Shown here: positions 1 through 64,000 of the stretch, piece after piece | How positions within the stretch are numbered: the first letter of the stretch is position 1 | Layout of the letters: every line of letters begins with the position of its first letter | Source: Gammaproteobacteria bacterium | GTDB lineage: Bacteria > Pseudomonadota > Gammaproteobacteria > SZUA-229 | Assembly (NCBI GenBank): GCA_029881275.1 | Contig: JAOUMX010000002.1 | Coordinates: 1,484 to 65,483 of the forward strand | Length of the DNA stretch: 64,000 nt | Reading direction: 5' to 3' | Program-made: the position numbers and the translations under genes | The notes under the pieces: generated by a model | Database searches by the model: none | Told to the model about the DNA's origin: nothing | Seen by the model: the letters and a program-made list of their open reading frames with translations, nothing else

Positions 1-314
1 GACAAAGCCTCATCCAGTGGCACATAGGCATGACCATATCGGCGTATGCCTTTTTTATCACTTAACGCCTGAGTAAACGCCTGACCGAGGGTAATGCCCA
101 CATCTTCAACTGTATGGTGCGCATCGATATGTAAATCTCCACTGGCCTGAATAGCCATATCAATCATGCCATGACGCGCAACCTGATCAAGCATGTGCTC
201 CAGAAAGGGAACGCCAGTTTTAAAGCTGGATTTACCACTACCATCCAGATTCACTTCAACACCAATTTGTGTTTCCAGTGTATTGCGTTCGAGCTTCGCT
301 ATGCGATCAGCCAT
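1..314 (-). CDS. hisB: imidazoleglycerol-phosphate dehydratase, N-terminal part; gene runs off the window start
   Basis: My own minus-strand translation from the ATG at 314-312 gives [28 protein letters not shown]...[14 protein letters not shown]...[22 protein letters not shown], the conserved IGPD motifs. It is absent from the ORF track because no stop lies within the window. Confidence 0.8.
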
Positions 315-498
315 CAAGAAGGTCCCCATTTATTATTCGATGTTTACAAAACAACATAGGATACACCGGAATGACTACGGAATTAAGAAAAATTATTAGA
401 TAAACAACAGATAACAAGGGGCTAAGACACTGAATTGATAGAGTATTTCAAAATATGACTCTGCCAGCATGAACAGAGCCATGATTAATGATTAATTA

Positions 499-765
499 TT
501 ACTTACCCTGAACCAGTTTATTGTAACGAATTCTTGAAAAATAACAGTTCAGAAATGTCGACGCATTAAACATGAGCCATAAAAAAACAAAGGTAAAGAT
601 ATAAGCCTTGATTCTGAACATACCCACATCCACATCCAGATTCATAACAATAGCAATATCAGCTGGATCAATAAATGAGAACAATAAAAACACCAAAGCA
701 CCGACAACCAGGGCATTTGTCCATAAAAAAGACAACATACATTTACACGTTGGACCATCACTCAT
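499..765 (-). CDS. small hypothetical membrane protein (88 aa), same strand as and upstream of hisB
   Basis: ORF with two hydrophobic segments. There is no homology I recognise, and the region is AT-rich. Confidence 0.25.
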   Translation of the reverse strand: MSDGPTCKCMLSFLWTNALVVGALVFLLFSFIDPADIAIVMNLDVDVGMFRIKAYIFTFVFLWLMFNASTFLNCYFSRIRYNKLVQGK

Positions 766-930
766 GAATCAATCTCCACCACTGAAACCTTAAAAAACAC
801 TAAAAAATTAATTTAATAGCAAACTTGGTTACATTAATTAACGTTTTTATTAATTTATGTCAAGCGCAACTCATTTAACCAGGCTAGATAATTATTTTAT
901 AAGTTACTAATATTTATACATTATCTGACC

Positions 931-1368
931 CTATACCTGCAGCCAGAAGGTCACCGGACCATCATTTATCAGCCCTACTTTCATATCCGCACCAAAGACA
1001 CCCACTTCTACAATATTCATTTGCTGACGGCAAAGCTCGACAACCCGATTAAACCATTTTTCCCCTTCCTCGGGTGGCGCAGCAGATGAAAAGCTTGGCC
1101 GCGTGCCCTTATTAGTATCCGCAACCAGCGTAAATTGTGATACCAGCAACAGATCACCCTGTATATCTTTCAGGCTCAAATTCATTTTTCCCTGATCATC
1201 TTCAAATACCCTGTAACCCAGCAGTCGCTCTACCAGCCGACTGGCTTTAATTTCATTATCCCCTTTTTCAACACCGATCAGAACAAGTAACCCTTTTTGA
1301 ATCCTGCCAACTTCTTCTGCATTTACACGAACATTCGCCTCTGACACCCTTTGTAATAATGCAATCAT
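931..1368 (-). CDS. dtd: D-aminoacyl-tRNA deacylase
   Basis: 145 aa, carries the SQFTL motif, and length and overall similarity fit Dtd. Confidence 0.9.
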
Positions 1369-1427
1369 TCCGCCTACCCTGACACCGTATAAAAAATAAC
1401 TCTATTTAATCACCCATATAAGCCTGC

Positions 1428-1463
1428 CTTTGTTATGTAGGATAAATCCTACATAACAAAGGC
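1428..1463. promoter_or_regulatory. perfect 16-4-16 palindrome CCTTTGTTATGTAGGA-TAAA-TCCTACATAACAAAGG, followed by a second short dyad CTACGTATAAACGTAG at 1472-1487
   Basis: I read it directly in the sequence. It lies about 100 bp upstream of the GGA-rich noncoding element, and its form resembles GacA/UvrY upstream activating boxes. Confidence 0.4.
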
Positions 1464-1544
1464 ATTTATCCCTACGTATAAACGTAGAAACCGCTTATGG
1501 CAACCCCGCTTTGACACGACCATAATACAGACATGGAATATGGA

Positions 1545-1730
1545 CTTGGCCTGACATGGACACAAGGACAGTATAGGAAGTAGCTGACACGGACTCAAAT
1601 GGACAGAAATGGATAGTACATACTATTCAGGAAGAATAAGGGACCTACAGGAAAAAAGCTACAGCGCCAAAACTCAATCACCAAGGGCAAAGGATGCTCA
1701 AACCCCGGTAAGGATTACCGGGGTTTTTTT
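1545..1730 (+). ncRNA. candidate CsrB/RsmY/RsmZ-family sRNA that would sequester CsrA/RsmA; the 5' end is approximate
   Basis: The gap has no ORF of 60 aa or more. It carries about 13 GGA/AGGA/ANGGA motifs (catGGAata, atGGActt, catGGAcac, aAGGAc, tAGGAag, cGGAct, atGGAca, atGGAtag, cAGGAag, AGGGAcc, cAGGAaa, aAGGAtg). The terminator hairpin CCCCGGTAAGGATTACCGGGG has GGA in its loop and is followed by a T7 run. A possible -35 TTGACA lies at 1511-1516. Confidence 0.45.
1703..1730 (+). terminator. rho-independent terminator
   Basis: CCCCGGTAAGGATTACCGGGG followed by TTTTTTT. Confidence 0.8.
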
Positions 1731-1859
1731 ATGCCTTAAATAAACAGTCCAGACCCTGCTCCAGACTTTTCCTACAAACATCTAAATAATTCACTGACTT
1801 AAATAACTGAACTTTACTGATATTCGTAATAACCAAACTCAATCATACTTACTTTCAAT

Positions 1860-1965
1860 GATACAGGATGTATCATTTTTGCAAGACTCCTTGCACCTAA
1901 TGGATTAGTTACTGGTACGCCAAGGATGGCATCAACCCCGGCACGGATGCCGGGGTTTGTTTTTC
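1860..1965 (+). ncRNA. second short terminator-capped element, a possible small Rsm-type paralog or a ttcA leader
   Basis: The hairpin TGATACA-GGA-TGTATCA has a GGA loop, and ccaAGGAtGG follows. The terminator CCCCGGCACGGATGCCGGGG plus a T-run also has GGA in its loop. No ORF is present. Confidence 0.25.
1936..1965 (+). terminator. rho-independent terminator
   Basis: CCCCGGCA-CGGA-TGCCGGGG followed by TTTGTTTTT. Confidence 0.7.
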
Positions 1966-2019
1966 AGGGCATTTAAATTCACTAGGATTTTTTGCTCTAT
2001 CCATGTATCTTTCAGCCCA

Positions 2020-2766
2020 ATGTCATTTATCAAACCACCAAAAACATTACTCCGCCAGGTTGGCAAGGCGATCATCGATTTTAATATGATCAATGATGGT
2101 GATCGGGTACTGCTTGGCCTTTCAGGCGGCAAGGATTCACTGTCTCTGTTACACATACTGCATCACTTCCAGAAGCATGCTCCAATTCATTTTGATCTTG
2201 CTGCCATGACTGTCGATCCCATGGCCGGTGATTTTGACCCATCACCTATGATCCCTTATCTGGAATCGCTGGGTATAGAATATCACTATCGAAAAGAACC
2301 CATCATGGACATGGCAAAAAAACACATGGGTAAACCATCTTATTGTGCATTCTGCTCACGTATTAAACGCGGCATCATGTACAGCACCGCCAGGGAACAT
2401 AATTTCAATATCATTGCACTCGCCCAGCACCTTGATGACCTGGCAGAAAGTTTTTTAATGTCTGCTTTTCATGGTGGCAAATTAAAAACCATGAAAGCTC
2501 ATTATATTAACGATGATGGCGACTTAAGAATCATACGACCACTGGTCTATGCACGCGAACGCCAGACACGCGAGTTTGCAAAAAACAGCGCATTACCTAT
2601 CATTCCTGATTCCTGCCCTGCCTGTTTTTCCATGCCAACACAACGCCAGCACATGAAAGAACTGCTTGCCCGTGAAGAAAATTTGAATCGTACACTATTT
2701 AAATCATTACTCACCACACTCAAGCCCCTGATGAGCGAAGGAAAACCTGAGCAAACTGTTTCCTGA
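2020..2766 (+). CDS. ttcA: tRNA 2-thiocytidine(32) synthetase, PP-loop ATPase
   Basis: Carries the SGGKDS PP-loop, the AIIDFNMI N-terminus and CxxC motifs. The ATG at 2020 is preferred over the TTG at 1957, which sits inside the terminator. Confidence 0.85.
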   Translation: MSFIKPPKTLLRQVGKAIIDFNMINDGDRVLLGLSGGKDSLSLLHILHHFQKHAPIHFDLAAMTVDPMAGDFDPSPMIPYLESLGIEYHYRKEPIMDMAKKHMGKPSYCAFCSRIKRGIMYSTAREHNFNIIALAQHLDDLAESFLMSAFHGGKLKTMKAHYINDDGDLRIIRPLVYARERQTREFAKNSALPIIPDSCPACFSMPTQRQHMKELLAREENLNRTLFKSLLTTLKPLMSEGKPEQTVS

Positions 2767-2781
2767 TATCATTTAACACAA

Positions 2782-3303
2782 ATGACAAGACTCTTTGAAC
2801 AATGGCCCTGGCACCCTCTATTTTTAAAACTTTATATCTTTGCGCCCATTACATTAAGCCTGCTGCTGACTGGATTCATTTACCCTTACTATCATTATTA
2901 TTCTTTTATCACCCTGATCATTATTCCAGTCGGAATATTCATTCATCACTTACAATCGACAATTGCAGAAAAAATAAAAACGCTTTTAGGCTGCATTTCC
3001 GCTCAAAATGGTCAAGCAGTTGAAGCATTGTTAATTATTGATAATAAACAATCGCCGGGCATTGTTATTCTACGTGATACCATGATTATCCTTATTCCTA
3101 TTGATGGGCGTCGCAAAAAACTGTTATTCACCGACATTAAAAATGTAACCACAACATATAATCTAGCCAATACGCTTCTTTTCTCAAAAACCGTGTTTAT
3201 GCTGGAGACTCAAAAATCTAGCCAATATATTTTTGCCGTTTCCAGATCGACAGGCACACAATGGTCTGAAAAGCTCATCAATGATGCAAGAAAACCTGCT
3301 TAA
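2782..3303 (+). CDS. hypothetical membrane protein (two TM helices plus a soluble domain)
   Basis: 173-aa ORF with a hydrophobic N-terminal half. I recognise no family. Confidence 0.45.
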   Translation: MTRLFEQWPWHPLFLKLYIFAPITLSLLLTGFIYPYYHYYSFITLIIIPVGIFIHHLQSTIAEKIKTLLGCISAQNGQAVEALLIIDNKQSPGIVILRDTMIILIPIDGRRKKLLFTDIKNVTTTYNLANTLLFSKTVFMLETQKSSQYIFAVSRSTGTQWSEKLINDARKPA

Positions 3304-4420
3304 AGTACCTCAAGGCGATTTTTTATTACACCGTCTACCACAAAGACGACGCGAATTATTACGCGCATGGGATGCCGCAGATGAATTAATACTCGATCAT
3401 ATCGCTAATGAAATTATACTTCCCCGGCATTCAAAGATATTAATAGTCAATGACAATTTTGGCGCACTCACAACAGCGCTTAATCATTTTAACCCGGTTA
3501 GCTGGTCAGATTCTTACCTTAGCCACCAGGCAACACGAAACAATCTACAGACAAATAACCTCACATTAGAAAATATTTCATTTCTAACCAGCCTTGAAAC
3601 ACCACCAGATCATTATGATTTAATTCTAATAAAAATACCCAAGACACTGGCATTACTGGAAGATCAGCTAATCAAACTACAACCCGGCATTAGCTCAGAA
3701 ACAAAAATAATCGCAGGCGGCATGATAAAGGGACTAACCCCTAATATCTGGACATTATTTGAACGCATTATCGGCCCTACCACTACTTCGCTAGCCAGAA
3801 AAAAAGCTCGCCTGATTTTTATAACACCCGATAATCAAATTGACCGTATTAATAACCCATACCCGGTTAAATACATTCTGGAAAACACTGAATATGAAAT
3901 CACCAATCATGCCAATGTATTTTCTCGGGATAGCCTGGATATTGGCACCCGTTTTTTCCTACAACATCTCCCACAGGAGCCAATAACCGGTAATATCATT
4001 GATCTAGGCTGCGGCAATGGCATTCTTGGCATCATGGCCCAGAAACTACACCCTGCAGCCAGTCTTCATTTTATTGATGAATCATATATGGCAATAGCGT
4101 CTGCAAAAGAGAACTACCGACTGGTTCACGGCTCCGCTCATACTGCATATTTTCATATTGGCGATGGTCTGGCTCAGTTTAAAGAAAAATCAGCTCATCT
4201 TATTTTATGCAACCCGCCATTCCACCAACATAATGCCATTAGCGACCACATCGCCACCGATATGTTTAAACAATCAAAAAGGGTTCTTTGTAAAGATGGT
4301 GAGCTATGGGTAATAGGCAACAGACACTTGAAATACCACCTGAACCTGAAAAAAATATTTTCTAATTACAGCGTTGTGGCCACAAACTCCAAATTCATCA
4401 TATATCGATCACTCATTTGA
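3281..4420 (+). CDS. rlmG: 23S rRNA (guanine-N2)-methyltransferase, RlmG/RsmC family
   Basis: The N-terminus LRAWDAADE aligns with RlmG, and the SAM motif GCGNG and catalytic NPPFH are present. The start is taken at the internal MMQEN. Confidence 0.7.
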   Translation: MMQENLLKVPQGDFLLHRLPQRRRELLRAWDAADELILDHIANEIILPRHSKILIVNDNFGALTTALNHFNPVSWSDSYLSHQATRNNLQTNNLTLENISFLTSLETPPDHYDLILIKIPKTLALLEDQLIKLQPGISSETKIIAGGMIKGLTPNIWTLFERIIGPTTTSLARKKARLIFITPDNQIDRINNPYPVKYILENTEYEITNHANVFSRDSLDIGTRFFLQHLPQEPITGNIIDLGCGNGILGIMAQKLHPAASLHFIDESYMAIASAKENYRLVHGSAHTAYFHIGDGLAQFKEKSAHLILCNPPFHQHNAISDHIATDMFKQSKRVLCKDGELWVIGNRHLKYHLNLKKIFSNYSVVATNSKFIIYRSLI

Positions 4421-4499
4421 GTGATTTACTTGTTTTAGTCTAAAACTATATTAAATTTGATACTATTATTTGCTAATAGCCTAAAAAACACATAACGAT

Positions 4500-5561
4500 A
4501 TGCCCTCGAACCATATAACCAGATTTCTTTTATTCTCAAGCATTTTATGTCAGAGCGCTTCTCTTTATGCTGAAGTTCAAATATCTGGATTTGCCTCTTT
4601 TATTGCAGGCAAGGTTATTAACGGTAGCGAATTTCTTGCTGATTACCCCAAGACTGGCATTTACGATAAAGACCTGTCTTTTTCACCCGACACATCAATT
4701 GGTGTACAACTCACATCCGATATAACAGAAGACTTCAGCCTTACCTTACAACTGGTCAATAATGGCGCAGATGAATATCAGACAAAATCAACCTGGGCAT
4801 ATCTGAATTATCAATATTCACCTCAAATTTCAATTCAGGCAGGTCGCAAACGACTGCCTCTATATTATTACTCTGATACATTTGACCTGGGCTACGCATA
4901 TCACTGGATCAGACCACCGGCAGACAATTACACCTGGCAAATCGCACATTACAATGGTATCAGTATTATTTTTGAACCTCGCACAACCTCTGTGGACTCA
5001 CTTTTTAATCTTTATTTTGGCAGAGAAGATTCCAGTAACAATGAATTACTGGGCATGTTTGCCGGAGCTCCGGTAAATGAGACATGGAAAAATATTGCAG
5101 GCTTTGTTGGTGAGTTTTCAAAAGACTGGTTTGAAATCAGATTAACCTATATGCGCAGCCTGCTGGACAGAGAAATTAATAACACCCAGACAGACCATAA
5201 CGTAAGGCAACACTTTCAGGGTGTCTCTATTAATCTTTACTATGACCATCTTTCATTTTTATCTGAATTTAATGCCTATGAACGACCACAAGCCGATATT
5301 AGAGTCGTTACCAACATGCAATCTATCGGTTACACTCTAAAAAGAATTACTCCCCACATTACAAGATCAGAACTTAAACAATCACAGAATAGCAACGGAG
5401 GTGATGAACACCACTCTACCAATAGTTTTGGTATACGCTGGGATTACAGAGACAACATTGCCATCAAAATTCAATATGATAAAACAATAGATAAGGGGAT
5501 AAACATCCCCATTCGCGGAAACTCAGAATTAATCTCTTTTGGTGCTGATATAATCTTCTAG
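4500..5561 (+). CDS. putative outer-membrane beta-barrel protein
   Basis: Has a signal peptide, alternating amphipathic strands and a C-terminal aromatic residue (...ADIIF). It is the first gene of an apparent three-gene operon. Confidence 0.5.
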   Translation: MPSNHITRFLLFSSILCQSASLYAEVQISGFASFIAGKVINGSEFLADYPKTGIYDKDLSFSPDTSIGVQLTSDITEDFSLTLQLVNNGADEYQTKSTWAYLNYQYSPQISIQAGRKRLPLYYYSDTFDLGYAYHWIRPPADNYTWQIAHYNGISIIFEPRTTSVDSLFNLYFGREDSSNNELLGMFAGAPVNETWKNIAGFVGEFSKDWFEIRLTYMRSLLDREINNTQTDHNVRQHFQGVSINLYYDHLSFLSEFNAYERPQADIRVVTNMQSIGYTLKRITPHITRSELKQSQNSNGGDEHHSTNSFGIRWDYRDNIAIKIQYDKTIDKGINIPIRGNSELISFGADIIF

Positions 5562-5570
5562 GCTGTCGCA

Positions 5571-6056
5571 ATGAAAAATAGACTCAAGCATCTCATAGAT
5601 CATATCAGTAATTTCAAAACAAGATGGCCACACCTGTCTATCTGGCTACTTCTATTATCTATGCTACCTATTAATAGTTACGCAGAAGATGATCATGTTT
5701 TTTTAATAACAGGATCCAGGTCTAATATATCATCCATATCAAAACACGATCTAAGAAGAATTTATCTTGGTGGAACAGCCATAAACATTCCGGAACCAAC
5801 CAACCCTATTATAAACAAGATAGATATTTCGACCTACAGGCTATTTTTAAAGAACATCATGCACATGACTGAAAACGGTTACAAAAGAAAAGTAGTCAAG
5901 CGCGTATTCAGGCAGGGAAGCGATAAAATTATTGAAATAAAGAACTTAAACGAACTCGACAACCACTTTAAAGAGCATCCTAATGACATCTGTTTTATTT
6001 CTTCAAAGCACAGTTCTCAGATGTTAAATATTAAAATCATAAAAACCCTATGGTAA
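5571..6056 (+). CDS. hypothetical periplasmic protein, a possible partner or regulator of the downstream GGDEF-EAL protein
   Basis: Has a signal peptide, is 161 aa, and its stop overlaps the next gene's start. It is loosely reminiscent of small periplasmic partners of diguanylate cyclases such as YfiR. Confidence 0.45.
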   Translation: MKNRLKHLIDHISNFKTRWPHLSIWLLLLSMLPINSYAEDDHVFLITGSRSNISSISKHDLRRIYLGGTAINIPEPTNPIINKIDISTYRLFLKNIMHMTENGYKRKVVKRVFRQGSDKIIEIKNLNELDNHFKEHPNDICFISSKHSSQMLNIKIIKTLW

Positions 6057-8071
6057 ACAGACTCATAAAACTGCTCAAGTTAAGTACCAGCAGATACATT
6101 CTGACAAGCATTGTCCTTGTTCATATCATTCTTCTGCCGTTCTTATATACAACCATGATGTACGCATACAAAAACAACACCTATGAACAGTTCGAAACTC
6201 AGACACGAGACATCGCCGGCCTTCTAACCGATGTCCTATCGACAAAATACCTGCTTGATGATTTTAAAAGCATATCGGAAACACTGGATTCAGCCATACT
6301 CAGCGGCATCATCAGTTACATTGATATCATTGGTCGTGAAGATTTTATTATTACGCCAACGATCACAACCAGTCTCACAGAAAATGATTTCAACGAGAAC
6401 AGTCAGGTCAGCAACTTTCGGGAATCCATTTTCTTTATTAAAATCCCCTTCTATTTTAAGCAGCCCGATAATATTGCCTACCATCTGAGAATCGGCTTTG
6501 ACAAATCACACCTGAACGATCAATTTATACTAGCCAGAAACTCAATTATACTAATTTTGTCTGCCTATTTTCTGATTATCATAACCATCATTGCCATCAA
6601 CACCCGATACATCTCCACCCCTTTAAGACACTTACGCAAATATTCGAACGAAATTGCCAGTGGTAATACAGATATTGAACTACAGACGCATTCGCAACTA
6701 ACCGATGTTCGCGATTTAACTTTTGACCTTGAAAAAATGCGGCTAGCTCTGGTCAACCTTGCTTTACGAATGCAACATAAAGCAACTCATGATGACCTGA
6801 CAGGACTCCCCAATCGATTCTTATTCACTGACAGACTACAGAGCACTGTTACATTATCCGCCCGAAATCAGCAATCATTTGCCATTTTACTGATTGACCT
6901 TGACCGTTTCAAAGAAATAAATGATACCCTTGGCCATAATATTGGCGACGAAGTTCTTAAAGTTCTCTCTGAAAGGATGTGCCATGGCATTCGAGAATCT
7001 GACACCTTAGCCCGCATTGGCGGTGATGAATTTGCTGTCATCCTGATTGACGTCGGACTTATTGTTGCTGAAAAAATCGCCCGCAAAATCATACAGCTTA
7101 TTGAGCCCTCTTTTTATATAAATGGTCATTCACTAAAACTTGGCGCAAGCATTGGTATTTCTATTTTCCCGGAGGATGGCAGCAATCCAGGAACACTAAT
7201 GCAAAAAGCAGATATATCCATGTATCATGCAAAAAATAACAATTTAAACATCACATCTTATCACCCAGACCTTGACTCAGATCATTATGAGAACCTCGTG
7301 CTTTCTCATAATTTGAAATCGAGCATTGATAACGGCGAATTCGAAGCCCGATTCCAGCCTAAAGTTAACATTAAAAACAAACGCCTTTCTGGTTGCGAAT
7401 TACTTCTGAGGTGGGAACACCCGGACATGGGCACAATTCTGCCTGACAAGTTTATTCCGCTCGCAGAAAAAGAAAATATGATTGGCGAATTGACACGCTG
7501 GACAATAAAACATCATGCCACACAATTTAAAAAATTAATTTCCATATACCCTGACTTTAAAATCTCCATCAACATTTCGCCCAATGACCTTCTTGATTTT
7601 TCATTATTAAATTTTATAAATGAAATTATTACCAGTGACAATCTTCCCGCATCAAATCTCTACATCGAAGTCACCGAAAATGCAATCATGAAAAATCCGG
7701 TCAGATCCGCAGAAATCCTCAACCGATTCTGTGATCTTGGCATTAAAATATCGGTTGACGACTTTGGTACAGGCTATTCTTCACTTGCCTATCTGCAAAA
7801 ATTCCCAATTTCTGAACTAAAAATTGATAAGTCATTTATTAGCAATCTCACAAAAGACTCAAACAACTACCCTATTGTTAGCGCCACCATTACTATGGCG
7901 CATGATCTTGGCATCAGTGTTGTAGCAGAAGGCGTAGAACAGGAAAGCACTCTAAAATTGTTGCGCAACCTGGATTGTGACTATGCGCAAGGCTATTATT
8001 ATGGACAGCCCCGGCACTTTGACGAGATCTTTATGTGGATTGAAAATTACAATAAAAACAAGGCTAACTAA
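6050..8071 (+). CDS. membrane sensor diguanylate cyclase/phosphodiesterase (2TM-periplasmic-HAMP-GGDEF-EAL)
   Basis: Has two TM segments flanking a periplasmic region of about 130 aa, an RIGGDEF active site with an RESD I-site, and an ELLLRW EAL-type motif with downstream EAL-domain residues. Confidence 0.85.
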   Translation: MVNRLIKLLKLSTSRYILTSIVLVHIILLPFLYTTMMYAYKNNTYEQFETQTRDIAGLLTDVLSTKYLLDDFKSISETLDSAILSGIISYIDIIGREDFIITPTITTSLTENDFNENSQVSNFRESIFFIKIPFYFKQPDNIAYHLRIGFDKSHLNDQFILARNSIILILSAYFLIIITIIAINTRYISTPLRHLRKYSNEIASGNTDIELQTHSQLTDVRDLTFDLEKMRLALVNLALRMQHKATHDDLTGLPNRFLFTDRLQSTVTLSARNQQSFAILLIDLDRFKEINDTLGHNIGDEVLKVLSERMCHGIRESDTLARIGGDEFAVILIDVGLIVAEKIARKIIQLIEPSFYINGHSLKLGASIGISIFPEDGSNPGTLMQKADISMYHAKNNNLNITSYHPDLDSDHYENLVLSHNLKSSIDNGEFEARFQPKVNIKNKRLSGCELLLRWEHPDMGTILPDKFIPLAEKENMIGELTRWTIKHHATQFKKLISIYPDFKISINISPNDLLDFSLLNFINEIITSDNLPASNLYIEVTENAIMKNPVRSAEILNRFCDLGIKISVDDFGTGYSSLAYLQKFPISELKIDKSFISNLTKDSNNYPIVSATITMAHDLGISVVAEGVEQESTLKLLRNLDCDYAQGYYYGQPRHFDEIFMWIENYNKNKAN

Positions 8072-8988
8072 CGCATATTAGTGACAACATTACTTTCTTT
8101 TGCGACTTCTACATTTTCAACCATTGAAAAAATAATATTGTCCCTGGCATCAGGCTGATCTTGATCAGCCTGACAGGTAAAAGCGACCGTATATTCGCCC
8201 GGTTCAAGACAGCTCACTATATATTCATAATCACCTGTTTGTATATTTTGCATAACATTCGCAGTCGCGACCAGATTCGTATTACCGACATTCATATCAG
8301 CTGGTGCAGCATCCTTACCTGCAAATACATATACCGCATTGCCGGTATTCGGCAAAGCATCAGAACAGTCTGCTGACATTAATAACAGAGGATCTATAGT
8401 TCCGTGCAATGAAACCATATTGTCAGCATTCACTATTTTCAGAACAGGCAATAAATCATAATCGGCACCAGCTGACTCAACAACTGATCGCCTCAAATCA
8501 AAATCGATTATTAAATTAACATCATTATTGGATGTAATCTCAATATCATTAACAATTTGCAACCCTATCTGCGCACTTGCAGGAATATTTAATTCTTCAT
8601 TCCTGCCATCTGCTAATATAATGTACGAATCCAGGACGCTATCTCTGGTTGCATTAACATGCAGACGAATCCAGTTATATTTGCCGGGAGTTAATTTGAC
8701 ATTTTCAAGCAGAACTTCTGTTTTACCCGCTTGAAGTGAAAGCAGATTAATATCTAAAGGCGTATCAAAAATAATATCGAACGCTGAACCATTAGCTGGC
8801 TTGATAGTCACACCGGAAAACTGTATCCAGACAGCCAATGCGCCATCAACGGGTGCGTCAGTAATTTTGAGCGTCAGCCCACCTTCCATCACACCGCCAC
8901 GACCTGCGCTTGTACTACTACTGCTACCACAGCTACTCAACGCCAGCATCAAAAAAGACAATATGAGAAATTGAATTCCTGTTTTCAT
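8068..8988 (-). CDS. lipoprotein, DUF4382-like
   Basis: Lipobox LALSSC. The sequence is repetitive and beta-rich. Confidence 0.55.
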   Translation of the reverse strand: MKTGIQFLILSFLMLALSSCGSSSSTSAGRGGVMEGGLTLKITDAPVDGALAVWIQFSGVTIKPANGSAFDIIFDTPLDINLLSLQAGKTEVLLENVKLTPGKYNWIRLHVNATRDSVLDSYIILADGRNEELNIPASAQIGLQIVNDIEITSNNDVNLIIDFDLRRSVVESAGADYDLLPVLKIVNADNMVSLHGTIDPLLLMSADCSDALPNTGNAVYVFAGKDAAPADMNVGNTNLVATANVMQNIQTGDYEYIVSCLEPGEYTVAFTCQADQDQPDARDNIIFSMVENVEVAKESNVVTNMR

Positions 8989-9311
8989 CTTTAATTCCTG
9001 TTATTTCATTTCTTAATTTAATGTTATGCCAGTAACAGCTCAAAAACACCACCCAAAAAGGTCAAACAAGAATATTTTTTCTTTATTAGATAACTCTAAA
9101 ATACCTACAAAAACAACAAGTTAACAACAAACATTCGGCAGTATATTTAAATTTTCCGCAGAATATGCCTGTTTGCCTTGATAATGCATCATTAAGCTGC
9201 TCGACAACAATACGGGACAAGCCTTATTTGACCACTGCCAGCTCACTGTTTTGATAACCTTATCATGACACATCTGTTGGCTTACATGAGCAAAATCAAC
9301 ACCCTGAATAT

Positions 9312-9833
9312 TTATTCAATGATGACTTTTACTATCATATCCGTCCCTATCTGATAATCCGGCACCTTCAAATTACCCTGCGAATATTTTCCCTTATAGA
9401 CTCGACCTGCAAGATTATATTCAACATCCACACACACAGACTTAAAAGTATCATCGCTATACTTAATTTCACATCGATAAAACGGATCTATTGCATAGGC
9501 AACAAACAGATCTTTTCTCCTAGAACGGAAAACAGGATGCATATCTTCAGCCAAATTCTGCTCTGCATCATAAGCATATAAATTCCTGTCCTGAGCGTTA
9601 ACTAAATCATTTATCATCGCATCCGTTCGTTTCAGGACCAGCAGGTTTCCTGATGAAGTCGAAAAATACTTTATGTCTCCAGATTTTAATTCAGCTATAT
9701 CAATAACCACGAAAGCCGATTCACTTTTTCCGTCGTCAACCAAGCCGGCCATAAATACATATATAACGAACCCCAGGCCAAAGATAAACATTAATTTTAC
9801 TGTCACTCTCAGCACTATTTTATTATTCACCAT
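9312..9833 (-). CDS. hypothetical membrane-anchored protein
   Basis: 173 aa with an N-terminal TM helix. I recognise no family. Confidence 0.4.
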   Translation of the reverse strand: MVNNKIVLRVTVKLMFIFGLGFVIYVFMAGLVDDGKSESAFVVIDIAELKSGDIKYFSTSSGNLLVLKRTDAMINDLVNAQDRNLYAYDAEQNLAEDMHPVFRSRRKDLFVAYAIDPFYRCEIKYSDDTFKSVCVDVEYNLAGRVYKGKYSQGNLKVPDYQIGTDMIVKVIIE

Positions 9834-9947
9834 GCACTCTGCTTTTTTTTACTTAATAGACCCATAATTAATTGTTCCGAGTATGAATTAACAAGGTATG
9901 ATTACTGTCCTGAATCAATTTTAATTTCACCCTGCTTAACATCAGCA

Positions 9948-11099
9948 ATGATAGAATTTACCAGCCTGCCACCCTTATCACTGTATATCCACTTCCCATG
10001 GTGTATTCATAAGTGTCCCTATTGTGATTTTAATTCACATGAGTTTAATAACCATTTTCCTGAACAGAATTACATTAACGCTCTCATTCAGGACCTGGAA
10101 TATCAATTACCCTCCATCTGGGGCCGTCGCATCATATCGTTATTTATCGGCGGCGGCACACCCAGCCTGTTATCCAGTCGCGCACTGGATGATTTATTAA
10201 GCGCCATTCGATCACGACTCACCTGTCTACCCAATATGGAAATAACCCTGGAAGCCAACCCGGGGACCGTCGATCAGTCTAAATTCAGCGAATTTCGGGC
10301 TATTGGCATTAATCGTCTGTCCATTGGTATCCAGAGTTTTAACGACCTGCATTTAAAAAAACTGGGTCGTATACACAGCGGTCGCGAGGCTATCTCTGCT
10401 GTTGAAATCGCCCATAAATCCGGTTTTGATAATTTAAATCTGGATCTTATGTTTGGCTTACCCGAACAGTCTCAACAACAGGGACTCAATGACTTAACCA
10501 ATGCCATTGATCTGGAACCAACGCATATTTCCTGGTACCAGTTAACCATAGAACCTAATACGTTCTTTTATAAGCAACCGCCTGCTTTACCTGATGATGA
10601 TGATATCTGGGTACTCCAACAACAGGGACAGTTACTTTTACAGGCTCGCGATTTTATGCAATATGAAATTTCTGCTTATGCTAAAAAAAACAACCAGTGT
10701 CAGCACAATTTAAATTACTGGCAATTTGGTGATTATCTGGCACTCGGCGCGGGTGCACATGGAAAAATCAGCCGCAGCGATACTAATAGCATTAGCCGTT
10801 ACTGGCAGCTGAGACAACCTGAAGCATACATAGCAGCATCACCTGCAGAAAAAATCTCTGGCCAGAATCTGCTTGAAACCAATGATATTATTTTTGAATT
10901 TATGCTCAACGCATTAAGACTGAAACAGGGTTTTAATCTCCAGACATTCGAAACTCATACCGGCCTGTCTGCAGACATGTTAACAGATGCCGGCAGACAG
11001 GCGATAGAGAAAGGATTGCTTGAACAATCCGGAAATCATTTTAAACCCACCGAGCTGGGTTACCGTTTTTTAAATGATCTGGTTAATTTATTTAACTAA
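9948..11099 (+). CDS. hemW: radical SAM heme chaperone HemW (coproporphyrinogen III oxidase-like)
   Basis: HFPWCIHKCPYCDF radical-SAM motif, and the length fits. Confidence 0.85.
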   Translation: MIEFTSLPPLSLYIHFPWCIHKCPYCDFNSHEFNNHFPEQNYINALIQDLEYQLPSIWGRRIISLFIGGGTPSLLSSRALDDLLSAIRSRLTCLPNMEITLEANPGTVDQSKFSEFRAIGINRLSIGIQSFNDLHLKKLGRIHSGREAISAVEIAHKSGFDNLNLDLMFGLPEQSQQQGLNDLTNAIDLEPTHISWYQLTIEPNTFFYKQPPALPDDDDIWVLQQQGQLLLQARDFMQYEISAYAKKNNQCQHNLNYWQFGDYLALGAGAHGKISRSDTNSISRYWQLRQPEAYIAASPAEKISGQNLLETNDIIFEFMLNALRLKQGFNLQTFETHTGLSADMLTDAGRQAIEKGLLEQSGNHFKPTELGYRFLNDLVNLFN

Positions 11100-11101
11100 T
11101 T

Positions 11102-11575
11102 TTATTTGCCAGAGCCCATGATTTTATTTTGATTTTCAAATCGCTGATCCAGCAACTGCTGTACATTTTTGGCATCATCTATCAGCTTTTTAGCCACTCC
11201 AGGACTATAGGGATTTTTGATAATATGATCACTCTGTCTGGCTGCTGTGTCGCCGGATTCTTCTTTTTCAGGTATTTTAAATGCTGATATCACATTCTGA
11301 GCCGGTTTTAAATTTTTAGCTTCTGCCTCCACACCCTCGGGAGGCGCACTGCCAAACTGCTTTCTCCCATGCTCATCAACCCACTGATAAACGGTGACTT
11401 CCTTATCAGTAGTCACATTACTGAAGTTTCCCGGCAACGCTGGTTTATCCTCAGCACCACCCAGGCCAAAATCCCTGAGAAACCCCGGCATTTCACCACC
11501 GCTGTAAAAATAATAGGGTACCGCCATCATAATACCGACGATAATGCTCACTTTTATTAATAATTTTTTAATCAT
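11102..11575 (-). CDS. DUF4124-like exported protein
   Basis: Has an N-terminal signal or TM segment and the YQWVDEHGRKQFGSAPP motif typical of DUF4124. Confidence 0.5.
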   Translation of the reverse strand: MIKKLLIKVSIIVGIMMAVPYYFYSGGEMPGFLRDFGLGGAEDKPALPGNFSNVTTDKEVTVYQWVDEHGRKQFGSAPPEGVEAEAKNLKPAQNVISAFKIPEKEESGDTAARQSDHIIKNPYSPGVAKKLIDDAKNVQQLLDQRFENQNKIMGSGK

Positions 11576-11733
11576 TTCGATTCCTTTGCCCTCTGTGCAG
11601 ACTTTATATTAGGGTGCCTGGCAGGTAAATTCCACAGATTGACATAATTTTGCCATCGCCCCTTGCTCCATGGGTTCCGAAAGAGTAATATACGCGGCTC
11701 ACTACAGGCAGCAACAGGTTTAGAGGACTCGAC

Positions 11734-11943
11734 ATGAGGCCAGAAATACACCCGGAATACAAAGAAATTAACGTAACTTGCAGTTGTGGCAACAGCTTCG
11801 CTACACGTTCAACCTATAATAAAGATGCACTTCTGATTGAAGTTTGTTCACAGTGCCATCCTTTCTATACTGGCAAACAGAAAATCATGGACTCTGCCGG
11901 CCAGGTTGAAAAATTCCGCAAGCGTTTCGGTGGCAAGAAATAA
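11734..11943 (+). CDS. rpmE: 50S ribosomal protein L31, zinc-binding form
   Basis: MRPEIHPEY...CSCGNSF...[13 protein letters not shown]. Confidence 0.92.
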
Positions 11944-11974
11944 GCATCTTAAACGGTATAACGCGAAATTTCGA

Positions 11975-12004
11975 AAAGGCGCTCTTCATGAGCGCCTTTT
12001 TTTA
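11975..12004 (+). terminator. rho-independent terminator after rpmE
   Basis: AAAAGGCGCTC-TTCATG-AGCGCCTTTTTTT. It overlaps the ATG of the next ORF. Confidence 0.7.
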
Positions 12005-12740
12005 TGCTCCTGTCGGCCTGGCATTCACTTGCCCTACTGAACATTTCGATGAATCTGCCATCGTTAAATCAGTTCATGATGGCGACACCCTGACGCTTAA
12101 TGACGGTCGTAAAATTCGTCTTATTGGTATCAATACCCCTGAACTGGCCAGAAAAAATCAGCCCGCAGAACCCTATGCAGAACAGGCCAGGCAGGCACTC
12201 GATGCCCTTGTAAAACAGGCTAAACACAATATTAAACTGGTCTATGGCATAGATCGAACAGACAAATATCAACGTACTCTGGCCCACATTTATCTTCCAG
12301 ATGGCAACAATATACAGGCCCACCTCATTAGCAAAGGTCTGGCCACCGCCTTCACCACGCCACCCAATGACAGTCAGTCGAACTGTTATAAGCAACTTGA
12401 GACCATAGCCATTAAACAAAAAACCGGCATCTGGTCATTAGCTGAGTATCAGGTCAAGCAACCAAACCAGCTGACAAAACATTCAAAAGGCTTTCACCGT
12501 ATCGAGGCACGGGTCTCCCAAATCCGCCAGAGTAAAAACGCTTTCTGGATCAATCTGCATGGCGATATCCATATCCGCATCCAGAATCGGGATCTAAAAT
12601 ATTTTGATATGGATACACTTTTACATCTCAAAGACAAAATCATCATCGTACGTGGCTGGCTTCACCCAAAAAAGAATTCTTTTTTTATGCATTTAAGACA
12701 CCCGGATGCATTCAGCTTAATATCGCAGCCAGCCCATTAA
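11988..12740 (+). CDS. SNase-like (staphylococcal/thermonuclease family) nuclease
   Basis: VHDGDT and IRLIGINTPE motifs. Confidence 0.7.
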   Translation: MSAFFYAPVGLAFTCPTEHFDESAIVKSVHDGDTLTLNDGRKIRLIGINTPELARKNQPAEPYAEQARQALDALVKQAKHNIKLVYGIDRTDKYQRTLAHIYLPDGNNIQAHLISKGLATAFTTPPNDSQSNCYKQLETIAIKQKTGIWSLAEYQVKQPNQLTKHSKGFHRIEARVSQIRQSKNAFWINLHGDIHIRIQNRDLKYFDMDTLLHLKDKIIIVRGWLHPKKNSFFMHLRHPDAFSLISQPAH

Positions 12741-12789
12741 TGATACTATAGCGCCTTGTTTTTAACCCCTTGATAACAACACCGATTGT

Positions 12790-14019
12790 ATGAAAGCAAA
12801 ATTCAAACAGGCTGCTCTGGATTACCATAAAAACCCCAAACCCGGAAAAATAGCCACCGAAATCACCAAGCCCTGTAATACCCAGAAAGATCTGTCCCTG
12901 GCCTACACACCGGGTGTTGCCGAGCCTGTTCGCGCCATTGCTATCAACAAGGATGACGCTTACAAATACACCGCCAAGGGCAATCTGGTTGCCGTTATCA
13001 CTGACGGTAGTGCCGTGCTGGGACTGGGCAATGTGGGCGCCCTGGCCGGTAAACCGGTTATGGAAGGCAAGGCTGTTTTATTTAAACGCTTTGCCGATAT
13101 TGATGTGTTTGATATTGAAGTAGATGTCAAAACACCGGAAGAGTTTATTGAAACCGTGGCTCGTATTGCGCCTACCTTTGGCGGCATCAACCTGGAAGAC
13201 ATTACAGCGCCCCGCTGTTTTGAAATCGAACGTCGCCTGGATGAAATGCTGGATATACCCGTATTTCACGATGACCAGCATGGCACAGCCATTATTATTG
13301 CAGCCGGCCTTTTGAATGCCATCGAATTGCAAAATAAAAAAATCGACACCGCCCGGATTGTTTGTATGGGTGCTGGCGCTGCGGGCATTGCCTCGATGAA
13401 ATTACTCACCGGACTCGGTGCCAGAAAAGAAAATATGATTCTGCTTGATCGTAATGGTGTGATTCATAGCAAACGTGACGATCTAAATGAATTCAAGGCT
13501 GAATTCGCCAATGAAACAGACAAACGCACACCTTTAGAAGCTTTAACCGATGCCGATATTTTTATTGGCGTTTCCGGACCGGATTTATTAACACCGGAAA
13601 TGCTAAAAGTGATGGCACCCAACCCCATTGTATTTGCCCTGTCGAACCCGAACCCGGAAATACAGCCTGAACTGGCCCATCAAACACGTGATGATATTTT
13701 AATGGCCACCGGTCGTAGTGATTATCCCAATCAGGTTAACAATGTACTGGGCTTTCCCTATATCTTCCGTGGCGCGCTGGATGTCAGGGCAACGCGTATT
13801 TCTCAGGAAATGCATATTGCGGCCGTTCATGCTATTTGTGCCCTTACCCATGAACCGGTGCCACAGGAAGTTCTTGATGCCTATGAACTGGAACATCTGG
13901 AATTTGGCCCGGACTACATCATCCCCAAACCGGTTGATCCCCGTTTAATCGAACGTATCCCCGCGGCCGTTGCCAGAGCCGCTATCGATAGTGGCGTAGC
14001 ACGCATCAATATCGACTAG
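12790..14019 (+). CDS. NAD(P)-dependent malic enzyme, short single-domain form
   Basis: YTPGVAEP motif, Rossmann motif GAGAAG, 409 aa. Confidence 0.85.
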   Translation: MKAKFKQAALDYHKNPKPGKIATEITKPCNTQKDLSLAYTPGVAEPVRAIAINKDDAYKYTAKGNLVAVITDGSAVLGLGNVGALAGKPVMEGKAVLFKRFADIDVFDIEVDVKTPEEFIETVARIAPTFGGINLEDITAPRCFEIERRLDEMLDIPVFHDDQHGTAIIIAAGLLNAIELQNKKIDTARIVCMGAGAAGIASMKLLTGLGARKENMILLDRNGVIHSKRDDLNEFKAEFANETDKRTPLEALTDADIFIGVSGPDLLTPEMLKVMAPNPIVFALSNPNPEIQPELAHQTRDDILMATGRSDYPNQVNNVLGFPYIFRGALDVRATRISQEMHIAAVHAICALTHEPVPQEVLDAYELEHLEFGPDYIIPKPVDPRLIERIPAAVARAAIDSGVARINID

Positions 14020-14102
14020 CTCAAAAAGTTATCACTGACAACTTGATCCGGCACTGGAACTGCTACACTCCAGTAACCCCCATTGGAAAAAGGCCGGACT
14101 CA

Positions 14103-15032
14103 ATGAACAAGATAACCGTTGTCGGCGCAGGACGTGTAGGCGAGTCAACTGCCCAGTTTATTGCCAGCAAGGACTTATGTCGTGAAATTGCCCTGGTGGA
14201 TATCAATGAAGGTGCCGCCTCCGGTGCCGCTCTGGATATTCAGGAAGATGCCCCCCTGTTTGCGTTTGATACCCGCCTGATTGGCGGCTCCAATCCGGAG
14301 CTCATGGCTGATTCAGATTTAATTATTATCACAGCCGGGATTCCCCGCAAGCCCGGGATGTCACGCTCCGACGTAATGGAAGTTAATGTTAGAGTGACCG
14401 ATGAAATCGTTGCCAATACCTTAAAGTACGCTCCCAATGCCATGATGCTGATCGTCTCCAATCCGGTCGACATACTGACTTACCGGGCATGGAAGAAAAC
14501 CGGCTGGGATCGCAACCGAATTTTTGGTCAGGCAGGTGTCCTCGACTCAACTCGCATGGCCAGCTTTATTTCACTGGAAACCGGCTACTCATCGCTGGAT
14601 ATAAACGCCATGGTACTCGGTGGCCACGGCGACTCCATGGTGCCAATGATGCGTTACACCACCATTTCAGGCATTCCGGTGAGTAACTTCCTTGATCAGA
14701 ACAAAATTAATGACATTGTCACACGTACCCGTAATGGTGGTGCAGAAATATTAGCTCTGCGTCAGAATAGCAGCGCCTTCGCTGCACCGGCAGCAGCCGT
14801 CTCCATAATGGTCGATGCCATCGTCAATGATCGTAAACGCATTCTACCCTCAGTTGCTATTCTGGATAATGAATACAACTGTCACGACATGGCCATAGGC
14901 GTACCCACAGTACTGGGTAAAAACGGTCTGGAACAGGTCATTGAACTTGAGCTCAACGAACAGGAACAGGCTGATTTTAATAACTCGGTTGCACAGGTAA
15001 AAAAAGATCTGGATATACTGTCAAAGCTCTAA
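14103..15032 (+). CDS. mdh: malate dehydrogenase, LDH-like family
   Basis: MNKITVVGAGRVG, IITAGIPRKPGMSRSD; the catalytic-loop similarity fits Mdh. Confidence 0.85.
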   Translation: MNKITVVGAGRVGESTAQFIASKDLCREIALVDINEGAASGAALDIQEDAPLFAFDTRLIGGSNPELMADSDLIIITAGIPRKPGMSRSDVMEVNVRVTDEIVANTLKYAPNAMMLIVSNPVDILTYRAWKKTGWDRNRIFGQAGVLDSTRMASFISLETGYSSLDINAMVLGGHGDSMVPMMRYTTISGIPVSNFLDQNKINDIVTRTRNGGAEILALRQNSSAFAAPAAAVSIMVDAIVNDRKRILPSVAILDNEYNCHDMAIGVPTVLGKNGLEQVIELELNEQEQADFNNSVAQVKKDLDILSKL

Positions 15033-15182
15033 CAACGGTACAATTGATTTCATTCAGAAGCAAACCATCGCCATTCTGTGATGACGTCCCGTTTGCATTG
15101 TTATGTCATATTGCCACTACTATGACATCAGATTCACTAATCCAGCTTTCCTAATACCACAGGCTTGGCTAAACTACTCCCC

Positions 15183-16079
15183 ATGAGTAAACCGCGCGCC
15201 TATCTGATCGATTCCAGTATTTATATTTTCCGAGCCTGGCATGTATTCGATGACTCCATAACTGATATTGACGGCAATCCTGCCAATGCAGTATATGGCT
15301 TTAGTGAATTTTTATATCAATTAATCCAGCAGAAACAGCCTGAATATATAGCCTGCGCCTTTGATGATCATCAGACCAATTCATACCGTTGTGAAATATT
15401 TCCGCAATACAAAGCCAACCGTCCACCCGCACCAGAAGAACTGATTGTACAGTTTGAATATTGCCGCGAATTTTGTCGTGCCGTTGGCATACCAGCCTTT
15501 GGCAGTAATCGTTTTGAAGCCGATGACATCATCGGCACACTGGCAACACGGTTACGCAATCAGGGTTTTGATATCACCATCGTCAGTGCAGATAAAGATC
15601 TTACCCAGCTCATACTCGGTGACAAAGATGCCTGGTGGGATTTTGCCAGAGGCAATGTACTCAACAACAAAGGGGTAGAAAAAAACTGGGGCGTCAAACC
15701 CCATCAGATTGCCGACTTACTTGCACTCTCCGGTGACAAAGTCGATAACATTCCCGGCATACCCGGCGTCGGGTATAAAATGGCATCTAATTTATTAAAT
15801 AAATTTCCTGACATCGAAAGTATACTGGGCAATATAGAAAAAATTTCTGAAATGAAATTTCGAGGCTCCGCAAGAATTCAAAACCTGGTACATGAACATC
15901 AGGCTATATTACCACTGAATAAAAAACTCACTACCATCGTCACCGATGCAGAATTCAAAAATCACCAGCAAGATATACGCTGGAATGGCATTAATGAAAA
16001 AATACTTCATCAACTAATGGACGTCCTTGATGCCAGTGATCAACGCCGACAACGCTGGCTACAACTACAACCTTCATAA
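15183..16079 (+). CDS. 5'-3' exonuclease (Pol I N-terminal-like flap endonuclease, Xni/ExoIX family)
   Basis: PIN-like 5' nuclease motifs and a helix-hairpin-helix region (LSGDKVDNIPGIPGVG). Confidence 0.75.
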   Translation: MSKPRAYLIDSSIYIFRAWHVFDDSITDIDGNPANAVYGFSEFLYQLIQQKQPEYIACAFDDHQTNSYRCEIFPQYKANRPPAPEELIVQFEYCREFCRAVGIPAFGSNRFEADDIIGTLATRLRNQGFDITIVSADKDLTQLILGDKDAWWDFARGNVLNNKGVEKNWGVKPHQIADLLALSGDKVDNIPGIPGVGYKMASNLLNKFPDIESILGNIEKISEMKFRGSARIQNLVHEHQAILPLNKKLTTIVTDAEFKNHQQDIRWNGINEKILHQLMDVLDASDQRRQRWLQLQPS

Positions 16080-16621
16080 TGAGTAAACTGATATTATTCA
16101 ACAAACCCTACGGCGTTATTTGTCAGTTTAGTCCGGATGAAAAGCACAAATCACTGGCCGAATTCATTGACATCAAAGAAGTCTATCCTGCAGGTCGCCT
16201 CGATCATGACTCAGAAGGTTTATTACTGTTAACCGATGATGGTAAACTGCAAAATAAAATCAGTCACCCGAAAAACAAAATGCCAAAAACCTATTGGGTA
16301 CAGGTAGATGGCGACATCACCGAAACAGCATTAGAAAAGCTTCGCAAAGGTGTCGAGCTGAAAGATGGAACAACAAAACCCGCGCTGGCAAAAAAAATCA
16401 ACTCGCCAGAAAACCTCTGGCCAAGAGACCCGCCTATTCGTTATCGAAAAGATATTCCCACCAGCTGGATAGAACTTACCATAAAAGAAGGCAAGAACAG
16501 ACAGGTTCGCAGAATGACGGCAGCGGCTGGCTTTCCAACCTTACGTCTTATTCGATGTCAAATTGGAGAATGGAGCCTGACAGGAATCGAACAGGGAAAA
16601 TATACAATTACCAATGTTTAA
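16079..16621 (+). CDS. rluE: rRNA pseudouridine synthase, Rsu/RluE family
   Basis: AGRLDHDSEGLLLLTDDG catalytic motif. The start overlaps the upstream stop (TAATG). Confidence 0.7.
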   Translation: MSKLILFNKPYGVICQFSPDEKHKSLAEFIDIKEVYPAGRLDHDSEGLLLLTDDGKLQNKISHPKNKMPKTYWVQVDGDITETALEKLRKGVELKDGTTKPALAKKINSPENLWPRDPPIRYRKDIPTSWIELTIKEGKNRQVRRMTAAAGFPTLRLIRCQIGEWSLTGIEQGKYTITNV

Positions 16622-16628
16622 CATTGCT

Positions 16629-17261
16629 TCATACTAAAGCAGGAAACAACCCTTTCAATCCGTTTGCAATAAATTCAATTGCAATAGCTGCTAACAACAA
16701 CCCCATTAACCGGGTAAATATATTAATACCGGTTTTACTAATACGCGGTTCAATCACAGGCACCAGCCTGAAAGTAACATATAAAATAATCGCAATTGCA
16801 CATATATCACAGGCAATCAATATGTAATGAAACAAACTGGTTCCCTTGTTAGCATAAAGAATAACACTACTGATAGCACCAGGCCCTGCCAGCAATGGCG
16901 TTGCCAGCGGCACGATAGCAATAGAATCACGCCTTTCCGCGTCTGACATTTCATCATTTGTTTGCACAGTGGCACTCATTTTTGCATGCAACATGGAAAT
17001 CGCCATCAATAAAATCAATATTCCACCCGCAACCCTGAACGAATTAATGCTTATGCCAAAAAAATCAAGAATAGCCTCACCCGCAACCAGTGTCACCAGC
17101 AAAATAGCGGTCACAGTTAATACCACCATTTTTGATATCGAATGCTTATCTTTGTCATTAAAATCCGATGTTAAACTTATAAAAATCGGAATCATGCCTA
17201 CCGGATTAAGTATCGCAATAAGCGCAATCATTACTTTTATGTATTCATCATATTCGAGCAT
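16629..17261 (-). CDS. MarC family (UPF0056) membrane protein
   Basis: Six TM helices and the MarC signature. Confidence 0.8.
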   Translation of the reverse strand: MLEYDEYIKVMIALIAILNPVGMIPIFISLTSDFNDKDKHSISKMVVLTVTAILLVTLVAGEAILDFFGISINSFRVAGGILILLMAISMLHAKMSATVQTNDEMSDAERRDSIAIVPLATPLLAGPGAISSVILYANKGTSLFHYILIACDICAIAIILYVTFRLVPVIEPRISKTGINIFTRLMGLLLAAIAIEFIANGLKGLFPALV

Positions 17262-17294
17262 GCTTTATAACTCTGACAAAATTAAAACGATTCA

Positions 17295-17762
17295 TTAAGA
17301 ATTATCTGGACGATACTTAAGCTGCACACCTTCTATAAATTTACGCAATACCTGATCTTTACAACTACGGTAATGTTTATGCTCAGGCTTGCGAAAAAAA
17401 GCACTGAGCTCATGCTTGCTTAAACTCACCTCAGTCAGCGCCAGAACATCCAGTATATCTTCGGCTTTCAAATCGAGGGCGATTTTCAATTTTCTGAAAA
17501 TTACATTGTTGTTAATTTTTTTTTCGGGCGCTGGCTGCACGCCTTCTTTTTTACCTCGCCGATCAATTATCATACCATTGAGAAAAATAGCCAGTTCAGT
17601 ATCACCACATGCCTGAAATGCAGGATCTTCATCTTTTTTTAACCAGTTACTAATCTGCTCACGCGTCACCTGAAGGTCAGCCAGGCCAAAGATAGACATC
17701 ATCTTCGAATCATTGTAATCAAAGGCATAACGAATACGACGAAGCACATCATTATTGGTCAC
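17295..17762 (-). CDS. DUF1456 (YehS-like) protein
   Basis: Duplicated DUF1456 repeats (NDVLRRIRYAF...). Confidence 0.65.
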   Translation of the reverse strand: MTNNDVLRRIRYAFDYNDSKMMSIFGLADLQVTREQISNWLKKDEDPAFQACGDTELAIFLNGMIIDRRGKKEGVQPAPEKKINNNVIFRKLKIALDLKAEDILDVLALTEVSLSKHELSAFFRKPEHKHYRSCKDQVLRKFIEGVQLKYRPDNS

Positions 17763-17789
17763 AATAACTCTCCCTTCCTGTAACCCAAA

Positions 17790-18023
17790 TCACCCCTTAG
17801 ATTCCTCTTTGGCACGCCGTTTATTACGCTCATTAAGATTATGTGTCTTGATCAGCATCTTTACCTCATTTTTTCCCCATGCTTCCGCTTCATCTTCAGT
17901 GACAAAACCATCCTGACGCTTGGTGAGCACCGTCTTCTTTGAAGTGACTCGTCTAATAATTTCAACAGCCCAGGCATCATTCTCCTGCACTAGCTGATAA
18001 ACGTACTTCTTGCTTCTCGCCAT
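17790..18023 (-). CDS. small basic hypothetical protein (77 aa)
   Basis: ORF only, directly upstream of the DUF1456 gene. Confidence 0.4.
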   Translation of the reverse strand: MARSKKYVYQLVQENDAWAVEIIRRVTSKKTVLTKRQDGFVTEDEAEAWGKNEVKMLIKTHNLNERNKRRAKEESKG

Positions 18024-18258
18024 TATTATTGATTTCCTGCTTAAGGTTCAGTATCGGTTACGGGAAAGTGGCCGCTTTCAGCAGTATATTGTAACTCCAT
18101 ATTACAGCCCGCTTTATTGGCACAGTTTACTCTTCGAAGCTCATCACATCATCTTTTTTCTATTGATTGGTAACAGTAATAGCCATTGTCATAACTTGAT
18201 ATAACACCACTAATAACCTATAAAACAATAAAATGTCTGCAACGAGCTAAATTAACGG

Positions 18259-19488
18259 ATGTATTTGCCCGGCCATAAAAAAGCAATCATTTCCCTCCTG
18301 TTTGTTATTCTTTTATTACCACCTGGCGTTTTTGCCTCCAAACTAAAGGTACTGACATCTGCCGATGCAGAGAGTAATGCGCTCCAGTCTTTCATTATTG
18401 TGCCTGATAACGCATTATTACCCGAAGGCATCAAACATAACAGCCATCCATCACTACTGGCCAGACAGGTGCCGTTTGTTATCGAACTGATCAACCCGCC
18501 CGGGCCTGAAACCGATATTCAATGGTCAATAAAAGCCCGCAACTTACACCATAAAACCATTGATATTTTATCTTCTTACCACAATAAACCCCCATCTTCT
18601 TTGGAACAGAAATTCTGGCAATCCGATCCGCTCGGCGCTTCTGTTTATGATCGTCATAAATTAATTTTCACCCCTGGCCCTGTTAATCACTCAACATCAA
18701 TTTATAAAAAAGGCAGAGGACAGAAAAACAACCGTCAAAAGTATGGTGGCGGTAGTATTTTAATCAACAATCAGGGCTTCAATCCTAAAATTGGCTATGA
18801 TGTTTCGGTCAGTCTTATTCAAAATAATGCTGTTATTGATACCTATAAAACAAAAATAATAATGGATAAAAAAGATATGATTCGTCAGGAATATATAAAC
18901 CATTACAATATTCAACGCTATGGTTATGGCAGCAATGGCGCCATACCCATACCACGACGGGATGAAATTACTGCTTTACCTGAAATCAAAACTGTTCTGG
19001 GTAATCCATTAACAGAAAGCCGCTACAATCTTTTAATCAATGATGGCATTCAGAACATTGCTTCATCTATCGCAATGATCTATCAGCTTCAACTTGAAAC
19101 TTATAAAAACAATAATCAGCTTAAAAACATTGCCAATGAAACACTTCCTGTCCCGGACAACCCGCTCTGGCTCAGTGGCGGCTGGCGCAACCCTGAACGC
19201 AATGAATGGTATAGCAACGCTGTAAACGGTGTACATCAACGCGGAGGTGCCGTTGACTTTATTATTAAATCTCCCCCGGGACATATTAATACTGCGATTT
19301 CATACTGGATTTTATGGCTCGCCCTGGAAAACAATAAAGACAAACTGGATGCTTTCTGGCAACTCGAAACCAACGGTAGACCCATGCGCACAAATGAATT
19401 TACGGAAGATATAGAACCCAGAAATGGTATTCCCGATGCTTTCGACAAAGCAGATCACTTACATGTCAACGTGATATATAACGAATAA
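18259..19488 (+). CDS. secreted protein with a C-terminal MepK/YcbK-like peptidase M15 (DUF882) domain
   Basis: Has a signal peptide. The C-terminal LSGGWRNPERN...SNAVNGVHQRGGAVDF...DHLHV matches the SGYR..N...SxHxxGxAxD...DxxH zinc-peptidase signature. The N-terminal 280 aa are unassigned. Confidence 0.6.
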   Translation: MYLPGHKKAIISLLFVILLLPPGVFASKLKVLTSADAESNALQSFIIVPDNALLPEGIKHNSHPSLLARQVPFVIELINPPGPETDIQWSIKARNLHHKTIDILSSYHNKPPSSLEQKFWQSDPLGASVYDRHKLIFTPGPVNHSTSIYKKGRGQKNNRQKYGGGSILINNQGFNPKIGYDVSVSLIQNNAVIDTYKTKIIMDKKDMIRQEYINHYNIQRYGYGSNGAIPIPRRDEITALPEIKTVLGNPLTESRYNLLINDGIQNIASSIAMIYQLQLETYKNNNQLKNIANETLPVPDNPLWLSGGWRNPERNEWYSNAVNGVHQRGGAVDFIIKSPPGHINTAISYWILWLALENNKDKLDAFWQLETNGRPMRTNEFTEDIEPRNGIPDAFDKADHLHVNVIYNE

Positions 19489-20324
19489 TGAAAATACTGA
19501 ATTACATTATATTACTATTTCTTCTTGGCTCTTCGGCGCTGGCCGATACCCGTTTCGATGAACTTTTTGACCTCCATTCTGACAACGCCTCTGCCACCGC
19601 AGACAGCATTACCCGCTTTCATGCAGAAAATATTAATCTTTCTTTTACTGAAAAGCTTACGCAACTAAATGCCTTATCACAGAATATTGACGCATTTATC
19701 AAAGTGAGCCCGGGAAATCCATTACTCTGGTTTATGAAAGGCCTGAATTACAGCAATCTGGCATCTGTTTACAATGCACAACATGATGTTCAACAGGCCG
19801 ATCTTTTTATAACCCAGAAAAATCAGGCTTATGCAAAAGCCATTGAGCTGGACACTAAAAATAACATGCTCACTGCTGCTATTTACGCCACTATGAAACA
19901 CGGTTTACCGGAAGATCTTAAAATCATAGCCATTCAAAAAGAGTTAACTCTCGGTGGCAATGGTGAAAACGAATCCGATTACTGGTTTTTACACTGGAGC
20001 AATATTAATGCACTACAACAGGCTGGCAGACTGGAAGAAGCACAACAGGCACTGACTAATATGAAAGCTGAAATGTTAAAACAGGACATTAGCAATCCCG
20101 ACTACGAAAAACTCACAGTGCAGATAGAACAAAGTTTCAATCAACCCACTCTTCAAATAAACAATCAAAAAACAACTCTCAAAGAAAGCTCTTCAAAACA
20201 GCAAGATTCTAAACCTGACATCGTTTCCGTCGAAGATTTTACCTGGCTATTAATTGGCCTGGTTATTATCGCACTGATACTGGCATGGAAATATGAAGTA
20301 CTGATCTTTAAAAAGAAGCGCTAA
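19488..20324 (+). CDS. exported protein with a C-terminal TM anchor, translationally coupled to the upstream M15-domain protein
   Basis: TAATG overlap, signal peptide, helical repeats, C-terminal hydrophobic anchor plus KKKR. Confidence 0.5.
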   Translation: MKILNYIILLFLLGSSALADTRFDELFDLHSDNASATADSITRFHAENINLSFTEKLTQLNALSQNIDAFIKVSPGNPLLWFMKGLNYSNLASVYNAQHDVQQADLFITQKNQAYAKAIELDTKNNMLTAAIYATMKHGLPEDLKIIAIQKELTLGGNGENESDYWFLHWSNINALQQAGRLEEAQQALTNMKAEMLKQDISNPDYEKLTVQIEQSFNQPTLQINNQKTTLKESSSKQQDSKPDIVSVEDFTWLLIGLVIIALILAWKYEVLIFKKKR

Positions 20325-22318
20325 TCTTCAGCAATTGACTTCACTAATCGCAAATTACCGTATTGCTCGACTGCGCAATACCAGCCTGATGCCACATAAG
20401 TGGTTGAGATTGTTTCCACTATTAATGCCGGCCCAATAATCTGCTGGCCCGCCCCCATCAGGTCACGCTGAAAAACCGGCACATCATTATCAACTCCCAC
20501 TAATTGCACATAACCCTGCCTTCCCTGCTCATTACTTAAGAATGACGGACATTCGGGTAACTCGAATCTTGATGCCTTGCCTCGCACACTGACTCTTAAT
20601 GTAACCAGTTCTACCGCTATATTCAGTGCATGACCATAACGTTGTTCATGCAGTTGATGGAAAGCCTGCTGAATATCATCCAGTGTCTGCCAGGGTATGT
20701 TCAGGGTAAAACTCTGTCCCTGATATCGACAATCCACTGAATAGAGACACTCTGGCACCTGACCAGCCAGTTCATCACCCATCTCGGTTATCGCCTGCTG
20801 TTTCAACTCATCCAGGCTGGCCTGTAGATCGTGATAATTTGCATACATAGATAACTGTGTACAGGTACGCGACATTTCTCTCGCAGGCACGGCAACCAGC
20901 ATACCCAGCGCAGACAACACACCCGCCTGTACTGGCACCAGTGCTGATGTCATTTGCAAAGCATCGGCAAGCGCACAGACATGCAGGCCACCCGCACCAC
21001 CGAATGATACCAGGGTAAATTCCCGTGGATCCGCACCCCGTTGCACCGACATCACCTGTAGCGCGCGCACCATATGTTCATTAGCCACTTGCACAATACC
21101 GGCAGCGGTTTGCTCAATACTTAACTGAATTTTTTCAGCCAGAGGCTTGATCGCCTGTTGAGCAGCCGCCAGATCCAGTTGCATACCGCCGCCCAGAAAG
21201 GCATCTGCCCTTAGCCGACCGAGTACCAGATTCGCATCAGTCACTGTTGGTAACTGACCTCCCCGACCATAGCAGGCAGGCCCGGGATCAGCTCCGGCAG
21301 ATTCTGGCCCGACCAGTAAAAGCCCACCGGCATCGACCCGGGCAATGGAACCACCACCGGCACCGATGGTATGCATATCAACCATCGGCACGGCAACCGG
21401 ATAATCGCCGATATGACCTTCAGAGGTCAGTACAATAGCATCATCAATCAGCGCTACATCGGTTGAAGTCCCCCCCATATCAAAGGTCAGTAATTGCTTA
21501 TGACCACCCAGACCTGCGACAAACTGCGCTCCCTTCAGGCCACCGGCGGGACCGGATAAGAGCAAATGAACCGCATGCTGGCCCGCCTGCTGCGCACCGA
21601 TAGTACCGCCAGCACTTTGCATCACCGCAATAGAATCGGCATGGGCATGCTGCTCAAGTCGTTGCAGGTAACCCTGCATCAAAGGACCAACATAGGCATT
21701 CAGCACCGTCGCCATACCCCGTTCATATTCTTTATATTCGGCCAGGATTTTTGACGATCGACTAACGTAAATATCACCCGGCAGCGCAGCTTCGATCTGC
21801 TTTTCCTGACCATCATCAAGAAATGAAAATAACAGATTAATGGCGATGGCCTGCGGTGTATTATTCTGTAGTTGTTTAATCAGGCAGCTCAACTCCGCAT
21901 CCGTTAGCGGTTTCAATAATTCACCCTGCGCAGACAGACGGGTATCCAGTTGATAACAATCAGCAGGATCCACCAACGGTTCAGGCGGCACCGGTTGTAA
22001 ATTATAAAGTTCACGCCGTGCCTGACGACCAATCTGTAATATATCGGCAAAGCCCTGATTGGTAATATAAGCCGTTCGCACACCTTTACCTTCCAGCACG
22101 GCATTAGTGGCAACGGTGGAGCCATGAATTAACTGAAACTGCTTATTCTCCAGCCCCAGCTCTTTAATCCCCTGCAATATAGCTTGTTCCGGCGCTGCTG
22201 GTGTCGATAACACTTTATGCACGCGCACACAGATACCGTCAAATAAAACAAAATCGGTAAAAGTCCCACCGGTATCAACACCCAAATAGATTGAACTGGT
22301 TAATTTTTCAATGGTCAT
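20321..22318 (-). CDS. hydantoinase A / N-methylhydantoinase A / oxoprolinase family protein
   Basis: 665 aa; N-terminal LGVDTGGTFTDFVL and ASKHA-fold ATPase motifs. No HyuB partner is adjacent. Confidence 0.8.
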   Translation of the reverse strand: MTIEKLTSSIYLGVDTGGTFTDFVLFDGICVRVHKVLSTPAAPEQAILQGIKELGLENKQFQLIHGSTVATNAVLEGKGVRTAYITNQGFADILQIGRQARRELYNLQPVPPEPLVDPADCYQLDTRLSAQGELLKPLTDAELSCLIKQLQNNTPQAIAINLLFSFLDDGQEKQIEAALPGDIYVSRSSKILAEYKEYERGMATVLNAYVGPLMQGYLQRLEQHAHADSIAVMQSAGGTIGAQQAGQHAVHLLLSGPAGGLKGAQFVAGLGGHKQLLTFDMGGTSTDVALIDDAIVLTSEGHIGDYPVAVPMVDMHTIGAGGGSIARVDAGGLLLVGPESAGADPGPACYGRGGQLPTVTDANLVLGRLRADAFLGGGMQLDLAAAQQAIKPLAEKIQLSIEQTAAGIVQVANEHMVRALQVMSVQRGADPREFTLVSFGGAGGLHVCALADALQMTSALVPVQAGVLSALGMLVAVPAREMSRTCTQLSMYANYHDLQASLDELKQQAITEMGDELAGQVPECLYSVDCRYQGQSFTLNIPWQTLDDIQQAFHQLHEQRYGHALNIAVELVTLRVSVRGKASRFELPECPSFLSNEQGRQGYVQLVGVDNDVPVFQRDLMGAGQQIIGPALIVETISTTYVASGWYCAVEQYGNLRLVKSIAED

Positions 22319-22420
22319 TAATGCAGACTAAATTATTAAACCGAATAAACAGTCTGCCTAGTATAAAGTAAAACAACAAGCACTTGCCTATTCCGTTCAG
22401 CATGCATACTATTTCGCACT

Positions 22421-23365
22421 ATGTCAGAAACACTCATTAAGATAGAAAACCTGCATCGTTATTATGCAGACACGCACGCGGTTAAAGGCATCAGTTTTGA
22501 ACTGCATCAGGGGCAGGTATTAGGTTTTCTTGGTCCCAATGGGGCAGGGAAATCAACCAGTATGCAAATGATCAGCGGCGTACTTGCACCCAGTGGCGGA
22601 CGAATTTTGATCAACGGCATTGATCTACTCGACAACCCCAGGGAAGCAAAAAATCAGCTGGGTTACTTACCGGAAAAACCACCCGTCTACCCCGAACTGA
22701 CAGTTGATGAATATTTAACTTACAGTGCACGCCTGCGCAACATTGCCAGCCAAAAACTAAACACCGCAATTGAAGATGCCAAACAACGTTGCGGATTAAC
22801 ACAGGTAAACCGTCGCCTGATTGGCAATTTATCCAAAGGCTACCAACAACGCGTGGGTATTGCACAGGCCATTATTCATAATCCGGCGGTTGTTATCCTC
22901 GACGAACCGACCGTCGGCCTGGACCCTATTCAAATTCGAGAAATACGGCAGTTGATTACTGAACTTGGAAAACACCATGGGGTCATTTTATCGACACACA
23001 TATTGCCAGAAGTACAGGCGGTATGCAGCCATGTGCAAATCATTAATCAGGGTCAGCTGGTTTTTAGCGAAAGCATGGAGTCACTCAATCAACACATGCA
23101 ATGCAATCAAATTCTGGTGGCATTTTCCCGCCCTCCGGAAGAACAGCAATTGCTCGCCATTGCCGGCATTAAGCAACTGGATAATCTGCAAAATGGTCGA
23201 TTTCGTTTACACATAGAAAACGGACAATCCATGGCTGAACTGATTGTCAGTGCATCGGTTGCTCAGGACTGGGGACTACTGGAACTGACACCGGAAAAAC
23301 AGACACTGGAACAGATATTTGTTGACCTCACTTCCGGCGACATCAGCAAGGAGCAAGCGGCATGA
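22421..23365 (+). CDS. ABC transporter ATP-binding protein (ABC-2/GldA-like)
   Basis: Walker A GPNGAGKST, the LSKGYQQR signature and a Walker B motif. Confidence 0.85.
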   Translation: MSETLIKIENLHRYYADTHAVKGISFELHQGQVLGFLGPNGAGKSTSMQMISGVLAPSGGRILINGIDLLDNPREAKNQLGYLPEKPPVYPELTVDEYLTYSARLRNIASQKLNTAIEDAKQRCGLTQVNRRLIGNLSKGYQQRVGIAQAIIHNPAVVILDEPTVGLDPIQIREIRQLITELGKHHGVILSTHILPEVQAVCSHVQIINQGQLVFSESMESLNQHMQCNQILVAFSRPPEEQQLLAIAGIKQLDNLQNGRFRLHIENGQSMAELIVSASVAQDWGLLELTPEKQTLEQIFVDLTSGDISKEQAA

Positions 23366-24126
23366 TCTGGCATATTGCCTGGCGCGAATTGCGCAGTCTT
23401 TTTTTATCACCACTGGCATGGACTATTCTTGCGGTAATGCAATTTATTCTGGCCTGGATTTTTTTCGCCCAAATGGAAACCTTCTTTGTACTGCAACCCC
23501 AACTTGCCGTCATTGATGGCGCTCCCGGAGCCACTGATTTAATTGTCGCTCCGCTATTCAGCTCCGCCAGTGTATTGCTACTTATGATTTGCCCACTAAT
23601 GACTATGCGACTGATAGCTGAAGAGCGCCGTAGCGGCACTCTCAATTTATTATTATCATCACCAGTATCAATGACCGAAATCGTTCTCGGTAAATACCTT
23701 GGCATTATTTTGTTTTTATTTATTCTGGTTCTACAAATCAGTTTAATGCCTTTGTCATTACTCATGGGTACAGAAATTGACATGGGCAAACTGGCCGCTG
23801 GCATACTGGGCCAAATGTTATTACTGGCATCTTTTGCAGCAGCCGGATTGTATCTGTCATCACTCACAACCAACCCGGTTATAGCTGCTATCAGTACTTT
23901 TGGCCTGTTGATTATGCTATGGATTATTGATGCTGCTGCTAATTCAGGTGCAAATGCAGGCAATCAAAGCAGCGAATTTTTCAATTACATGTCATTGATC
24001 CAGCATAACACGCCTATGCTACGAGGCATTATCAATAGTAGCGATCTGGCCTACTTTGTATTATTTATTATTACGTTTATTTCACTCAGTATTCGCCAGC
24101 TGGATTCACAAAGGTTACAGAAATAA
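23362..24126 (+). CDS. ABC-2 family permease (GldF-like)
   Basis: Six TM helices, coupled to the upstream ATPase. Confidence 0.75.
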   Translation: MIWHIAWRELRSLFLSPLAWTILAVMQFILAWIFFAQMETFFVLQPQLAVIDGAPGATDLIVAPLFSSASVLLLMICPLMTMRLIAEERRSGTLNLLLSSPVSMTEIVLGKYLGIILFLFILVLQISLMPLSLLMGTEIDMGKLAAGILGQMLLLASFAAAGLYLSSLTTNPVIAAISTFGLLIMLWIIDAAANSGANAGNQSSEFFNYMSLIQHNTPMLRGIINSSDLAYFVLFIITFISLSIRQLDSQRLQK

Positions 24127-24127
24127 A

Positions 24128-25486
24128 ATGGAAGTCACCTCAAGTTCTCGACTGCAACACCGTATTCAGTTCATTATTTTTATTACTTTATTTACAACCT
24201 GTATTGGCCTGCTGGCATGGTTAAGTACAGAATATACTTTTCGTAGTGACTGGACTGCAGGTAAACGCAATTCTCTCTCAGAGGACACAGTCAAATTACT
24301 CCAGCAACTAGATGGCCAAATTACGATTCGCACTTATCAGAGCGACAATCCCACCACTCATCAGGCCGTAAAAGAGATACTGGAGCGTTATCAAACTCAT
24401 ACCAAGAATTTAACATTCAAACTGGTAAATCCCGACCTGGAAATTGATCTAGCGAAAGCTGATGGCATTAACAGTTACGGTCAGACAATCATTAAATATA
24501 ACAACCGCCAGGAATCACTGGATTCACTCAACGAACAAAATATTACCAATGCTCTTATTCGCCTAAGCCGTACTTCTCAACCTGTAATTACTTTTATCCA
24601 GGGACACAATGAACGTAATCCGGATGATGCCGCCAATACAGGTTACAGCACTTTTAAAAAGCAGTTAATGGATAAAGGATTAAATATAGACAGCATTAAC
24701 CTTCTGGAAACACCATTATCAACTGACATTAAAACATTGGTCTTAGCGGCACCTAATCACAAACTACTTGCCGGCGAAGTGGAACAGATTATTAACTATA
24801 TCAATCAGGGCGGTAATTTCCTCTGGCTACAGGACCCTGGCGATTTACACAATCTTGAACCACTTGAAAAATTACTCGGCATAGAATTTCTAAACGGCAT
24901 TCTTGTTGACAACAATCCATCGCTGCGTGAAACACTACGCATACAACATCCGGCAGTAATCCCCATCATCAGTTATGGCCAGCATAAAATAACCGAAGAG
25001 ATGCGTTACAACACCTTATTCCCGATTTCAAATGCTATCGATTTCAACAAGGAATCGCCATGGACCATTACACCATTGCTTATTACCTTGCCCGGCAGCT
25101 GGTCAGAAACAGCCGGCTTTACAATGGATGTTGAGTTTGAGCCGAAAAAAGGTGACATAGAAGGCCCTCACACACCCGGACTTGCGCTGGAACGCAACAC
25201 AGACAATAACCTATCACAACGCATCGTCATTATTGGTGACAGCGATTTTCTTGCAAATACCTATATTGGTGCTGGAGCCAATCTAGCTCTCGGTTTAAAC
25301 ATTTTAAACTGGTTGAATACGGATGACACACTGATTGCCATTCATCCAAAAAGCGCACCAGACCTGACGATTGAACTGAACGACAGTGAAACAGCCATTA
25401 TTGGTCTTGGTTTTCTGGTTATCTTGCCTTTACTATTATCAGGTACAGGTGTTTTTATCTGGCAAAAACGTCGTAAACGCCTATGA
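24128..25486 (+). CDS. GldG-like ABC transporter auxiliary component
   Basis: N- and C-terminal TM helices around a large periplasmic domain, in the GldA/GldF/GldG order. The start is taken at MEVTSS, just after the permease stop. Confidence 0.65.
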   Translation: MEVTSSSRLQHRIQFIIFITLFTTCIGLLAWLSTEYTFRSDWTAGKRNSLSEDTVKLLQQLDGQITIRTYQSDNPTTHQAVKEILERYQTHTKNLTFKLVNPDLEIDLAKADGINSYGQTIIKYNNRQESLDSLNEQNITNALIRLSRTSQPVITFIQGHNERNPDDAANTGYSTFKKQLMDKGLNIDSINLLETPLSTDIKTLVLAAPNHKLLAGEVEQIINYINQGGNFLWLQDPGDLHNLEPLEKLLGIEFLNGILVDNNPSLRETLRIQHPAVIPIISYGQHKITEEMRYNTLFPISNAIDFNKESPWTITPLLITLPGSWSETAGFTMDVEFEPKKGDIEGPHTPGLALERNTDNNLSQRIVIIGDSDFLANTYIGAGANLALGLNILNWLNTDDTLIAIHPKSAPDLTIELNDSETAIIGLGFLVILPLLLSGTGVFIWQKRRKRL

Positions 25487-26337
25487 ACACCCGTGGTTAT
25501 CTAAATATCTTTCTGCTCATCCTGGTTATTTTACTGGTGAGCTTCATTATCTGGAATAATAATGAAACCAGCTATCTGAAACTGAAGATCACAAATCTTG
25601 AAAAAGATGAAATTAATATCATTACCATACCCAGAGAAAAAGGTGACATAATTCTAAAATCAACTACCTCTGGCTGGCTTATGCATAGTCCTTATAAAAT
25701 CCGCGGCCATGAATTTAGAATCAATCAGCTATTAAATCTGACGCAACTCATTGCTGAAAACAGCTACGAAACTGGTGACCTCAACCTTTCACAATTCAAT
25801 CTCGACCCTTCGGATACATCAATCATTTTTAATAAAACCACGCTTGAGTTCGGCACTACAAATCCGGTTAATCTGATGCGTTATATAAAATCAGGAAACA
25901 AACTGTTTTTAGTCAAAGATACTATATACCCATTACTCAGATCACAACCGACCAGTTTTATTTCATTATCTTTATTACCCGAAAACTCCACTATAAAGTC
26001 GATTGCCATACCCGCTTTCACTGTTATCAGGGATGCCGCAAAAAAATGGAAGACCACACCAGAACAAAACACCAATGCCGACACAATACAGAAATTTATT
26101 CAAAACTGGAAAAACTCACAGGCCTTTGGCATACATGCCTACATGGAAAGGAAAAATCTTGGCCATATTAGAGTCGAACTGGATAACGGCTTAATAGAAT
26201 TCGAAATTACAGACAATGACCCATGGTTAATTCTGGCCCGCAAAGATATTGGCATAGAATATCATCTCGACAAATCGCAAATTTCAAATCTGTTAGAGCT
26301 GACGACTCAAACCAAAAAAACTGATCCAGATAACTAA
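25483..26337 (+). CDS. DUF4340-like protein
   Basis: N-terminal TM helix. Its position after the GldG-like gene is typical. Confidence 0.5.
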   Translation: MNTRGYLNIFLLILVILLVSFIIWNNNETSYLKLKITNLEKDEINIITIPREKGDIILKSTTSGWLMHSPYKIRGHEFRINQLLNLTQLIAENSYETGDLNLSQFNLDPSDTSIIFNKTTLEFGTTNPVNLMRYIKSGNKLFLVKDTIYPLLRSQPTSFISLSLLPENSTIKSIAIPAFTVIRDAAKKWKTTPEQNTNADTIQKFIQNWKNSQAFGIHAYMERKNLGHIRVELDNGLIEFEITDNDPWLILARKDIGIEYHLDKSQISNLLELTTQTKKTDPDN

Positions 26338-27152
26338 TGCCTGAACTACCCGAAGTAGAAACAAGCCGACGCGGCATTGAACCTCACATCGTCAATCAAA
26401 CAATAGTACGGGTTATTATTCGCCAAAAACAACTGCGCTGGCCAATACCAGCAAGCCTGATAAAAAATTTACCCGGCGAAAAAATAATTTCCGTTAACCG
26501 ACGAGGAAAATATTTATTACTGGAAACTAGAAAAGGAACACTTATTATACATCTTGGCATGTCCGGTAGCCTGCATATTGTCAATCAAAAATCATCTGCT
26601 GAAAAACACGATCATTTTGACATTGAATTTAGCAATAAAAAAACTCTTCGCTTACGTGACCCACGTCGTTTTGGTTCTGTCCTATGGACAACCAAGGACC
26701 CGCTAACACACAAACTCATTGAAAAGCTAGGTCCCGAACCATTAACAGATGAATTCACAGCAGAATATTTACATCTATTGTCACGCAAACGAAAAGTTGC
26801 TATCAAAACATTTATTATGAACAGCCATATCGTAGTTGGTGTAGGTAATATTTATGCCAATGAAGCCTTGTTCATGGCGGGCATAAATCCCAAACGAATA
26901 GCCAGTCAAATTTCCCTGGTTCGCTATCAATCATTGGTCTCTGCCATTAAATCAATACTACATCAGGCTATCAAACAGGGCGGCACAACATTACGCGACT
27001 TCAGCAGAGAAGACGGAAAGCCCGGGTATTTCCAACAGCAATTAAATATCTATGGCAAAGCAGAACAGCCCTGCCCTAATTGCAATCACCTCATCAAACA
27101 GATACGCCAACAGCAACGATCCAGTTATTATTGCAGTTATTGCCAGAAATAA
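26337..27152 (+). CDS. mutM: formamidopyrimidine-DNA glycosylase
   Basis: MPELPEVET N-terminus and a C-terminal zinc finger (CPNC...CSYCQ). Confidence 0.92.
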   Translation: MPELPEVETSRRGIEPHIVNQTIVRVIIRQKQLRWPIPASLIKNLPGEKIISVNRRGKYLLLETRKGTLIIHLGMSGSLHIVNQKSSAEKHDHFDIEFSNKKTLRLRDPRRFGSVLWTTKDPLTHKLIEKLGPEPLTDEFTAEYLHLLSRKRKVAIKTFIMNSHIVVGVGNIYANEALFMAGINPKRIASQISLVRYQSLVSAIKSILHQAIKQGGTTLRDFSREDGKPGYFQQQLNIYGKAEQPCPNCNHLIKQIRQQQRSSYYCSYCQK

Positions 27153-27232
27153 TTATCGCCTTTGCCAGAAGCACTGAGTTTTAACTTGAATTTATTCTGT
27201 TTTCTAATAGGATAAGATAACCTTTTAAAAGA

Positions 27233-27418
27233 TTGAGCAGCATGAAAAAACGTAATAAACGCAGCCAGATCACAACCAGTAATGTTATCGGCGCGGTAGT
27301 TTTTGCCCTATTAATGACAGCACTCATTGTTTTCGCAATGTACTATGATCCGAACAAACAGTATTCGAACAGTTTTTTTGATGATGTTTCTGAATTTATG
27401 AAATGGAGAAACGAATAA
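27233..27418 (+). CDS. small hypothetical membrane protein (61 aa)
   Basis: Single TM helix. It overlaps the ymdB start by 16 nt. Confidence 0.3.
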
Positions 27419-27933
27419 CCCCCTCCATTGAGGTTATTCAGCAGGACATAACCTGCATGAATGTCGACGCCATCGTCAATGCGGCTAATAATAGCCTGCT
27501 TGGCGGTGGCGGAGTTGATGGTGCCATACATAAAGCAGCAGGCCCTGAATTACTCAAGGCATGTAGACAACTCCACGGCTGTGCAACTGGCCAAGCCAAA
27601 ATCACTCTCGCTTACAAGCTCCCGTCCAGATATATCATACATACTGTCGGCCCAGTCTGGCAGGGCGGCAATCACCATGAAGAAAAACTGTTAGCTGACT
27701 GTTATCGTAACAGTCTACAAATCGCTGCCGATCATCACTTAAAGAGCATTGCCTTTCCTGCTATCAGCTGTGGCGTCTATGGTTTCCCGGTTGAAGAGGC
27801 CGCTAAAATAGCCGTGTCGGTTATTCGAGAATCAGTCAAAAAATATAATTTTGAAAGAATTTATCTGGTTAGCTTCAGCACCAACATGACAACCAGTTTA
27901 CAACGTGCTCTTGATTCCAGTACGCAAACATAA
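27403..27933 (+). CDS. ymdB: macro-domain O-acetyl-ADP-ribose deacetylase
   Basis: [29 protein letters not shown] macro-domain motif. Confidence 0.85.
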
Positions 27934-27970
27934 AAAAGCCCGAATCATATGATTCGGGCTTTTATTTTTC
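27933..27970. terminator. bidirectional rho-independent terminator
   Basis: AGCCCGAATC-ATAT-GATTCGGGCT flanked by A- and T-runs, between convergent ymdB and the peroxiredoxin gene. Confidence 0.8.
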
Positions 27971-27989
27971 AGCTATTTTCAGACTATGA

Positions 27990-28595
27990 TTACAGCTTGT
28001 CTGCTTCTGAAGCCAGGTATGCAGCAACACCATCGGGAGAAGCTTTCATGCCTTTGTCGCCCTGATTCCAGCCAGCAGGACACACTTCACCATGCTCTTC
28101 TGTAAATTGCAGCGCATCAACCATACGGATCATGTCATCGATATTACGACCTAATGGCAGATCATTAACCACCTGATGACGAACCACGCCATTTTTATCA
28201 ATCAGGAATGAACCACGGAAAGCAACCGCACCGTCAGGTGTTTCAACATCATAGGCTTTACAAACACCGTGAGTCATATCAGCCACCAGTGTATAACCAA
28301 CCTGACCGATACCACCTTGATTAATAGGCGTGTTACGCCATGCATTATGCGTAAAATGAGAATCGATAGAAACACCAATCACTTCTACATTACGTTTTTT
28401 GAATTCTTCCAGACGATGATCAAATGCAATCAACTCAGATGGACATACGAAAGTAAAATCCAGTGGATAAAAGAAAACAACTGCATATTTACCTTTTGTA
28501 GCATCTTTAAAATTGTAACTATCAACAATCTCACCGTTACCCAATACGGCAGCGGTTGTGAAATCCGGCGCTTCGCGACCAACTAATACACCCAT
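27990..28595 (-). CDS. 2-Cys peroxiredoxin (AhpC/Prx1 subfamily)
   Basis: FTFVCPSE peroxidatic Cys and EVCPAGW resolving Cys. Confidence 0.9.
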   Translation of the reverse strand: MGVLVGREAPDFTTAAVLGNGEIVDSYNFKDATKGKYAVVFFYPLDFTFVCPSELIAFDHRLEEFKKRNVEVIGVSIDSHFTHNAWRNTPINQGGIGQVGYTLVADMTHGVCKAYDVETPDGAVAFRGSFLIDKNGVVRHQVVNDLPLGRNIDDMIRMVDALQFTEEHGEVCPAGWNQGDKGMKASPDGVAAYLASEADKL

Positions 28596-28722
28596 GACAG
28601 GCTCCTTTAAATATTTAACATAGAGGGGATTAAAAGAAAGCTATTCTATGCTCCCCCGATACAAGCATCAACAGAACAGATAAAATATAGGCTTTTAGCA
28701 GGATTTCAACCCTAGATAACAC

Positions 28723-29394
28723 ATGGTCATGCTTAATTCCGAATTCTTCGATCAGGATGCCTGTTCTCTCGCCTGTAACTTACTGGGTAAGATCATTAGA
28801 AGAAAGTACAAAAATCAGTGGCTTGCTGCACGCATAATAGAAACAGAAGCCTATTATCTGGAGGATAAGGGCAGCCATGCTTCTTTAGGCATGACCGCCA
28901 GACGAAAGGCACTATTCATGCCCGCGGGGACAATTTATATGTATTACGCCCGTGGCAAGGACTCGCTCAATGTCAGTTGTGCAGGCCAGGGCAATGCTGT
29001 TCTGATTAAATCTGCTTACCCCTATGTTGACCAACTGTCAGGCACCGACAGCCTGGTCTTAATGCAGCAACTTAATCCGAGCGCATCTGGCAAAATCCGC
29101 ACTATAGACCATCTCTGCAAGGGACAGACCCTGCTCTGTCAATCGATGAATCTAAAAGTACACGACTGGGATCAACAACAGTTTGATGCATCCTGTTTTT
29201 ATTTTGAAGATATCAGTTATCAACCCGGACAAATTATCCAGACCACACGACTGGGTATACCTGAAGGCCGCGATGAACATCTGCATTATCGCTTCATTGA
29301 TTATGATTTTGCCCGGCACTGCACTCGCAACCCCTTAACTATCCGCAACTGGAAACAAAATCACCACTATTCCCTGCTCTCACCATCAGTTTAA
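28723..29394 (+). CDS. mpg: DNA-3-methyladenine glycosylase (Mpg/AAG family)
   Basis: LLGKII...ARIIETEAY...GKDSLNVSC pattern of the MPG family. Confidence 0.75.
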   Translation: MVMLNSEFFDQDACSLACNLLGKIIRRKYKNQWLAARIIETEAYYLEDKGSHASLGMTARRKALFMPAGTIYMYYARGKDSLNVSCAGQGNAVLIKSAYPYVDQLSGTDSLVLMQQLNPSASGKIRTIDHLCKGQTLLCQSMNLKVHDWDQQQFDASCFYFEDISYQPGQIIQTTRLGIPEGRDEHLHYRFIDYDFARHCTRNPLTIRNWKQNHHYSLLSPSV

Positions 29395-29403
29395 CAACCC
29401 AAA

Positions 29404-29432
29404 AAAACGCCTCTTAAAAGAGGCGCTTTCAC
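29404..29432. terminator. bidirectional terminator hairpin
   Basis: AAAAAACGCCTCTT-AAAA-GAGGCGCTTT. Confidence 0.6.
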
Positions 29433-29458
29433 CAAGGGCATCAAACGTCCTGCTCTAA

Positions 29459-30214
29459 TTAATCAATACAGCCGACAGGGTATGGTAATCCAGCAATACG
29501 TGACCCCTGTTTAGAGGGACCATCTGGAAAAAGCTGATACAAATATTCTTTATTGCTTTTCTCTGCACCCAGCGACTCTCTCATATGCCTGAGCAATAAC
29601 TTCACCATAGGTGTAATTAAATACTCATTATAAAAATTTCGCATAAATCGAATAACGATCCAGTGATCTTCCGTTAATTGCAAATTATCTCTTGCGGCAA
29701 GCAACTCCCCCATAGACTCTGTCCATGCATAACGCTCGATCAGGTTACCTTCTTTTGACAAATGATAAATTTCACCATTAAATTCAAACTCAAAACTTTT
29801 CTCTTTGTTTGCAGAAGCATTTACCTCAGACTGTTCTTTAACAACCACGGGCCTGTAATTATTAATCAATGCTGCACGATGTGGACAGGGCAATCCGGCA
29901 ATCTTTGTACTCTGCGCTAAAATGCCATCAGGAAAAAGCTGACTTAAATAATCCTCATTTGCATAATCACGCCCCAGTTTATTAGCTACTTCTTTTAAAA
30001 ATAACTTCATAATCGGTGCATGATTGTATTCCTTATAAAAGTTTCGCAACATACTGATGATTTGCCAGTGCTCATCTGTTAACACCAGACCCTCATGCTC
30101 TGCAATAGCTTCGGCTATGGCATCGGTCCAGTCATCCACATTCTGTAAACGACCCTCATCAGTAAGATGATATTGAACACCAGCCACCTCTAATAAATCA
30201 TGTCTGAATGCCAT
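29459..30214 (-). CDS. tandem-duplicated TusE/DsrC-family sulfur relay protein (two fused domains)
   Basis: Both halves carry the ...NFY.EY...LFPDG..Q..KIAGLP.P family signature. The first ends IAGLPCPHRA and the second ends IAGLPYPVGCID, the latter like E. coli TusE (...IAGLPKPVKCI). Confidence 0.7.
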   Translation of the reverse strand: MAFRHDLLEVAGVQYHLTDEGRLQNVDDWTDAIAEAIAEHEGLVLTDEHWQIISMLRNFYKEYNHAPIMKLFLKEVANKLGRDYANEDYLSQLFPDGILAQSTKIAGLPCPHRAALINNYRPVVVKEQSEVNASANKEKSFEFEFNGEIYHLSKEGNLIERYAWTESMGELLAARDNLQLTEDHWIVIRFMRNFYNEYLITPMVKLLLRHMRESLGAEKSNKEYLYQLFPDGPSKQGSRIAGLPYPVGCID

Positions 30215-30445
30215 GAGGGACTCCTCTACAAGTTATTTATTAAAATTGAAACTCATATACTGGATTATCTCCACGGCCGGAAACAATCAGATTCATTTAG
30301 ACATTTAAAATATATTAATACTTTCAGATAATTATAAACTGGGATCGGACTTAAAGCCGGCACTGAACGTGACCTGCTTAACAGTAATTCTAGACCAAAA
30401 ATTTAAATATGGATAAATCAAGGTAAAACTTTCACCTTAATAATA

Positions 30446-30979
30446 CTATTTTGATTTTGGACGAAAAGCCTTAATCACCGTTTCATCGGTTTCGAGATAA
30501 GGCCCCTCAATCAAATCAATACAATAGGGAACGGCAGGAAAAACAGCATCCAGGCATTCTCGAATCGATTTGGGTTTGCCCGGTAAATTTATAATCAGAG
30601 ATTTATGCCGTATACCCGCTGTTTGTCGCGACAAGATTGCCGTGGGCACATATTGCAAACTGACCTGACGCATCAGCTCGCCAAACCCGGGCATCATCTT
30701 ATTGCACACCGCTTCCGTTGCTTCTGGTACTAAATCCCTGGGAGCAGGCCCGGTGCCACCGGTGGTCACGATCAGACAGCAATGTTCATGATCTGCCAGA
30801 TCAATTAATGTGTCTTCAACCCCGTGCTGATCATCGGGAATCACTCGGTATACCGGTTCCCAGTCAGAGATCAGATAATCTTTCAAGGTATCAATAATGG
30901 CCTGCCCAGAAATATCCTCATAAACGCCAGCACTGGCTCTATCCGAGGCAGTCACCACTCCAATTTTTATTTTCGACAT
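30446..30979 (-). CDS. mog: molybdopterin adenylyltransferase (MogA/MoaB family)
   Basis: VTTGGTGP motif, 177 aa. Confidence 0.8.
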   Translation of the reverse strand: MSKIKIGVVTASDRASAGVYEDISGQAIIDTLKDYLISDWEPVYRVIPDDQHGVEDTLIDLADHEHCCLIVTTGGTGPAPRDLVPEATEAVCNKMMPGFGELMRQVSLQYVPTAILSRQTAGIRHKSLIINLPGKPKSIRECLDAVFPAVPYCIDLIEGPYLETDETVIKAFRPKSK

Positions 30980-31030
30980 ATTGCTTACCCGTAAATTTTG
31001 CCAAATTATAGCAATGAACTATGATCGGAG

Positions 31031-31307
31031 TATGAGCAAACCCAGCGACTCCGAATTAAAAACTGCACTCACCAAAGCCATTAATATGAAAGAGCAGGGC
31101 GAGGATGAATTCTTTCTGGCGAAAACATTAATCAATCATCATTATCGAATCCGCTACCTGGAAGATCTACTGGTCATTGCGGATCGCTATATGAATCATG
31201 GCATGGCCGAACATGAACGCATGGGTTTATTACGTGCCATTGAAAAAGCAAAACAGGCAGAACAACGAACAGCAGGTAATGAACATGATGATTTTGGACT
31301 GGAATAA
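31031..31307 (+). CDS. hypothetical protein
   Basis: ORF only. The start is taken at MSKPSD, which has a GGAG Shine-Dalgarno upstream. The 30981 start would leave no intergenic space to the divergent mog gene. Confidence 0.4.
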
Positions 31308-31325
31308 TCCAGCCAGATAATCTGC

Positions 31326-32987
31326 TTATGGAATAACCACCGATTGACCCGTACCACGATGATCTGATGCGGCAGCCATAGTTAACTTCTTCTTATCCCA
31401 GATAACCATCTGCATATTGCCCCAGGTATTGTCTTCCGCCTTAAACTTGTGCCCCATGGCCGTCAGTTGTTCAATCTGTTGCGCCGATAACGCCCCCGGC
31501 TCATAAGAAATAATATCCGGCAAATACTGATGATGATATCTGGGCAGATCAACAATAGTCTGAGCATCCTCTCCCTGATTAAACGCCAGGGCACCAAGCA
31601 ATACCATGGAAATTATTCGACTCCCGCCCGGTGTGCCGAGTACAGCCAGACGATTTTTGGTTTGCAGAAAAGTCGGCGTCATACTGGACAACATTCGCTT
31701 ACCCGGTTGGATTGCGTTAGCATCCGCACCGACCAGTCCATACACATTAGGCACGCCCGGCTTGGCTGAAAAATCATCCATTTCATCATTTAACAACACA
31801 CCTGTACCCGGCGGTACAAAGCATGATCCAAACGGATAATTTATCGATAAGGTAGCCGCCACATAATTACCCTCATGATCAATTATTGAAAAATGCGTCG
31901 TATCCGTAGCGCCATCTTTTTTCTTCATGCCCGGCAAAGCATCACTGGGTGTTGCCGCTTTTGGTCGAATGGTGGTACGTAATCCAGCGGCATAATCTTT
32001 ATTTATTAATTTGGCGACAGGTACTTTTACAAAGTCCGTATCGCCCAGATATTCTGCCCGATCACGATAAGCTCTGCGCATAGCTTCGACTATATAATGC
32101 TTCTGCTGTATAGCAGACAACTTCTCTAAAGGATAAGCCGATAATTGATTAAGAATTTCCACCAGCGCCACACCACCGGATGAAGGTGGCGCCACCGACG
32201 TAATTTTCATACCCCGGTATTCAGCCTTAATAGGTTTACGTTCAATCACTTTATAATCATTGAAATCTTTTGTACTCCAGATGCCGCCCGCTTTATTAGT
32301 ACCCTGAATGAGTTTATCTGCCAGTGGCCCTTTGTAAAAACCATCTGCACCTTTATCTGCGATCAGCCTGAGAGTTTTTGCAAGGTCTTTCTGTTTTATC
32401 CTGTAACCGACTGCAGGCACTTTACCTTTATGCAAAAAAATAGCGGCCGCGGCTGGTGAGCGCTTTAATTCTTTTAAACGAAATTTGGCCATATGCTGAT
32501 AATGCTTATCTACAGCAAAACCTTTTTCAGCGTAACGGATAGCCGGTTGCAAACTTTTATTTAAAGGCAATTGACCATAATGAACAGCCAGATGCTCCAG
32601 TGCAGCAGGCACACCGGGGATACCCGCAGATAAAGGCCCATTCATTGATGCGCCTGTAATAACATCGCCATTCTTATCCAGATACATATCACGATGTGCA
32701 TTAAACGGTGCTCGCTCACGGCCATCCAGCATCACTTCAAACTGGTCCTCTGCTCTGTGCAATAACCAGAAACCACCACCACCAATACCCGAACTATAAG
32801 GCTCGACTACCGCTAATGCGGCACTGACAGCAACAGCCGCATCAAAAGCATTACCACCGGCCTGGAGAATTTCTTCACCGGCCTGAGTCGCTAAGGGATG
32901 CGCACTGGCAATTGCCGCTGGCTGACGGGCTTGCAGCGGAAATGACGTAACAACTAATAAAAGAAACGAAAAAAGAAATTTATACAT
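31326..32987 (-). CDS. ggt: gamma-glutamyltranspeptidase
   Basis: Signal peptide and the TTHFSIIDHEGN autoprocessing-threonine motif. Confidence 0.9.
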   Translation of the reverse strand: MYKFLFSFLLLVVTSFPLQARQPAAIASAHPLATQAGEEILQAGGNAFDAAVAVSAALAVVEPYSSGIGGGGFWLLHRAEDQFEVMLDGRERAPFNAHRDMYLDKNGDVITGASMNGPLSAGIPGVPAALEHLAVHYGQLPLNKSLQPAIRYAEKGFAVDKHYQHMAKFRLKELKRSPAAAAIFLHKGKVPAVGYRIKQKDLAKTLRLIADKGADGFYKGPLADKLIQGTNKAGGIWSTKDFNDYKVIERKPIKAEYRGMKITSVAPPSSGGVALVEILNQLSAYPLEKLSAIQQKHYIVEAMRRAYRDRAEYLGDTDFVKVPVAKLINKDYAAGLRTTIRPKAATPSDALPGMKKKDGATDTTHFSIIDHEGNYVAATLSINYPFGSCFVPPGTGVLLNDEMDDFSAKPGVPNVYGLVGADANAIQPGKRMLSSMTPTFLQTKNRLAVLGTPGGSRIISMVLLGALAFNQGEDAQTIVDLPRYHHQYLPDIISYEPGALSAQQIEQLTAMGHKFKAEDNTWGNMQMVIWDKKKLTMAAASDHRGTGQSVVIP

Positions 32988-33021
32988 TATTGATTTTGAT
33001 TATAGCAAGTCATCATATGAA

Positions 33022-33049
33022 TAAAAAAAGCCCCGAACGGGGCTTTTAT

Positions 33050-33052
<3 letters not shown>
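33022..33052 (-). terminator. rho-independent terminator downstream of the ferredoxin gene
   Basis: AAGCCCCG-AA-CGGGGCTT with flanking A- and T-runs. Confidence 0.7.
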
Positions 33053-33298
<246 letters not shown>

Positions 33299-33317
33299 TT
33301 ATCACTCCCGGCTCTCA

Positions 33318-34388
<1,071 letters not shown>

Positions 34389-34417
<29 letters not shown>

Positions 34418-35706
34418 TAACAGTAATCATTTTATCCGGATGAATTCGTCTAACCAGTGCATCGCGGATTTTATGAATATCAATGGCACGTATTTTATCG
34501 TTAAACTCCTGCAAATAGGTTAACGGCAAATCATAAAAACCGATCATCGCCAGGTACTCAACCAGTTTCCGATTACTGTCTATCCGTAAGGGAAAGCCTC
34601 CGGTAATGTTAGTTAAACTGGCCTCAAGCTCTTCTTTGGTTGGACCTTCATCGATGTATCGTTTTAATTCACTATTAATAATCTGTAATGCCTGCTCAGC
34701 CTGATCATTACGTGTTTGCAATCCCATCTGAAAAGGCCCGGGCAATCTCATCGGTAAAAAATAACTATAAACACTATAAGCAAGACCGCGTTTCTCACGC
34801 ACTTCATCTACCAGTCTTGATGCAAAACCACTGCCGCCGAACGGATGATTAGCTACATACAGCGAATAATAATCATCATCTCCACGAGAGGTTCCTAGTT
34901 GACCAATTAATATATGGCTTTGGCTGGATGGAAAATCAATCTCAATAGTTTTAGATTCTGTTAATGGCTTAACATCTGAAACTTTTTCAGCACGCTGCCC
35001 AACAGGCAAATCACTCAGCAAGTCATTAATCATATTTTCTGCCTGCTGACGAGTTAAATCACCAACAATGGAAATCACTGCATTTTTCACCGTATAGTAT
35101 TTTTTATAAAACACACGAAGATCAGCCACCTTTATTTTTGCCAGGCTTTTTTCAGTACCTTCCGTTGGCATAGCATAGGGATGGTCACCATACAGCGCTT
35201 TATAAAACGCTTCTTCTGCAATCGCTGATGGTGACTGCTGGTTACCCTGCACTGAAATTTTCAGGCGCTCAATTTCACGCTTAAATGCTGGCGCAGGAAA
35301 ATCTGGCCTGGTTAAAATTTTATCCAGCGCCGCCAGTGCTGGCTTCAGATATTGAGCATCACTTAATGAACGCAGATTTAGCCAGGCCATATCTTTTAAT
35401 GCGCCATTACTAAACTGTGCCCCGACTGCCTCAAACTGCTCTGCCAGTTGCTGAGCATTGTTACCTGCGGCACCTTCAGACATCAGACCATTAGTTAATA
35501 AGGCCACACCATAATTTCCATCATCACGTGCACTACCGGCATCAAAAACCAGGCGTAAATCAATGACAGGCAAGTCATTCGCTGGCACAAAATATACTCG
35601 CGCCCCCTTTTCTGACACCCAGTGCTGAATATCAGGCGCCGCAGATACAACACCTGTTAGCGAAAAACAAAACAGGACAAGAATATTTCTTAATTTAATG
35701 ACCATG
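34389..35706 (-). CDS. M16-family zinc peptidase, second (non-HxxEH) subunit type
   Basis: M16 fold similarity. The start at MVIKLRNILVLFCF gives a signal peptide and a 12-nt overlap with the upstream gene. Confidence 0.75.
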
Positions 35707-37107
35707 CACTGATACTCCTGCACTCTTATTTTTTGACTGGTGTTCAATTGGCAACGGATCTAAAACAGCAACCGTCAGTGTATCCCTGATTAAATATTTT
35801 TTTGCTACTGCCTGCACCTGATCGGCAGTGACTGCCTGTATGTTTTTCATATAATCCTGTTTTATTTCCCAGCCAAGATTTATAGTTTCCAGAATGCCTA
35901 ATTGCATGGCCTGATAAAATACCGAGTCCTGCTCATAAATAGCGGATGACATTACTTTTGCTTTTACTCTGGCCAGTTCTTCATCACTGGGCTTCTGTTG
36001 ACGTAATTTTTCAACTTCAGTCAACATCGCTGCTTCCAGTTTTTCCATAGTACTGTTTGTAGCTGGTGTACCCTCGAGTAAAAACAAGGAACTTTGCCGA
36101 TTATATAAATCATAACCCGCACCCGCCTGACTGGCGATTTCCGAACCTCTGACCAGATGACGGGTAATACGACTGCCATCCCCCCCATCCAGAACACCCG
36201 CCAGAACTTCCAGTGCATAAGCTTCCCAGGGCTGCGCAGCCGTTTTTAATACCGGCACTTTATAACCCATCATCAAATAAGGTACTTTGGCTGGTGCCTT
36301 TATACTGAGGCGACGCTCACCATGCTGCCTCACTTCAGTACGGGATTTCAGCTGTGGAATCACCGATGGCTCTAACTGCGCAAAATATTTTTCTGCCAGT
36401 GCAAAAACATTTTCAGCCATAACATCACCCGCCACCACCAGTGTTGCATTATTCGGTGCATACCAGGTCTTATACCATTGCGCTAAATCATCAATGGTCA
36501 TAGCATCAAGATCATCCATCCAGCCAATAATAGGCTGATGATAAGATGAATTTAAATAAGCGACCGCATTAAAATGCTCATACGCTAACGCGGTCGGATC
36601 ATCATCGGTACGCATGCGGCGTTCTTCCTTAATGACTTCAATTTCTTTTTTAAACTCATTCTCATCAAGAATCAGATTGCGCATACGATCTGCTTCAAGT
36701 TTGAGACACAACTCCAGTCGATCACTGGCAATACGCTGAAAGTAGGCAGTGTAATCCTTTCCGGTAAAAGCATTCTCACTACCGCCGTTAGCAGCAATAA
36801 TCTCCGAAAACTGACCGGCCGGATAAGTATCGGTTCCTTTAAACATCATATGTTCAAGCGCATGAGATACACCGGTAATTCCATCATATTCATAACTACC
36901 ACCGACCTTATACCAGACCTGTGACACAACCACGGGTGCCCGGTGATTTTCCAGCACCAGGATTTTCATGCCGTTACCTAAGGTACGCGTCTGTACAGCA
37001 GCATCTGCATTTTCAATCTGCAGATTATCCTGCCTGACCCCCTGCTGACAGCCCTGCAAGAGCAACAACAACCCTGTAAAACCTGTAATGAATGCGTTAA
37101 ACCGCAT
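35695..37107 (-). CDS. M16-family zinc peptidase (pitrilysin-like) with intact HxxEH
   Basis: Signal peptide with a lipobox-like LLQGC; HALEHMMF zinc motif. Confidence 0.85.
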   Translation of the reverse strand: MRFNAFITGFTGLLLLLQGCQQGVRQDNLQIENADAAVQTRTLGNGMKILVLENHRAPVVVSQVWYKVGGSYEYDGITGVSHALEHMMFKGTDTYPAGQFSEIIAANGGSENAFTGKDYTAYFQRIASDRLELCLKLEADRMRNLILDENEFKKEIEVIKEERRMRTDDDPTALAYEHFNAVAYLNSSYHQPIIGWMDDLDAMTIDDLAQWYKTWYAPNNATLVVAGDVMAENVFALAEKYFAQLEPSVIPQLKSRTEVRQHGERRLSIKAPAKVPYLMMGYKVPVLKTAAQPWEAYALEVLAGVLDGGDGSRITRHLVRGSEIASQAGAGYDLYNRQSSLFLLEGTPATNSTMEKLEAAMLTEVEKLRQQKPSDEELARVKAKVMSSAIYEQDSVFYQAMQLGILETINLGWEIKQDYMKNIQAVTADQVQAVAKKYLIRDTLTVAVLDPLPIEHQSKNKSAGVSVHGH

Positions 37108-37268
37108 AATTCCCCCAGAGATGATTAATTTTTACCCAGTGACTACGACTAAAATAACTGATACAAGGTTCCACGAAGACTCTACCCATTTCAGTTTAAA
37201 GAATTTTGGTCGCGACAATGCTAAGATATGTGACTTCGATATTTAGCCATAAAAAAATTTAACTTGCC

Positions 37269-38435
37269 ATGTTTGGGTTTTTACGTAGAAAAAAAGACGC
37301 TTCACAGGATGCTGCTGACACGACTGATGTCATCCCGCCAGCTATTGAATCTACGGAAGATGACACAAGACAAGACAGTCATCAGGAAACGTCAGACGCC
37401 ACCTCGACTGCCATCGAACCAGCAGAAGACGCGTCAATAAAAGGTCCGCAGGATACGACCGACACACCGCACCTGAGTCCCTCCGCCGTCAAAGCCGAAA
37501 ACAAGGACTCTCATAAAAAAGGCATGTTTCGCAGCCTGCGGGATCGCCTGAGCAAAACTCGTCAGAATCTTACTGATGGCATGGCCGATCTGGTTCTTGG
37601 CAAGAAATCCATTGATGATGAATTACTGGAAGAACTGGAAAACAGATTACTTATGGCCGATGTCGGCGTAGAGGCAACGACTAAAATCATCACCGATTTA
37701 ACCAAACGTGTTGCCAGAAAGGAACTCCATAACCCGGAAGCCCTGTTCAATGCACTCTGCGATGACATGATTAATATACTCAGCAAATGTGAACAACCTC
37801 TTGTAACAGAGCACCATTCGCCTTTTGTGATTCTGGTCGTGGGCATAAATGGCGCAGGCAAAACAACCACGATAGGCAAACTGGCACGAAAATTTCAGAA
37901 TCACGGCAAATCCGTCATTCTGGCTGCAGGTGATACCTTCAGGGCAGCCGCAGTTGAACAACTTCAAACCTGGGGTGAACGCAACAATATACCGGTAATA
38001 GCCCAGGGTACAGGTGCCGATTCGGCCTCTGTTATTTTTGACGCCATTGCCTCTGCAAAAGCAAAAAATATCGATATCGTCATTGCCGATACTGCGGGAC
38101 GATTGCACACTCAGTCGAACCTGATGGATGAGCTGAAAAAAATCAAACGCGTCATGACCAAACTGGATGAAGCCGCGCCCCATGAAACTCTACTGGTGAT
38201 GGATGCGGGTTTTGGTCAAAATGGTCTGATTCAGGCTCAGCAGTTCAATGATGCACTGGGGCTCACCGGACTCACACTGACCAAGCTGGACGGTACTGCC
38301 AAAGGTGGCATTGTATTCGCAATTGCTGAAAAACTGGGCCTGCCCATACGCTATATTGGTGTCGGTGAAAACATAGAGGACCTTCGGGAATTCAATTCCA
38401 GTGACTTTGTTAATGCACTGCTGGATAAGGAATAA
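37269..38435 (+). CDS. ftsY: signal recognition particle receptor
   Basis: Acidic N-terminal domain and a GINGAGKTTTIGKLA NG domain. Confidence 0.92.
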   Translation: MFGFLRRKKDASQDAADTTDVIPPAIESTEDDTRQDSHQETSDATSTAIEPAEDASIKGPQDTTDTPHLSPSAVKAENKDSHKKGMFRSLRDRLSKTRQNLTDGMADLVLGKKSIDDELLEELENRLLMADVGVEATTKIITDLTKRVARKELHNPEALFNALCDDMINILSKCEQPLVTEHHSPFVILVVGINGAGKTTTIGKLARKFQNHGKSVILAAGDTFRAAAVEQLQTWGERNNIPVIAQGTGADSASVIFDAIASAKAKNIDIVIADTAGRLHTQSNLMDELKKIKRVMTKLDEAAPHETLLVMDAGFGQNGLIQAQQFNDALGLTGLTLTKLDGTAKGGIVFAIAEKLGLPIRYIGVGENIEDLREFNSSDFVNALLDKE

Positions 38436-38494
38436 TTCTATTGATTACCTCAAGCCACTTGCCTTATTACACCCATAGGGCAAAATAAACAGCA

Positions 38495-39178
38495 ATGATT
38501 CATTTTGATAATGTTAACAAGCGCTATCCCGGCGGTCATGAAGCACTGATCAACTTAAGCTTCCACATACCCCGTGGCCAGATGGCTTTTCTTACCGGGC
38601 ATTCGGGCGCGGGGAAAAGCACATTACTCAAACTCATTGCACTGATTGAAAGGCCCAGCCGGGGCAATATTCTGCTCGACGGTATCAATCTGAGCCAGAT
38701 CAAAAACAGCAAGATCCCCTATATTCGTCGCAATATTGGCATTATTTTTCAGAACCATCATCTACTCTACGACCGCACAGTATTCGATAATGTTGCCTTG
38801 CCATTAATTATCGCCGGTTATACGCATAATGAAGTTGGCAAACGGGTCAGAGCTGCACTGGACCAGGTGGGCCTGTTAAATAAGGAAAAAGTCGCGCCCA
38901 TAACCCTTTCCGGCGGAGAACAACAACGAGTAGGCATTGCCCGTGCCATTGTCCACAAACCAGGACTGTTACTGGCTGACGAACCCACGGGTAATCTTGA
39001 TCCTGAATTATCACGAGAAATTATGGAACTGTTTGCACGTTTCAACCAGGTTGGCGTCACGGTTTTAATTGCCAGCCATGACCTGGACTTAATTGGCCAG
39101 ATGCAGCGCCCGGTTATCAGCCTGAAAGATGGCCTGCTGGTACATGATGATTTAGCGGAGATGACCAGCCATGGCTAA
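38495..39178 (+). CDS. ftsE: cell division ABC ATPase
   Basis: Walker A GHSGAGKST and ABC signature LSGGEQQR. Confidence 0.92.
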   Translation: MIHFDNVNKRYPGGHEALINLSFHIPRGQMAFLTGHSGAGKSTLLKLIALIERPSRGNILLDGINLSQIKNSKIPYIRRNIGIIFQNHHLLYDRTVFDNVALPLIIAGYTHNEVGKRVRAALDQVGLLNKEKVAPITLSGGEQQRVGIARAIVHKPGLLLADEPTGNLDPELSREIMELFARFNQVGVTVLIASHDLDLIGQMQRPVISLKDGLLVHDDLAEMTSHG

Positions 39179-40130
39179 ATTCGAGTCATCCAATCAGGTC
39201 GCCCGAAACTCACCTGTCAAAGCCTATTTCATTCATCACATACGCACTCTAATTTCCAGCCTGGGGTTTCTTACACGTAATGGCCTCTCAACCGTTATGA
39301 CCATGACCGTCATTGCCATTGCGCTGGCCCTGCCATCAGGATTATATGTATTTTTAACCAATATCAGTCATGTCAGTGTCGGCTGGGATAACAGTGCACA
39401 GATTTCTTTATTTTTAAAATCAGATGTTACCGAAAAACAGGCACAACAACTGGTCAAAAAACTTAATCTGTATGAAGATATCAAAACAGTAAAACTGATT
39501 CATAAAGATGATGCACTGGAAGAATTTCAGCGCATTTCAGGCTTCGGTGAAGCACTGGAATCTTTAGGCAAAAACCCGCTACCCCATGTAATAGCCGCCC
39601 AGCCCAAAATCGACCCGCAACGAGCAGACAAAATACAACACCTGCTTAAAGAATTACGCAACCTGAAAGAAGTCGACATAGCCCAACTGGATCTACAATG
39701 GGTGAAACGCCTGTATTCTATGCTGGAAATAGCTCACAGAGGCATCTGGGTCATATCTGTCCTGCTGGCACTGGCCGTTTTACTGGTGGTTGGCAACACT
39801 ATACGACTCGACATTCAAAATCGTCGTGCCGAAATTGAAGTCACCAAATTAATTGGTGCCACCAATGCATTTATTCGACGACCCTTTTTATACTCTGGTC
39901 TGTGGTATGGCCTGAGCGGGGGCGTCCTGGCATGGATACTGACCAGCATCTCGATTGGATTAATGGAAAACTCGGTTGAACAGCTTGCCAGCCTGTACAA
40001 CAGCGGCTTTCAACTGCAGGGGCTTTATTTTAATGAAGCCATGACACTGATTGGGTTTAGTTGTAGCCTTGGACTTCTGGGCTCATGGATAGCTGTCAGT
40101 CGTCATCTTCATGAAATTGAACCCAGTTAA
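39171..40130 (+). CDS. ftsX: cell division ABC permease-like protein
   Basis: Four TM helices with a periplasmic domain, coupled to ftsE. Confidence 0.9.
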   Translation: MAKFESSNQVARNSPVKAYFIHHIRTLISSLGFLTRNGLSTVMTMTVIAIALALPSGLYVFLTNISHVSVGWDNSAQISLFLKSDVTEKQAQQLVKKLNLYEDIKTVKLIHKDDALEEFQRISGFGEALESLGKNPLPHVIAAQPKIDPQRADKIQHLLKELRNLKEVDIAQLDLQWVKRLYSMLEIAHRGIWVISVLLALAVLLVVGNTIRLDIQNRRAEIEVTKLIGATNAFIRRPFLYSGLWYGLSGGVLAWILTSISIGLMENSVEQLASLYNSGFQLQGLYFNEAMTLIGFSCSLGLLGSWIAVSRHLHEIEPS

Positions 40131-40198
40131 CTCAGCTATTACGGATTCTTTCTCAGCCTTACACAGCTATAATCCCAGTATACACATAATCAAACCGT

Positions 40199-41095
40199 TT
40201 GAAGAAACCATCAGCTTTGACACGCATCATACTTAAGAGCAAAACAAATACTGAAATGCAGTCCCACATGAATATTCCAAAAAAAGTGTTACTGATTGAT
40301 CACTCAAGTACTGCACTTGCGATTATTAGCCGACTAATAATCCAGGAAATCGACCATGTGACGGTTGATATACAGACATCGAGCATTGCAGCTCTCGACT
40401 CATTAAAACTGGAAAAGTACGACCTCATTACTATGTCGCGCAATTTACCCGATATGGAATGTGAAAAATTTATAGAAAAAATCCGCATTGACATGCATAT
40501 CCGCCATACCCCGATCATTGTGATTTCTGGACAGAATATGGGTGCACTTGAAGAACAGGTCGCCTGTCACTACGTCAATGGCTACTTTGACAAAAACCTG
40601 GGCCAGGAAAAACTGGTTGAATATATAAAATCATTTCTCACCGTTGAGCTACCGAGCACGACCCGAACTGGCAATATTTTATATGTTGAAGATAGCCCAA
40701 CCGTTGCTCAGGTCGTTAAAAGCATGCTTACCAAACATGGCCATAATTACCTGTTTGCCAGCAATGCCGAAGAAGCGCTGGATCATCTGCGTAGATCATT
40801 CACAGGAAGCCATATTCAACCATTTGATCTTTTATTAACCGATATACAACTTGAAGGCCATATGTCAGGTACAGATCTTATGCGTGAAGTACGTCATGGA
40901 CTGGGGCTGACACCAGAGCAGCTTCCTATTCTGGTTACGACATCTAATAATGAAAACAATGACAAAATCCTCAATCAGATATTTGCGGCGGGTGCCAATG
41001 ACCTGCTTGAAAAGCCGGTTCAGGAAGCCCTGTTCATTGCCCGAATGAACAACCTGCTCAGACTCAGACATCAATACCTTATCATAAACTCTTGA
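40199..41095 (+). CDS. tandem-receiver response regulator (REC-REC, no output domain); the first REC is degenerate
   Basis: The second REC has D..D, the phospho-Asp (LLLTDIQL), T and K. The first REC has Ser at the phospho-acceptor position (DLITMSRNLPDM). The start may be at an internal Met (MQSHMNIPKK). Confidence 0.7.
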   Translation: MKKPSALTRIILKSKTNTEMQSHMNIPKKVLLIDHSSTALAIISRLIIQEIDHVTVDIQTSSIAALDSLKLEKYDLITMSRNLPDMECEKFIEKIRIDMHIRHTPIIVISGQNMGALEEQVACHYVNGYFDKNLGQEKLVEYIKSFLTVELPSTTRTGNILYVEDSPTVAQVVKSMLTKHGHNYLFASNAEEALDHLRRSFTGSHIQPFDLLLTDIQLEGHMSGTDLMREVRHGLGLTPEQLPILVTTSNNENNDKILNQIFAAGANDLLEKPVQEALFIARMNNLLRLRHQYLIINS

Positions 41096-41235
41096 TTTAC
41101 AAGCATTTAATATCAAGCACGGCTTTACAGACGCGCCTTATCCTTCTATCTGTCTTTGCTGAACCAAAACAAGAATTAGCACTCTAAGATTTTGAGTGCT
41201 AAAATACACCCAAATTTAGAAATAGCGGAGTTCAT

Positions 41236-42096
41236 ATGACAAACGAACTGATTCTTACTGGCAATCATCTACCCATTAGTTGCGGTGGACTGGATCAATA
41301 TATCCAGAAGGTCAATAACATTCCAATGCTGACGGCTGAGGAAGAATATGACCTTGGAACACGTTTGCAAGATCAGGGCGACATAAAATCAGCACAACGT
41401 CTGGTTATGTCTCACCTGCGTTTCGTTGTCCGTATTGCCCGCGGTTATCAGGGCTACGGTCTTGCTCTCGCAGACCTGATCCAGGAAGGTAACATCGGAC
41501 TGATGAAAGCCGTTAAGCGATTCAAGCCAGATCGCCAGGTACGACTGGTTTCATTTGCGGTTCACTGGATTCGTGCCGAAATACATGAATTTGTGTTACG
41601 TAACTGGCGCATCGTTAAAATTGCGACCACAAAAGCCCAACGCAAATTATTTTTTAATTTACGCAGTTCAAAAAAACGTCTTGGCTGGTTCAGCAATGAA
41701 GAAGTAAACGATGTTGCTAAAGACCTTGGCGTAAAACCTGAAACTGTCCTACAGATGGAAGCTCGATTAAGCAACTATGATGTCGCGTTTGATGGCACAG
41801 ATGATGACGATGATGAAAGCTTTGTTTCACCAGCCACCTATCTTGCCGATCAGAAAAATGACCCTGCAGCCCAGTTAGAAAAAGATGACTGGAAAGAACA
41901 GCAATTACAAACTTTATCTGACTCAATGAAAAGTCTTGATGATCGTAGTCGTGATATTTTAATGTGTCGCTGGCTGGACGATGATAATAAAGCCACACTT
42001 CATGATCTGGCAGAAAAATATAATGTTTCTGCTGAACGAATCAGACAGCTGGAAAAAAATGCCATGAATAAATTAAAGGCATCACTTGAAGCCTGA
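41236..42096 (+). CDS. rpoH: RNA polymerase sigma-32 heat-shock factor
   Basis: RpoH box QRKLFFNLR, regions 2 and 4. Confidence 0.92.
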
Positions 42097-42123
42097 TAAT
42101 TCACCATTGACATATAGCCAATA

Positions 42124-42152
42124 AAAAAAGCAGCCCAGGCTGCTTTTTTATT
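42124..42152. terminator. bidirectional rho-independent terminator
   Basis: AAAAAAGCAGCC-CAG-GCTGCTTTTTT. Confidence 0.8.
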
Positions 42153-42160
42153 TCAGTTTT

Positions 42161-42508
42161 CTAATGAACAGATCCAAAAGATAAATCATTACAGTTTGGC
42201 GGCAATGGAATGCCTGCATATTTACACCCCTGAGCCACCGGCCCACGTGGAAACAGCTGATATAATCGACGCTTCCCTTCCCATTTACCAAACTCATACT
42301 CGAGCACATTAAGAAGTGTTCGCGCGTTATAATCACGACCATTCTTATCATAATATTTTCTTAAATACCGAATAACTTCCAGATGCTCAGCTGTCAGCTC
42401 CATGCCATCTTCACTGGCATATTTTCTGGCCACATCTTCCGACCAGTTATCCAGCTCTATTAAATGACCTTTTGCTTTTGACTCTTTTTCTTGAATTACG
42501 TTAGACAT
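42161..42508 (-). CDS. DsrC/TusE-family protein with both conserved C-terminal-arm cysteines
   Basis: LYQLFPRGPVAQGCKYAGIPLPPNC has two Cys 11 residues apart, as in DsrC. The start is taken at MSNVIQ, which has a GGAG 9 nt upstream. The ORF track extends to 42586. Confidence 0.7.
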   Translation of the reverse strand: MSNVIQEKESKAKGHLIELDNWSEDVARKYASEDGMELTAEHLEVIRYLRKYYDKNGRDYNARTLLNVLEYEFGKWEGKRRLYQLFPRGPVAQGCKYAGIPLPPNCNDLSFGSVH

Positions 42509-42822
42509 TTTAATCTCCATTACATAAACGAGGGGAGTTTCACTACTATATAGAGTAATAGTGGGGCCATATAAAGATAAGTTCAAACAATGTAATAATA
42601 AATTTTTTTATACGCCAGGCCGCAAAAATAAAAAACAATAACTATCAACAATAATTATTACGGTTATTTTTTTATAACCATTTTTCATAATTCAAAAACA
42701 TCCTGTTTTACATAAAGTTAAACAAATGCAAATAAATCTCCCAGAAATAAACCCTGTTTTTTATATTACTTAATACAAATAATCGCCATAGATTCAGTTT
42801 ATATTAGCAACCCCTGCTATTG

Positions 42823-43683
42823 TTATTTTTTTATCAATTTAACATTTTCAACGGGTATCTGGATTTCACCTCCCAATCTTCTGCCTGACATTTTGTCTGA
42901 TTTCCAGGCATGACCATAAAGAATCTCAAAACTGGCTGGTAAACAATCGTTTTGTCTAAACATTTCATACTGAGCAATAACTTTCTGTAATTTCCCGGGC
43001 GTTAACAAGCCCTTCATATTTCTATTAACAGGGGTATTGGCGCCTATTTTTTTTAAATCTGTCATCACAGTCATTGCATCATCATAGGTCAATGTCATCA
43101 TATCCATATCCATGACCGGCTCTGCAAACCCTGAGGCGAGAAGACTATCACCAAGATCATGCATATCAATAAATTCATTAACGTGCATAGCCTGATCCAC
43201 AACAGACCAGCTATGACGTAATTCTTTAAGGGTATCCGGGCCAAAAGTCGAAAACATCAACAACCCGCCGGGACGGAGAATTCGCAAAAACTCCTGAAAC
43301 ACTTTTTCTGGATGACACCATTGGAGCATCAGACTGGAAAAAATCAAATCAAATGTATTGTCTGCCAATGGCAAGCGTTCTGCATCTGCGCATAATAAAC
43401 CCGGCTTTCTAAAAATCCCGCCTTTTTTCTTGGTTTGCCTTAACATCGACACAGACAGATCCATTGCAATAACGGCCGATGATTTATAATATGACAACAA
43501 TCCTTGTGTACCCCATCCCGTACCTGCTCCTGCATCAAGAATCATTGCTGGTTTATTCTTTATCCAGGAGAGCCGTTCCAACATACGAGCACATACTTCT
43601 TTCTGCAATACAGCAGAAGACTCGTAACAACTCGCCCTGGAATTAAAATGTTTTTGAATGCGTTTCTTTTCTGAATTTATCAC
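42823..43683 (-). CDS. bioC: malonyl-ACP O-methyltransferase
   Basis: SAM-MTase motif LDAGAGTG. The position downstream of bioH is typical. Confidence 0.75.
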   Translation of the reverse strand: MINSEKKRIQKHFNSRASCYESSAVLQKEVCARMLERLSWIKNKPAMILDAGAGTGWGTQGLLSYYKSSAVIAMDLSVSMLRQTKKKGGIFRKPGLLCADAERLPLADNTFDLIFSSLMLQWCHPEKVFQEFLRILRPGGLLMFSTFGPDTLKELRHSWSVVDQAMHVNEFIDMHDLGDSLLASGFAEPVMDMDMMTLTYDDAMTVMTDLKKIGANTPVNRNMKGLLTPGKLQKVIAQYEMFRQNDCLPASFEILYGHAWKSDKMSGRRLGGEIQIPVENVKLIKK

Positions 43684-43688
43684 AACTA

Positions 43689-44471
43689 TTAAACAACTTT
43701 TTTTACTGATGAAATGAGTTTTTCGCTAAACTGATCCAGATGCGACAAGAACGGAGCATGCGCCGCTTTTTCTATGACAACAATTTCTATCTGTGAATTA
43801 TATTTTTGCAGCACACCAGCCAGAGATACTTTTACTAACGCATCTTTATCACCCAGAATCCAGATTACTGGCATTTTTAGATTAATCAACTGATCTCTTA
43901 TATCAACTGTCTTGAGTAATTTTAAACCTGCTTCAAGCGCCTGCACATTAGCTGGCGGCATTGCCAGTATTTTTTTTCGTAATTGCCTTAGGATTTGTCT
44001 TCCACTCTCAGACCCCTGGACCTGGAGTGACAAAAATCGCTGAATGGTTTCAATAAAATTATTTTCCAGACTTGCCGCGAACTCATCAAACACAACAGCC
44101 TTCATTCCATATAACCAGTCTTCTTTATAAATAAAACACGGAGAGTTAGCCACCAGCATTATTGCTTTAACTTTTTCAGGGTAATCCAGAGCCAATTGAC
44201 TCACCACCATGCCGCCCAATGACCAACCTACCCAATAAGCAGGCTCATTGACCATTTCGGCACATGCCTCTACAAGGTCACTCAATGTTAAAAAACCTGA
44301 CTGAACATTAGTTCCATGTCCCGGTAAATCGATACAGACGGGCTCTATCCAGTCTGGCAATGAATCAACAACAGGCTGCCATATTGCCTGATTCATACCC
44401 CAGCCATGAACAAACACGCATTTTATTTTTACTAAACTCATAAACTTGTCTTTACCCAAAACCACTGACAA
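43689..44471 (-). CDS. bioH: pimeloyl-ACP methyl ester esterase (alpha/beta hydrolase)
   Basis: HGWGMN and GWSLGG nucleophile elbow. Confidence 0.75.
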   Translation of the reverse strand: MSVVLGKDKFMSLVKIKCVFVHGWGMNQAIWQPVVDSLPDWIEPVCIDLPGHGTNVQSGFLTLSDLVEACAEMVNEPAYWVGWSLGGMVVSQLALDYPEKVKAIMLVANSPCFIYKEDWLYGMKAVVFDEFAASLENNFIETIQRFLSLQVQGSESGRQILRQLRKKILAMPPANVQALEAGLKLLKTVDIRDQLINLKMPVIWILGDKDALVKVSLAGVLQKYNSQIEIVVIEKAAHAPFLSHLDQFSEKLISSVKKVV

Positions 44472-44508
44472 TGGTAAATTTCAGTTTCCTTAAAAAAGTA
44501 GTGTTTAA

Positions 44509-45123
44509 GTGGATACTCTTCAACAGCCTATTATACTGATTATTGGATTCGCACTGTTTGCTTATTTGCTCGGATCTATTTCGACCGCGATTATCACCTG
44601 CAAAGTTATGGGTCTACCTGATCCCAGAACGGTTGGCTCCAATAACCCGGGGGCAACTAATGTTCTACGTGAAGGAGGAAAAAAAGCTGCTGCGATTACC
44701 TTATTCGGCGATATGTTAAAAGGACTAATCCCTGTTCTTCTGGCTGTATCACTATCAGCACCTGAACCAGCGATTGCAGCGGCAGGCCTCGCTGCATTCC
44801 TCGGACATTTATATCCTGTCTATTATGCTTTCAAAGGTGGCAAAGGTGTAGCGACCTTACTGGGCGTACTACTGGGTACGCACTGGATAATAGGGTTGAG
44901 TACCATTGGCGTCTGGTTATTAATCGCCTTTACTGTAAAAATCTCATCCGTGTCGGCATTGACAGCCGCCCTGTGCGCACCGATTTTTGTCTGGTACACA
45001 ACTGATTCTGAAATAATCACCATCACCACAATGATAATGACAATCCTGCTTTACTGGCGACATCGTAGCAATATAAACAATCTACTGACGGGTAAAGAAG
45101 GAAAAATTGGCTCCCGGAAATAA
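44509..45123 (+). CDS. plsY: glycerol-3-phosphate acyltransferase
   Basis: GSNNPGATNVLR motif and a five-TM profile. Confidence 0.9.
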   Translation: MDTLQQPIILIIGFALFAYLLGSISTAIITCKVMGLPDPRTVGSNNPGATNVLREGGKKAAAITLFGDMLKGLIPVLLAVSLSAPEPAIAAAGLAAFLGHLYPVYYAFKGGKGVATLLGVLLGTHWIIGLSTIGVWLLIAFTVKISSVSALTAALCAPIFVWYTTDSEIITITTMIMTILLYWRHRSNINNLLTGKEGKIGSRK

Positions 45124-45639
45124 TTATTCTTTTTGCTTTAAAATTAACTGATACACAACCAGGCATAACAAACCCAGAAACAGCAATAGCGTCTGCTCCG
45201 GGATACTTAAACCTAAAAACTGCCACTGTATTGCCGCACACTCCCCTGAGCCGGTAAACACTTTTTTAATAACATCCCATAACGGAAACACGTCCAGCAT
45301 AAACGACAGGCCAGCACCACATTCTGGCACTTTATCAGCAGGCAGATGCTGCAACCAGACATGCCTTATCGCAACCATTAGCGCTGATATCACTAATACC
45401 ATATTAATAGCTGCATATATACGCTGGCCTTTGCGTGCAGGGTTGTGTATTGCAGCCATCAGGAATACTGCTGCTATCGTCATAATCAAAACGCGATCAA
45501 TAATACATAATGGACAGGGCGTTAAGGCAAGTACACCCTGCAAATACAACACAGCAAACAGCATGGCTACAATACAGATCAAAAAACCTGCCAGATTCAA
45601 CAGCCGTGACCGTGGAAAATTCTTTTCATTTATTATCAT
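45124..45639 (-). CDS. dsbB: disulfide bond formation protein B
   Basis: Four TM helices with CPLC and a second periplasmic Cys pair. The start is taken at MIINEK, giving an ATGA overlap with tsaD. Confidence 0.8.
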
Positions 45640-46667
45640 GATATTTGACTCAACTCTTCCATAGGCCATCTGGCCCTCGCATGAATAATCAAAGGATCAT
45701 ACTGGCCCGCCATTAATCGCTGGCAACCCACATAGGCAATCATGGCACCATTATCAGTACAAAATTCGATTCTTGGATAAAACAGTTTTCCGCCCTGCTT
45801 TTCTACCATCACTTTTAACGAGGCCCGTAAACGCAAATTAGCCCCCACACCACCGGCAATCACCAGAGTTTTAATTCCCGTCTGCTTAATTGCACGCTGA
45901 CACTTGATACGCAGGGTATCCACAACTGCTTCCTCAAATGCCCTGGCAATATTAGCCTTAGTTTGCTGCTGGTCACCTAAATCTTCAGCTACAGCAGTTT
46001 GATAAGTATTTAATGTAAAGGTTTTCAGCCCGCTAAAACTAAAATCCAGACCGGGTCGATCTGTCATCGGGCGTGGAAAATGATATATACCGGCATATCC
46101 CTGCTCAGCCAGTTTGGCCAGCACCGGACCACCAGGATAACCAAGATCCAGCAATTTGGCCGTCTTATCAAAAGCTTCACCGGCGGCATCATCGAGACTT
46201 TCACCCAGTATTTTATACTGACCCACACCCTGAACCTCAGCCAGCAAGGTATGCCCGCCAGATACCAGTAGCGCAATAAAAGGAAACTGCGGGGATGGTG
46301 ATTCCAGCATAGGTGCGAGCAAATGCCCTTCCATATGATGCACACCCAGGGCCGGTACATCCAGCGCCATGGCCATGGCTCGGGCTGCCGAGGCACCTAC
46401 CATGAGCGCTCCAATCAACCCTGGCCCCGCCGTATAGGCAATTCCATCAATATCCTGCTTACAAATACCCGCCTGCTGGAATGCTTTTTCAGTCAATGGC
46501 AGTAAGTAACGAATATGGTCTCTTGAGGCCAGTTCCGGCACCACTCCCCCATATTCCGCATGTAATTTGACCTGAGAATGCAGCGAATGGGCCAGCAATC
46601 CCTGCTCTGAATCGTAAATAGCGATACCGGTTTCATCGCAGGAGGTTTCTATTCCAAGTACTTTCAT
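45636..46667 (-). CDS. tsaD: tRNA N6-adenosine threonylcarbamoyltransferase
   Basis: [19 protein letters not shown]. Confidence 0.92.
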
Positions 46668-46752
46668 AATAATGGTTTTGGTAATTGTTAAAAAACTGAA
46701 GTATAATCCGCGGGTTCTACTGTACAGAATTTTTTAACTGAGTGAGAAATTA

Positions 46753-46980
46753 ATGCCATCTGTAAAATTAAAAGATAACGAACCCTTTGACGTCGCACTG
46801 CGTCGTTTCAAACGTTCATGTGAGAAAGCCGGTATTCTAACCGAAATTCGTCGCCGTGAGGCCTACGAAAAACCCACTACAGAACGCAAGCGTAAAGCGG
46901 CTGCGGCTGTAAAGCGTCATCTGAAAAAGCTGTCTAAAGAGAAAGAGCGTTTAGTTCGCAATCCTCGTCGTCGTCGTTAA
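46753..46980 (+). CDS. rpsU: 30S ribosomal protein S21
   Basis: [19 protein letters not shown]...[10 protein letters not shown]. Confidence 0.92.
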
Positions 46981-46993
46981 TCGCGGTCTGATA

Positions 46994-48903
<1,910 letters not shown>

Positions 48904-48940
48904 TAATAAAAACATCACACGCTAAAAATGCGGGAAAATT

Positions 48941-50005
48941 ATGTCTGAATTAAAAAACGATCGCTTTTTACGTGCACTATTAAAACAACCGGTAGACCGT
49001 ACGCCTATCTGGATTATGCGCCAGGCAGGCCGCTATTTACCTGAATACCGTGCCACTCGTGAAAAAGCTGGCGACTTCATGACACTGTGTTCAACGCCAG
49101 ATTTAGCCTGCGAAGTCACATTACAACCACTGGAACGCTTTGATCTGGACGCAGCCATTCTATTTTCAGATATTTTAACGGTGCCGGACGCCATGGGACT
49201 GGGTCTTTATTTTGAAGAAGGCGAAGGCCCAAAATTTGAACGCCCCGTACGCACAGAAAAAGACATTAAAAATTTACCCGTCCCTGACCCTGAAGATGAA
49301 CTGGGTTATGTCATGGATGCCGTGCGCACCATCCGACGAGAATTAAATGGTAGCGTGCCTTTAATTGGCTTCTCCGGCAGCCCATGGACACTGGCCACCT
49401 ATATGGTTGAAGGTGGCAGCAGCAAAACGTTTAGCACCACCAAAACCATGGCATTTGAACAACCCAAACTGGCCCATTTGTTACTTAGCAAAATCAGTGA
49501 ATCTGTTGTCAGCTATTTAAATGCACAGGTAGCCGCAGGCGCGCAGGCATTAATGATTTTTGACACCTGGGGTGGCAGCTTATCTCCACAGATGTACAAA
49601 GAATTTTCTCTCCATTATATGCGTGATATTGTTTCAAAACTTACACGTGAAAATGATGGCCGCAAAGTTCCGGTTATTTTATTTACCAAAGGTGGCGGAC
49701 AGTGGTTAAGCGATATTGCTGATACTGGCTGTGATGCGCTCGGCCTTGACTGGACAACGGACATTGCACTGGCACGTCGACAGGTCGGTGACCGTGTCGC
49801 ACTTCAGGGCAACATGGACCCGACAACCCTATGCGCATCGCCGGACATCATTCGTCAGGAAGCCGCAAAAATACTCAAGGCATATGGAAATGGCAGCGGC
49901 CACGTTTTCAACCTTGGTCATGGCATCACGCCTGATATTAATCCTGAACATGTGAAAACTCTGGTTGATAGCGTTCATGAGCTAAGCGCGCAATATCATA
50001 AATAA
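48941..50005 (+). CDS. hemE: uroporphyrinogen decarboxylase
   Basis: N-terminus [17 protein letters not shown]. Confidence 0.92.
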
Positions 50006-50217
50006 GTAAAATATTATTGCGAGAAAGCCCTCGCCTAAAGCATTTGTTTTACCTATCTCGCGCTATGCCTGTTGCCGGCAGAGCTCAAAAGACTTAAATA
50101 TTTTTCAGCTGAAACCACTGTCAGACTTTTCTCGACAGCATACTGGCTGACACCTGTTAAAATATTTTCTAACAAAAATTTAACACCAAACAGTCTAATA
50201 TAACTTGGGCCTGATAA

Positions 50218-52719
50218 TTAAAATAATTGTTCAGGTATAACTTCTTCTGTACCCAAATTTTCATTACCACCCGGATTTATTACAGCTTTCTGCGTTGGCA
50301 CATATTCAGATCTAAATGTTTCAAATATCGCACCAGTGTCATCTTCTGTCACCAGTTCACCTGTTTTGGAATTAATACGGACAGTTGCCAGATTTTCCGG
50401 TCTTTCCATTACAGCTTCAGGCACCCCCTGCAAGGCCGTACGCATAAAATCAATCCACATTGGCAGAGCCGCTTTTGAGCCTGTTTCATTATTTCCTAAT
50501 GAGCGCTGCTGCTCATCAAAACCAACCCATGCAGTTGCCACCAGCGCATGATTAAAGCCGTTAAACCAGGCATCTTTCTGATCATTCGTGGTACCTGTTT
50601 TACCTGCCAAATCGTTCCTGCCCAATGATCTTGCGCGCCTAGCTGTTCCTCTATTAATAACATCCTGTAAGATCGAATTCATAATATAAATGGTCCGCTC
50701 ATCAACCACTCTCTCAGCCTGCCTGGGTAATGCCGCATCAATACCCACTTCCGTCACAATAGAATCATCAATAACCGTTTCCAGACCATGAATTTTTTTC
50801 TCAATAATCTCTTTTGATTCTAATTCAACAACCGGCTTTGCATTATTTTCCCTGGCCTGCAAAACACAGCTTACACAGGCAACATCCGGTTCCGCCTCAA
50901 ACAAAACATTGCCATGTAAATCTTCAATGCGTTTTATAAAATAGGGTTTGATTCGATACCCCCCATTAGCAAATACTGCAAACCCGGTTGACAACTCCAG
51001 CGGACTTAATTCACAACTACCTAATGACAATGAAAGATCATAAGGCAAGGAATCTGGATCAAACCCAAAACGACTGGCAAAATTAACCGCATACTTGAGA
51101 CCAATTGATCTCAACAATCGTATTGAAACAAGATTTCTGGAATTGGTTAATGCTTCTCGTAATCGTGTTGGCCCAAAAAACTTTCCACTATAATTTTCCG
51201 GTCTCCACATACCCTCTAATGCAGGATCATGAAACACCACTGGAGCGTCATTAATAATTGATGCAGCCGTGTAACCCCTTTCCAGTGCAGCTGTGTAAAT
51301 AAAAGGCTTAAAACTTGAACCTGCCTGTCTTTTAGCCTGAACAGCACGATTAAATTTACTACTATAAAAATCAAATCCACCAACCAGTGCTTTTATAGCG
51401 CCATCATTAGGCACCAATGATACCAGCGCACCCTGAACTTCAGGTATCTGACCGAGACGCCAACGGTTATCATCATCACGATAGACGCGTACCATATCTC
51501 CAACGGCAAGAATTTCACCTGCCGTTTCTGGCGGTGAACCCTGAGTATTCACATCAATATAGGTTTTAGCCCATGAGAGCGCATCCCAATCCAGACTGAT
51601 CAGGCGCCCACCTTTCATATACACACGAGCCTCCTGCTCATTCACTTCTATCACCAGAGCAGCCATCAGGTTACCATGATTACTCTTTATAGACAGAGCC
51701 TGCTCCCAATCATCCGCAGTCTCTTCACCTGTTAATTCAATACGCGCTTCTGCACCTCTAAACCCGTGACGCTGATCATAAGCCATCAACGAATTCTGAA
51801 AACTCTGGTTAGCAGCCTGTTGTAAACGGGCATCAATGGTGGTTACAACTCTCAAGCCCCTGTTATAAGCATCTTCACCAAATTGCTGAGATATTTCTGC
51901 CCTCACCATTTCCGCAACATAATGGGCCGATAATTCTATTGGTGAATCATGCAAGCCGGCGGTAACGGCCTGAGCCCGTGCCCAGCGATATTCAGGTTCC
52001 TGGATAATCCCTAAATCCAGCATACGCTTTAATACATAATCACGTCTTGTCAGTGCTCTATCGGGATTAATGACAGGATTATAGGCTGATGGTGCTTTTG
52101 GCAATCCTGCTATCATAGCCATCTGAGCAAGATCCAGATCAGCCAGTGCCTTACCATAATAAACCTGACTGGCGGCAGCCACACCATAAGCCCGATTACC
52201 CAGGTATATCTTGTTCAAATAGAGCTCTAAAATTTGATCCTTACTCAGCGCCTGCTCGATTTTCATCGCCAGGAATATTTCATTCAGCTTACGTGCATAG
52301 GTTTTTTCACTGCTAAGATAAAAATTTCGTGCCAGCTGCATGGTAATAGTACTACCCCCCTGACCGCGATCCCCGGTTTTGATCATATGCATAACCGCTC
52401 GCAGAATACCCTGATAGTCAACGCCGGGATGCTCATAAAACCGATCATCCTCTGCTGCGAGAAAAGCCTGTTTTAACAAATCAGGTATATCCTTAAGCGC
52501 CTTGGGCGATCGCCTTTTCTCCCCATATTCTGCAATTAATTGACCTTCTGCACTGTAAATACGCAAAGGCACCTGCAATTGAATATCACTCAAACCTTCA
52601 ATTGATGGTAACTGGGGTAATAAATAGAGATAAACGGCTACCAAACCGGCGAGACCAAGCGCAAAAGCAGCTACTGTCATTTTCAGCCCTGTTCGCAGGA
52701 CAACTAACATTTTTTGCAT
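50218..52719 (-). CDS. mrcA: penicillin-binding protein 1A (bifunctional transglycosylase/transpeptidase)
   Basis: GT51 motifs (EDDRFYEH, GGSTITMQ) and TP motifs (SSFKPF, SRN, KTGT). Confidence 0.92.
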   Translation of the reverse strand: MQKMLVVLRTGLKMTVAAFALGLAGLVAVYLYLLPQLPSIEGLSDIQLQVPLRIYSAEGQLIAEYGEKRRSPKALKDIPDLLKQAFLAAEDDRFYEHPGVDYQGILRAVMHMIKTGDRGQGGSTITMQLARNFYLSSEKTYARKLNEIFLAMKIEQALSKDQILELYLNKIYLGNRAYGVAAASQVYYGKALADLDLAQMAMIAGLPKAPSAYNPVINPDRALTRRDYVLKRMLDLGIIQEPEYRWARAQAVTAGLHDSPIELSAHYVAEMVRAEISQQFGEDAYNRGLRVVTTIDARLQQAANQSFQNSLMAYDQRHGFRGAEARIELTGEETADDWEQALSIKSNHGNLMAALVIEVNEQEARVYMKGGRLISLDWDALSWAKTYIDVNTQGSPPETAGEILAVGDMVRVYRDDDNRWRLGQIPEVQGALVSLVPNDGAIKALVGGFDFYSSKFNRAVQAKRQAGSSFKPFIYTAALERGYTAASIINDAPVVFHDPALEGMWRPENYSGKFFGPTRLREALTNSRNLVSIRLLRSIGLKYAVNFASRFGFDPDSLPYDLSLSLGSCELSPLELSTGFAVFANGGYRIKPYFIKRIEDLHGNVLFEAEPDVACVSCVLQARENNAKPVVELESKEIIEKKIHGLETVIDDSIVTEVGIDAALPRQAERVVDERTIYIMNSILQDVINRGTARRARSLGRNDLAGKTGTTNDQKDAWFNGFNHALVATAWVGFDEQQRSLGNNETGSKAALPMWIDFMRTALQGVPEAVMERPENLATVRINSKTGELVTEDDTGAIFETFRSEYVPTQKAVINPGGNENLGTEEVIPEQLF

Positions 52720-52984
52720 ACTATTATTTCTTCTCTAAAAAGAGATTTTTATACCTAAAAAGTAAAAAGCCAAACCGAATATTCAGACACAAATCAACTA
52801 TGATTAATTCAATTGCAGAATTATAAAGGGTACAGGCATCAAACGACTCACTAAAAGTCATTAAAATCATGCTGAATTTGAGCCACTCGACAATTATTAC
52901 AAAATTATAGCCCTTGAAAGGCAGCCAGGCGACAGTAATTTTAAAAATAGGCTAGTATTATTCGATACTTGCGGCTAATATTTA

Positions 52985-52998
52985 ATGCAAATTTGCAT
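52985..52998. promoter_or_regulatory. perfect palindrome ATGCAAATTTGCAT in the mrcA/pilM divergent promoter region
   Basis: I read it in the sequence, about 50 bp upstream of the pilM GTG start. Confidence 0.3.
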
Positions 52999-53033
52999 AA
53001 AAGAACTATAACTACCTATGTGCAATGGAATAA

Positions 53034-54145
<1,112 letters not shown>

Positions 54146-54146
<1 letters not shown>

Positions 54147-54709
54147 TGGCAACTCATATTAACCTGCTACCATGGCGCGATGAACTGCGTGCAGAACAAA
54201 CCAGACAGTTTGTATCGCTCACTATTATCTCGGTTATTTTTACTCTGGCGATAATATTACTAATACACGCCAACCTGGAACGCTTAATCAGTTTTCAAGA
54301 ACAAAGAAATCAAATTTTGACTGATGAAATCAAGAAACTGGATAAAGAACTGGAACAAATAAAAGACCTGGAAGATACAAAAGAAAAATTACTCTCTCGC
54401 ATGGAGATCATTCAGTCATTACAACAAAAACGTCCTCAAATAGTTCATCTATTTGATGAACTGGTTAGATCAGTACCTGAAGGTTTGCATCTGGATTCAA
54501 TTAAACAATCTGGTGAATCGCTAACCATTATTGGCATGGCAGAATCCAATGGGCGAGTATCCGCATATATGCGTAATATTGACGCATCTGACTGGATGAC
54601 AAAACCTCGCCTGACAGTAATAGAAAGCAAACGAAAAGACGGTCGTGGTAGTGAATTCACACTCACAGCCTCTCAATCATCACCTAAAGATGTAGAAGAG
54701 GAAAAATAA
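54146..54709 (+). CDS. pilN: type IV pilus assembly protein PilN
   Basis: INLLPWR N-terminus, single TM helix, coiled coil. Confidence 0.88.
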
Positions 54710-54711
54710 TA

Positions 54712-55347
54712 ATGGATATTAAAAAAACATTAGACAAAATTAATGAAATCGATTTAAGTCAGTTAGATGTTAATGACATTAAAAAAATCGGTTCCGCACC
54801 TGCACCTGTAAAAGTTATTGCCATATTGCTTGTATGTCTGGCTGTTGGCGGAATTGGTATCTGGCAGGACACCATGAAACAACTTGATGCCCTGAAAAAA
54901 GCCGAAGAAGAAGAACTGACCTTAAAGCAAACTTTCGATTTCAAACAAAGCAAAGCGGCAAATCTGGACGCTTATTCACAGCAACTGGATGAAATGAAAC
55001 GCTCTTTTGGTGCATTACTAAGACAGCTACCCAACAAAACCGAAATTGAATCTTTACTCACCGATATTTCACAAACAGGTATTGCCAGCGGTCTTGAAAT
55101 TGAGTTTTTCAAACCTGAAGGATTAAGCCCAAAAGAATTCTATGCAGAATTCCCAATCAAACTCCGCGTCTCCGGCCGTTTTCATCAATTTGGAAAGTTT
55201 GTTAGTGGTGTTGCAGCATTGCCTCGAATAGTAACCATGAGAGATATTACCATCCAGCATCCTCAGGACCAGAAAACTGGAGTAAAACTGGTAATGGAAG
55301 TTACTGCTGTAACTTATCAATATCTCGATGAGCAAGAGGACGTTTAA
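54712..55347 (+). CDS. pilO: type IV pilus assembly protein PilO
   Basis: Gene order, TM helix and PilO-like domain. Confidence 0.85.
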   Translation: MDIKKTLDKINEIDLSQLDVNDIKKIGSAPAPVKVIAILLVCLAVGGIGIWQDTMKQLDALKKAEEEELTLKQTFDFKQSKAANLDAYSQQLDEMKRSFGALLRQLPNKTEIESLLTDISQTGIASGLEIEFFKPEGLSPKEFYAEFPIKLRVSGRFHQFGKFVSGVAALPRIVTMRDITIQHPQDQKTGVKLVMEVTAVTYQYLDEQEDV

Positions 55348-55350
55348 ACG

Positions 55351-55881
55351 ATGCGGACTTTGCCTAAACACATTACAAAGAAAATACTGGCAATAGGATT
55401 AATCGCCATTACCAGTAGTTGCTCAAGAGACAACACTGATCTTTATACATTTATTGAACAAACAAAATCAAAACATGTTGGTAGCGTACAACCATTACCA
55501 CAATTTAAGCCGTATAAAAACTTTACTTATTCAGCCGCTGATTTAAGAGACCCATTTGAAGCAGCTTTTGAAGAAGAAAAAGACAACGCCTCAGAATCCA
55601 GTCTACGACCTAATATTCAGCGACCAAAAGAACCACTTGAGTCATTTCCTCTGGATACTTTACGAATGGTCGGCATACTGGAGCAGAATGAACAAATTTG
55701 GGGACTAATAAAAGACCCGAACAATGTGGTTCACCGAATTCAGGCAGGTAACTACGCTGGTCAGAATGAAGGTCAAATCATATCAGTAACAGAACAACAA
55801 ATAGATCTAATTGAGATAATACCAGATGGTCTCGGTGCATACATAGAACGTGAAGCATCCCTGGCCATTGGGTCTGATTGA
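55351..55881 (+). CDS. pilP: type IV pilus assembly lipoprotein PilP
   Basis: Lipobox ITSSC and position. Confidence 0.8.
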   Translation: MRTLPKHITKKILAIGLIAITSSCSRDNTDLYTFIEQTKSKHVGSVQPLPQFKPYKNFTYSAADLRDPFEAAFEEEKDNASESSLRPNIQRPKEPLESFPLDTLRMVGILEQNEQIWGLIKDPNNVVHRIQAGNYAGQNEGQIISVTEQQIDLIEIIPDGLGAYIEREASLAIGSD

Positions 55882-55897
55882 ACATTACGGAGTCATC

Positions 55898-58051
55898 ATG
55901 AACAAGACACATCAACTGATGCAATTCATGGCAAAGAAATTATTTAAAATTTCTCTAACTATACCAGTTTTATTATTTTGCCTGAACGGTGTTGCAGCAG
56001 CAGAGCCTAATGCGATACGCGATATCACCTATAATTCTTTGCCCGGCAATAGAATACAGATTCATATCGACTTCAATCAGTCCGCAGAAAAACCTTTAAG
56101 TTTTACTATCGATAATCCTGCAAGAATTGCCTTTGATTTCAATAATACAATCAGTCAACTTGAACAGCGCAAACTACCTATCGGTCTTGGCATAGCGCAA
56201 TCGGTAACAACCGTTACCGCCAAAGAAAAAACTCGCGTTATTCTGAACCTTACCGAAACTGTTCCCTATCAAATCACAACTAATGACAAACGTGTCTCTA
56301 TTATATTAGACAGCGAAGGTACCGATACCATTAGCACGGCGAAATACGCAGACTCTCAGGGAAGATTTTCATCCGGTGAAAAAGCTGTTTCTAAAATTGA
56401 TTTTAGACGAGGCGAAAAAGGCGAAGGCCGCGTCATGATTGACTTAACAGATGCCAGCATTCCTATGGATATCACCGAGGAGTTTGGCAAGATTGTAGTG
56501 ACATTTGTAAACACCAATTTATCAAAAGAACTTCATCAACGACTGGATGTACTGGATTTCGCCACACCGGTAAAAGCTATCGACAGCTTTATTCGTGACG
56601 GCAACACACGCATAGAAATCGAAGCCAGTACACGTGACTTCGAACACCTTGCTTACCAAACCAATAAAACCTTTACTATAGAGCTTATTCCTGTATCCAA
56701 GGAAGATCTGGAAGCATTGCAAAAAGCAAAATTTGGTTACACTGGCGAACGTCTGTCATTAAATTTCCAGGACATTCCCGTTCGTGCCGTATTACAATTA
56801 ATTGCCGACTTCACCGGACTTAATGTTGTTGTCAGTGACTCAGTCGATGGCAATCTGACTTTACGTTTAAAGAATGTACCCTGGGATCAGGCATTAGCCA
56901 TCATCCTGAAAGCAAAAGGCTTATCCAAACGTGAATCAGGCAATGTTATTTTAATTGCCCCCAGCGAAGAAATTGCTGCCCAGGAAAAACTCGATCTGGA
57001 AGCACAACAACAGGTTGTTGAGCTGGCACCATTAAGAACCGCTTTCTTTACCATTAATTTTGCCAAAGTGTCAGACTTGTCTGCCTTATTTACTGCCACA
57101 GGCGGAGAAGGCGAAGAAGCATCAACAAGCATTTTATCGCCAAGAGGCAGTGCCATTACTGACCAGAGAACAAACACGATTATTATAAAAGATACGGAAG
57201 AAGTTATTTCAGAAGTAAGACGTCTGTTAACAAAACTTGATGTCCCTATTCGCCAGGTGTTAATCGAATCACGCATTGTTATCGCAACTGATGACTTTAA
57301 AAAGGAAATGGGCGTAAGATTTGGTACCAATAGTGTTTCTGCAAATGGCACTGATGGTATAAGCGCCACATCAGGCACCTTCAGCGGCACTAGCTATGTA
57401 TCAAATCAGGCGCTTGATAATCTGGTAAACACAGGCACAACCCTGCCTGCGACTCCAGCTCTTGGTACGGATCGATTAAATGTCAATATGCCTGTTACCG
57501 GTGCGGCCGGCAGTATTGCATTTACCATTTTATCCGGTGGCAATTTACTCGACCTGGAACTGTCTGCACTTCAGGCAGAAAACAATGGCGAAGTGGTTTC
57601 CAGCCCACGCGTCGTCACGTCTGACCGTCATGAAGCCTTTATCGAACAGGGTGTAGAAATACCTTATCTTTCTGCAGCTTCTAGTGGTGCCACCACGGTT
57701 GAATTCAAAAAAGCGGTACTCAGCATAAAAGTAACCCCACAAATTACACCTGATGACCGGATCATTATGGATTTACAGGTTAATAAAGATGCTGTCGGTG
57801 AAGTCTTTAGTGGCATCCCCAGCGTTGACACCCGTGAAGTTACCACACAGGTACTGGTTAACAACGGTGACACCATTGTGCTGGGCGGCATATATGAAAC
57901 CGAATCACGTGATGAACTGGACAAGGTACCATTTTTAGGCGACCTGCCCCTAATTGGCAGCCTGTTTAGACATTCACTGGAATCAATTCAAAAGCAGGAA
58001 CTGTTGATATTTGTTACGCCGAAGATTCTTAAAGAATCATTATCACTCTAA
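55898..58051 (+). CDS. pilQ: type IV pilus secretin PilQ
   Basis: Signal peptide, AMIN-like N-terminal repeats and a C-terminal secretin domain (VVVSDSVDGNLTLRLKNV...). The ATG at 55898 has a GGAG Shine-Dalgarno. Confidence 0.92.
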   Translation: MNKTHQLMQFMAKKLFKISLTIPVLLFCLNGVAAAEPNAIRDITYNSLPGNRIQIHIDFNQSAEKPLSFTIDNPARIAFDFNNTISQLEQRKLPIGLGIAQSVTTVTAKEKTRVILNLTETVPYQITTNDKRVSIILDSEGTDTISTAKYADSQGRFSSGEKAVSKIDFRRGEKGEGRVMIDLTDASIPMDITEEFGKIVVTFVNTNLSKELHQRLDVLDFATPVKAIDSFIRDGNTRIEIEASTRDFEHLAYQTNKTFTIELIPVSKEDLEALQKAKFGYTGERLSLNFQDIPVRAVLQLIADFTGLNVVVSDSVDGNLTLRLKNVPWDQALAIILKAKGLSKRESGNVILIAPSEEIAAQEKLDLEAQQQVVELAPLRTAFFTINFAKVSDLSALFTATGGEGEEASTSILSPRGSAITDQRTNTIIIKDTEEVISEVRRLLTKLDVPIRQVLIESRIVIATDDFKKEMGVRFGTNSVSANGTDGISATSGTFSGTSYVSNQALDNLVNTGTTLPATPALGTDRLNVNMPVTGAAGSIAFTILSGGNLLDLELSALQAENNGEVVSSPRVVTSDRHEAFIEQGVEIPYLSAASSGATTVEFKKAVLSIKVTPQITPDDRIIMDLQVNKDAVGEVFSGIPSVDTREVTTQVLVNNGDTIVLGGIYETESRDELDKVPFLGDLPLIGSLFRHSLESIQKQELLIFVTPKILKESLSL

Positions 58052-58083
58052 GTCGACGTGACTGTTATCAGGAAATTATTATT

Positions 58084-59127
58084 ATGAATAAGATCGCTTT
58101 ACTTACATCATTAACTGTAACTATCTCTGCTTTGATGACAGGCTGCTCCAATAGTGATGTCAGTCCTTTCGCGAAAGGTGGCGGATATTCAACAAACATT
58201 ATCTCTTCAACAAATTTTGGTATTACTGCTAGCGAACTTAATCCACAGGTTCTGGAGTTCACTATTGGTAGCATCCCCGTTACCAGTGACACAACGGCCA
58301 ACTGGAATGACCTTGTAAGTACAACATCACCAGTAGAAAGTGAGATTACCGTCACTGCAGCTGATAATAATGGTGCTTTAGTCAGCTCTGGAACTGTCTA
58401 CTTTGCCACACAATATGGAATATTAAGTGCACCATCCTGTCAAATCGTTGATGGCCGCTGCTCTGTTACCTGGCAAAGTATTGCGGATATATCATATTTA
58501 TATATAGACCCCACAACAATAGACATAGTAAATAACATTACCGCATGGACAAATGGTGTCGAAGGATTTATCGATCTAGATGGAGATGATCGTTTATCCG
58601 ACAGCGAAGCTTTTTTTGATACAGAAGAGCCTTACCTGGATAGAAATGACAATGATACTTATGATGCCGCAACAGATGACACCATAATTAATACCATTCA
58701 TGCAGGCGCTAATGGCGTTTATGACGGCCCAGCATGTGATGTTACTACACGATCAGACTGTGGAAGTTCTGGATTAAAACCCATATTTGCAACTGTAAGA
58801 TTAAGACTCAATTATGAAGGCAGCACACCTGCCTTTGCAGTCACTATTGACACTCCTGCCAATGCAGCAAGTTTTGCATCTGGTGCCAGCATTAGCTTTT
58901 CGGCAACAGCAACCGATCCAGAAGATGGCAACATTACTGGTTTAAATACACCTCTTACAGGAAACAATATCGTCTGGAGTTCTGATCTTGATGGAGTATT
59001 TGGCACATCAAGCAATAACGTAGTCACTAATGCTCTGGTTACAGTTGGCACACACACTATCACGGTCACTGCTACAGATAGTAATAGCAATACAACTACT
59101 GCCACAATAGTGATAACAATTACATAA
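58084..59127 (+). CDS. lipoprotein with Ig-like (Big-type) repeats, inserted between pilQ and aroK
   Basis: Lipobox LMTGC and Thr/Ser-rich beta repeats ([21 protein letters not shown]). Only 33 bp separate it from the pilQ stop. Confidence 0.55.
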
Positions 59128-59195
59128 GGGTAATCAATAGTTTATTCATTAGCCTCTCTATTATTAAAAAAACAAAGAGGGGCACCTGGACTATA

Positions 59196-59726
59196 ATGAC
59201 CAAAACTAACATCTTCCTCATCGGCCCCATGGGTGCAGGCAAAACCACCATGGGGCGTCAACTTGCCAGAAAACTCCATTTCCAGTTCTACGATAGCGAT
59301 CATGTTATTGAAGAGCGCACCGGTGCCGATATTCCTCTGATATTTGAAAAAGAAGGCGAAGATGGCTTTCGCAAAAGAGAGCAGCAGGTTATTGACGAAT
59401 TAACTCAAATGGATAATATCGTGCTTGCCACGGGCGGCGGTGCGATTTTATTGCCAGAAAATAGACAGAACCTCAAAAACAGAGGTACGGTTATTTACCT
59501 GCACAGTCATATTGAGCACTTAATCGAACGCACCCGACACGATAAAAACAGGCCTTTATTACAAACCAATGATCCTGAAGCCAAACTCAGGGAATTAATG
59601 AAAATCCGCGAACCATTATACAAGGAAACCGCTGATATCATTATTAATACCGGGAAAAAGTCGATTCGGTCAGTAATAAGCGCTATTCTTGATAAATTAC
59701 AGTCTAAGAAGAAAATTAAACACTAA
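59196..59726 (+). CDS. aroK: shikimate kinase
   Basis: [14 protein letters not shown]. Confidence 0.92.
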
Positions 59727-60802
59727 TGATTTCATTAAAAGTTGATCTCGGTGAACGCAGTTACCCCATCCTTATCGGTAAAAACCTGCTTGATAAAGAA
59801 GGCTTGCTGCAACAGTATATTCCCGGCAATAGCGCACTGATTGTTAGCAATGAAACTGTAGCCCCACTGTATCTGGACAGAGTGGTTAACTCACTCAAAA
59901 ATATCAATGTTAAAACCCTGGTTTTGCCCGATGGTGAAAAATATAAAAACCAGGACACGTTAAACACCATCTACGACTGTTTATTAACCAACCGACTCGA
60001 TCGCAATACCACACTTATCGCATTAGGCGGTGGTGTGATTGGTGATCTTACCGGTTTTGCAGCCGCCAGCTATCAGCGCGGCGTTCATTTTATTCAAATC
60101 CCGACTACCCTGCTTGCCCAGGTTGATTCATCTGTCGGCGGCAAGACCGGCATCAATCACCCGATGGGGAAAAATATGATTGGTGCTTTTTACCAGCCAA
60201 GAGCTGTCATTGCCGATACAGAAACCCTGCGCACGCTGGAAGACCGTGAACTTAGCTCGGGCATTGCAGAAGTAATTAAATACGGTCTGATACGTGACAT
60301 CGAATTTCTTCAATGGCTAGAAGCCAACATTGATAAATTACTCAACAGAAACACCGTTGCCCTGGCTTACGCCATTGACCGCTCATGTAAAAACAAGGCC
60401 GAAATCGTCGCTGCTGACGAAAGAGAAGGTGGCCAGAGAGCCCTGCTGAATCTGGGGCATACCTTTGGACACGCCATAGAAACCGGTATGGGGTATGGTA
60501 ACTGGCTTCATGGTGAAGCTGTTGCCAGTGGCATGATCATGGCTGCGCGCCTGTCACAACACCTGGGAAAAATTTCTACTGACGATGTCAATCGCGTTGT
60601 TAACATAATAGAACGCGCCCATTTACCTGTGAATGCACCTGATAAAATGTCTCCAGAAAAATTTATTGAATTAATGTCCATCGATAAAAAAGTTTCTGAT
60701 GGCGTTTTAAAACTGGTGTTATTTGAATCCATTGGTAAAGCGATTATCACCAGTGATTACTCACAAGAAGCGCTTATTGAGGCCATAAAAGAAAGCTATT
60801 AA
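59726..60802 (+). CDS. aroB: 3-dehydroquinate synthase
   Basis: [13 protein letters not shown] and metal-binding His motifs. Confidence 0.92.
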
Positions 60803-60807
60803 AAATT

Positions 60808-61995
60808 ATGGATAGTGGTTACGACCCCAACAACCTGGCACCCTATGCATGCAGTGACAAAACTTCACGAGGACGGATCTATAGTGAAGCGCCACCCGTT
60901 CATCGCAATAACTATCAACGGGACAGAGATCGTATAATACATTCCGCGGCTTTCCGACGACTGGAATACAAAACACAGGTATTTGTAAATCATGAAGGCG
61001 ATTTATTTCGAACCCGCCTGACACATTCACTGGAAGTTTCACAAATTGCCCGCTCCATTGCCCGCGAACTCCATCTACATGAAGACCTGGCAGAAACTAT
61101 TGCTCTCGCCCATGATCTGGGGCATGCACCTTTTGGTCACGCGGGACAGGATGCGCTGAACCGCTGCATGAAAAATTACGGTGGCTTTGAACACAATCTT
61201 CAGTCATTACGGGTCGTCGATAAGCTTGAAGAAAAATACGCTGATTTTCCCGGACTGAACCTGACCTACGAATCAAGAGAAGGGATCTTAAAACACTGCT
61301 CAACAAAAGACGCCAAACAACTGGGCGATCTGGGTCAACGCTTTATTGAAAAAAACCAGACCTCACTTGAAGCACAGGCATGTGATCTTGCCGATGAAAT
61401 TGCCTACAACAATCACGACATAGATGATGGCCTGCGCTATGGTCTGATCACCATCAACCAGCTTCTAGAAACAAAAATATTTCGTGATCAATACGAAGCA
61501 GTCAACAAACAACACCCTGACATTAGTCAGCGCAAACAGATTCATGAAATTATCCGCCGCATGATTAACCGCATGGTGGTAGACCTTATCGAAACCAGCA
61601 AAGCCCAATTATCCAAACTCAATTTACAGCATCCTGATGAGGCAAGAAGCCAGAAAAACTATATCATCAGTTTTAGCGAAGAAATCCGTGAACAAAACCT
61701 GGAGCTAAAACGTTTTCTAAGACAGCATCTTTATCGTCATTATCGCGTTCAGCGCATGACTAATAAAGCCGAAAATGTTCTGACTTCTTTATTTGATGCA
61801 TTCATAGAAGAACCCAACATTCTTCCCCCTGAAGCAAAAAAACATTGTGATCAACTGGCAATCAAAAATAAAAAAACAGGAATAGCCAGAGGTATAGCCG
61901 ATTATATTGCAGGCATGACTGATCGTTATGCCATAGTTGAATACGAAAGAATTTTTAATCCCAGACAATTATCATTTGTTAATCTCATTCCTTAA
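60808..61995 (+). CDS. dGTPase-like HD-domain deoxynucleoside triphosphate triphosphohydrolase
   Basis: [10 protein letters not shown]...[12 protein letters not shown] motif. Confidence 0.8.
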
Positions 61996-62012
61996 CTAAT
62001 GGAACATGGATA

Positions 62013-63716
62013 ATGGCAAAAAAAGAACAGCCACAGCAAAAATTAGTATTCAGCGCTAATGCTTTAGAGGCCATGGGCCTGAGCAAACAACCTTTTATCA
62101 GTGCTGTTCTTTCTGATAATGAAATCTACCTTGATTCTGTTATTACACAACTGATTGCCTCCCTTAATCATCATATGCAATTCAGCCCTCTACTACTCAT
62201 CGTAGAAGGTCCCTACGGTAGCGGCAAAACCACTTTATTTCGTTATATATCCCAATCCGACATAACCAATATAAAATTATTACCCGTTCATGCAGAAGCC
62301 TCAGATACCCTGGTTCAACTACAGCACAAAATGTCTTTTCACCTGCAGGATCTGGGTGATGCCAACCACCTGGACGACAACCTCAAACACCTGAAAACAT
62401 TTGATAATATTCCTGTTCTTGTTATTGATGACGCTCACACACTCAGCGATACTGTCCTGCAGGAACTTTTTCGCTACAAAACCTTATTGCAGCAGGAAAA
62501 AGAAATTGAATTAAAAATCCTTTTAATTGCCAATCCCGGCATGTCTGAAACCATCGAAAAAATCAGCGGCCTTCAACATAATCAGCTCTATGTTCAAACC
62601 ATGCCTGTTTTCACTGACAAACAGATTCTTAATTTCTGCCAGCATCGCCTTTTATCTGCGGGCTATTCTGGGCAACCATTACTAGATAAAAGTAATGCAC
62701 AGCTCATCTTAAAAAAGAGCAACGGCATACCAGGAGCAATACTTGAAATAGCACTCAAGGTTATCGAAAAAAATTTAAAAAAGAAAACCAAGTCTGAACG
62801 CTCAATAAATAAACTACTGATTCCGGCCGCTGCTTTACTACTGATTAGTATCGGTGCGGGTGTTTTTTTTCTAATCTCAACACAGCCAGACAGCAGTGAA
62901 CCTGTTAAATATACCGCACCGGTTATGGAGAAAACCAAGCCCGCTCCACTTGAACCCCATACAAAGCCCAAAGCAATCACACAAAAAGCCGTTGCCCGTC
63001 AACAGGCCTCAGAACAGGATATGGCTAACACCGAAGACGAAACCAGAACCGCGCCTGCTCTTGAAAAATCAGAACCGCTGACTGACAGTGATGCACTGCA
63101 ATCACCAGAACAACCGGCACAACCAGAAACACCGGATCAACCACCATCACCATCCATACCTGTGATACCTGAACCACCAGAAGAGCCGGAAATTGCGGTG
63201 ACCACAACGCCTCTGGTATCGGACAACGCCATCAACCTGCCAGACGAAAAAACTGACACATTGGTTGCCAGCACCGCTTTAACAAATGAGCCTAAGAAAA
63301 CGCTTAAAAAAGCAGCCGAATTAGATCAAGTCATAACAGAAACAAAACCGGTAATTAAAACCAAGCCCGCCATCACCAGCGCGCCGACTTCCCACCCTGC
63401 TTTATCACAACTGGCAGCACTAGGCATGCACGACAAAAACTGGCTATTAAAGCAAAATAGCGGTCACTGGACATTACAGGTACTGGGGGCAAGAGATCCG
63501 GATACATTAGTGAATTTCGCCAGACTGCATAAACTGGGAGAAGACAGTGCCTGGTATGAAACTCAGCTCAGTGGTAATCCCTGGTATATCATCGTCTACC
63601 GTTTTTACACGGACAAAGAAATAGCGCGTAAATCCATCGATCGACTGCCTGTGGGTTTGAGACAGGCAAAACCCTGGGTTAAAAACATCGGCGACATTCA
63701 TAAAGCCATTAAATAA
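62013..63716 (+). CDS. ExeA-like AAA+ ATPase, TM helix, Pro/Glu-rich linker and C-terminal SPOR domain, in the DamX position
   Basis: Walker A EGPYGSGKTT and Walker B VLVIDDAH; TM LLIPAAALLLISIGAGVFFLI; C-terminal WTLQVLGARD...YIIVYRFYTDKEIA SPOR-like domain. Confidence 0.7.
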   Translation: MAKKEQPQQKLVFSANALEAMGLSKQPFISAVLSDNEIYLDSVITQLIASLNHHMQFSPLLLIVEGPYGSGKTTLFRYISQSDITNIKLLPVHAEASDTLVQLQHKMSFHLQDLGDANHLDDNLKHLKTFDNIPVLVIDDAHTLSDTVLQELFRYKTLLQQEKEIELKILLIANPGMSETIEKISGLQHNQLYVQTMPVFTDKQILNFCQHRLLSAGYSGQPLLDKSNAQLILKKSNGIPGAILEIALKVIEKNLKKKTKSERSINKLLIPAAALLLISIGAGVFFLISTQPDSSEPVKYTAPVMEKTKPAPLEPHTKPKAITQKAVARQQASEQDMANTEDETRTAPALEKSEPLTDSDALQSPEQPAQPETPDQPPSPSIPVIPEPPEEPEIAVTTTPLVSDNAINLPDEKTDTLVASTALTNEPKKTLKKAAELDQVITETKPVIKTKPAITSAPTSHPALSQLAALGMHDKNWLLKQNSGHWTLQVLGARDPDTLVNFARLHKLGEDSAWYETQLSGNPWYIIVYRFYTDKEIARKSIDRLPVGLRQAKPWVKNIGDIHKAIK

Positions 63717-64000
63717 TCTTATTTAATAGCATTTCATCATGCTGCTCCAACAGCATGAACAACCCAGACGAGACGGTCGCACGAGCGGATTCAAGTGCCT
63801 TCCTGGCTCATAAATCACGATAAAGGCATGCATCATTCATCAGAAAACTGGCATGCTGATGATTCAGCGCCCCACCCCCCAGTATAGATATTTGATCATC
63901 AACCCATAGAAGGGTAAAATTTCACCCCTTTTGCCTGCTGGACCGGTTCCAGCAACTAATGAACCGCTTATCGACGGTAACACGAAATTATGAGCAACAG

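Follow-up and report, generated by a model that had tools for sequence, protein, structure and literature searches.

The stretch of DNA analysed here (64,000 nucleotides, hereafter the window, numbered from its first letter) carries, between two mutually divergent genes, dtd and a ttcA-like gene, two GGA-rich elements on the plus strand that have the appearance of tandem small RNA (sRNA) genes. The genes and the two putative transcripts are arranged as follows.

931 to 1368, minus strand: dtd (D-aminoacyl-tRNA deacylase; TIGR00256, 189.5 bits), which flanks the sRNA genes on the left in divergent orientation.
1533 to 1731, plus strand: putative long sRNA of about 200 nt, rich in GGA (13 A(N)GGA motifs), its 5′ end placed from the −10 hexamer and its 3′ end lying within the T run of the terminator.
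1856 to 1963, plus strand: putative short paralogous sRNA, about 108 nt with four GGA motifs, folding into four hairpins (fold z = −3.6).
2020 to 2766, plus strand: ttcA-like gene (tRNA 2-thiocytidine synthetase; best NCBIfam model TtcA NF007972, 228.4 bits; Pfam PF01171), the right flank.

The flanking genes were identified through NCBIfam, and the score of the TtcA-like protein falls below the curated cutoff of 272 for NF007972; this exact protein was found only in metagenome assemblies (ENA ERZ27296367/6 and JGI 3300022223). The gap between dtd and ttcA measures 651 nt (1369–2019) rather than the approximately 190 nt given by an earlier sequence-only reading of this DNA, and the length of about 200 nt belongs to the long GGA-rich element itself.

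We counted 13 GGA and no TCC in the 201 nt between 1533 and 1733 on the plus strand (GGA at 1535, 1542, 1558, 1566, 1576, 1591, 1601, 1611, 1630, 1641, 1650, 1692 and 1712), every one of them in an AGGA or ANGGA context, in agreement with the figure of about 13 GGA/AGGA/ANGGA motifs proposed earlier. The mean over the 64-kb window is 1.9 GGA per 200 nt and the runner-up stretch on either strand holds eight, while mononucleotide shuffles of the element contain 4.7 ± 1.8 GGA and reach 13 or more once in 20,000. The spacing, previously described as 8–20 nt, is 7–20 nt for most of the motifs, the exception being a 42-nt gap (1650 to 1692) that contains a conserved non-GGA motif. The element holds no open reading frame (ORF) of at least 60 amino acids, as had been stated, and its non-coding character is confirmed by comparison: among 29 homologues no ORF is conserved, and the longest ones vary in strand, frame and length. 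A coding reading based on a 44-amino-acid ORF (1609–1743) was rejected, since ORFs are not conserved in strand or frame among the homologues.

We examined how widely the element occurs. A ttcA-anchored scan of species-representative genomes yielded 80 loci, of which the best showed 90% identity and all close ones came from uncultured Gammaproteobacteria or Thiotrichaceae metagenome-assembled genomes (MAGs); 16 loci have 10–17 GGA per 200 nt located 250–800 nt 5′ of ttcA on the same strand. A further 18 loci came from metagenome contigs scanned for the exact pattern. The covariance model R1, built from 11 aligned sequences (mean identity 73%), recovered 29 full-length members at 130–218 bits, namely the window's element and 28 copies spread over 27 further loci of relatives and metagenomes, and in the window it returned no further copy of the long element besides the short paralogue. 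Full-length members contain 12–17 GGA (10 in L084, whose 5′ end is cut), about 12 GGA sites are positionally conserved, and the GGA columns are the best conserved of the alignment (identity 0.93 vs 0.76 elsewhere). Weaker R1 matches at the equivalent place 5′ of ttcA were obtained in L045, L039, L066, L072, L068, L050, L038 and L032; L045 is Thioalkalivibrio sulfidiphilus (strain ALJ17), in which both the upstream box described below and the GGA element lie 5′ of ttcA. Minus-strand GGA-rich peaks 5′ of ttcA in L052, L054, L055 and L057 were discarded as sRNA candidates, as they lie inside the coding sequence of a divergent gene.

The gene order dtd-(pip)-sRNA-ttcA was found in 42 loci, where pip is prolyl aminopeptidase (confirmed in L003; missing from the window and from L001). 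The same-strand linkage of sRNA and ttcA is kept across families, from the window's clade to Thioalkalivibrio, and the distance between the two ranges from about 90 to about 400 nt, with a whole extra sRNA copy inserted in L013. The wide conservation, the upstream box and the short sRNA gene at 1856–1963 had all been absent from the sequence-only reading.

We then analysed the structure of the long RNA, for which the following features were found.

1580 to 1662, plus strand: long-range stem between GUAGCU (1580–1585) and AGCUAC (1657–1662), from RNAalifold.
1673 to 1683, plus strand: conserved non-GGA motif CUCAAUCACCA, nearly invariant in 29 of 29 members.
1685 to 1699, plus strand: penultimate hairpin GGGCA-AAGGA-UGCUC with AAGGA in the loop, present in the minimum free energy (MFE) fold and as consensus helix columns 176–179/188–192.
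1700 to 1730, plus strand: intrinsic terminator with a 12-bp stem, a GGA loop and T7, four of its pairs having compensatory changes across the family.

De novo consensus folding returned a structure composed of the long-range stem, the penultimate hairpin with A(N)GGA in its loop and the terminator with (A/C)GGA in its loop. All GGA lie outside the conserved helices, two of them in hairpin loops, and the region enclosed by the GUAGCU/AGCUAC stem has six GGA sites and no conserved pairing. Across 28 distinct sequences, 94.9% of structure cells were paired and six pairs showed compensatory changes, values that none of 500 shuffles reached and that compare with 34–53% pairing in slid controls; the long-range stem carries a compensatory G-C to A-U change in L001. 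The terminator arms, AAACCCCGGTAA-GGA-TTACCGGGGTTT followed by the T run (also written AAACCCCGGUAA-GGA-UUACCGGGGUUU), bear out the strong rho-independent terminator with a GGA loop that had been described before. The expectation that the GGA motifs would fold mostly into loops or single strands was borne out only in part: the mean probability of being unpaired was 0.63 for GGA vs 0.49 for all bases, but in the MFE fold only four of the 13 were fully unpaired, seven being partly and two fully paired. The ensemble is diffuse (the MFE structure represents 0.13% of it), and the long RNA, folded as a single sequence, gives only moderate support.

Upstream of the two elements, we identified the following candidate promoter and regulator sites.

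1425 to 1464, no strand: perfect palindrome with 19-nt arms (inverted repeat), whose core TGTAGGATAAATCCTACA at 1436–1453 is the proposed GacA/UvrY-type regulator site.
1471 to 1476, plus strand: candidate extra half-site CCTACG, 17 nt past the box, tentatively assigned from register-aligned promoters of 24 loci.
1521 to 1526, plus strand: −10 hexamer CATAAT of the long sRNA gene, from a promoter scan.
1767 to 1776, plus strand: half box TTTTCCTACA 5′ of the short sRNA gene, from the inverted-repeat analysis, with the right dyad half only (CCTACA, 1771–1776), the left not being TGTAGG.
1844 to 1849, plus strand: probable −10 hexamer CATACT of the short sRNA gene, as read from the sequence, with CATACT or CATAAT at the corresponding position of L001, L004 and L021.

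The exact pattern TGTAGG-N6-CCTACA occurs once in the window and in 22 independent loci (a count that leaves out L081, the window's own contig), once per locus and in every case 5′ of both the GGA-rich element and ttcA, with loci as distant as Thioalkalivibrio included. The loci with weaker R1 matches all carry this box except L072 and L039, which have near-variants. The pattern departs by one symmetric change from the Pseudomonas GacA box TGTAAG-N6-CTTACA, for which the published upstream activating sequence is TGTAAGCATTCTCTTACA (PMC4353343); the UvrY site of E. coli is TGTGAGAGATCTCTTACA, with an additional TGTAGGAGA adjoining it inside the UvrY-protected csrB region (PMC4682653). In length and layout the dyad agrees with both of these published sites.

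For the long gene, the promoter scan gave ATGGCA-18-CATAAT; the start was placed near 1533 on the basis of this −10 hexamer, with the dyad centre about 88 nt 5′ of it. No good −35 was found in the scan, which fits an activator-dependent promoter. CATAAT or CATACT is present in all close homologues, 6–8 nt before CATGGA and 66–67 nt after the box, and 24 loci share a fixed register of box, about 17–19 nt, half-site (CTTACA, CCTACA or CTGACA in relatives), −10 (CATAAT/CATACT), 6–8 nt and GGA-rich RNA. The short gene repeats this geometry, with 67 nt between the end of its half-site and its −10, exactly the distance that separates the end of the box (1453) from the start of the −10 (1521) in the long gene, and ATCCTACA is conserved at the place of its half box in L001, L004, L008 and L013.

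We searched for the genes of the expected partners in the DNA at hand. No csrA, uvrY/gacA or barA/gacS was found in the 64-kb window or in the flanks of 100 fetched loci: a motif-regex search of the window returned no csrA, tblastn with E. coli CsrA and UvrY against the window and all loci gave only receiver-domain matches in L003, L015, L030 and L041, and NCBIfam and Pfam detected no GacA or GacS among the window's proteins of about 200–230 amino acids and its large proteins. Table S3 of Zere et al. 2015 lists T. sulfidiphilus HL-EbGr7, a strain other than that of L045, with CsrA = 1, BarA = 1, UvrY = 0 and FliW = 0, which speaks for CsrA being present in the group at large, and it gives BarA = 1 and UvrY = 0 also for Allochromatium vinosum and Thiomicrospira crunogena.

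The absence of UvrY from these entries suggests that a canonical GacA may not be the activator, and the RNAs could be CsrA sponges with a dyad recognised by some regulator that is no GacA/UvrY orthologue, in which case the input signal would be unlike that of the BarA/GacS pathway. Such a regulator would also account for a box that departs from every published GacA/UvrY consensus at half-site position five, and for a dyad centre about 88 nt before the inferred start, compared with −183 in E. coli csrB. We nevertheless consider it improbable: the 18-bp length, the 6+6+6 layout and five of six bases per half-site agree with the GacA box, the canonical CTTACA serves as the extra half-site in some relatives, and TGTAGGAGA is present in the UvrY-protected csrB region (PMC4682653). 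The UvrY = 0 entries, moreover, were produced with a strict filter for orthology, and false negatives are possible among them. A GacA/UvrY-type activator is the reading that we retain.

The short element 3′ of the long one folds into the following hairpins.

1857 to 1877, plus strand: hairpin 1, AAUGAUACA-GGA-UGUAUCAUU, with the loop GGA within ACAGGAUGU.
1880 to 1895, plus strand: hairpin 2, UGCAAG-ACUC-CUUGCA.
1919 to 1930, plus strand: hairpin 3, GCCA-AGGA-UGGC, with AGGA in the loop.
1934 to 1957, plus strand: terminator with CGGA in the loop, followed by UUUGUUUUU (an interrupted U tract) to 1963.

Three of its four GGA lie in hairpin loops with unpaired probabilities of 0.88–1.0 (mean over all GGA, 0.87), and hairpins 1 and 2 show compensatory changes. 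The terminators of the two sRNAs share 77% identity, R1 matches the short element at E = 4e-4, and a hidden Markov model (HMM) built on the short element aligns through its 3′ half with the 3′ ends of long elements at many loci; together these results indicate that the short element is a truncated paralogue of the long one. Full-length short homologues were found only in L001, L004, L021 and L098.

The position of both elements 5′ of ttcA raises another reading, in which the GGA-rich stretch acts in cis on ttcA, as a leader or attenuator with protein-controlled read-through, rather than being a free-standing sRNA. In its favour are the same-strand linkage with ttcA from the window's clade to Thioalkalivibrio and the interrupted U tract of the second terminator (UUUGUUUUU), 56 nt before the ttcA ATG. 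The long element, however, is closed by its 12-bp terminator and T7 at 290 nt from ttcA, the spacing between element and ttcA differs among loci (about 90 to about 400 nt) with whole sRNA copies insertable (L013), and a conserved −10-like GTATCTT of ttcA's own stands immediately 5′ of the ATG. Conserved synteny is, in addition, normal for Csr/Rsm genes, as for csrC beside yihA/yihI (PMC1488887). We regard a leader function as very improbable, and treat the elements as two separate genes.

We compared the locus with the catalogued Csr/Rsm RNAs. No Rfam 15 family scored at gathering level, either in the window or among the 16 related loci scanned; to that extent the earlier conditional statement, that the sRNA would be new if its lineage had no annotated Csr sRNA, also holds. 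The CsrB, RsmY and RsmZ models suggested as a check did not recognise the element: RsmY (RF00195) aligns end to end to 1616–1726 at 17 bits vs a gathering threshold of 57, and CsrB (RF00018), CsrC (RF00084), PrrB_RsmZ (RF00166) and RsmX (RF02144) gave no match at E ≤ 10 in 1369–2010. The other Rfam matches at E ≤ 10 were set aside as chance matches to terminators and to the palindrome. These scores place the long element outside the RsmY, CsrB, CsrC and RsmZ sequence families. For Thiotrichales, Thioalkalivibrio or Beggiatoa, and for the neighbourhood of ttcA, we found no relevant literature on Csr/Rsm sRNAs.

The lack of an Rfam Csr/Rsm match, the failure to find csrA within the 64-kb window and the conservation of the non-GGA motif at 1673–1683 in 29 of 29 members, also kept in distant family versions as AATCACC before the last GGA hairpin, could together speak for a different partner: the RNAs may be decoys for another GGA- or purine-binding protein, or base-pairing sRNAs acting through CUCAAUCACCA, with CsrA titration not their main role. 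Against this, the conserved repeat unit is A(N)GGA, the CsrA recognition motif, present 12–17 times per RNA, and we know of no other protein that requires such an A(N)GGA-repeat architecture. The hairpin-loop ACAGGAUGU of the short RNA also closely resembles the high-affinity CsrA ligand known from SELEX work. A partner other than CsrA is in our judgement quite unlikely, and CsrA titration remains the preferred reading.

Kulkarni et al. 2006 (PMC1488887) defined CsrA-regulating sRNAs as intergenic, dense in AGGA/ANGGA, ended by a rho-independent terminator, with GGA in loops or free, and preceded by a UvrY/GacA-type dyad. All five of these sequence properties are found here. Both elements lie within 1369–2019 with no conserved ORF in 29 homologues; the long one has 13 A(N)GGA in 201 nt (12–17 in homologues); terminators are present at 1700–1730 and 1934–1963; GGA occupy loops or conserved-helix-free stretches; and an 18-bp dyad, GacA-type by sequence likeness, stands upstream in 22 loci in fixed register with the −10. 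Motif density, terminators, promoter architecture, conservation, covariation and absent coding potential were computed directly. Judged by this architecture, the 29-member conservation and the covariation of stem and terminator, the CsrA-sequestering design that the sequence-only reading had proposed appears well founded.

We conclude with considerable confidence that two genes for putative CsrA/RsmA-titrating sRNAs lie in tandem between dtd and ttcA, each with a promoter and a terminator of its own: a long one (about 1533–1731, 13 GGA) and a short one (about 1856–1963, 4 GGA). The two RNAs are very probably Gac/Uvr-type-activated. From these features we infer that the genes are transcribed, that the RNAs bind CsrA and which type of regulator activates them. 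In the proposed mechanism, a phosphorylated response regulator of the GacA/UvrY type would bind the TGTAGG-N6-CCTACA dyad, which has a candidate extra half-site 17 nt downstream, and would activate a promoter that has a CATAAT −10 and no −35. Many A(N)GGA of the transcripts would be accessible, whether in hairpin loops or within the region without conserved pairing, and each RNA could bind several CsrA dimers; CsrA would thereby be drawn off the GGA-containing ribosome-binding regions of target mRNAs, so that its control is relieved or reversed. A less probable variant keeps the Csr-type decoy and has TGTAGG-N6-CCTACA read by a non-GacA or strongly diverged regulator; a second function of the invariant CUCAAUCACCA loop, in base-pairing, as a turnover signal or in the link to ttcA, is also possible there.

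What is new at this locus is a conserved, uncatalogued family of putative sRNA sequences linked to ttcA; the sponge mechanism itself was already known. The family provides an anchored set of candidate genes for Csr/Rsm-type sRNAs in uncultured Gammaproteobacteria of the sulfur cycle, which are related to Thiotrichaceae, Ectothiorhodospiraceae and Chromatiales; no Rfam model detects these genes. Covariance model R1, the promoter signature (TGTAGG-N6-CCTACA, 67 nt, CATAAT) and the synteny marker dtd-pip-sRNA-ttcA would together help annotators to recognise the family in MAGs. The locus fits and supports the proposal that BarA-UvrY-type systems transcribe CsrA antagonists throughout Gammaproteobacteria (Zere et al. 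2015), and reveals no new mechanism.

Several known systems resemble the predicted pair. Legionella pneumophila, a gammaproteobacterium that is neither enteric nor a pseudomonad, likewise has several short GGA sRNAs, RsmX/Y/Z, which are controlled by the GacA orthologue LetA and sequester CsrA (PMC5338858). Compared by description, they differ in host lineage and gene context. The LetA box of this species also differs from the box found here.

The CsrB and CsrC RNAs of Enterobacteriaceae and Vibrio (RF00018, RF00084) share with the long RNA a high number of GGA, 13–22 in CsrB/CsrC (PMC6546359). They also share an 18-nt inverted repeat upstream, which in their case is UvrY-activated and has TGTAGGAGA beside it at csrB (PMC4682653), and a conserved synteny for each sRNA gene, csrC always adjoining yihA/yihI (PMC1488887). 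In contrast, CsrB is about 360–420 nt long, the RNA here being half that length at about 200 nt; the repeat of E. coli csrB lies at −183 (PMC4682653), whereas the dyad centre here is about 88 nt before the inferred start; and their GGA form a regular series of stem-loops, unlike those of the long RNA, which lie mostly in the region without conserved hairpins.

RsmY, RsmZ and RsmX of Pseudomonas (RF00195, RF00166 and RF02144; clan CL00106) are alike in size (about 110–200 nt), in their multiple A(N)GGA in loops or unpaired linkers, in a GGA in or beside the terminator hairpin, and in an upstream 18-bp dyad of the TGTAAG-N6-CTTACA type; several paralogues per genome, arisen by duplication, are also described (PMC7911923). 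Beyond the GGA motifs and the terminator, no sequence homology with them is detectable. The Pseudomonas GacA box has A at half-site position 5 where the box here has G, and the genomic context here is dtd/pip-ttcA. The long RNA is further set apart from the Pseudomonas RNAs by its 13 GGA, its CUCAAUCACCA motif and its long-range GUAGCU/AGCUAC stem.

The predicted CsrA-titrating long sRNA gene does not stand alone in the window; a shorter GGA-bearing gene lies in tandem with it, with its own promoter-like elements:

1771-1776: half box of the short sRNA gene
1844-1849: -10 element of the short sRNA gene
1856-1963, + strand: predicted short GGA sRNA gene

The short sRNA has four hairpins, three of which carry GGA in the loop, and its gene is a paralogue of the long sRNA gene. 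Only some of the related loci compared with the window possess it (L001, L004, L021, L098). In the related locus L013, two full-length long copies in tandem (3330-3539 and 3650-3856) replace the long and short pair; since two long copies are found there rather than one of each type, sRNA copy number and type change through local duplication.

Comparison of the 29 full-length members of the long sRNA family revealed a motif outside the GGA set, CUCAAUCACCA (window 1673-1683), that is invariant or nearly so in every member (29/29), and the distant Thioalkalivibrio and Chromatiales versions carry it in the form AATCACC. The motif is predicted to occupy the loop ahead of the last GGA hairpin, and could be a candidate turnover or base-pairing element.

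In most relatives, the prolyl aminopeptidase gene pip lies between dtd and the sRNA gene, at the place equivalent to L003 2604-3554 (- strand; TIGR01249, 430 bits); pip is missing from the window, where the corresponding stretch is 1369-1424, and from L001. Pfam searches gave no match for the near-locus ORFs 499-765 (-), 2782-3303 (+), 4500-5561 (+) and 5571-6056 (+), nor did NCBIfam for 2782-3303; the metagenome assembly calls a gene at 499-765 (88 aa). On the ttcA side, GTATCTT (window 2004-2010) lies 9 nt upstream of the ATG and is kept at the equivalent site in L001, L004, L006, L007 and L012. It looks like a -10 element; if it is one, the ttcA leader would be very short or absent. Farther along, the window encodes a GGDEF-EAL protein (6050-8071, +) and a secretin with AMIN domains, of pilus or secretion type (55850-58051, +). 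Functions of these kinds are often under Csr/Rsm control elsewhere.

The box upstream of the long sRNA gene is the centre of a larger palindrome (window 1425-1464) with perfect arms of 19 nt each. In L003 (3602-3643) the arms are equally long with different flanking letters (CCCCCATTGCCT...AGGCAATGGGGG), and palindromy is therefore preserved outside the 18-bp core. We rejected a terminator reading of the extended palindrome because the genes on its two sides are divergent. Regarding the regulator, Table S3 of Zere 2015 lists BarA and CsrA, without a UvrY orthologue, in Thioalkalivibrio sulfidiphilus, Allochromatium vinosum, Thiocystis and Thiomicrospira. The variant TGTAGG box is present in these or related lineages, and the combination of this box with no listed UvrY orthologue may reflect a diverged response regulator.

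Follow-up and report, generated by a model that had tools for sequence, protein, structure and literature searches.

A conserved gene cassette linking a porin, a small periplasmic protein and a membrane sensor with interchangeable outputs in uncultured Gammaproteobacteria

Three adjacent genes in the 64,000-nt stretch of gammaproteobacterial DNA analyzed here (the window) encode a predicted outer-membrane porin, a small periplasmic protein and an inner-membrane sensor enzyme, and the arrangement of these genes among relatives is far beyond chance. The porin, the small protein and the sensor module are strictly co-inherited, and the outputs attached to the sensor module are swappable. We found no description of this cassette in Pfam, NCBIfam or the searchable literature, in agreement with the original prediction made from the DNA, which had not recognized it as a described system. 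The explanation that we favor, and that we hold with about even confidence, is that the porin admits a solute that the small protein and the sensor domain would detect, setting the balance between cyclase and phosphodiesterase activities.

Co-inheritance of the cassette and its swappable outputs

The three genes lie next to one another on the plus strand, at 4500–5561 (353 aa), 5571–6056 (161 aa) and 6050–8071 (673 aa), and our check of the open reading frames in the window returned exactly the positions originally given. Nine nucleotides separate the porin stop codon from the small-protein start, and the small-protein stop and the sensor start share 7 nt (ATGGTAA), an overlap that had also been pointed out; these two genes are translationally coupled. 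In the intergenic region upstream of the porin gene (4407–4499, plus strand), a consensus scan picked out a terminator-like hairpin directly 3′ of rlmG (4407–4426) and a promoter-like site (4425–4452), with site counts no greater than shuffled expectation. These sites are at most compatible with an independent transcription unit for the cassette. The gene preceding the porin gene varies among relatives.

We compared the neighborhoods of 67 distinct small-protein genes, taken from genomic and metagenomic sequences whose flanking genes are unrelated. The gene immediately preceding the small-protein gene is of OMP type in 50 of 52 testable loci, and in 53 of 54 the next gene downstream encodes a homologous TM–periplasmic–TM sensor module; two loci lack the OMP gene altogether. 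The original prediction had staked the existence of an envelope-spanning unit on co-conservation of the three genes, and co-conservation is what these loci display. The type-B OMPs of distant variants are weakly similar to the window porin (hhalign 65%). No conserved transporter gene adjoins the cassette in the neighborhoods of relatives, and the cassette was found only in uncultured Gammaproteobacteria.

Behind the sensor module, the output is a GGDEF-EAL protein in 22 cases, a histidine kinase in 11 and a GGDEF-only protein in 6. Because the output varies, c-di-GMP is one among several outputs that a more general front end can feed. The proposed c-di-GMP module therefore describes the window, with its GGDEF-EAL output, but not the many relatives with a histidine kinase or GGDEF-only output. 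The inputs of most membrane-bound c-di-GMP enzymes and sensor kinases are unknown, and the cassette offers a concrete candidate input pathway for a group of orphan sensors in Gammaproteobacteria from marine and sediment habitats, among them a tubeworm endosymbiont.

Four components in the window

The first gene (4500–5561, plus strand) encodes a predicted 16-stranded classical porin, the type-A OMP of the cassette. The outer-membrane signature noted earlier is present, with a signal peptide at residues 1–24 (…SLYA/EVQ) and a C terminus (…GADIIF) whose last residue is Phe, and the AlphaFold (AF2) model adds a porin fold with 16 long strands (pLDDT 85.4, pTM 0.79). A Foldseek search of the PDB with this model returned 235 matches at E ≤ 1e-3 (best E 2.7e-11), among them OmpT/U, OmpF, Omp32, chitoporin (ChiP) and OprP. 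No Pfam family matched the window porin, and Porin_4 (PF13609) gave no match at E ≤ 1; some of its more than 300 homologs are annotated as porin or Porin_4, and precomputed PF13609 assignments, part of them weak, exist for many homologs with 50–58% identity. Like the classical trimeric porins (OmpF/OmpU/Omp32/OprP; Porin_4 superfamily), the window protein has a signal peptide, a predicted 16-strand barrel whose L3 is long, and Phe as its aromatic C-terminal residue; it differs from them in falling under Pfam thresholds, in having loops that are better conserved than its strands and in being encoded within a signaling operon instead of by a stand-alone gene.

Across 67 porin homologs, mean column identity is 0.89 in L3, 0.81 in L1, 0.68 in the strands and 0.49 in the periplasmic turns, making L3 the best-conserved part of the protein and the turns, which are 2–7 residues long, the least conserved. 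L3 (residues 119–149, LPLYYYSDTFDLGYAYHWIRPPADNYTWQIA; 4854–4946, plus strand) is the predicted constriction loop; 9 of its 31 residues are aromatic, and it is modeled with a pLDDT of only ~63. With L1 and L3 conserved most and the periplasmic turns least, a specific channel fits these data better than a periplasmic docking or sequestering partner.

The second gene (5571–6056, plus strand) encodes the small periplasmic protein, a member of an unnamed family. Its signal peptide (approximately residues 1–39, a hydrophobic N terminus ending SYA/EDD) has a counterpart in all relatives, and the mature protein of ~122 aa (~14 kDa) is basic, with a pI of 9.7. The family, collected at E ≤ 1e-3, comprises 474 representatives at 50% identity and shares the motifs RRxYLG, NxSD, FL[KQ][NK][IV], Y[KE]Rx[LV]xxR[VI]FRxG and a C-terminal LW. 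It has no sequence match in Pfam, NCBIfam or the PDB, and none of 51 members examined matched an SBP/PBP family in Pfam. The AF2 model is of moderate confidence (pLDDT 76.7, with 57–64 in a basic helix at residues 101–120), and Foldseek matched it to ModA/PstS and other type-II PBPs with probability 1.00 (E 2.7e-4 to 1e-3; TMq 0.42–0.54, normalized on 161 aa with the signal peptide included). The alignments cover ~125 columns of PBPs that are 225–260 residues long, that is, one lobe’s worth, and the model looks like roughly half of a PstS/ModA-like type-II binding protein. Known members of this fold class bind solutes. Because the mature protein amounts to about one lobe, it could not clamp around a ligand in the manner of two-lobed binding proteins, and no ligand-binding residues were identifiable in it.

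The third gene (6050–8071, plus strand) encodes the inner-membrane sensor enzyme, in which hydrophobic segments and domain matches reproduce the anticipated order of TM1, periplasmic domain, TM2, HAMP, GGDEF and EAL. The sensor module (6098–6607, plus strand) consists of TM1 (~residues 17–39), the periplasmic domain (~40–159) and TM2 (~160–186). The periplasmic domain is acidic (pI 4.6) and has no match to a Pfam, NCBIfam or PDB family, with only scattered sub-threshold Cache and CusS-sensor matches. The module aligns with the N termini of kinases and cyclases encoded beside distant small proteins (hhalign probability 99.9%, E 1.2e-31, 168 columns), and this homology across output types indicates that the small protein and the sensor domain form a conserved partnership. 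The small-protein family and the family of its partner domain are thereby defined as two sizeable uncharacterized families and are candidates for new Pfam entries.

Downstream of the module, all on the plus strand, the HAMP region (residues 185–234; 6602–6751) scored below the Pfam cut-off (E 5e-4, 20.8 bits against 25), and a profile of 13 orthologs matched HAMP domains in the PDB at E 7e-7. The GGDEF domain (residues 245–398; 6782–7243; PF00990, E 9.5e-46) has an intact motif with an RxxD I-site (RESD) five residues upstream, and the EAL domain (residues 421–654; 7310–8011; PF00563, E 1.1e-71) has all catalytic motifs (ELL, N, EVTE, DDFGTGYSS, KxD, EGVE and QG). The GGDEF, I-site and EAL catalytic residues are kept in 20 of 20 orthologs, and in five of the 20, Gln takes the place of the Arg that follows ELL. 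Judged by these motifs, the 673-aa protein is a putative bifunctional GGDEF-EAL enzyme capable of c-di-GMP synthesis and breakdown. It scored under the NCBIfam cut-off for every named GGDEF-EAL equivalog considered (DibA, HmsP, PdeK, LapD, CsrD and others), with DibA giving the best score (388 bits against 980), HmsP 230 against 733 and LapD 125 against 1020.

Although the predicted trio is conserved, the window’s subfamily has four genes rather than three. Convergent with the sensor gene, at 8068–8988 on the minus strand, lies a gene for a 306-aa lipoprotein (lipobox LSSC) with a DUF4382 domain (PF14321; E 4.5e-28, 98.6 bits against a cut-off of 25), and the stop codons of the two genes overlap. 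This gene is present and convergent in 17 of 17 loci that pair a type-A OMP with a GGDEF-EAL output and have room for it, and in 0 of 19 loci of other cassette variants; the lipoprotein is an obligatory accessory of the window’s subfamily. All full-length homologs have the lipobox Cys, followed by …AGRGG, and the lipoprotein is of the outer-membrane type, with no Asp at +2. Searches for a PDB relative and for functional literature on this lipoprotein returned none.

Relation to YfiBNR and to binding-protein systems

YfiR is a small periplasmic protein that resembles one sub-domain of a type I binding protein and is sequestered by an outer-membrane lipoprotein (PMC4655355). In YfiBNR (TpbB) and HmsCDE, as in the window, where the fold is that of a model, a single-lobe binding-protein-like periplasmic protein is encoded immediately upstream of the sensor gene and overlaps it (by 11 nt for yfiR–dgcN in E. 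coli K-12 and by 7 nt in the window), and a 2TM–periplasmic–HAMP c-di-GMP enzyme is accompanied by a co-encoded outer-membrane component. To this extent the likeness to YfiB/YfiR/YfiN drawn in the original prediction stands, and the cassette would add to YfiR another, independent example of a HAMP transducer whose periplasmic partner has a binding-protein-like fold of half the usual size.

The likeness does not extend to homology with any component. DUF4154 (PF13689), the YfiR-like family against which the original prediction proposed checking the 161-aa protein, gave no signal in that protein, nor did a threshold as loose as E ≤ 10 bring one up in any of 51 members of its family, and hhalign of the small-protein family profile against E. 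coli YfiR returned a probability of 1.2%. When the N-terminal profile of the sensor was aligned with E. coli DgcN (YfiN), just the first 13 GGDEF residues were covered, and the 673-aa protein scored 173 against an NCBIfam cut-off of 325 for DgcN. We found no OmpA-like domain in the cluster, YfiB being an OmpA/Pal-like peptidoglycan-binding lipoprotein. As had been foreseen, the outer-membrane part differs (a 16-strand porin, with the DUF4382 lipoprotein, against an OmpA/Pal-like lipoprotein), as does the enzyme (GGDEF-EAL against GGDEF only). The fold class of the small protein is type-II-like in our model and type-I-like in YfiR, and the gene for the outer-membrane component comes first in the window, unlike in YfiBNR.

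In NspS–MbaA of Vibrio cholerae and ScrB–ScrC of V. parahaemolyticus, as in the window, a partner of binding-protein fold is encoded immediately ahead of a membrane-bound GGDEF-EAL protein that has a periplasmic domain. Binding-protein partners control MbaA, ScrC and many kinases, and partner binding has been proposed to switch MbaA and ScrC between phosphodiesterase and cyclase modes (PMC8050422; PMC8079147). NspS and ScrB are two-lobed, full-size proteins of 36–41 kDa that belong to Pfam SBP_bac_8 and SBP_bac_3, whereas the window partner is a ~14-kDa, single-lobe protein outside any Pfam family. The sensor domains of these systems are described as dCache-like (PMC8050422), in contrast to the unnamed family in the window, and neither PMC8050422 nor PMC8079147 lists a dedicated porin or DUF4382 gene for them, whereas the window has both.

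Variants of the cassette that carry a histidine kinase parallel ChiS, TorT–TorS and LuxP–LuxQ. The chitoporin, chitin-binding protein and ChiS of Vibrio follow the same logic, from a specific outer-membrane channel through a periplasmic binding protein to an inner-membrane sensor, and the chitoporin is encoded apart from its sensor. The window cassette differs from chitoporin, TorT–TorS and LuxP–LuxQ in holding all three parts in one tight cluster with no conserved transporter gene adjoining. Binding proteins of the ChiS, TorT–TorS and LuxP–LuxQ type are full-size and in most cases supply a transporter as well (PMC8050422).

Models of signaling across the envelope

Under the explanation that we favor, a substrate-specific porin would let a small solute into the periplasm, the small protein would detect it jointly with the sensor domain and HAMP would pass the resulting change across the membrane. 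Because the putative output enzyme of the window carries both GGDEF and EAL domains and an I-site, the presence or absence of the bound partner would change how much c-di-GMP is made relative to how much is degraded, a mechanism already proposed for NspS–MbaA. We infer the existence of a ligand, its entry through the porin and the direction of the switch, and we likewise presume that the small protein and the sensor interact physically. The small protein is net positive in 39 of 48 members and the sensor loop net negative in 48 of 48, a complementarity that is weak evidence because acidic periplasmic domains are common. The two loci without an OMP gene and the weak similarity of the type-B OMPs to the porin count against this explanation, as do the one-lobe size of the small protein, its lack of recognizable ligand-binding residues and the moderate confidence of its model.

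A dedicated porin is not normally part of how bacteria sense solutes in the periplasm; the constancy of the OMP gene thus suggests that the OMP may do more than admit a ligand. A bolder version, which we put forward tentatively, is that the porin and the single-lobe protein form an obligate relay from the outer to the inner membrane, with the porin as part of the sensing complex, a new sensor domain with interchangeable outputs (c-di-GMP turnover, cyclase only or two-component kinase) and the DUF4382 lipoprotein as a further partner in the window’s subfamily. The cassette would then represent an unrecognized, widespread class of trans-envelope sensor, and it raises the unusual possibility of a porin dedicated to signaling rather than to nutrition.

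Alternatively, the cassette could report envelope status in the manner of YfiBNR, with the small protein acting as a ligand-independent repressor or activator that is titrated by the DUF4382 lipoprotein or the porin on envelope perturbation, freeing the enzyme. The parallels are appreciable: YfiR is likewise small, corresponds to one binding-protein sub-domain and is sequestered by an outer-membrane lipoprotein (PMC4655355); in each system the accessory and sensor genes overlap; the outer-membrane-type DUF4382 lipoprotein is kept in all 17 loci of the window’s subfamily; and protein–protein binding suits a single lobe better than ligand capture. We nevertheless regard this relay as unlikely, given that sequence comparisons tied no component to YfiR, YfiN or YfiB, that DUF4382 is missing from all 19 loci of other variants while an OMP is nearly always present, that the DUF4382 gene, lying on the other strand, must be transcribed separately, and that porin turns of 2–7 residues, the least conserved part of the protein, offer no obvious conserved docking face.

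Another scenario, which we judge improbable, casts the porin itself as the first sensor, of either an external cue or the occupancy of its channel, with the small protein carrying the signal to the inner-membrane transducer by a logic like that of TonB-dependent transducers and anti-sigma factors. L1 and L3, loops predicted to lie on the outer face, are better conserved than the strands, which is unusual for porins, but L3 of classical porins normally folds into the lumen, so channel specificity explains its conservation equally well. Retention of the OMP gene in 50 of 52 loci without a conserved transporter gene would also suit a sensing porin, yet the protein lacks a plug domain and any extension into the periplasm, and its turns are very short and poorly conserved. 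To our knowledge, there is no precedent for a classical porin signaling to a soluble partner.

It is very unlikely that the small protein plays no part in perceiving a signal and instead helps the sensor or the porin to fold, assemble or remain stable. A chaperone or an obligate structural subunit would also be tightly coupled in translation and strictly co-inherited, but a binding-protein-like fold and a dedicated porin are atypical of chaperones, and the partnership is specific to the sensor’s periplasmic domain, whatever the output. Finally, adjacency without shared function, with an ordinary porin and an orphan ORF lying beside a GGDEF-EAL gene by chance, is effectively refuted by gene order, strand and spacing, which are kept in 50 of 52 and 53 of 54 loci despite different flanks.

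Gene order and conservation of the cassette

Three consecutive forward-strand ORFs, found where the original prediction had placed them, encode a predicted porin (4500–5561, 353 aa), a small periplasmic protein (5571–6056, 161 aa) and a membrane-bound sensor enzyme (6050–8071, 673 aa). The first two ORFs are separated by 9 nt, and the stop codon of the small-protein gene overlaps the start of the sensor gene, as had been noted from the sequence, by 7 nt (ATGGTAA). Of the three products, Pfam and NCBIfam recognize the third alone.

The original prediction had named co-conservation of the trio beforehand as its test. Six context look-ups seeded with the small protein or the porin each returned the porin, the small protein, the GGDEF-EAL protein and a convergently transcribed DUF4382 lipoprotein gene, with flanking genes that differ from locus to locus; one of these loci is carried by a tubeworm (Galathealinum brachiosum) endosymbiont. 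Scanning a single genome per species brought in 14 more, exclusively from uncultured Gammaproteobacteria and with the same gene order, and a metagenome scan added 46. Distant small proteins, 17–25% identical to that of the window, are flanked on one side by an unannotated secreted protein of ~360–380 aa and on the other by a membrane HAMP protein whose output varies between GGDEF, PAS-GGDEF and histidine kinase, the last with a response regulator following. After de-duplication of loci and with an HMM for every part, we counted 67 distinct small proteins. The predicted co-conservation holds across this set: an outer-membrane protein (OMP)-type gene lies directly upstream on the same strand in 50 of the 52 loci with room for one (21 of type A, the window-type porin, and 29 of type B, the OMP-type protein of distant variants), and the sensor N-terminal module lies directly downstream in 53 of 54. 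Outputs comprise GGDEF plus EAL (22), histidine kinase (11) and GGDEF only (6), with no output domain detected in one case. The convergent DUF4382 gene accompanies all 17 members of the type-A/GGDEF-EAL subfamily and none of the 19 other variants.

The named carriers are all uncultured MAGs (unclassified Gammaproteobacteria, a 'Thiotrichaceae' MAG, Steroidobacteraceae MAGs and the tubeworm endosymbiont), and no carrier in culture came up when we searched for one, which confines immediate experiments to heterologous systems.

Several loci depart from the common arrangement. Two small-protein/sensor pairs have no upstream OMP gene (L034:4881–7330 and L066:1342–3041); the L034 pair is directly adjoined by a shikimate-dehydrogenase-like gene on the opposite strand. 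L063 carries two cassettes back to back (1836–3235, reverse strand, and 3781–6484, forward strand): a complete type-B cassette and, immediately upstream of it in the other orientation, a second small protein of divergent sequence (E 2e-9) with an OMP_A-like gene (E 4e-7). A shortened small-protein gene of 130 aa with a divergent C-terminus and unrelated neighbors (L076:82–474) may represent either a decayed pseudogene or an assembly chimera.

Sensor enzyme, small protein and porin

The 673-aa protein contains GGDEF (residues 245–398, E 9.5e-46) and EAL (residues 421–654, E 1.1e-71) domains, preceded by a sub-threshold HAMP match (residues 185–234) that was confirmed by comparing a 13-ortholog profile with HAMP domains of known structure (E 7e-7); all NCBIfam equivalog models score below their cut-offs. 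The GGDEF motif and the RxxD I-site five residues upstream are intact in the window protein and in 20/20 orthologs, as are the EAL motifs E[LIFM]L, N, ExxE, DDFGTGYSS, KxD, EG[VI]E and QG, so both the cyclase and the phosphodiesterase activities are predicted to be functional. In five of the 20 orthologs, the Arg following E-L-L is replaced by Gln (ELLTQW/ELLSQW; residues 450–455 in the numbering of the window protein), with the other catalytic motifs kept.

Hydrophobic stretches at residues ~17–39 and 160–186 flank a periplasmic part of ~120 residues. This TM1–periplasmic–TM2 module and the N-termini of kinases and cyclases encoded beside distant small proteins are clearly homologous (hhalign 99.9%, E 1.2e-31, 168 columns), with common motifs that include LDSxxLSG, FxEDxxxGxHxDxxY and LRLGFDE, and the module is the constant partner of the small protein. 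Net charge is negative for the periplasmic stretch in 48/48 members and positive for the small protein in 39/48. The module belongs to no Pfam, NCBIfam or PDB family; a PDC/Cache-like fold is no more than hinted at by scattered sub-threshold matches to periplasmic sensor domains of the Cache and CusS types. One weak match to the NCBIfam family 'sensor histidine kinase, YfiR-like protein-associated' (E 1.3e-3) was seen in 1/48 members and, being non-recurrent, was treated as chance.

The small protein has an N-terminal signal sequence, a feature kept in all relatives, and a basic mature part of ~122 aa (pI 9.7). A word-indexed search returned just 21 clusters, every one of MAG or metagenome origin; an exhaustive profile search returned 474 representatives at 50% identity, 233 of them at E ≤ 1e-10, and nearly all members are standalone proteins of 140–165 aa. 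The protein and 51 diverse members gave no consistent Pfam or NCBIfam match even at E ≤ 10, and the protein matched no PDB sequence. Its AlphaFold model (pLDDT 76.7) has an alpha/beta fold that is structurally closest to type-II periplasmic binding proteins (ModA 4kd5, E 2.7e-4; PstS 1twy, TMq 0.54), with further matches to amino-acid binders and glutamate-receptor ligand-binding domains. The alignments span ~125 columns of targets of 225–260 residues, suggesting that the small protein amounts to roughly one lobe of a binding protein.

The window porin has more than 300 homologs, some annotated 'porin' or assigned to Porin_4. Its AlphaFold model, built with 67 homologs and of high confidence (pLDDT 85.4, pTM 0.79), has 16 long antiparallel strands and matches 235 solved porins in the PDB (Foldseek, E ≤ 1e-3), including OmpT/OmpU, OmpF, Omp32, chitoporin and OprP; as modeled, the protein is a classical porin. 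Both termini are periplasmic in the canonical porin topology, and our assignment of loops and turns assumes this arrangement. On that basis, mean column identity is higher in the external loops (0.77; L3 0.89, L1 0.81) than in the strands (0.68) and lowest in the periplasmic turns (0.49), which are 2–7 residues long. Nine of the 31 residues of L3 are aromatic.

HMMER detected no match between type-A and type-B OMPs, and hhalign gave probabilities of 46% and then 65%. Outer-membrane barrels usually end in an aromatic residue; type-B proteins (L025, L027–L030, L033–L077) end in Pro (…WSAALP) in 24/32 cases and share a conserved His-rich motif, GRFHxPxxxWNxxxHHGxYLQTS. At L064:219–2861, a small protein and sensor of the distant type accompany a type-A-like porin (E 2e-26) in place of a type-B OMP, which shows that the OMP types are exchangeable or that they grade into each other.

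A candidate sensory pathway

We group the cassette with transmembrane sensors that are under the control of an accessory protein in the periplasm. Among these, NspS–MbaA and ScrB–ScrC involve GGDEF-EAL proteins under binding-protein control, and kinases with such partners include LuxP–LuxQ, TorT–TorS and CBP–ChiS, among others; all of the systems listed use full-size binding proteins of 34–63 kDa (PMC8050422). In the mode of action proposed for MbaA, the bound NspS suppresses phosphodiesterase activity and leaves the cyclase dominant (PMC8079147). The cassette resembles NspS–MbaA and ScrB–ScrC in gene order and in its membrane GGDEF-EAL architecture, but its partner protein is half-size and unclassified, its sensor domain is unnamed and a porin is co-encoded. 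The cassette brings together two new protein families and an unusual dedicated porin; neither Pfam and NCBIfam nor the searched literature, coverage of which is incomplete, yielded an earlier description, which is not proof that none exists.

We hold with moderate confidence that the cassette is a dedicated sensory pathway, the best fit to the evidence, because the constriction and outer loops of the porin, a putatively specific channel, are its most constrained parts, the small protein resembles a binding protein and the sensor domain is always its partner. HAMP would relay the signal to swappable outputs, which in the window version would toggle between making and degrading c-di-GMP, with feedback through the I-site. 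What most weakens this reading is the single lobe, which cannot close around a ligand in the way of two-lobed binding proteins; any ligand would have to bind where the small protein meets the sensor domain or a second copy of itself, or there may be no ligand.

The original prediction had likened the trio to the tripartite YfiBNR system, in which YfiR, resembling just one sub-domain of type I periplasmic binding proteins, is sequestered by the outer-membrane lipoprotein YfiB (PMC4655355). Homology did not survive comparison with DUF4154, YfiR, DgcN and OmpA-like proteins. DUF4154 is absent from all 51 small-protein family members scanned, and hhalign of the family profile with E. coli YfiR gave 1%, ruling out a YfiR/DUF4154 homolog. 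A YfiN-type periplasmic domain is likewise ruled out: the sensor N-terminus aligns with DgcN at the start of GGDEF only, and an NCBIfam DgcN alignment reaching the periplasmic region vanished when the N-terminus was scanned alone. The cassette contains no OmpA-like lipoprotein. As an analogy in design, the likeness is real; E. coli yfiR and dgcN overlap by 11 nt.

Titration of the small protein in the manner of YfiBNR, with DUF4382 or the porin as outer-membrane partner, is nevertheless unlikely, given that the porin's periplasmic turns are very short and poorly conserved and DUF4382 is confined to one subfamily. We consider it quite doubtful that the porin itself is the sensor in a relay, and it is improbable that the small protein serves a structural function alone. 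Chance adjacency of the cassette genes is excluded.

Neighboring genes

The DUF4382 lipoprotein gene (8068–8988, reverse strand) overlaps the GGDEF-EAL gene by 4 nt at their stop codons (8068–8071), leaving no space for terminators between them. This tight convergence (0–60 nt) recurs in most related loci and is wider in two (L019, L021). The DUF4382 sequence had no match in the PDB. Upstream of the porin gene, a promoter and terminator scan gave a result not above shuffled expectation.

Two further genes of 173 codons each have counterparts in the closest relative, L004. The product of 9312–9833 (reverse strand), kept beside the cassette there (54% identity), has an N-terminal membrane anchor and a weak match to the cytochrome bc1 Rieske subunit (TIGR01416, E 5.9e-12, 45.9 bits vs a cut-off of 97.4); the ligands of the cluster (CxH…CxxH) are absent, and the protein may have a Rieske fold but no cluster. 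The product of 2782–3303 (forward strand) is hydrophobic, belongs to no Pfam or NCBIfam family and is 64% identical to its L004 counterpart; the 3′ end of its gene overlaps the longest rlmG ORF (start 3233).
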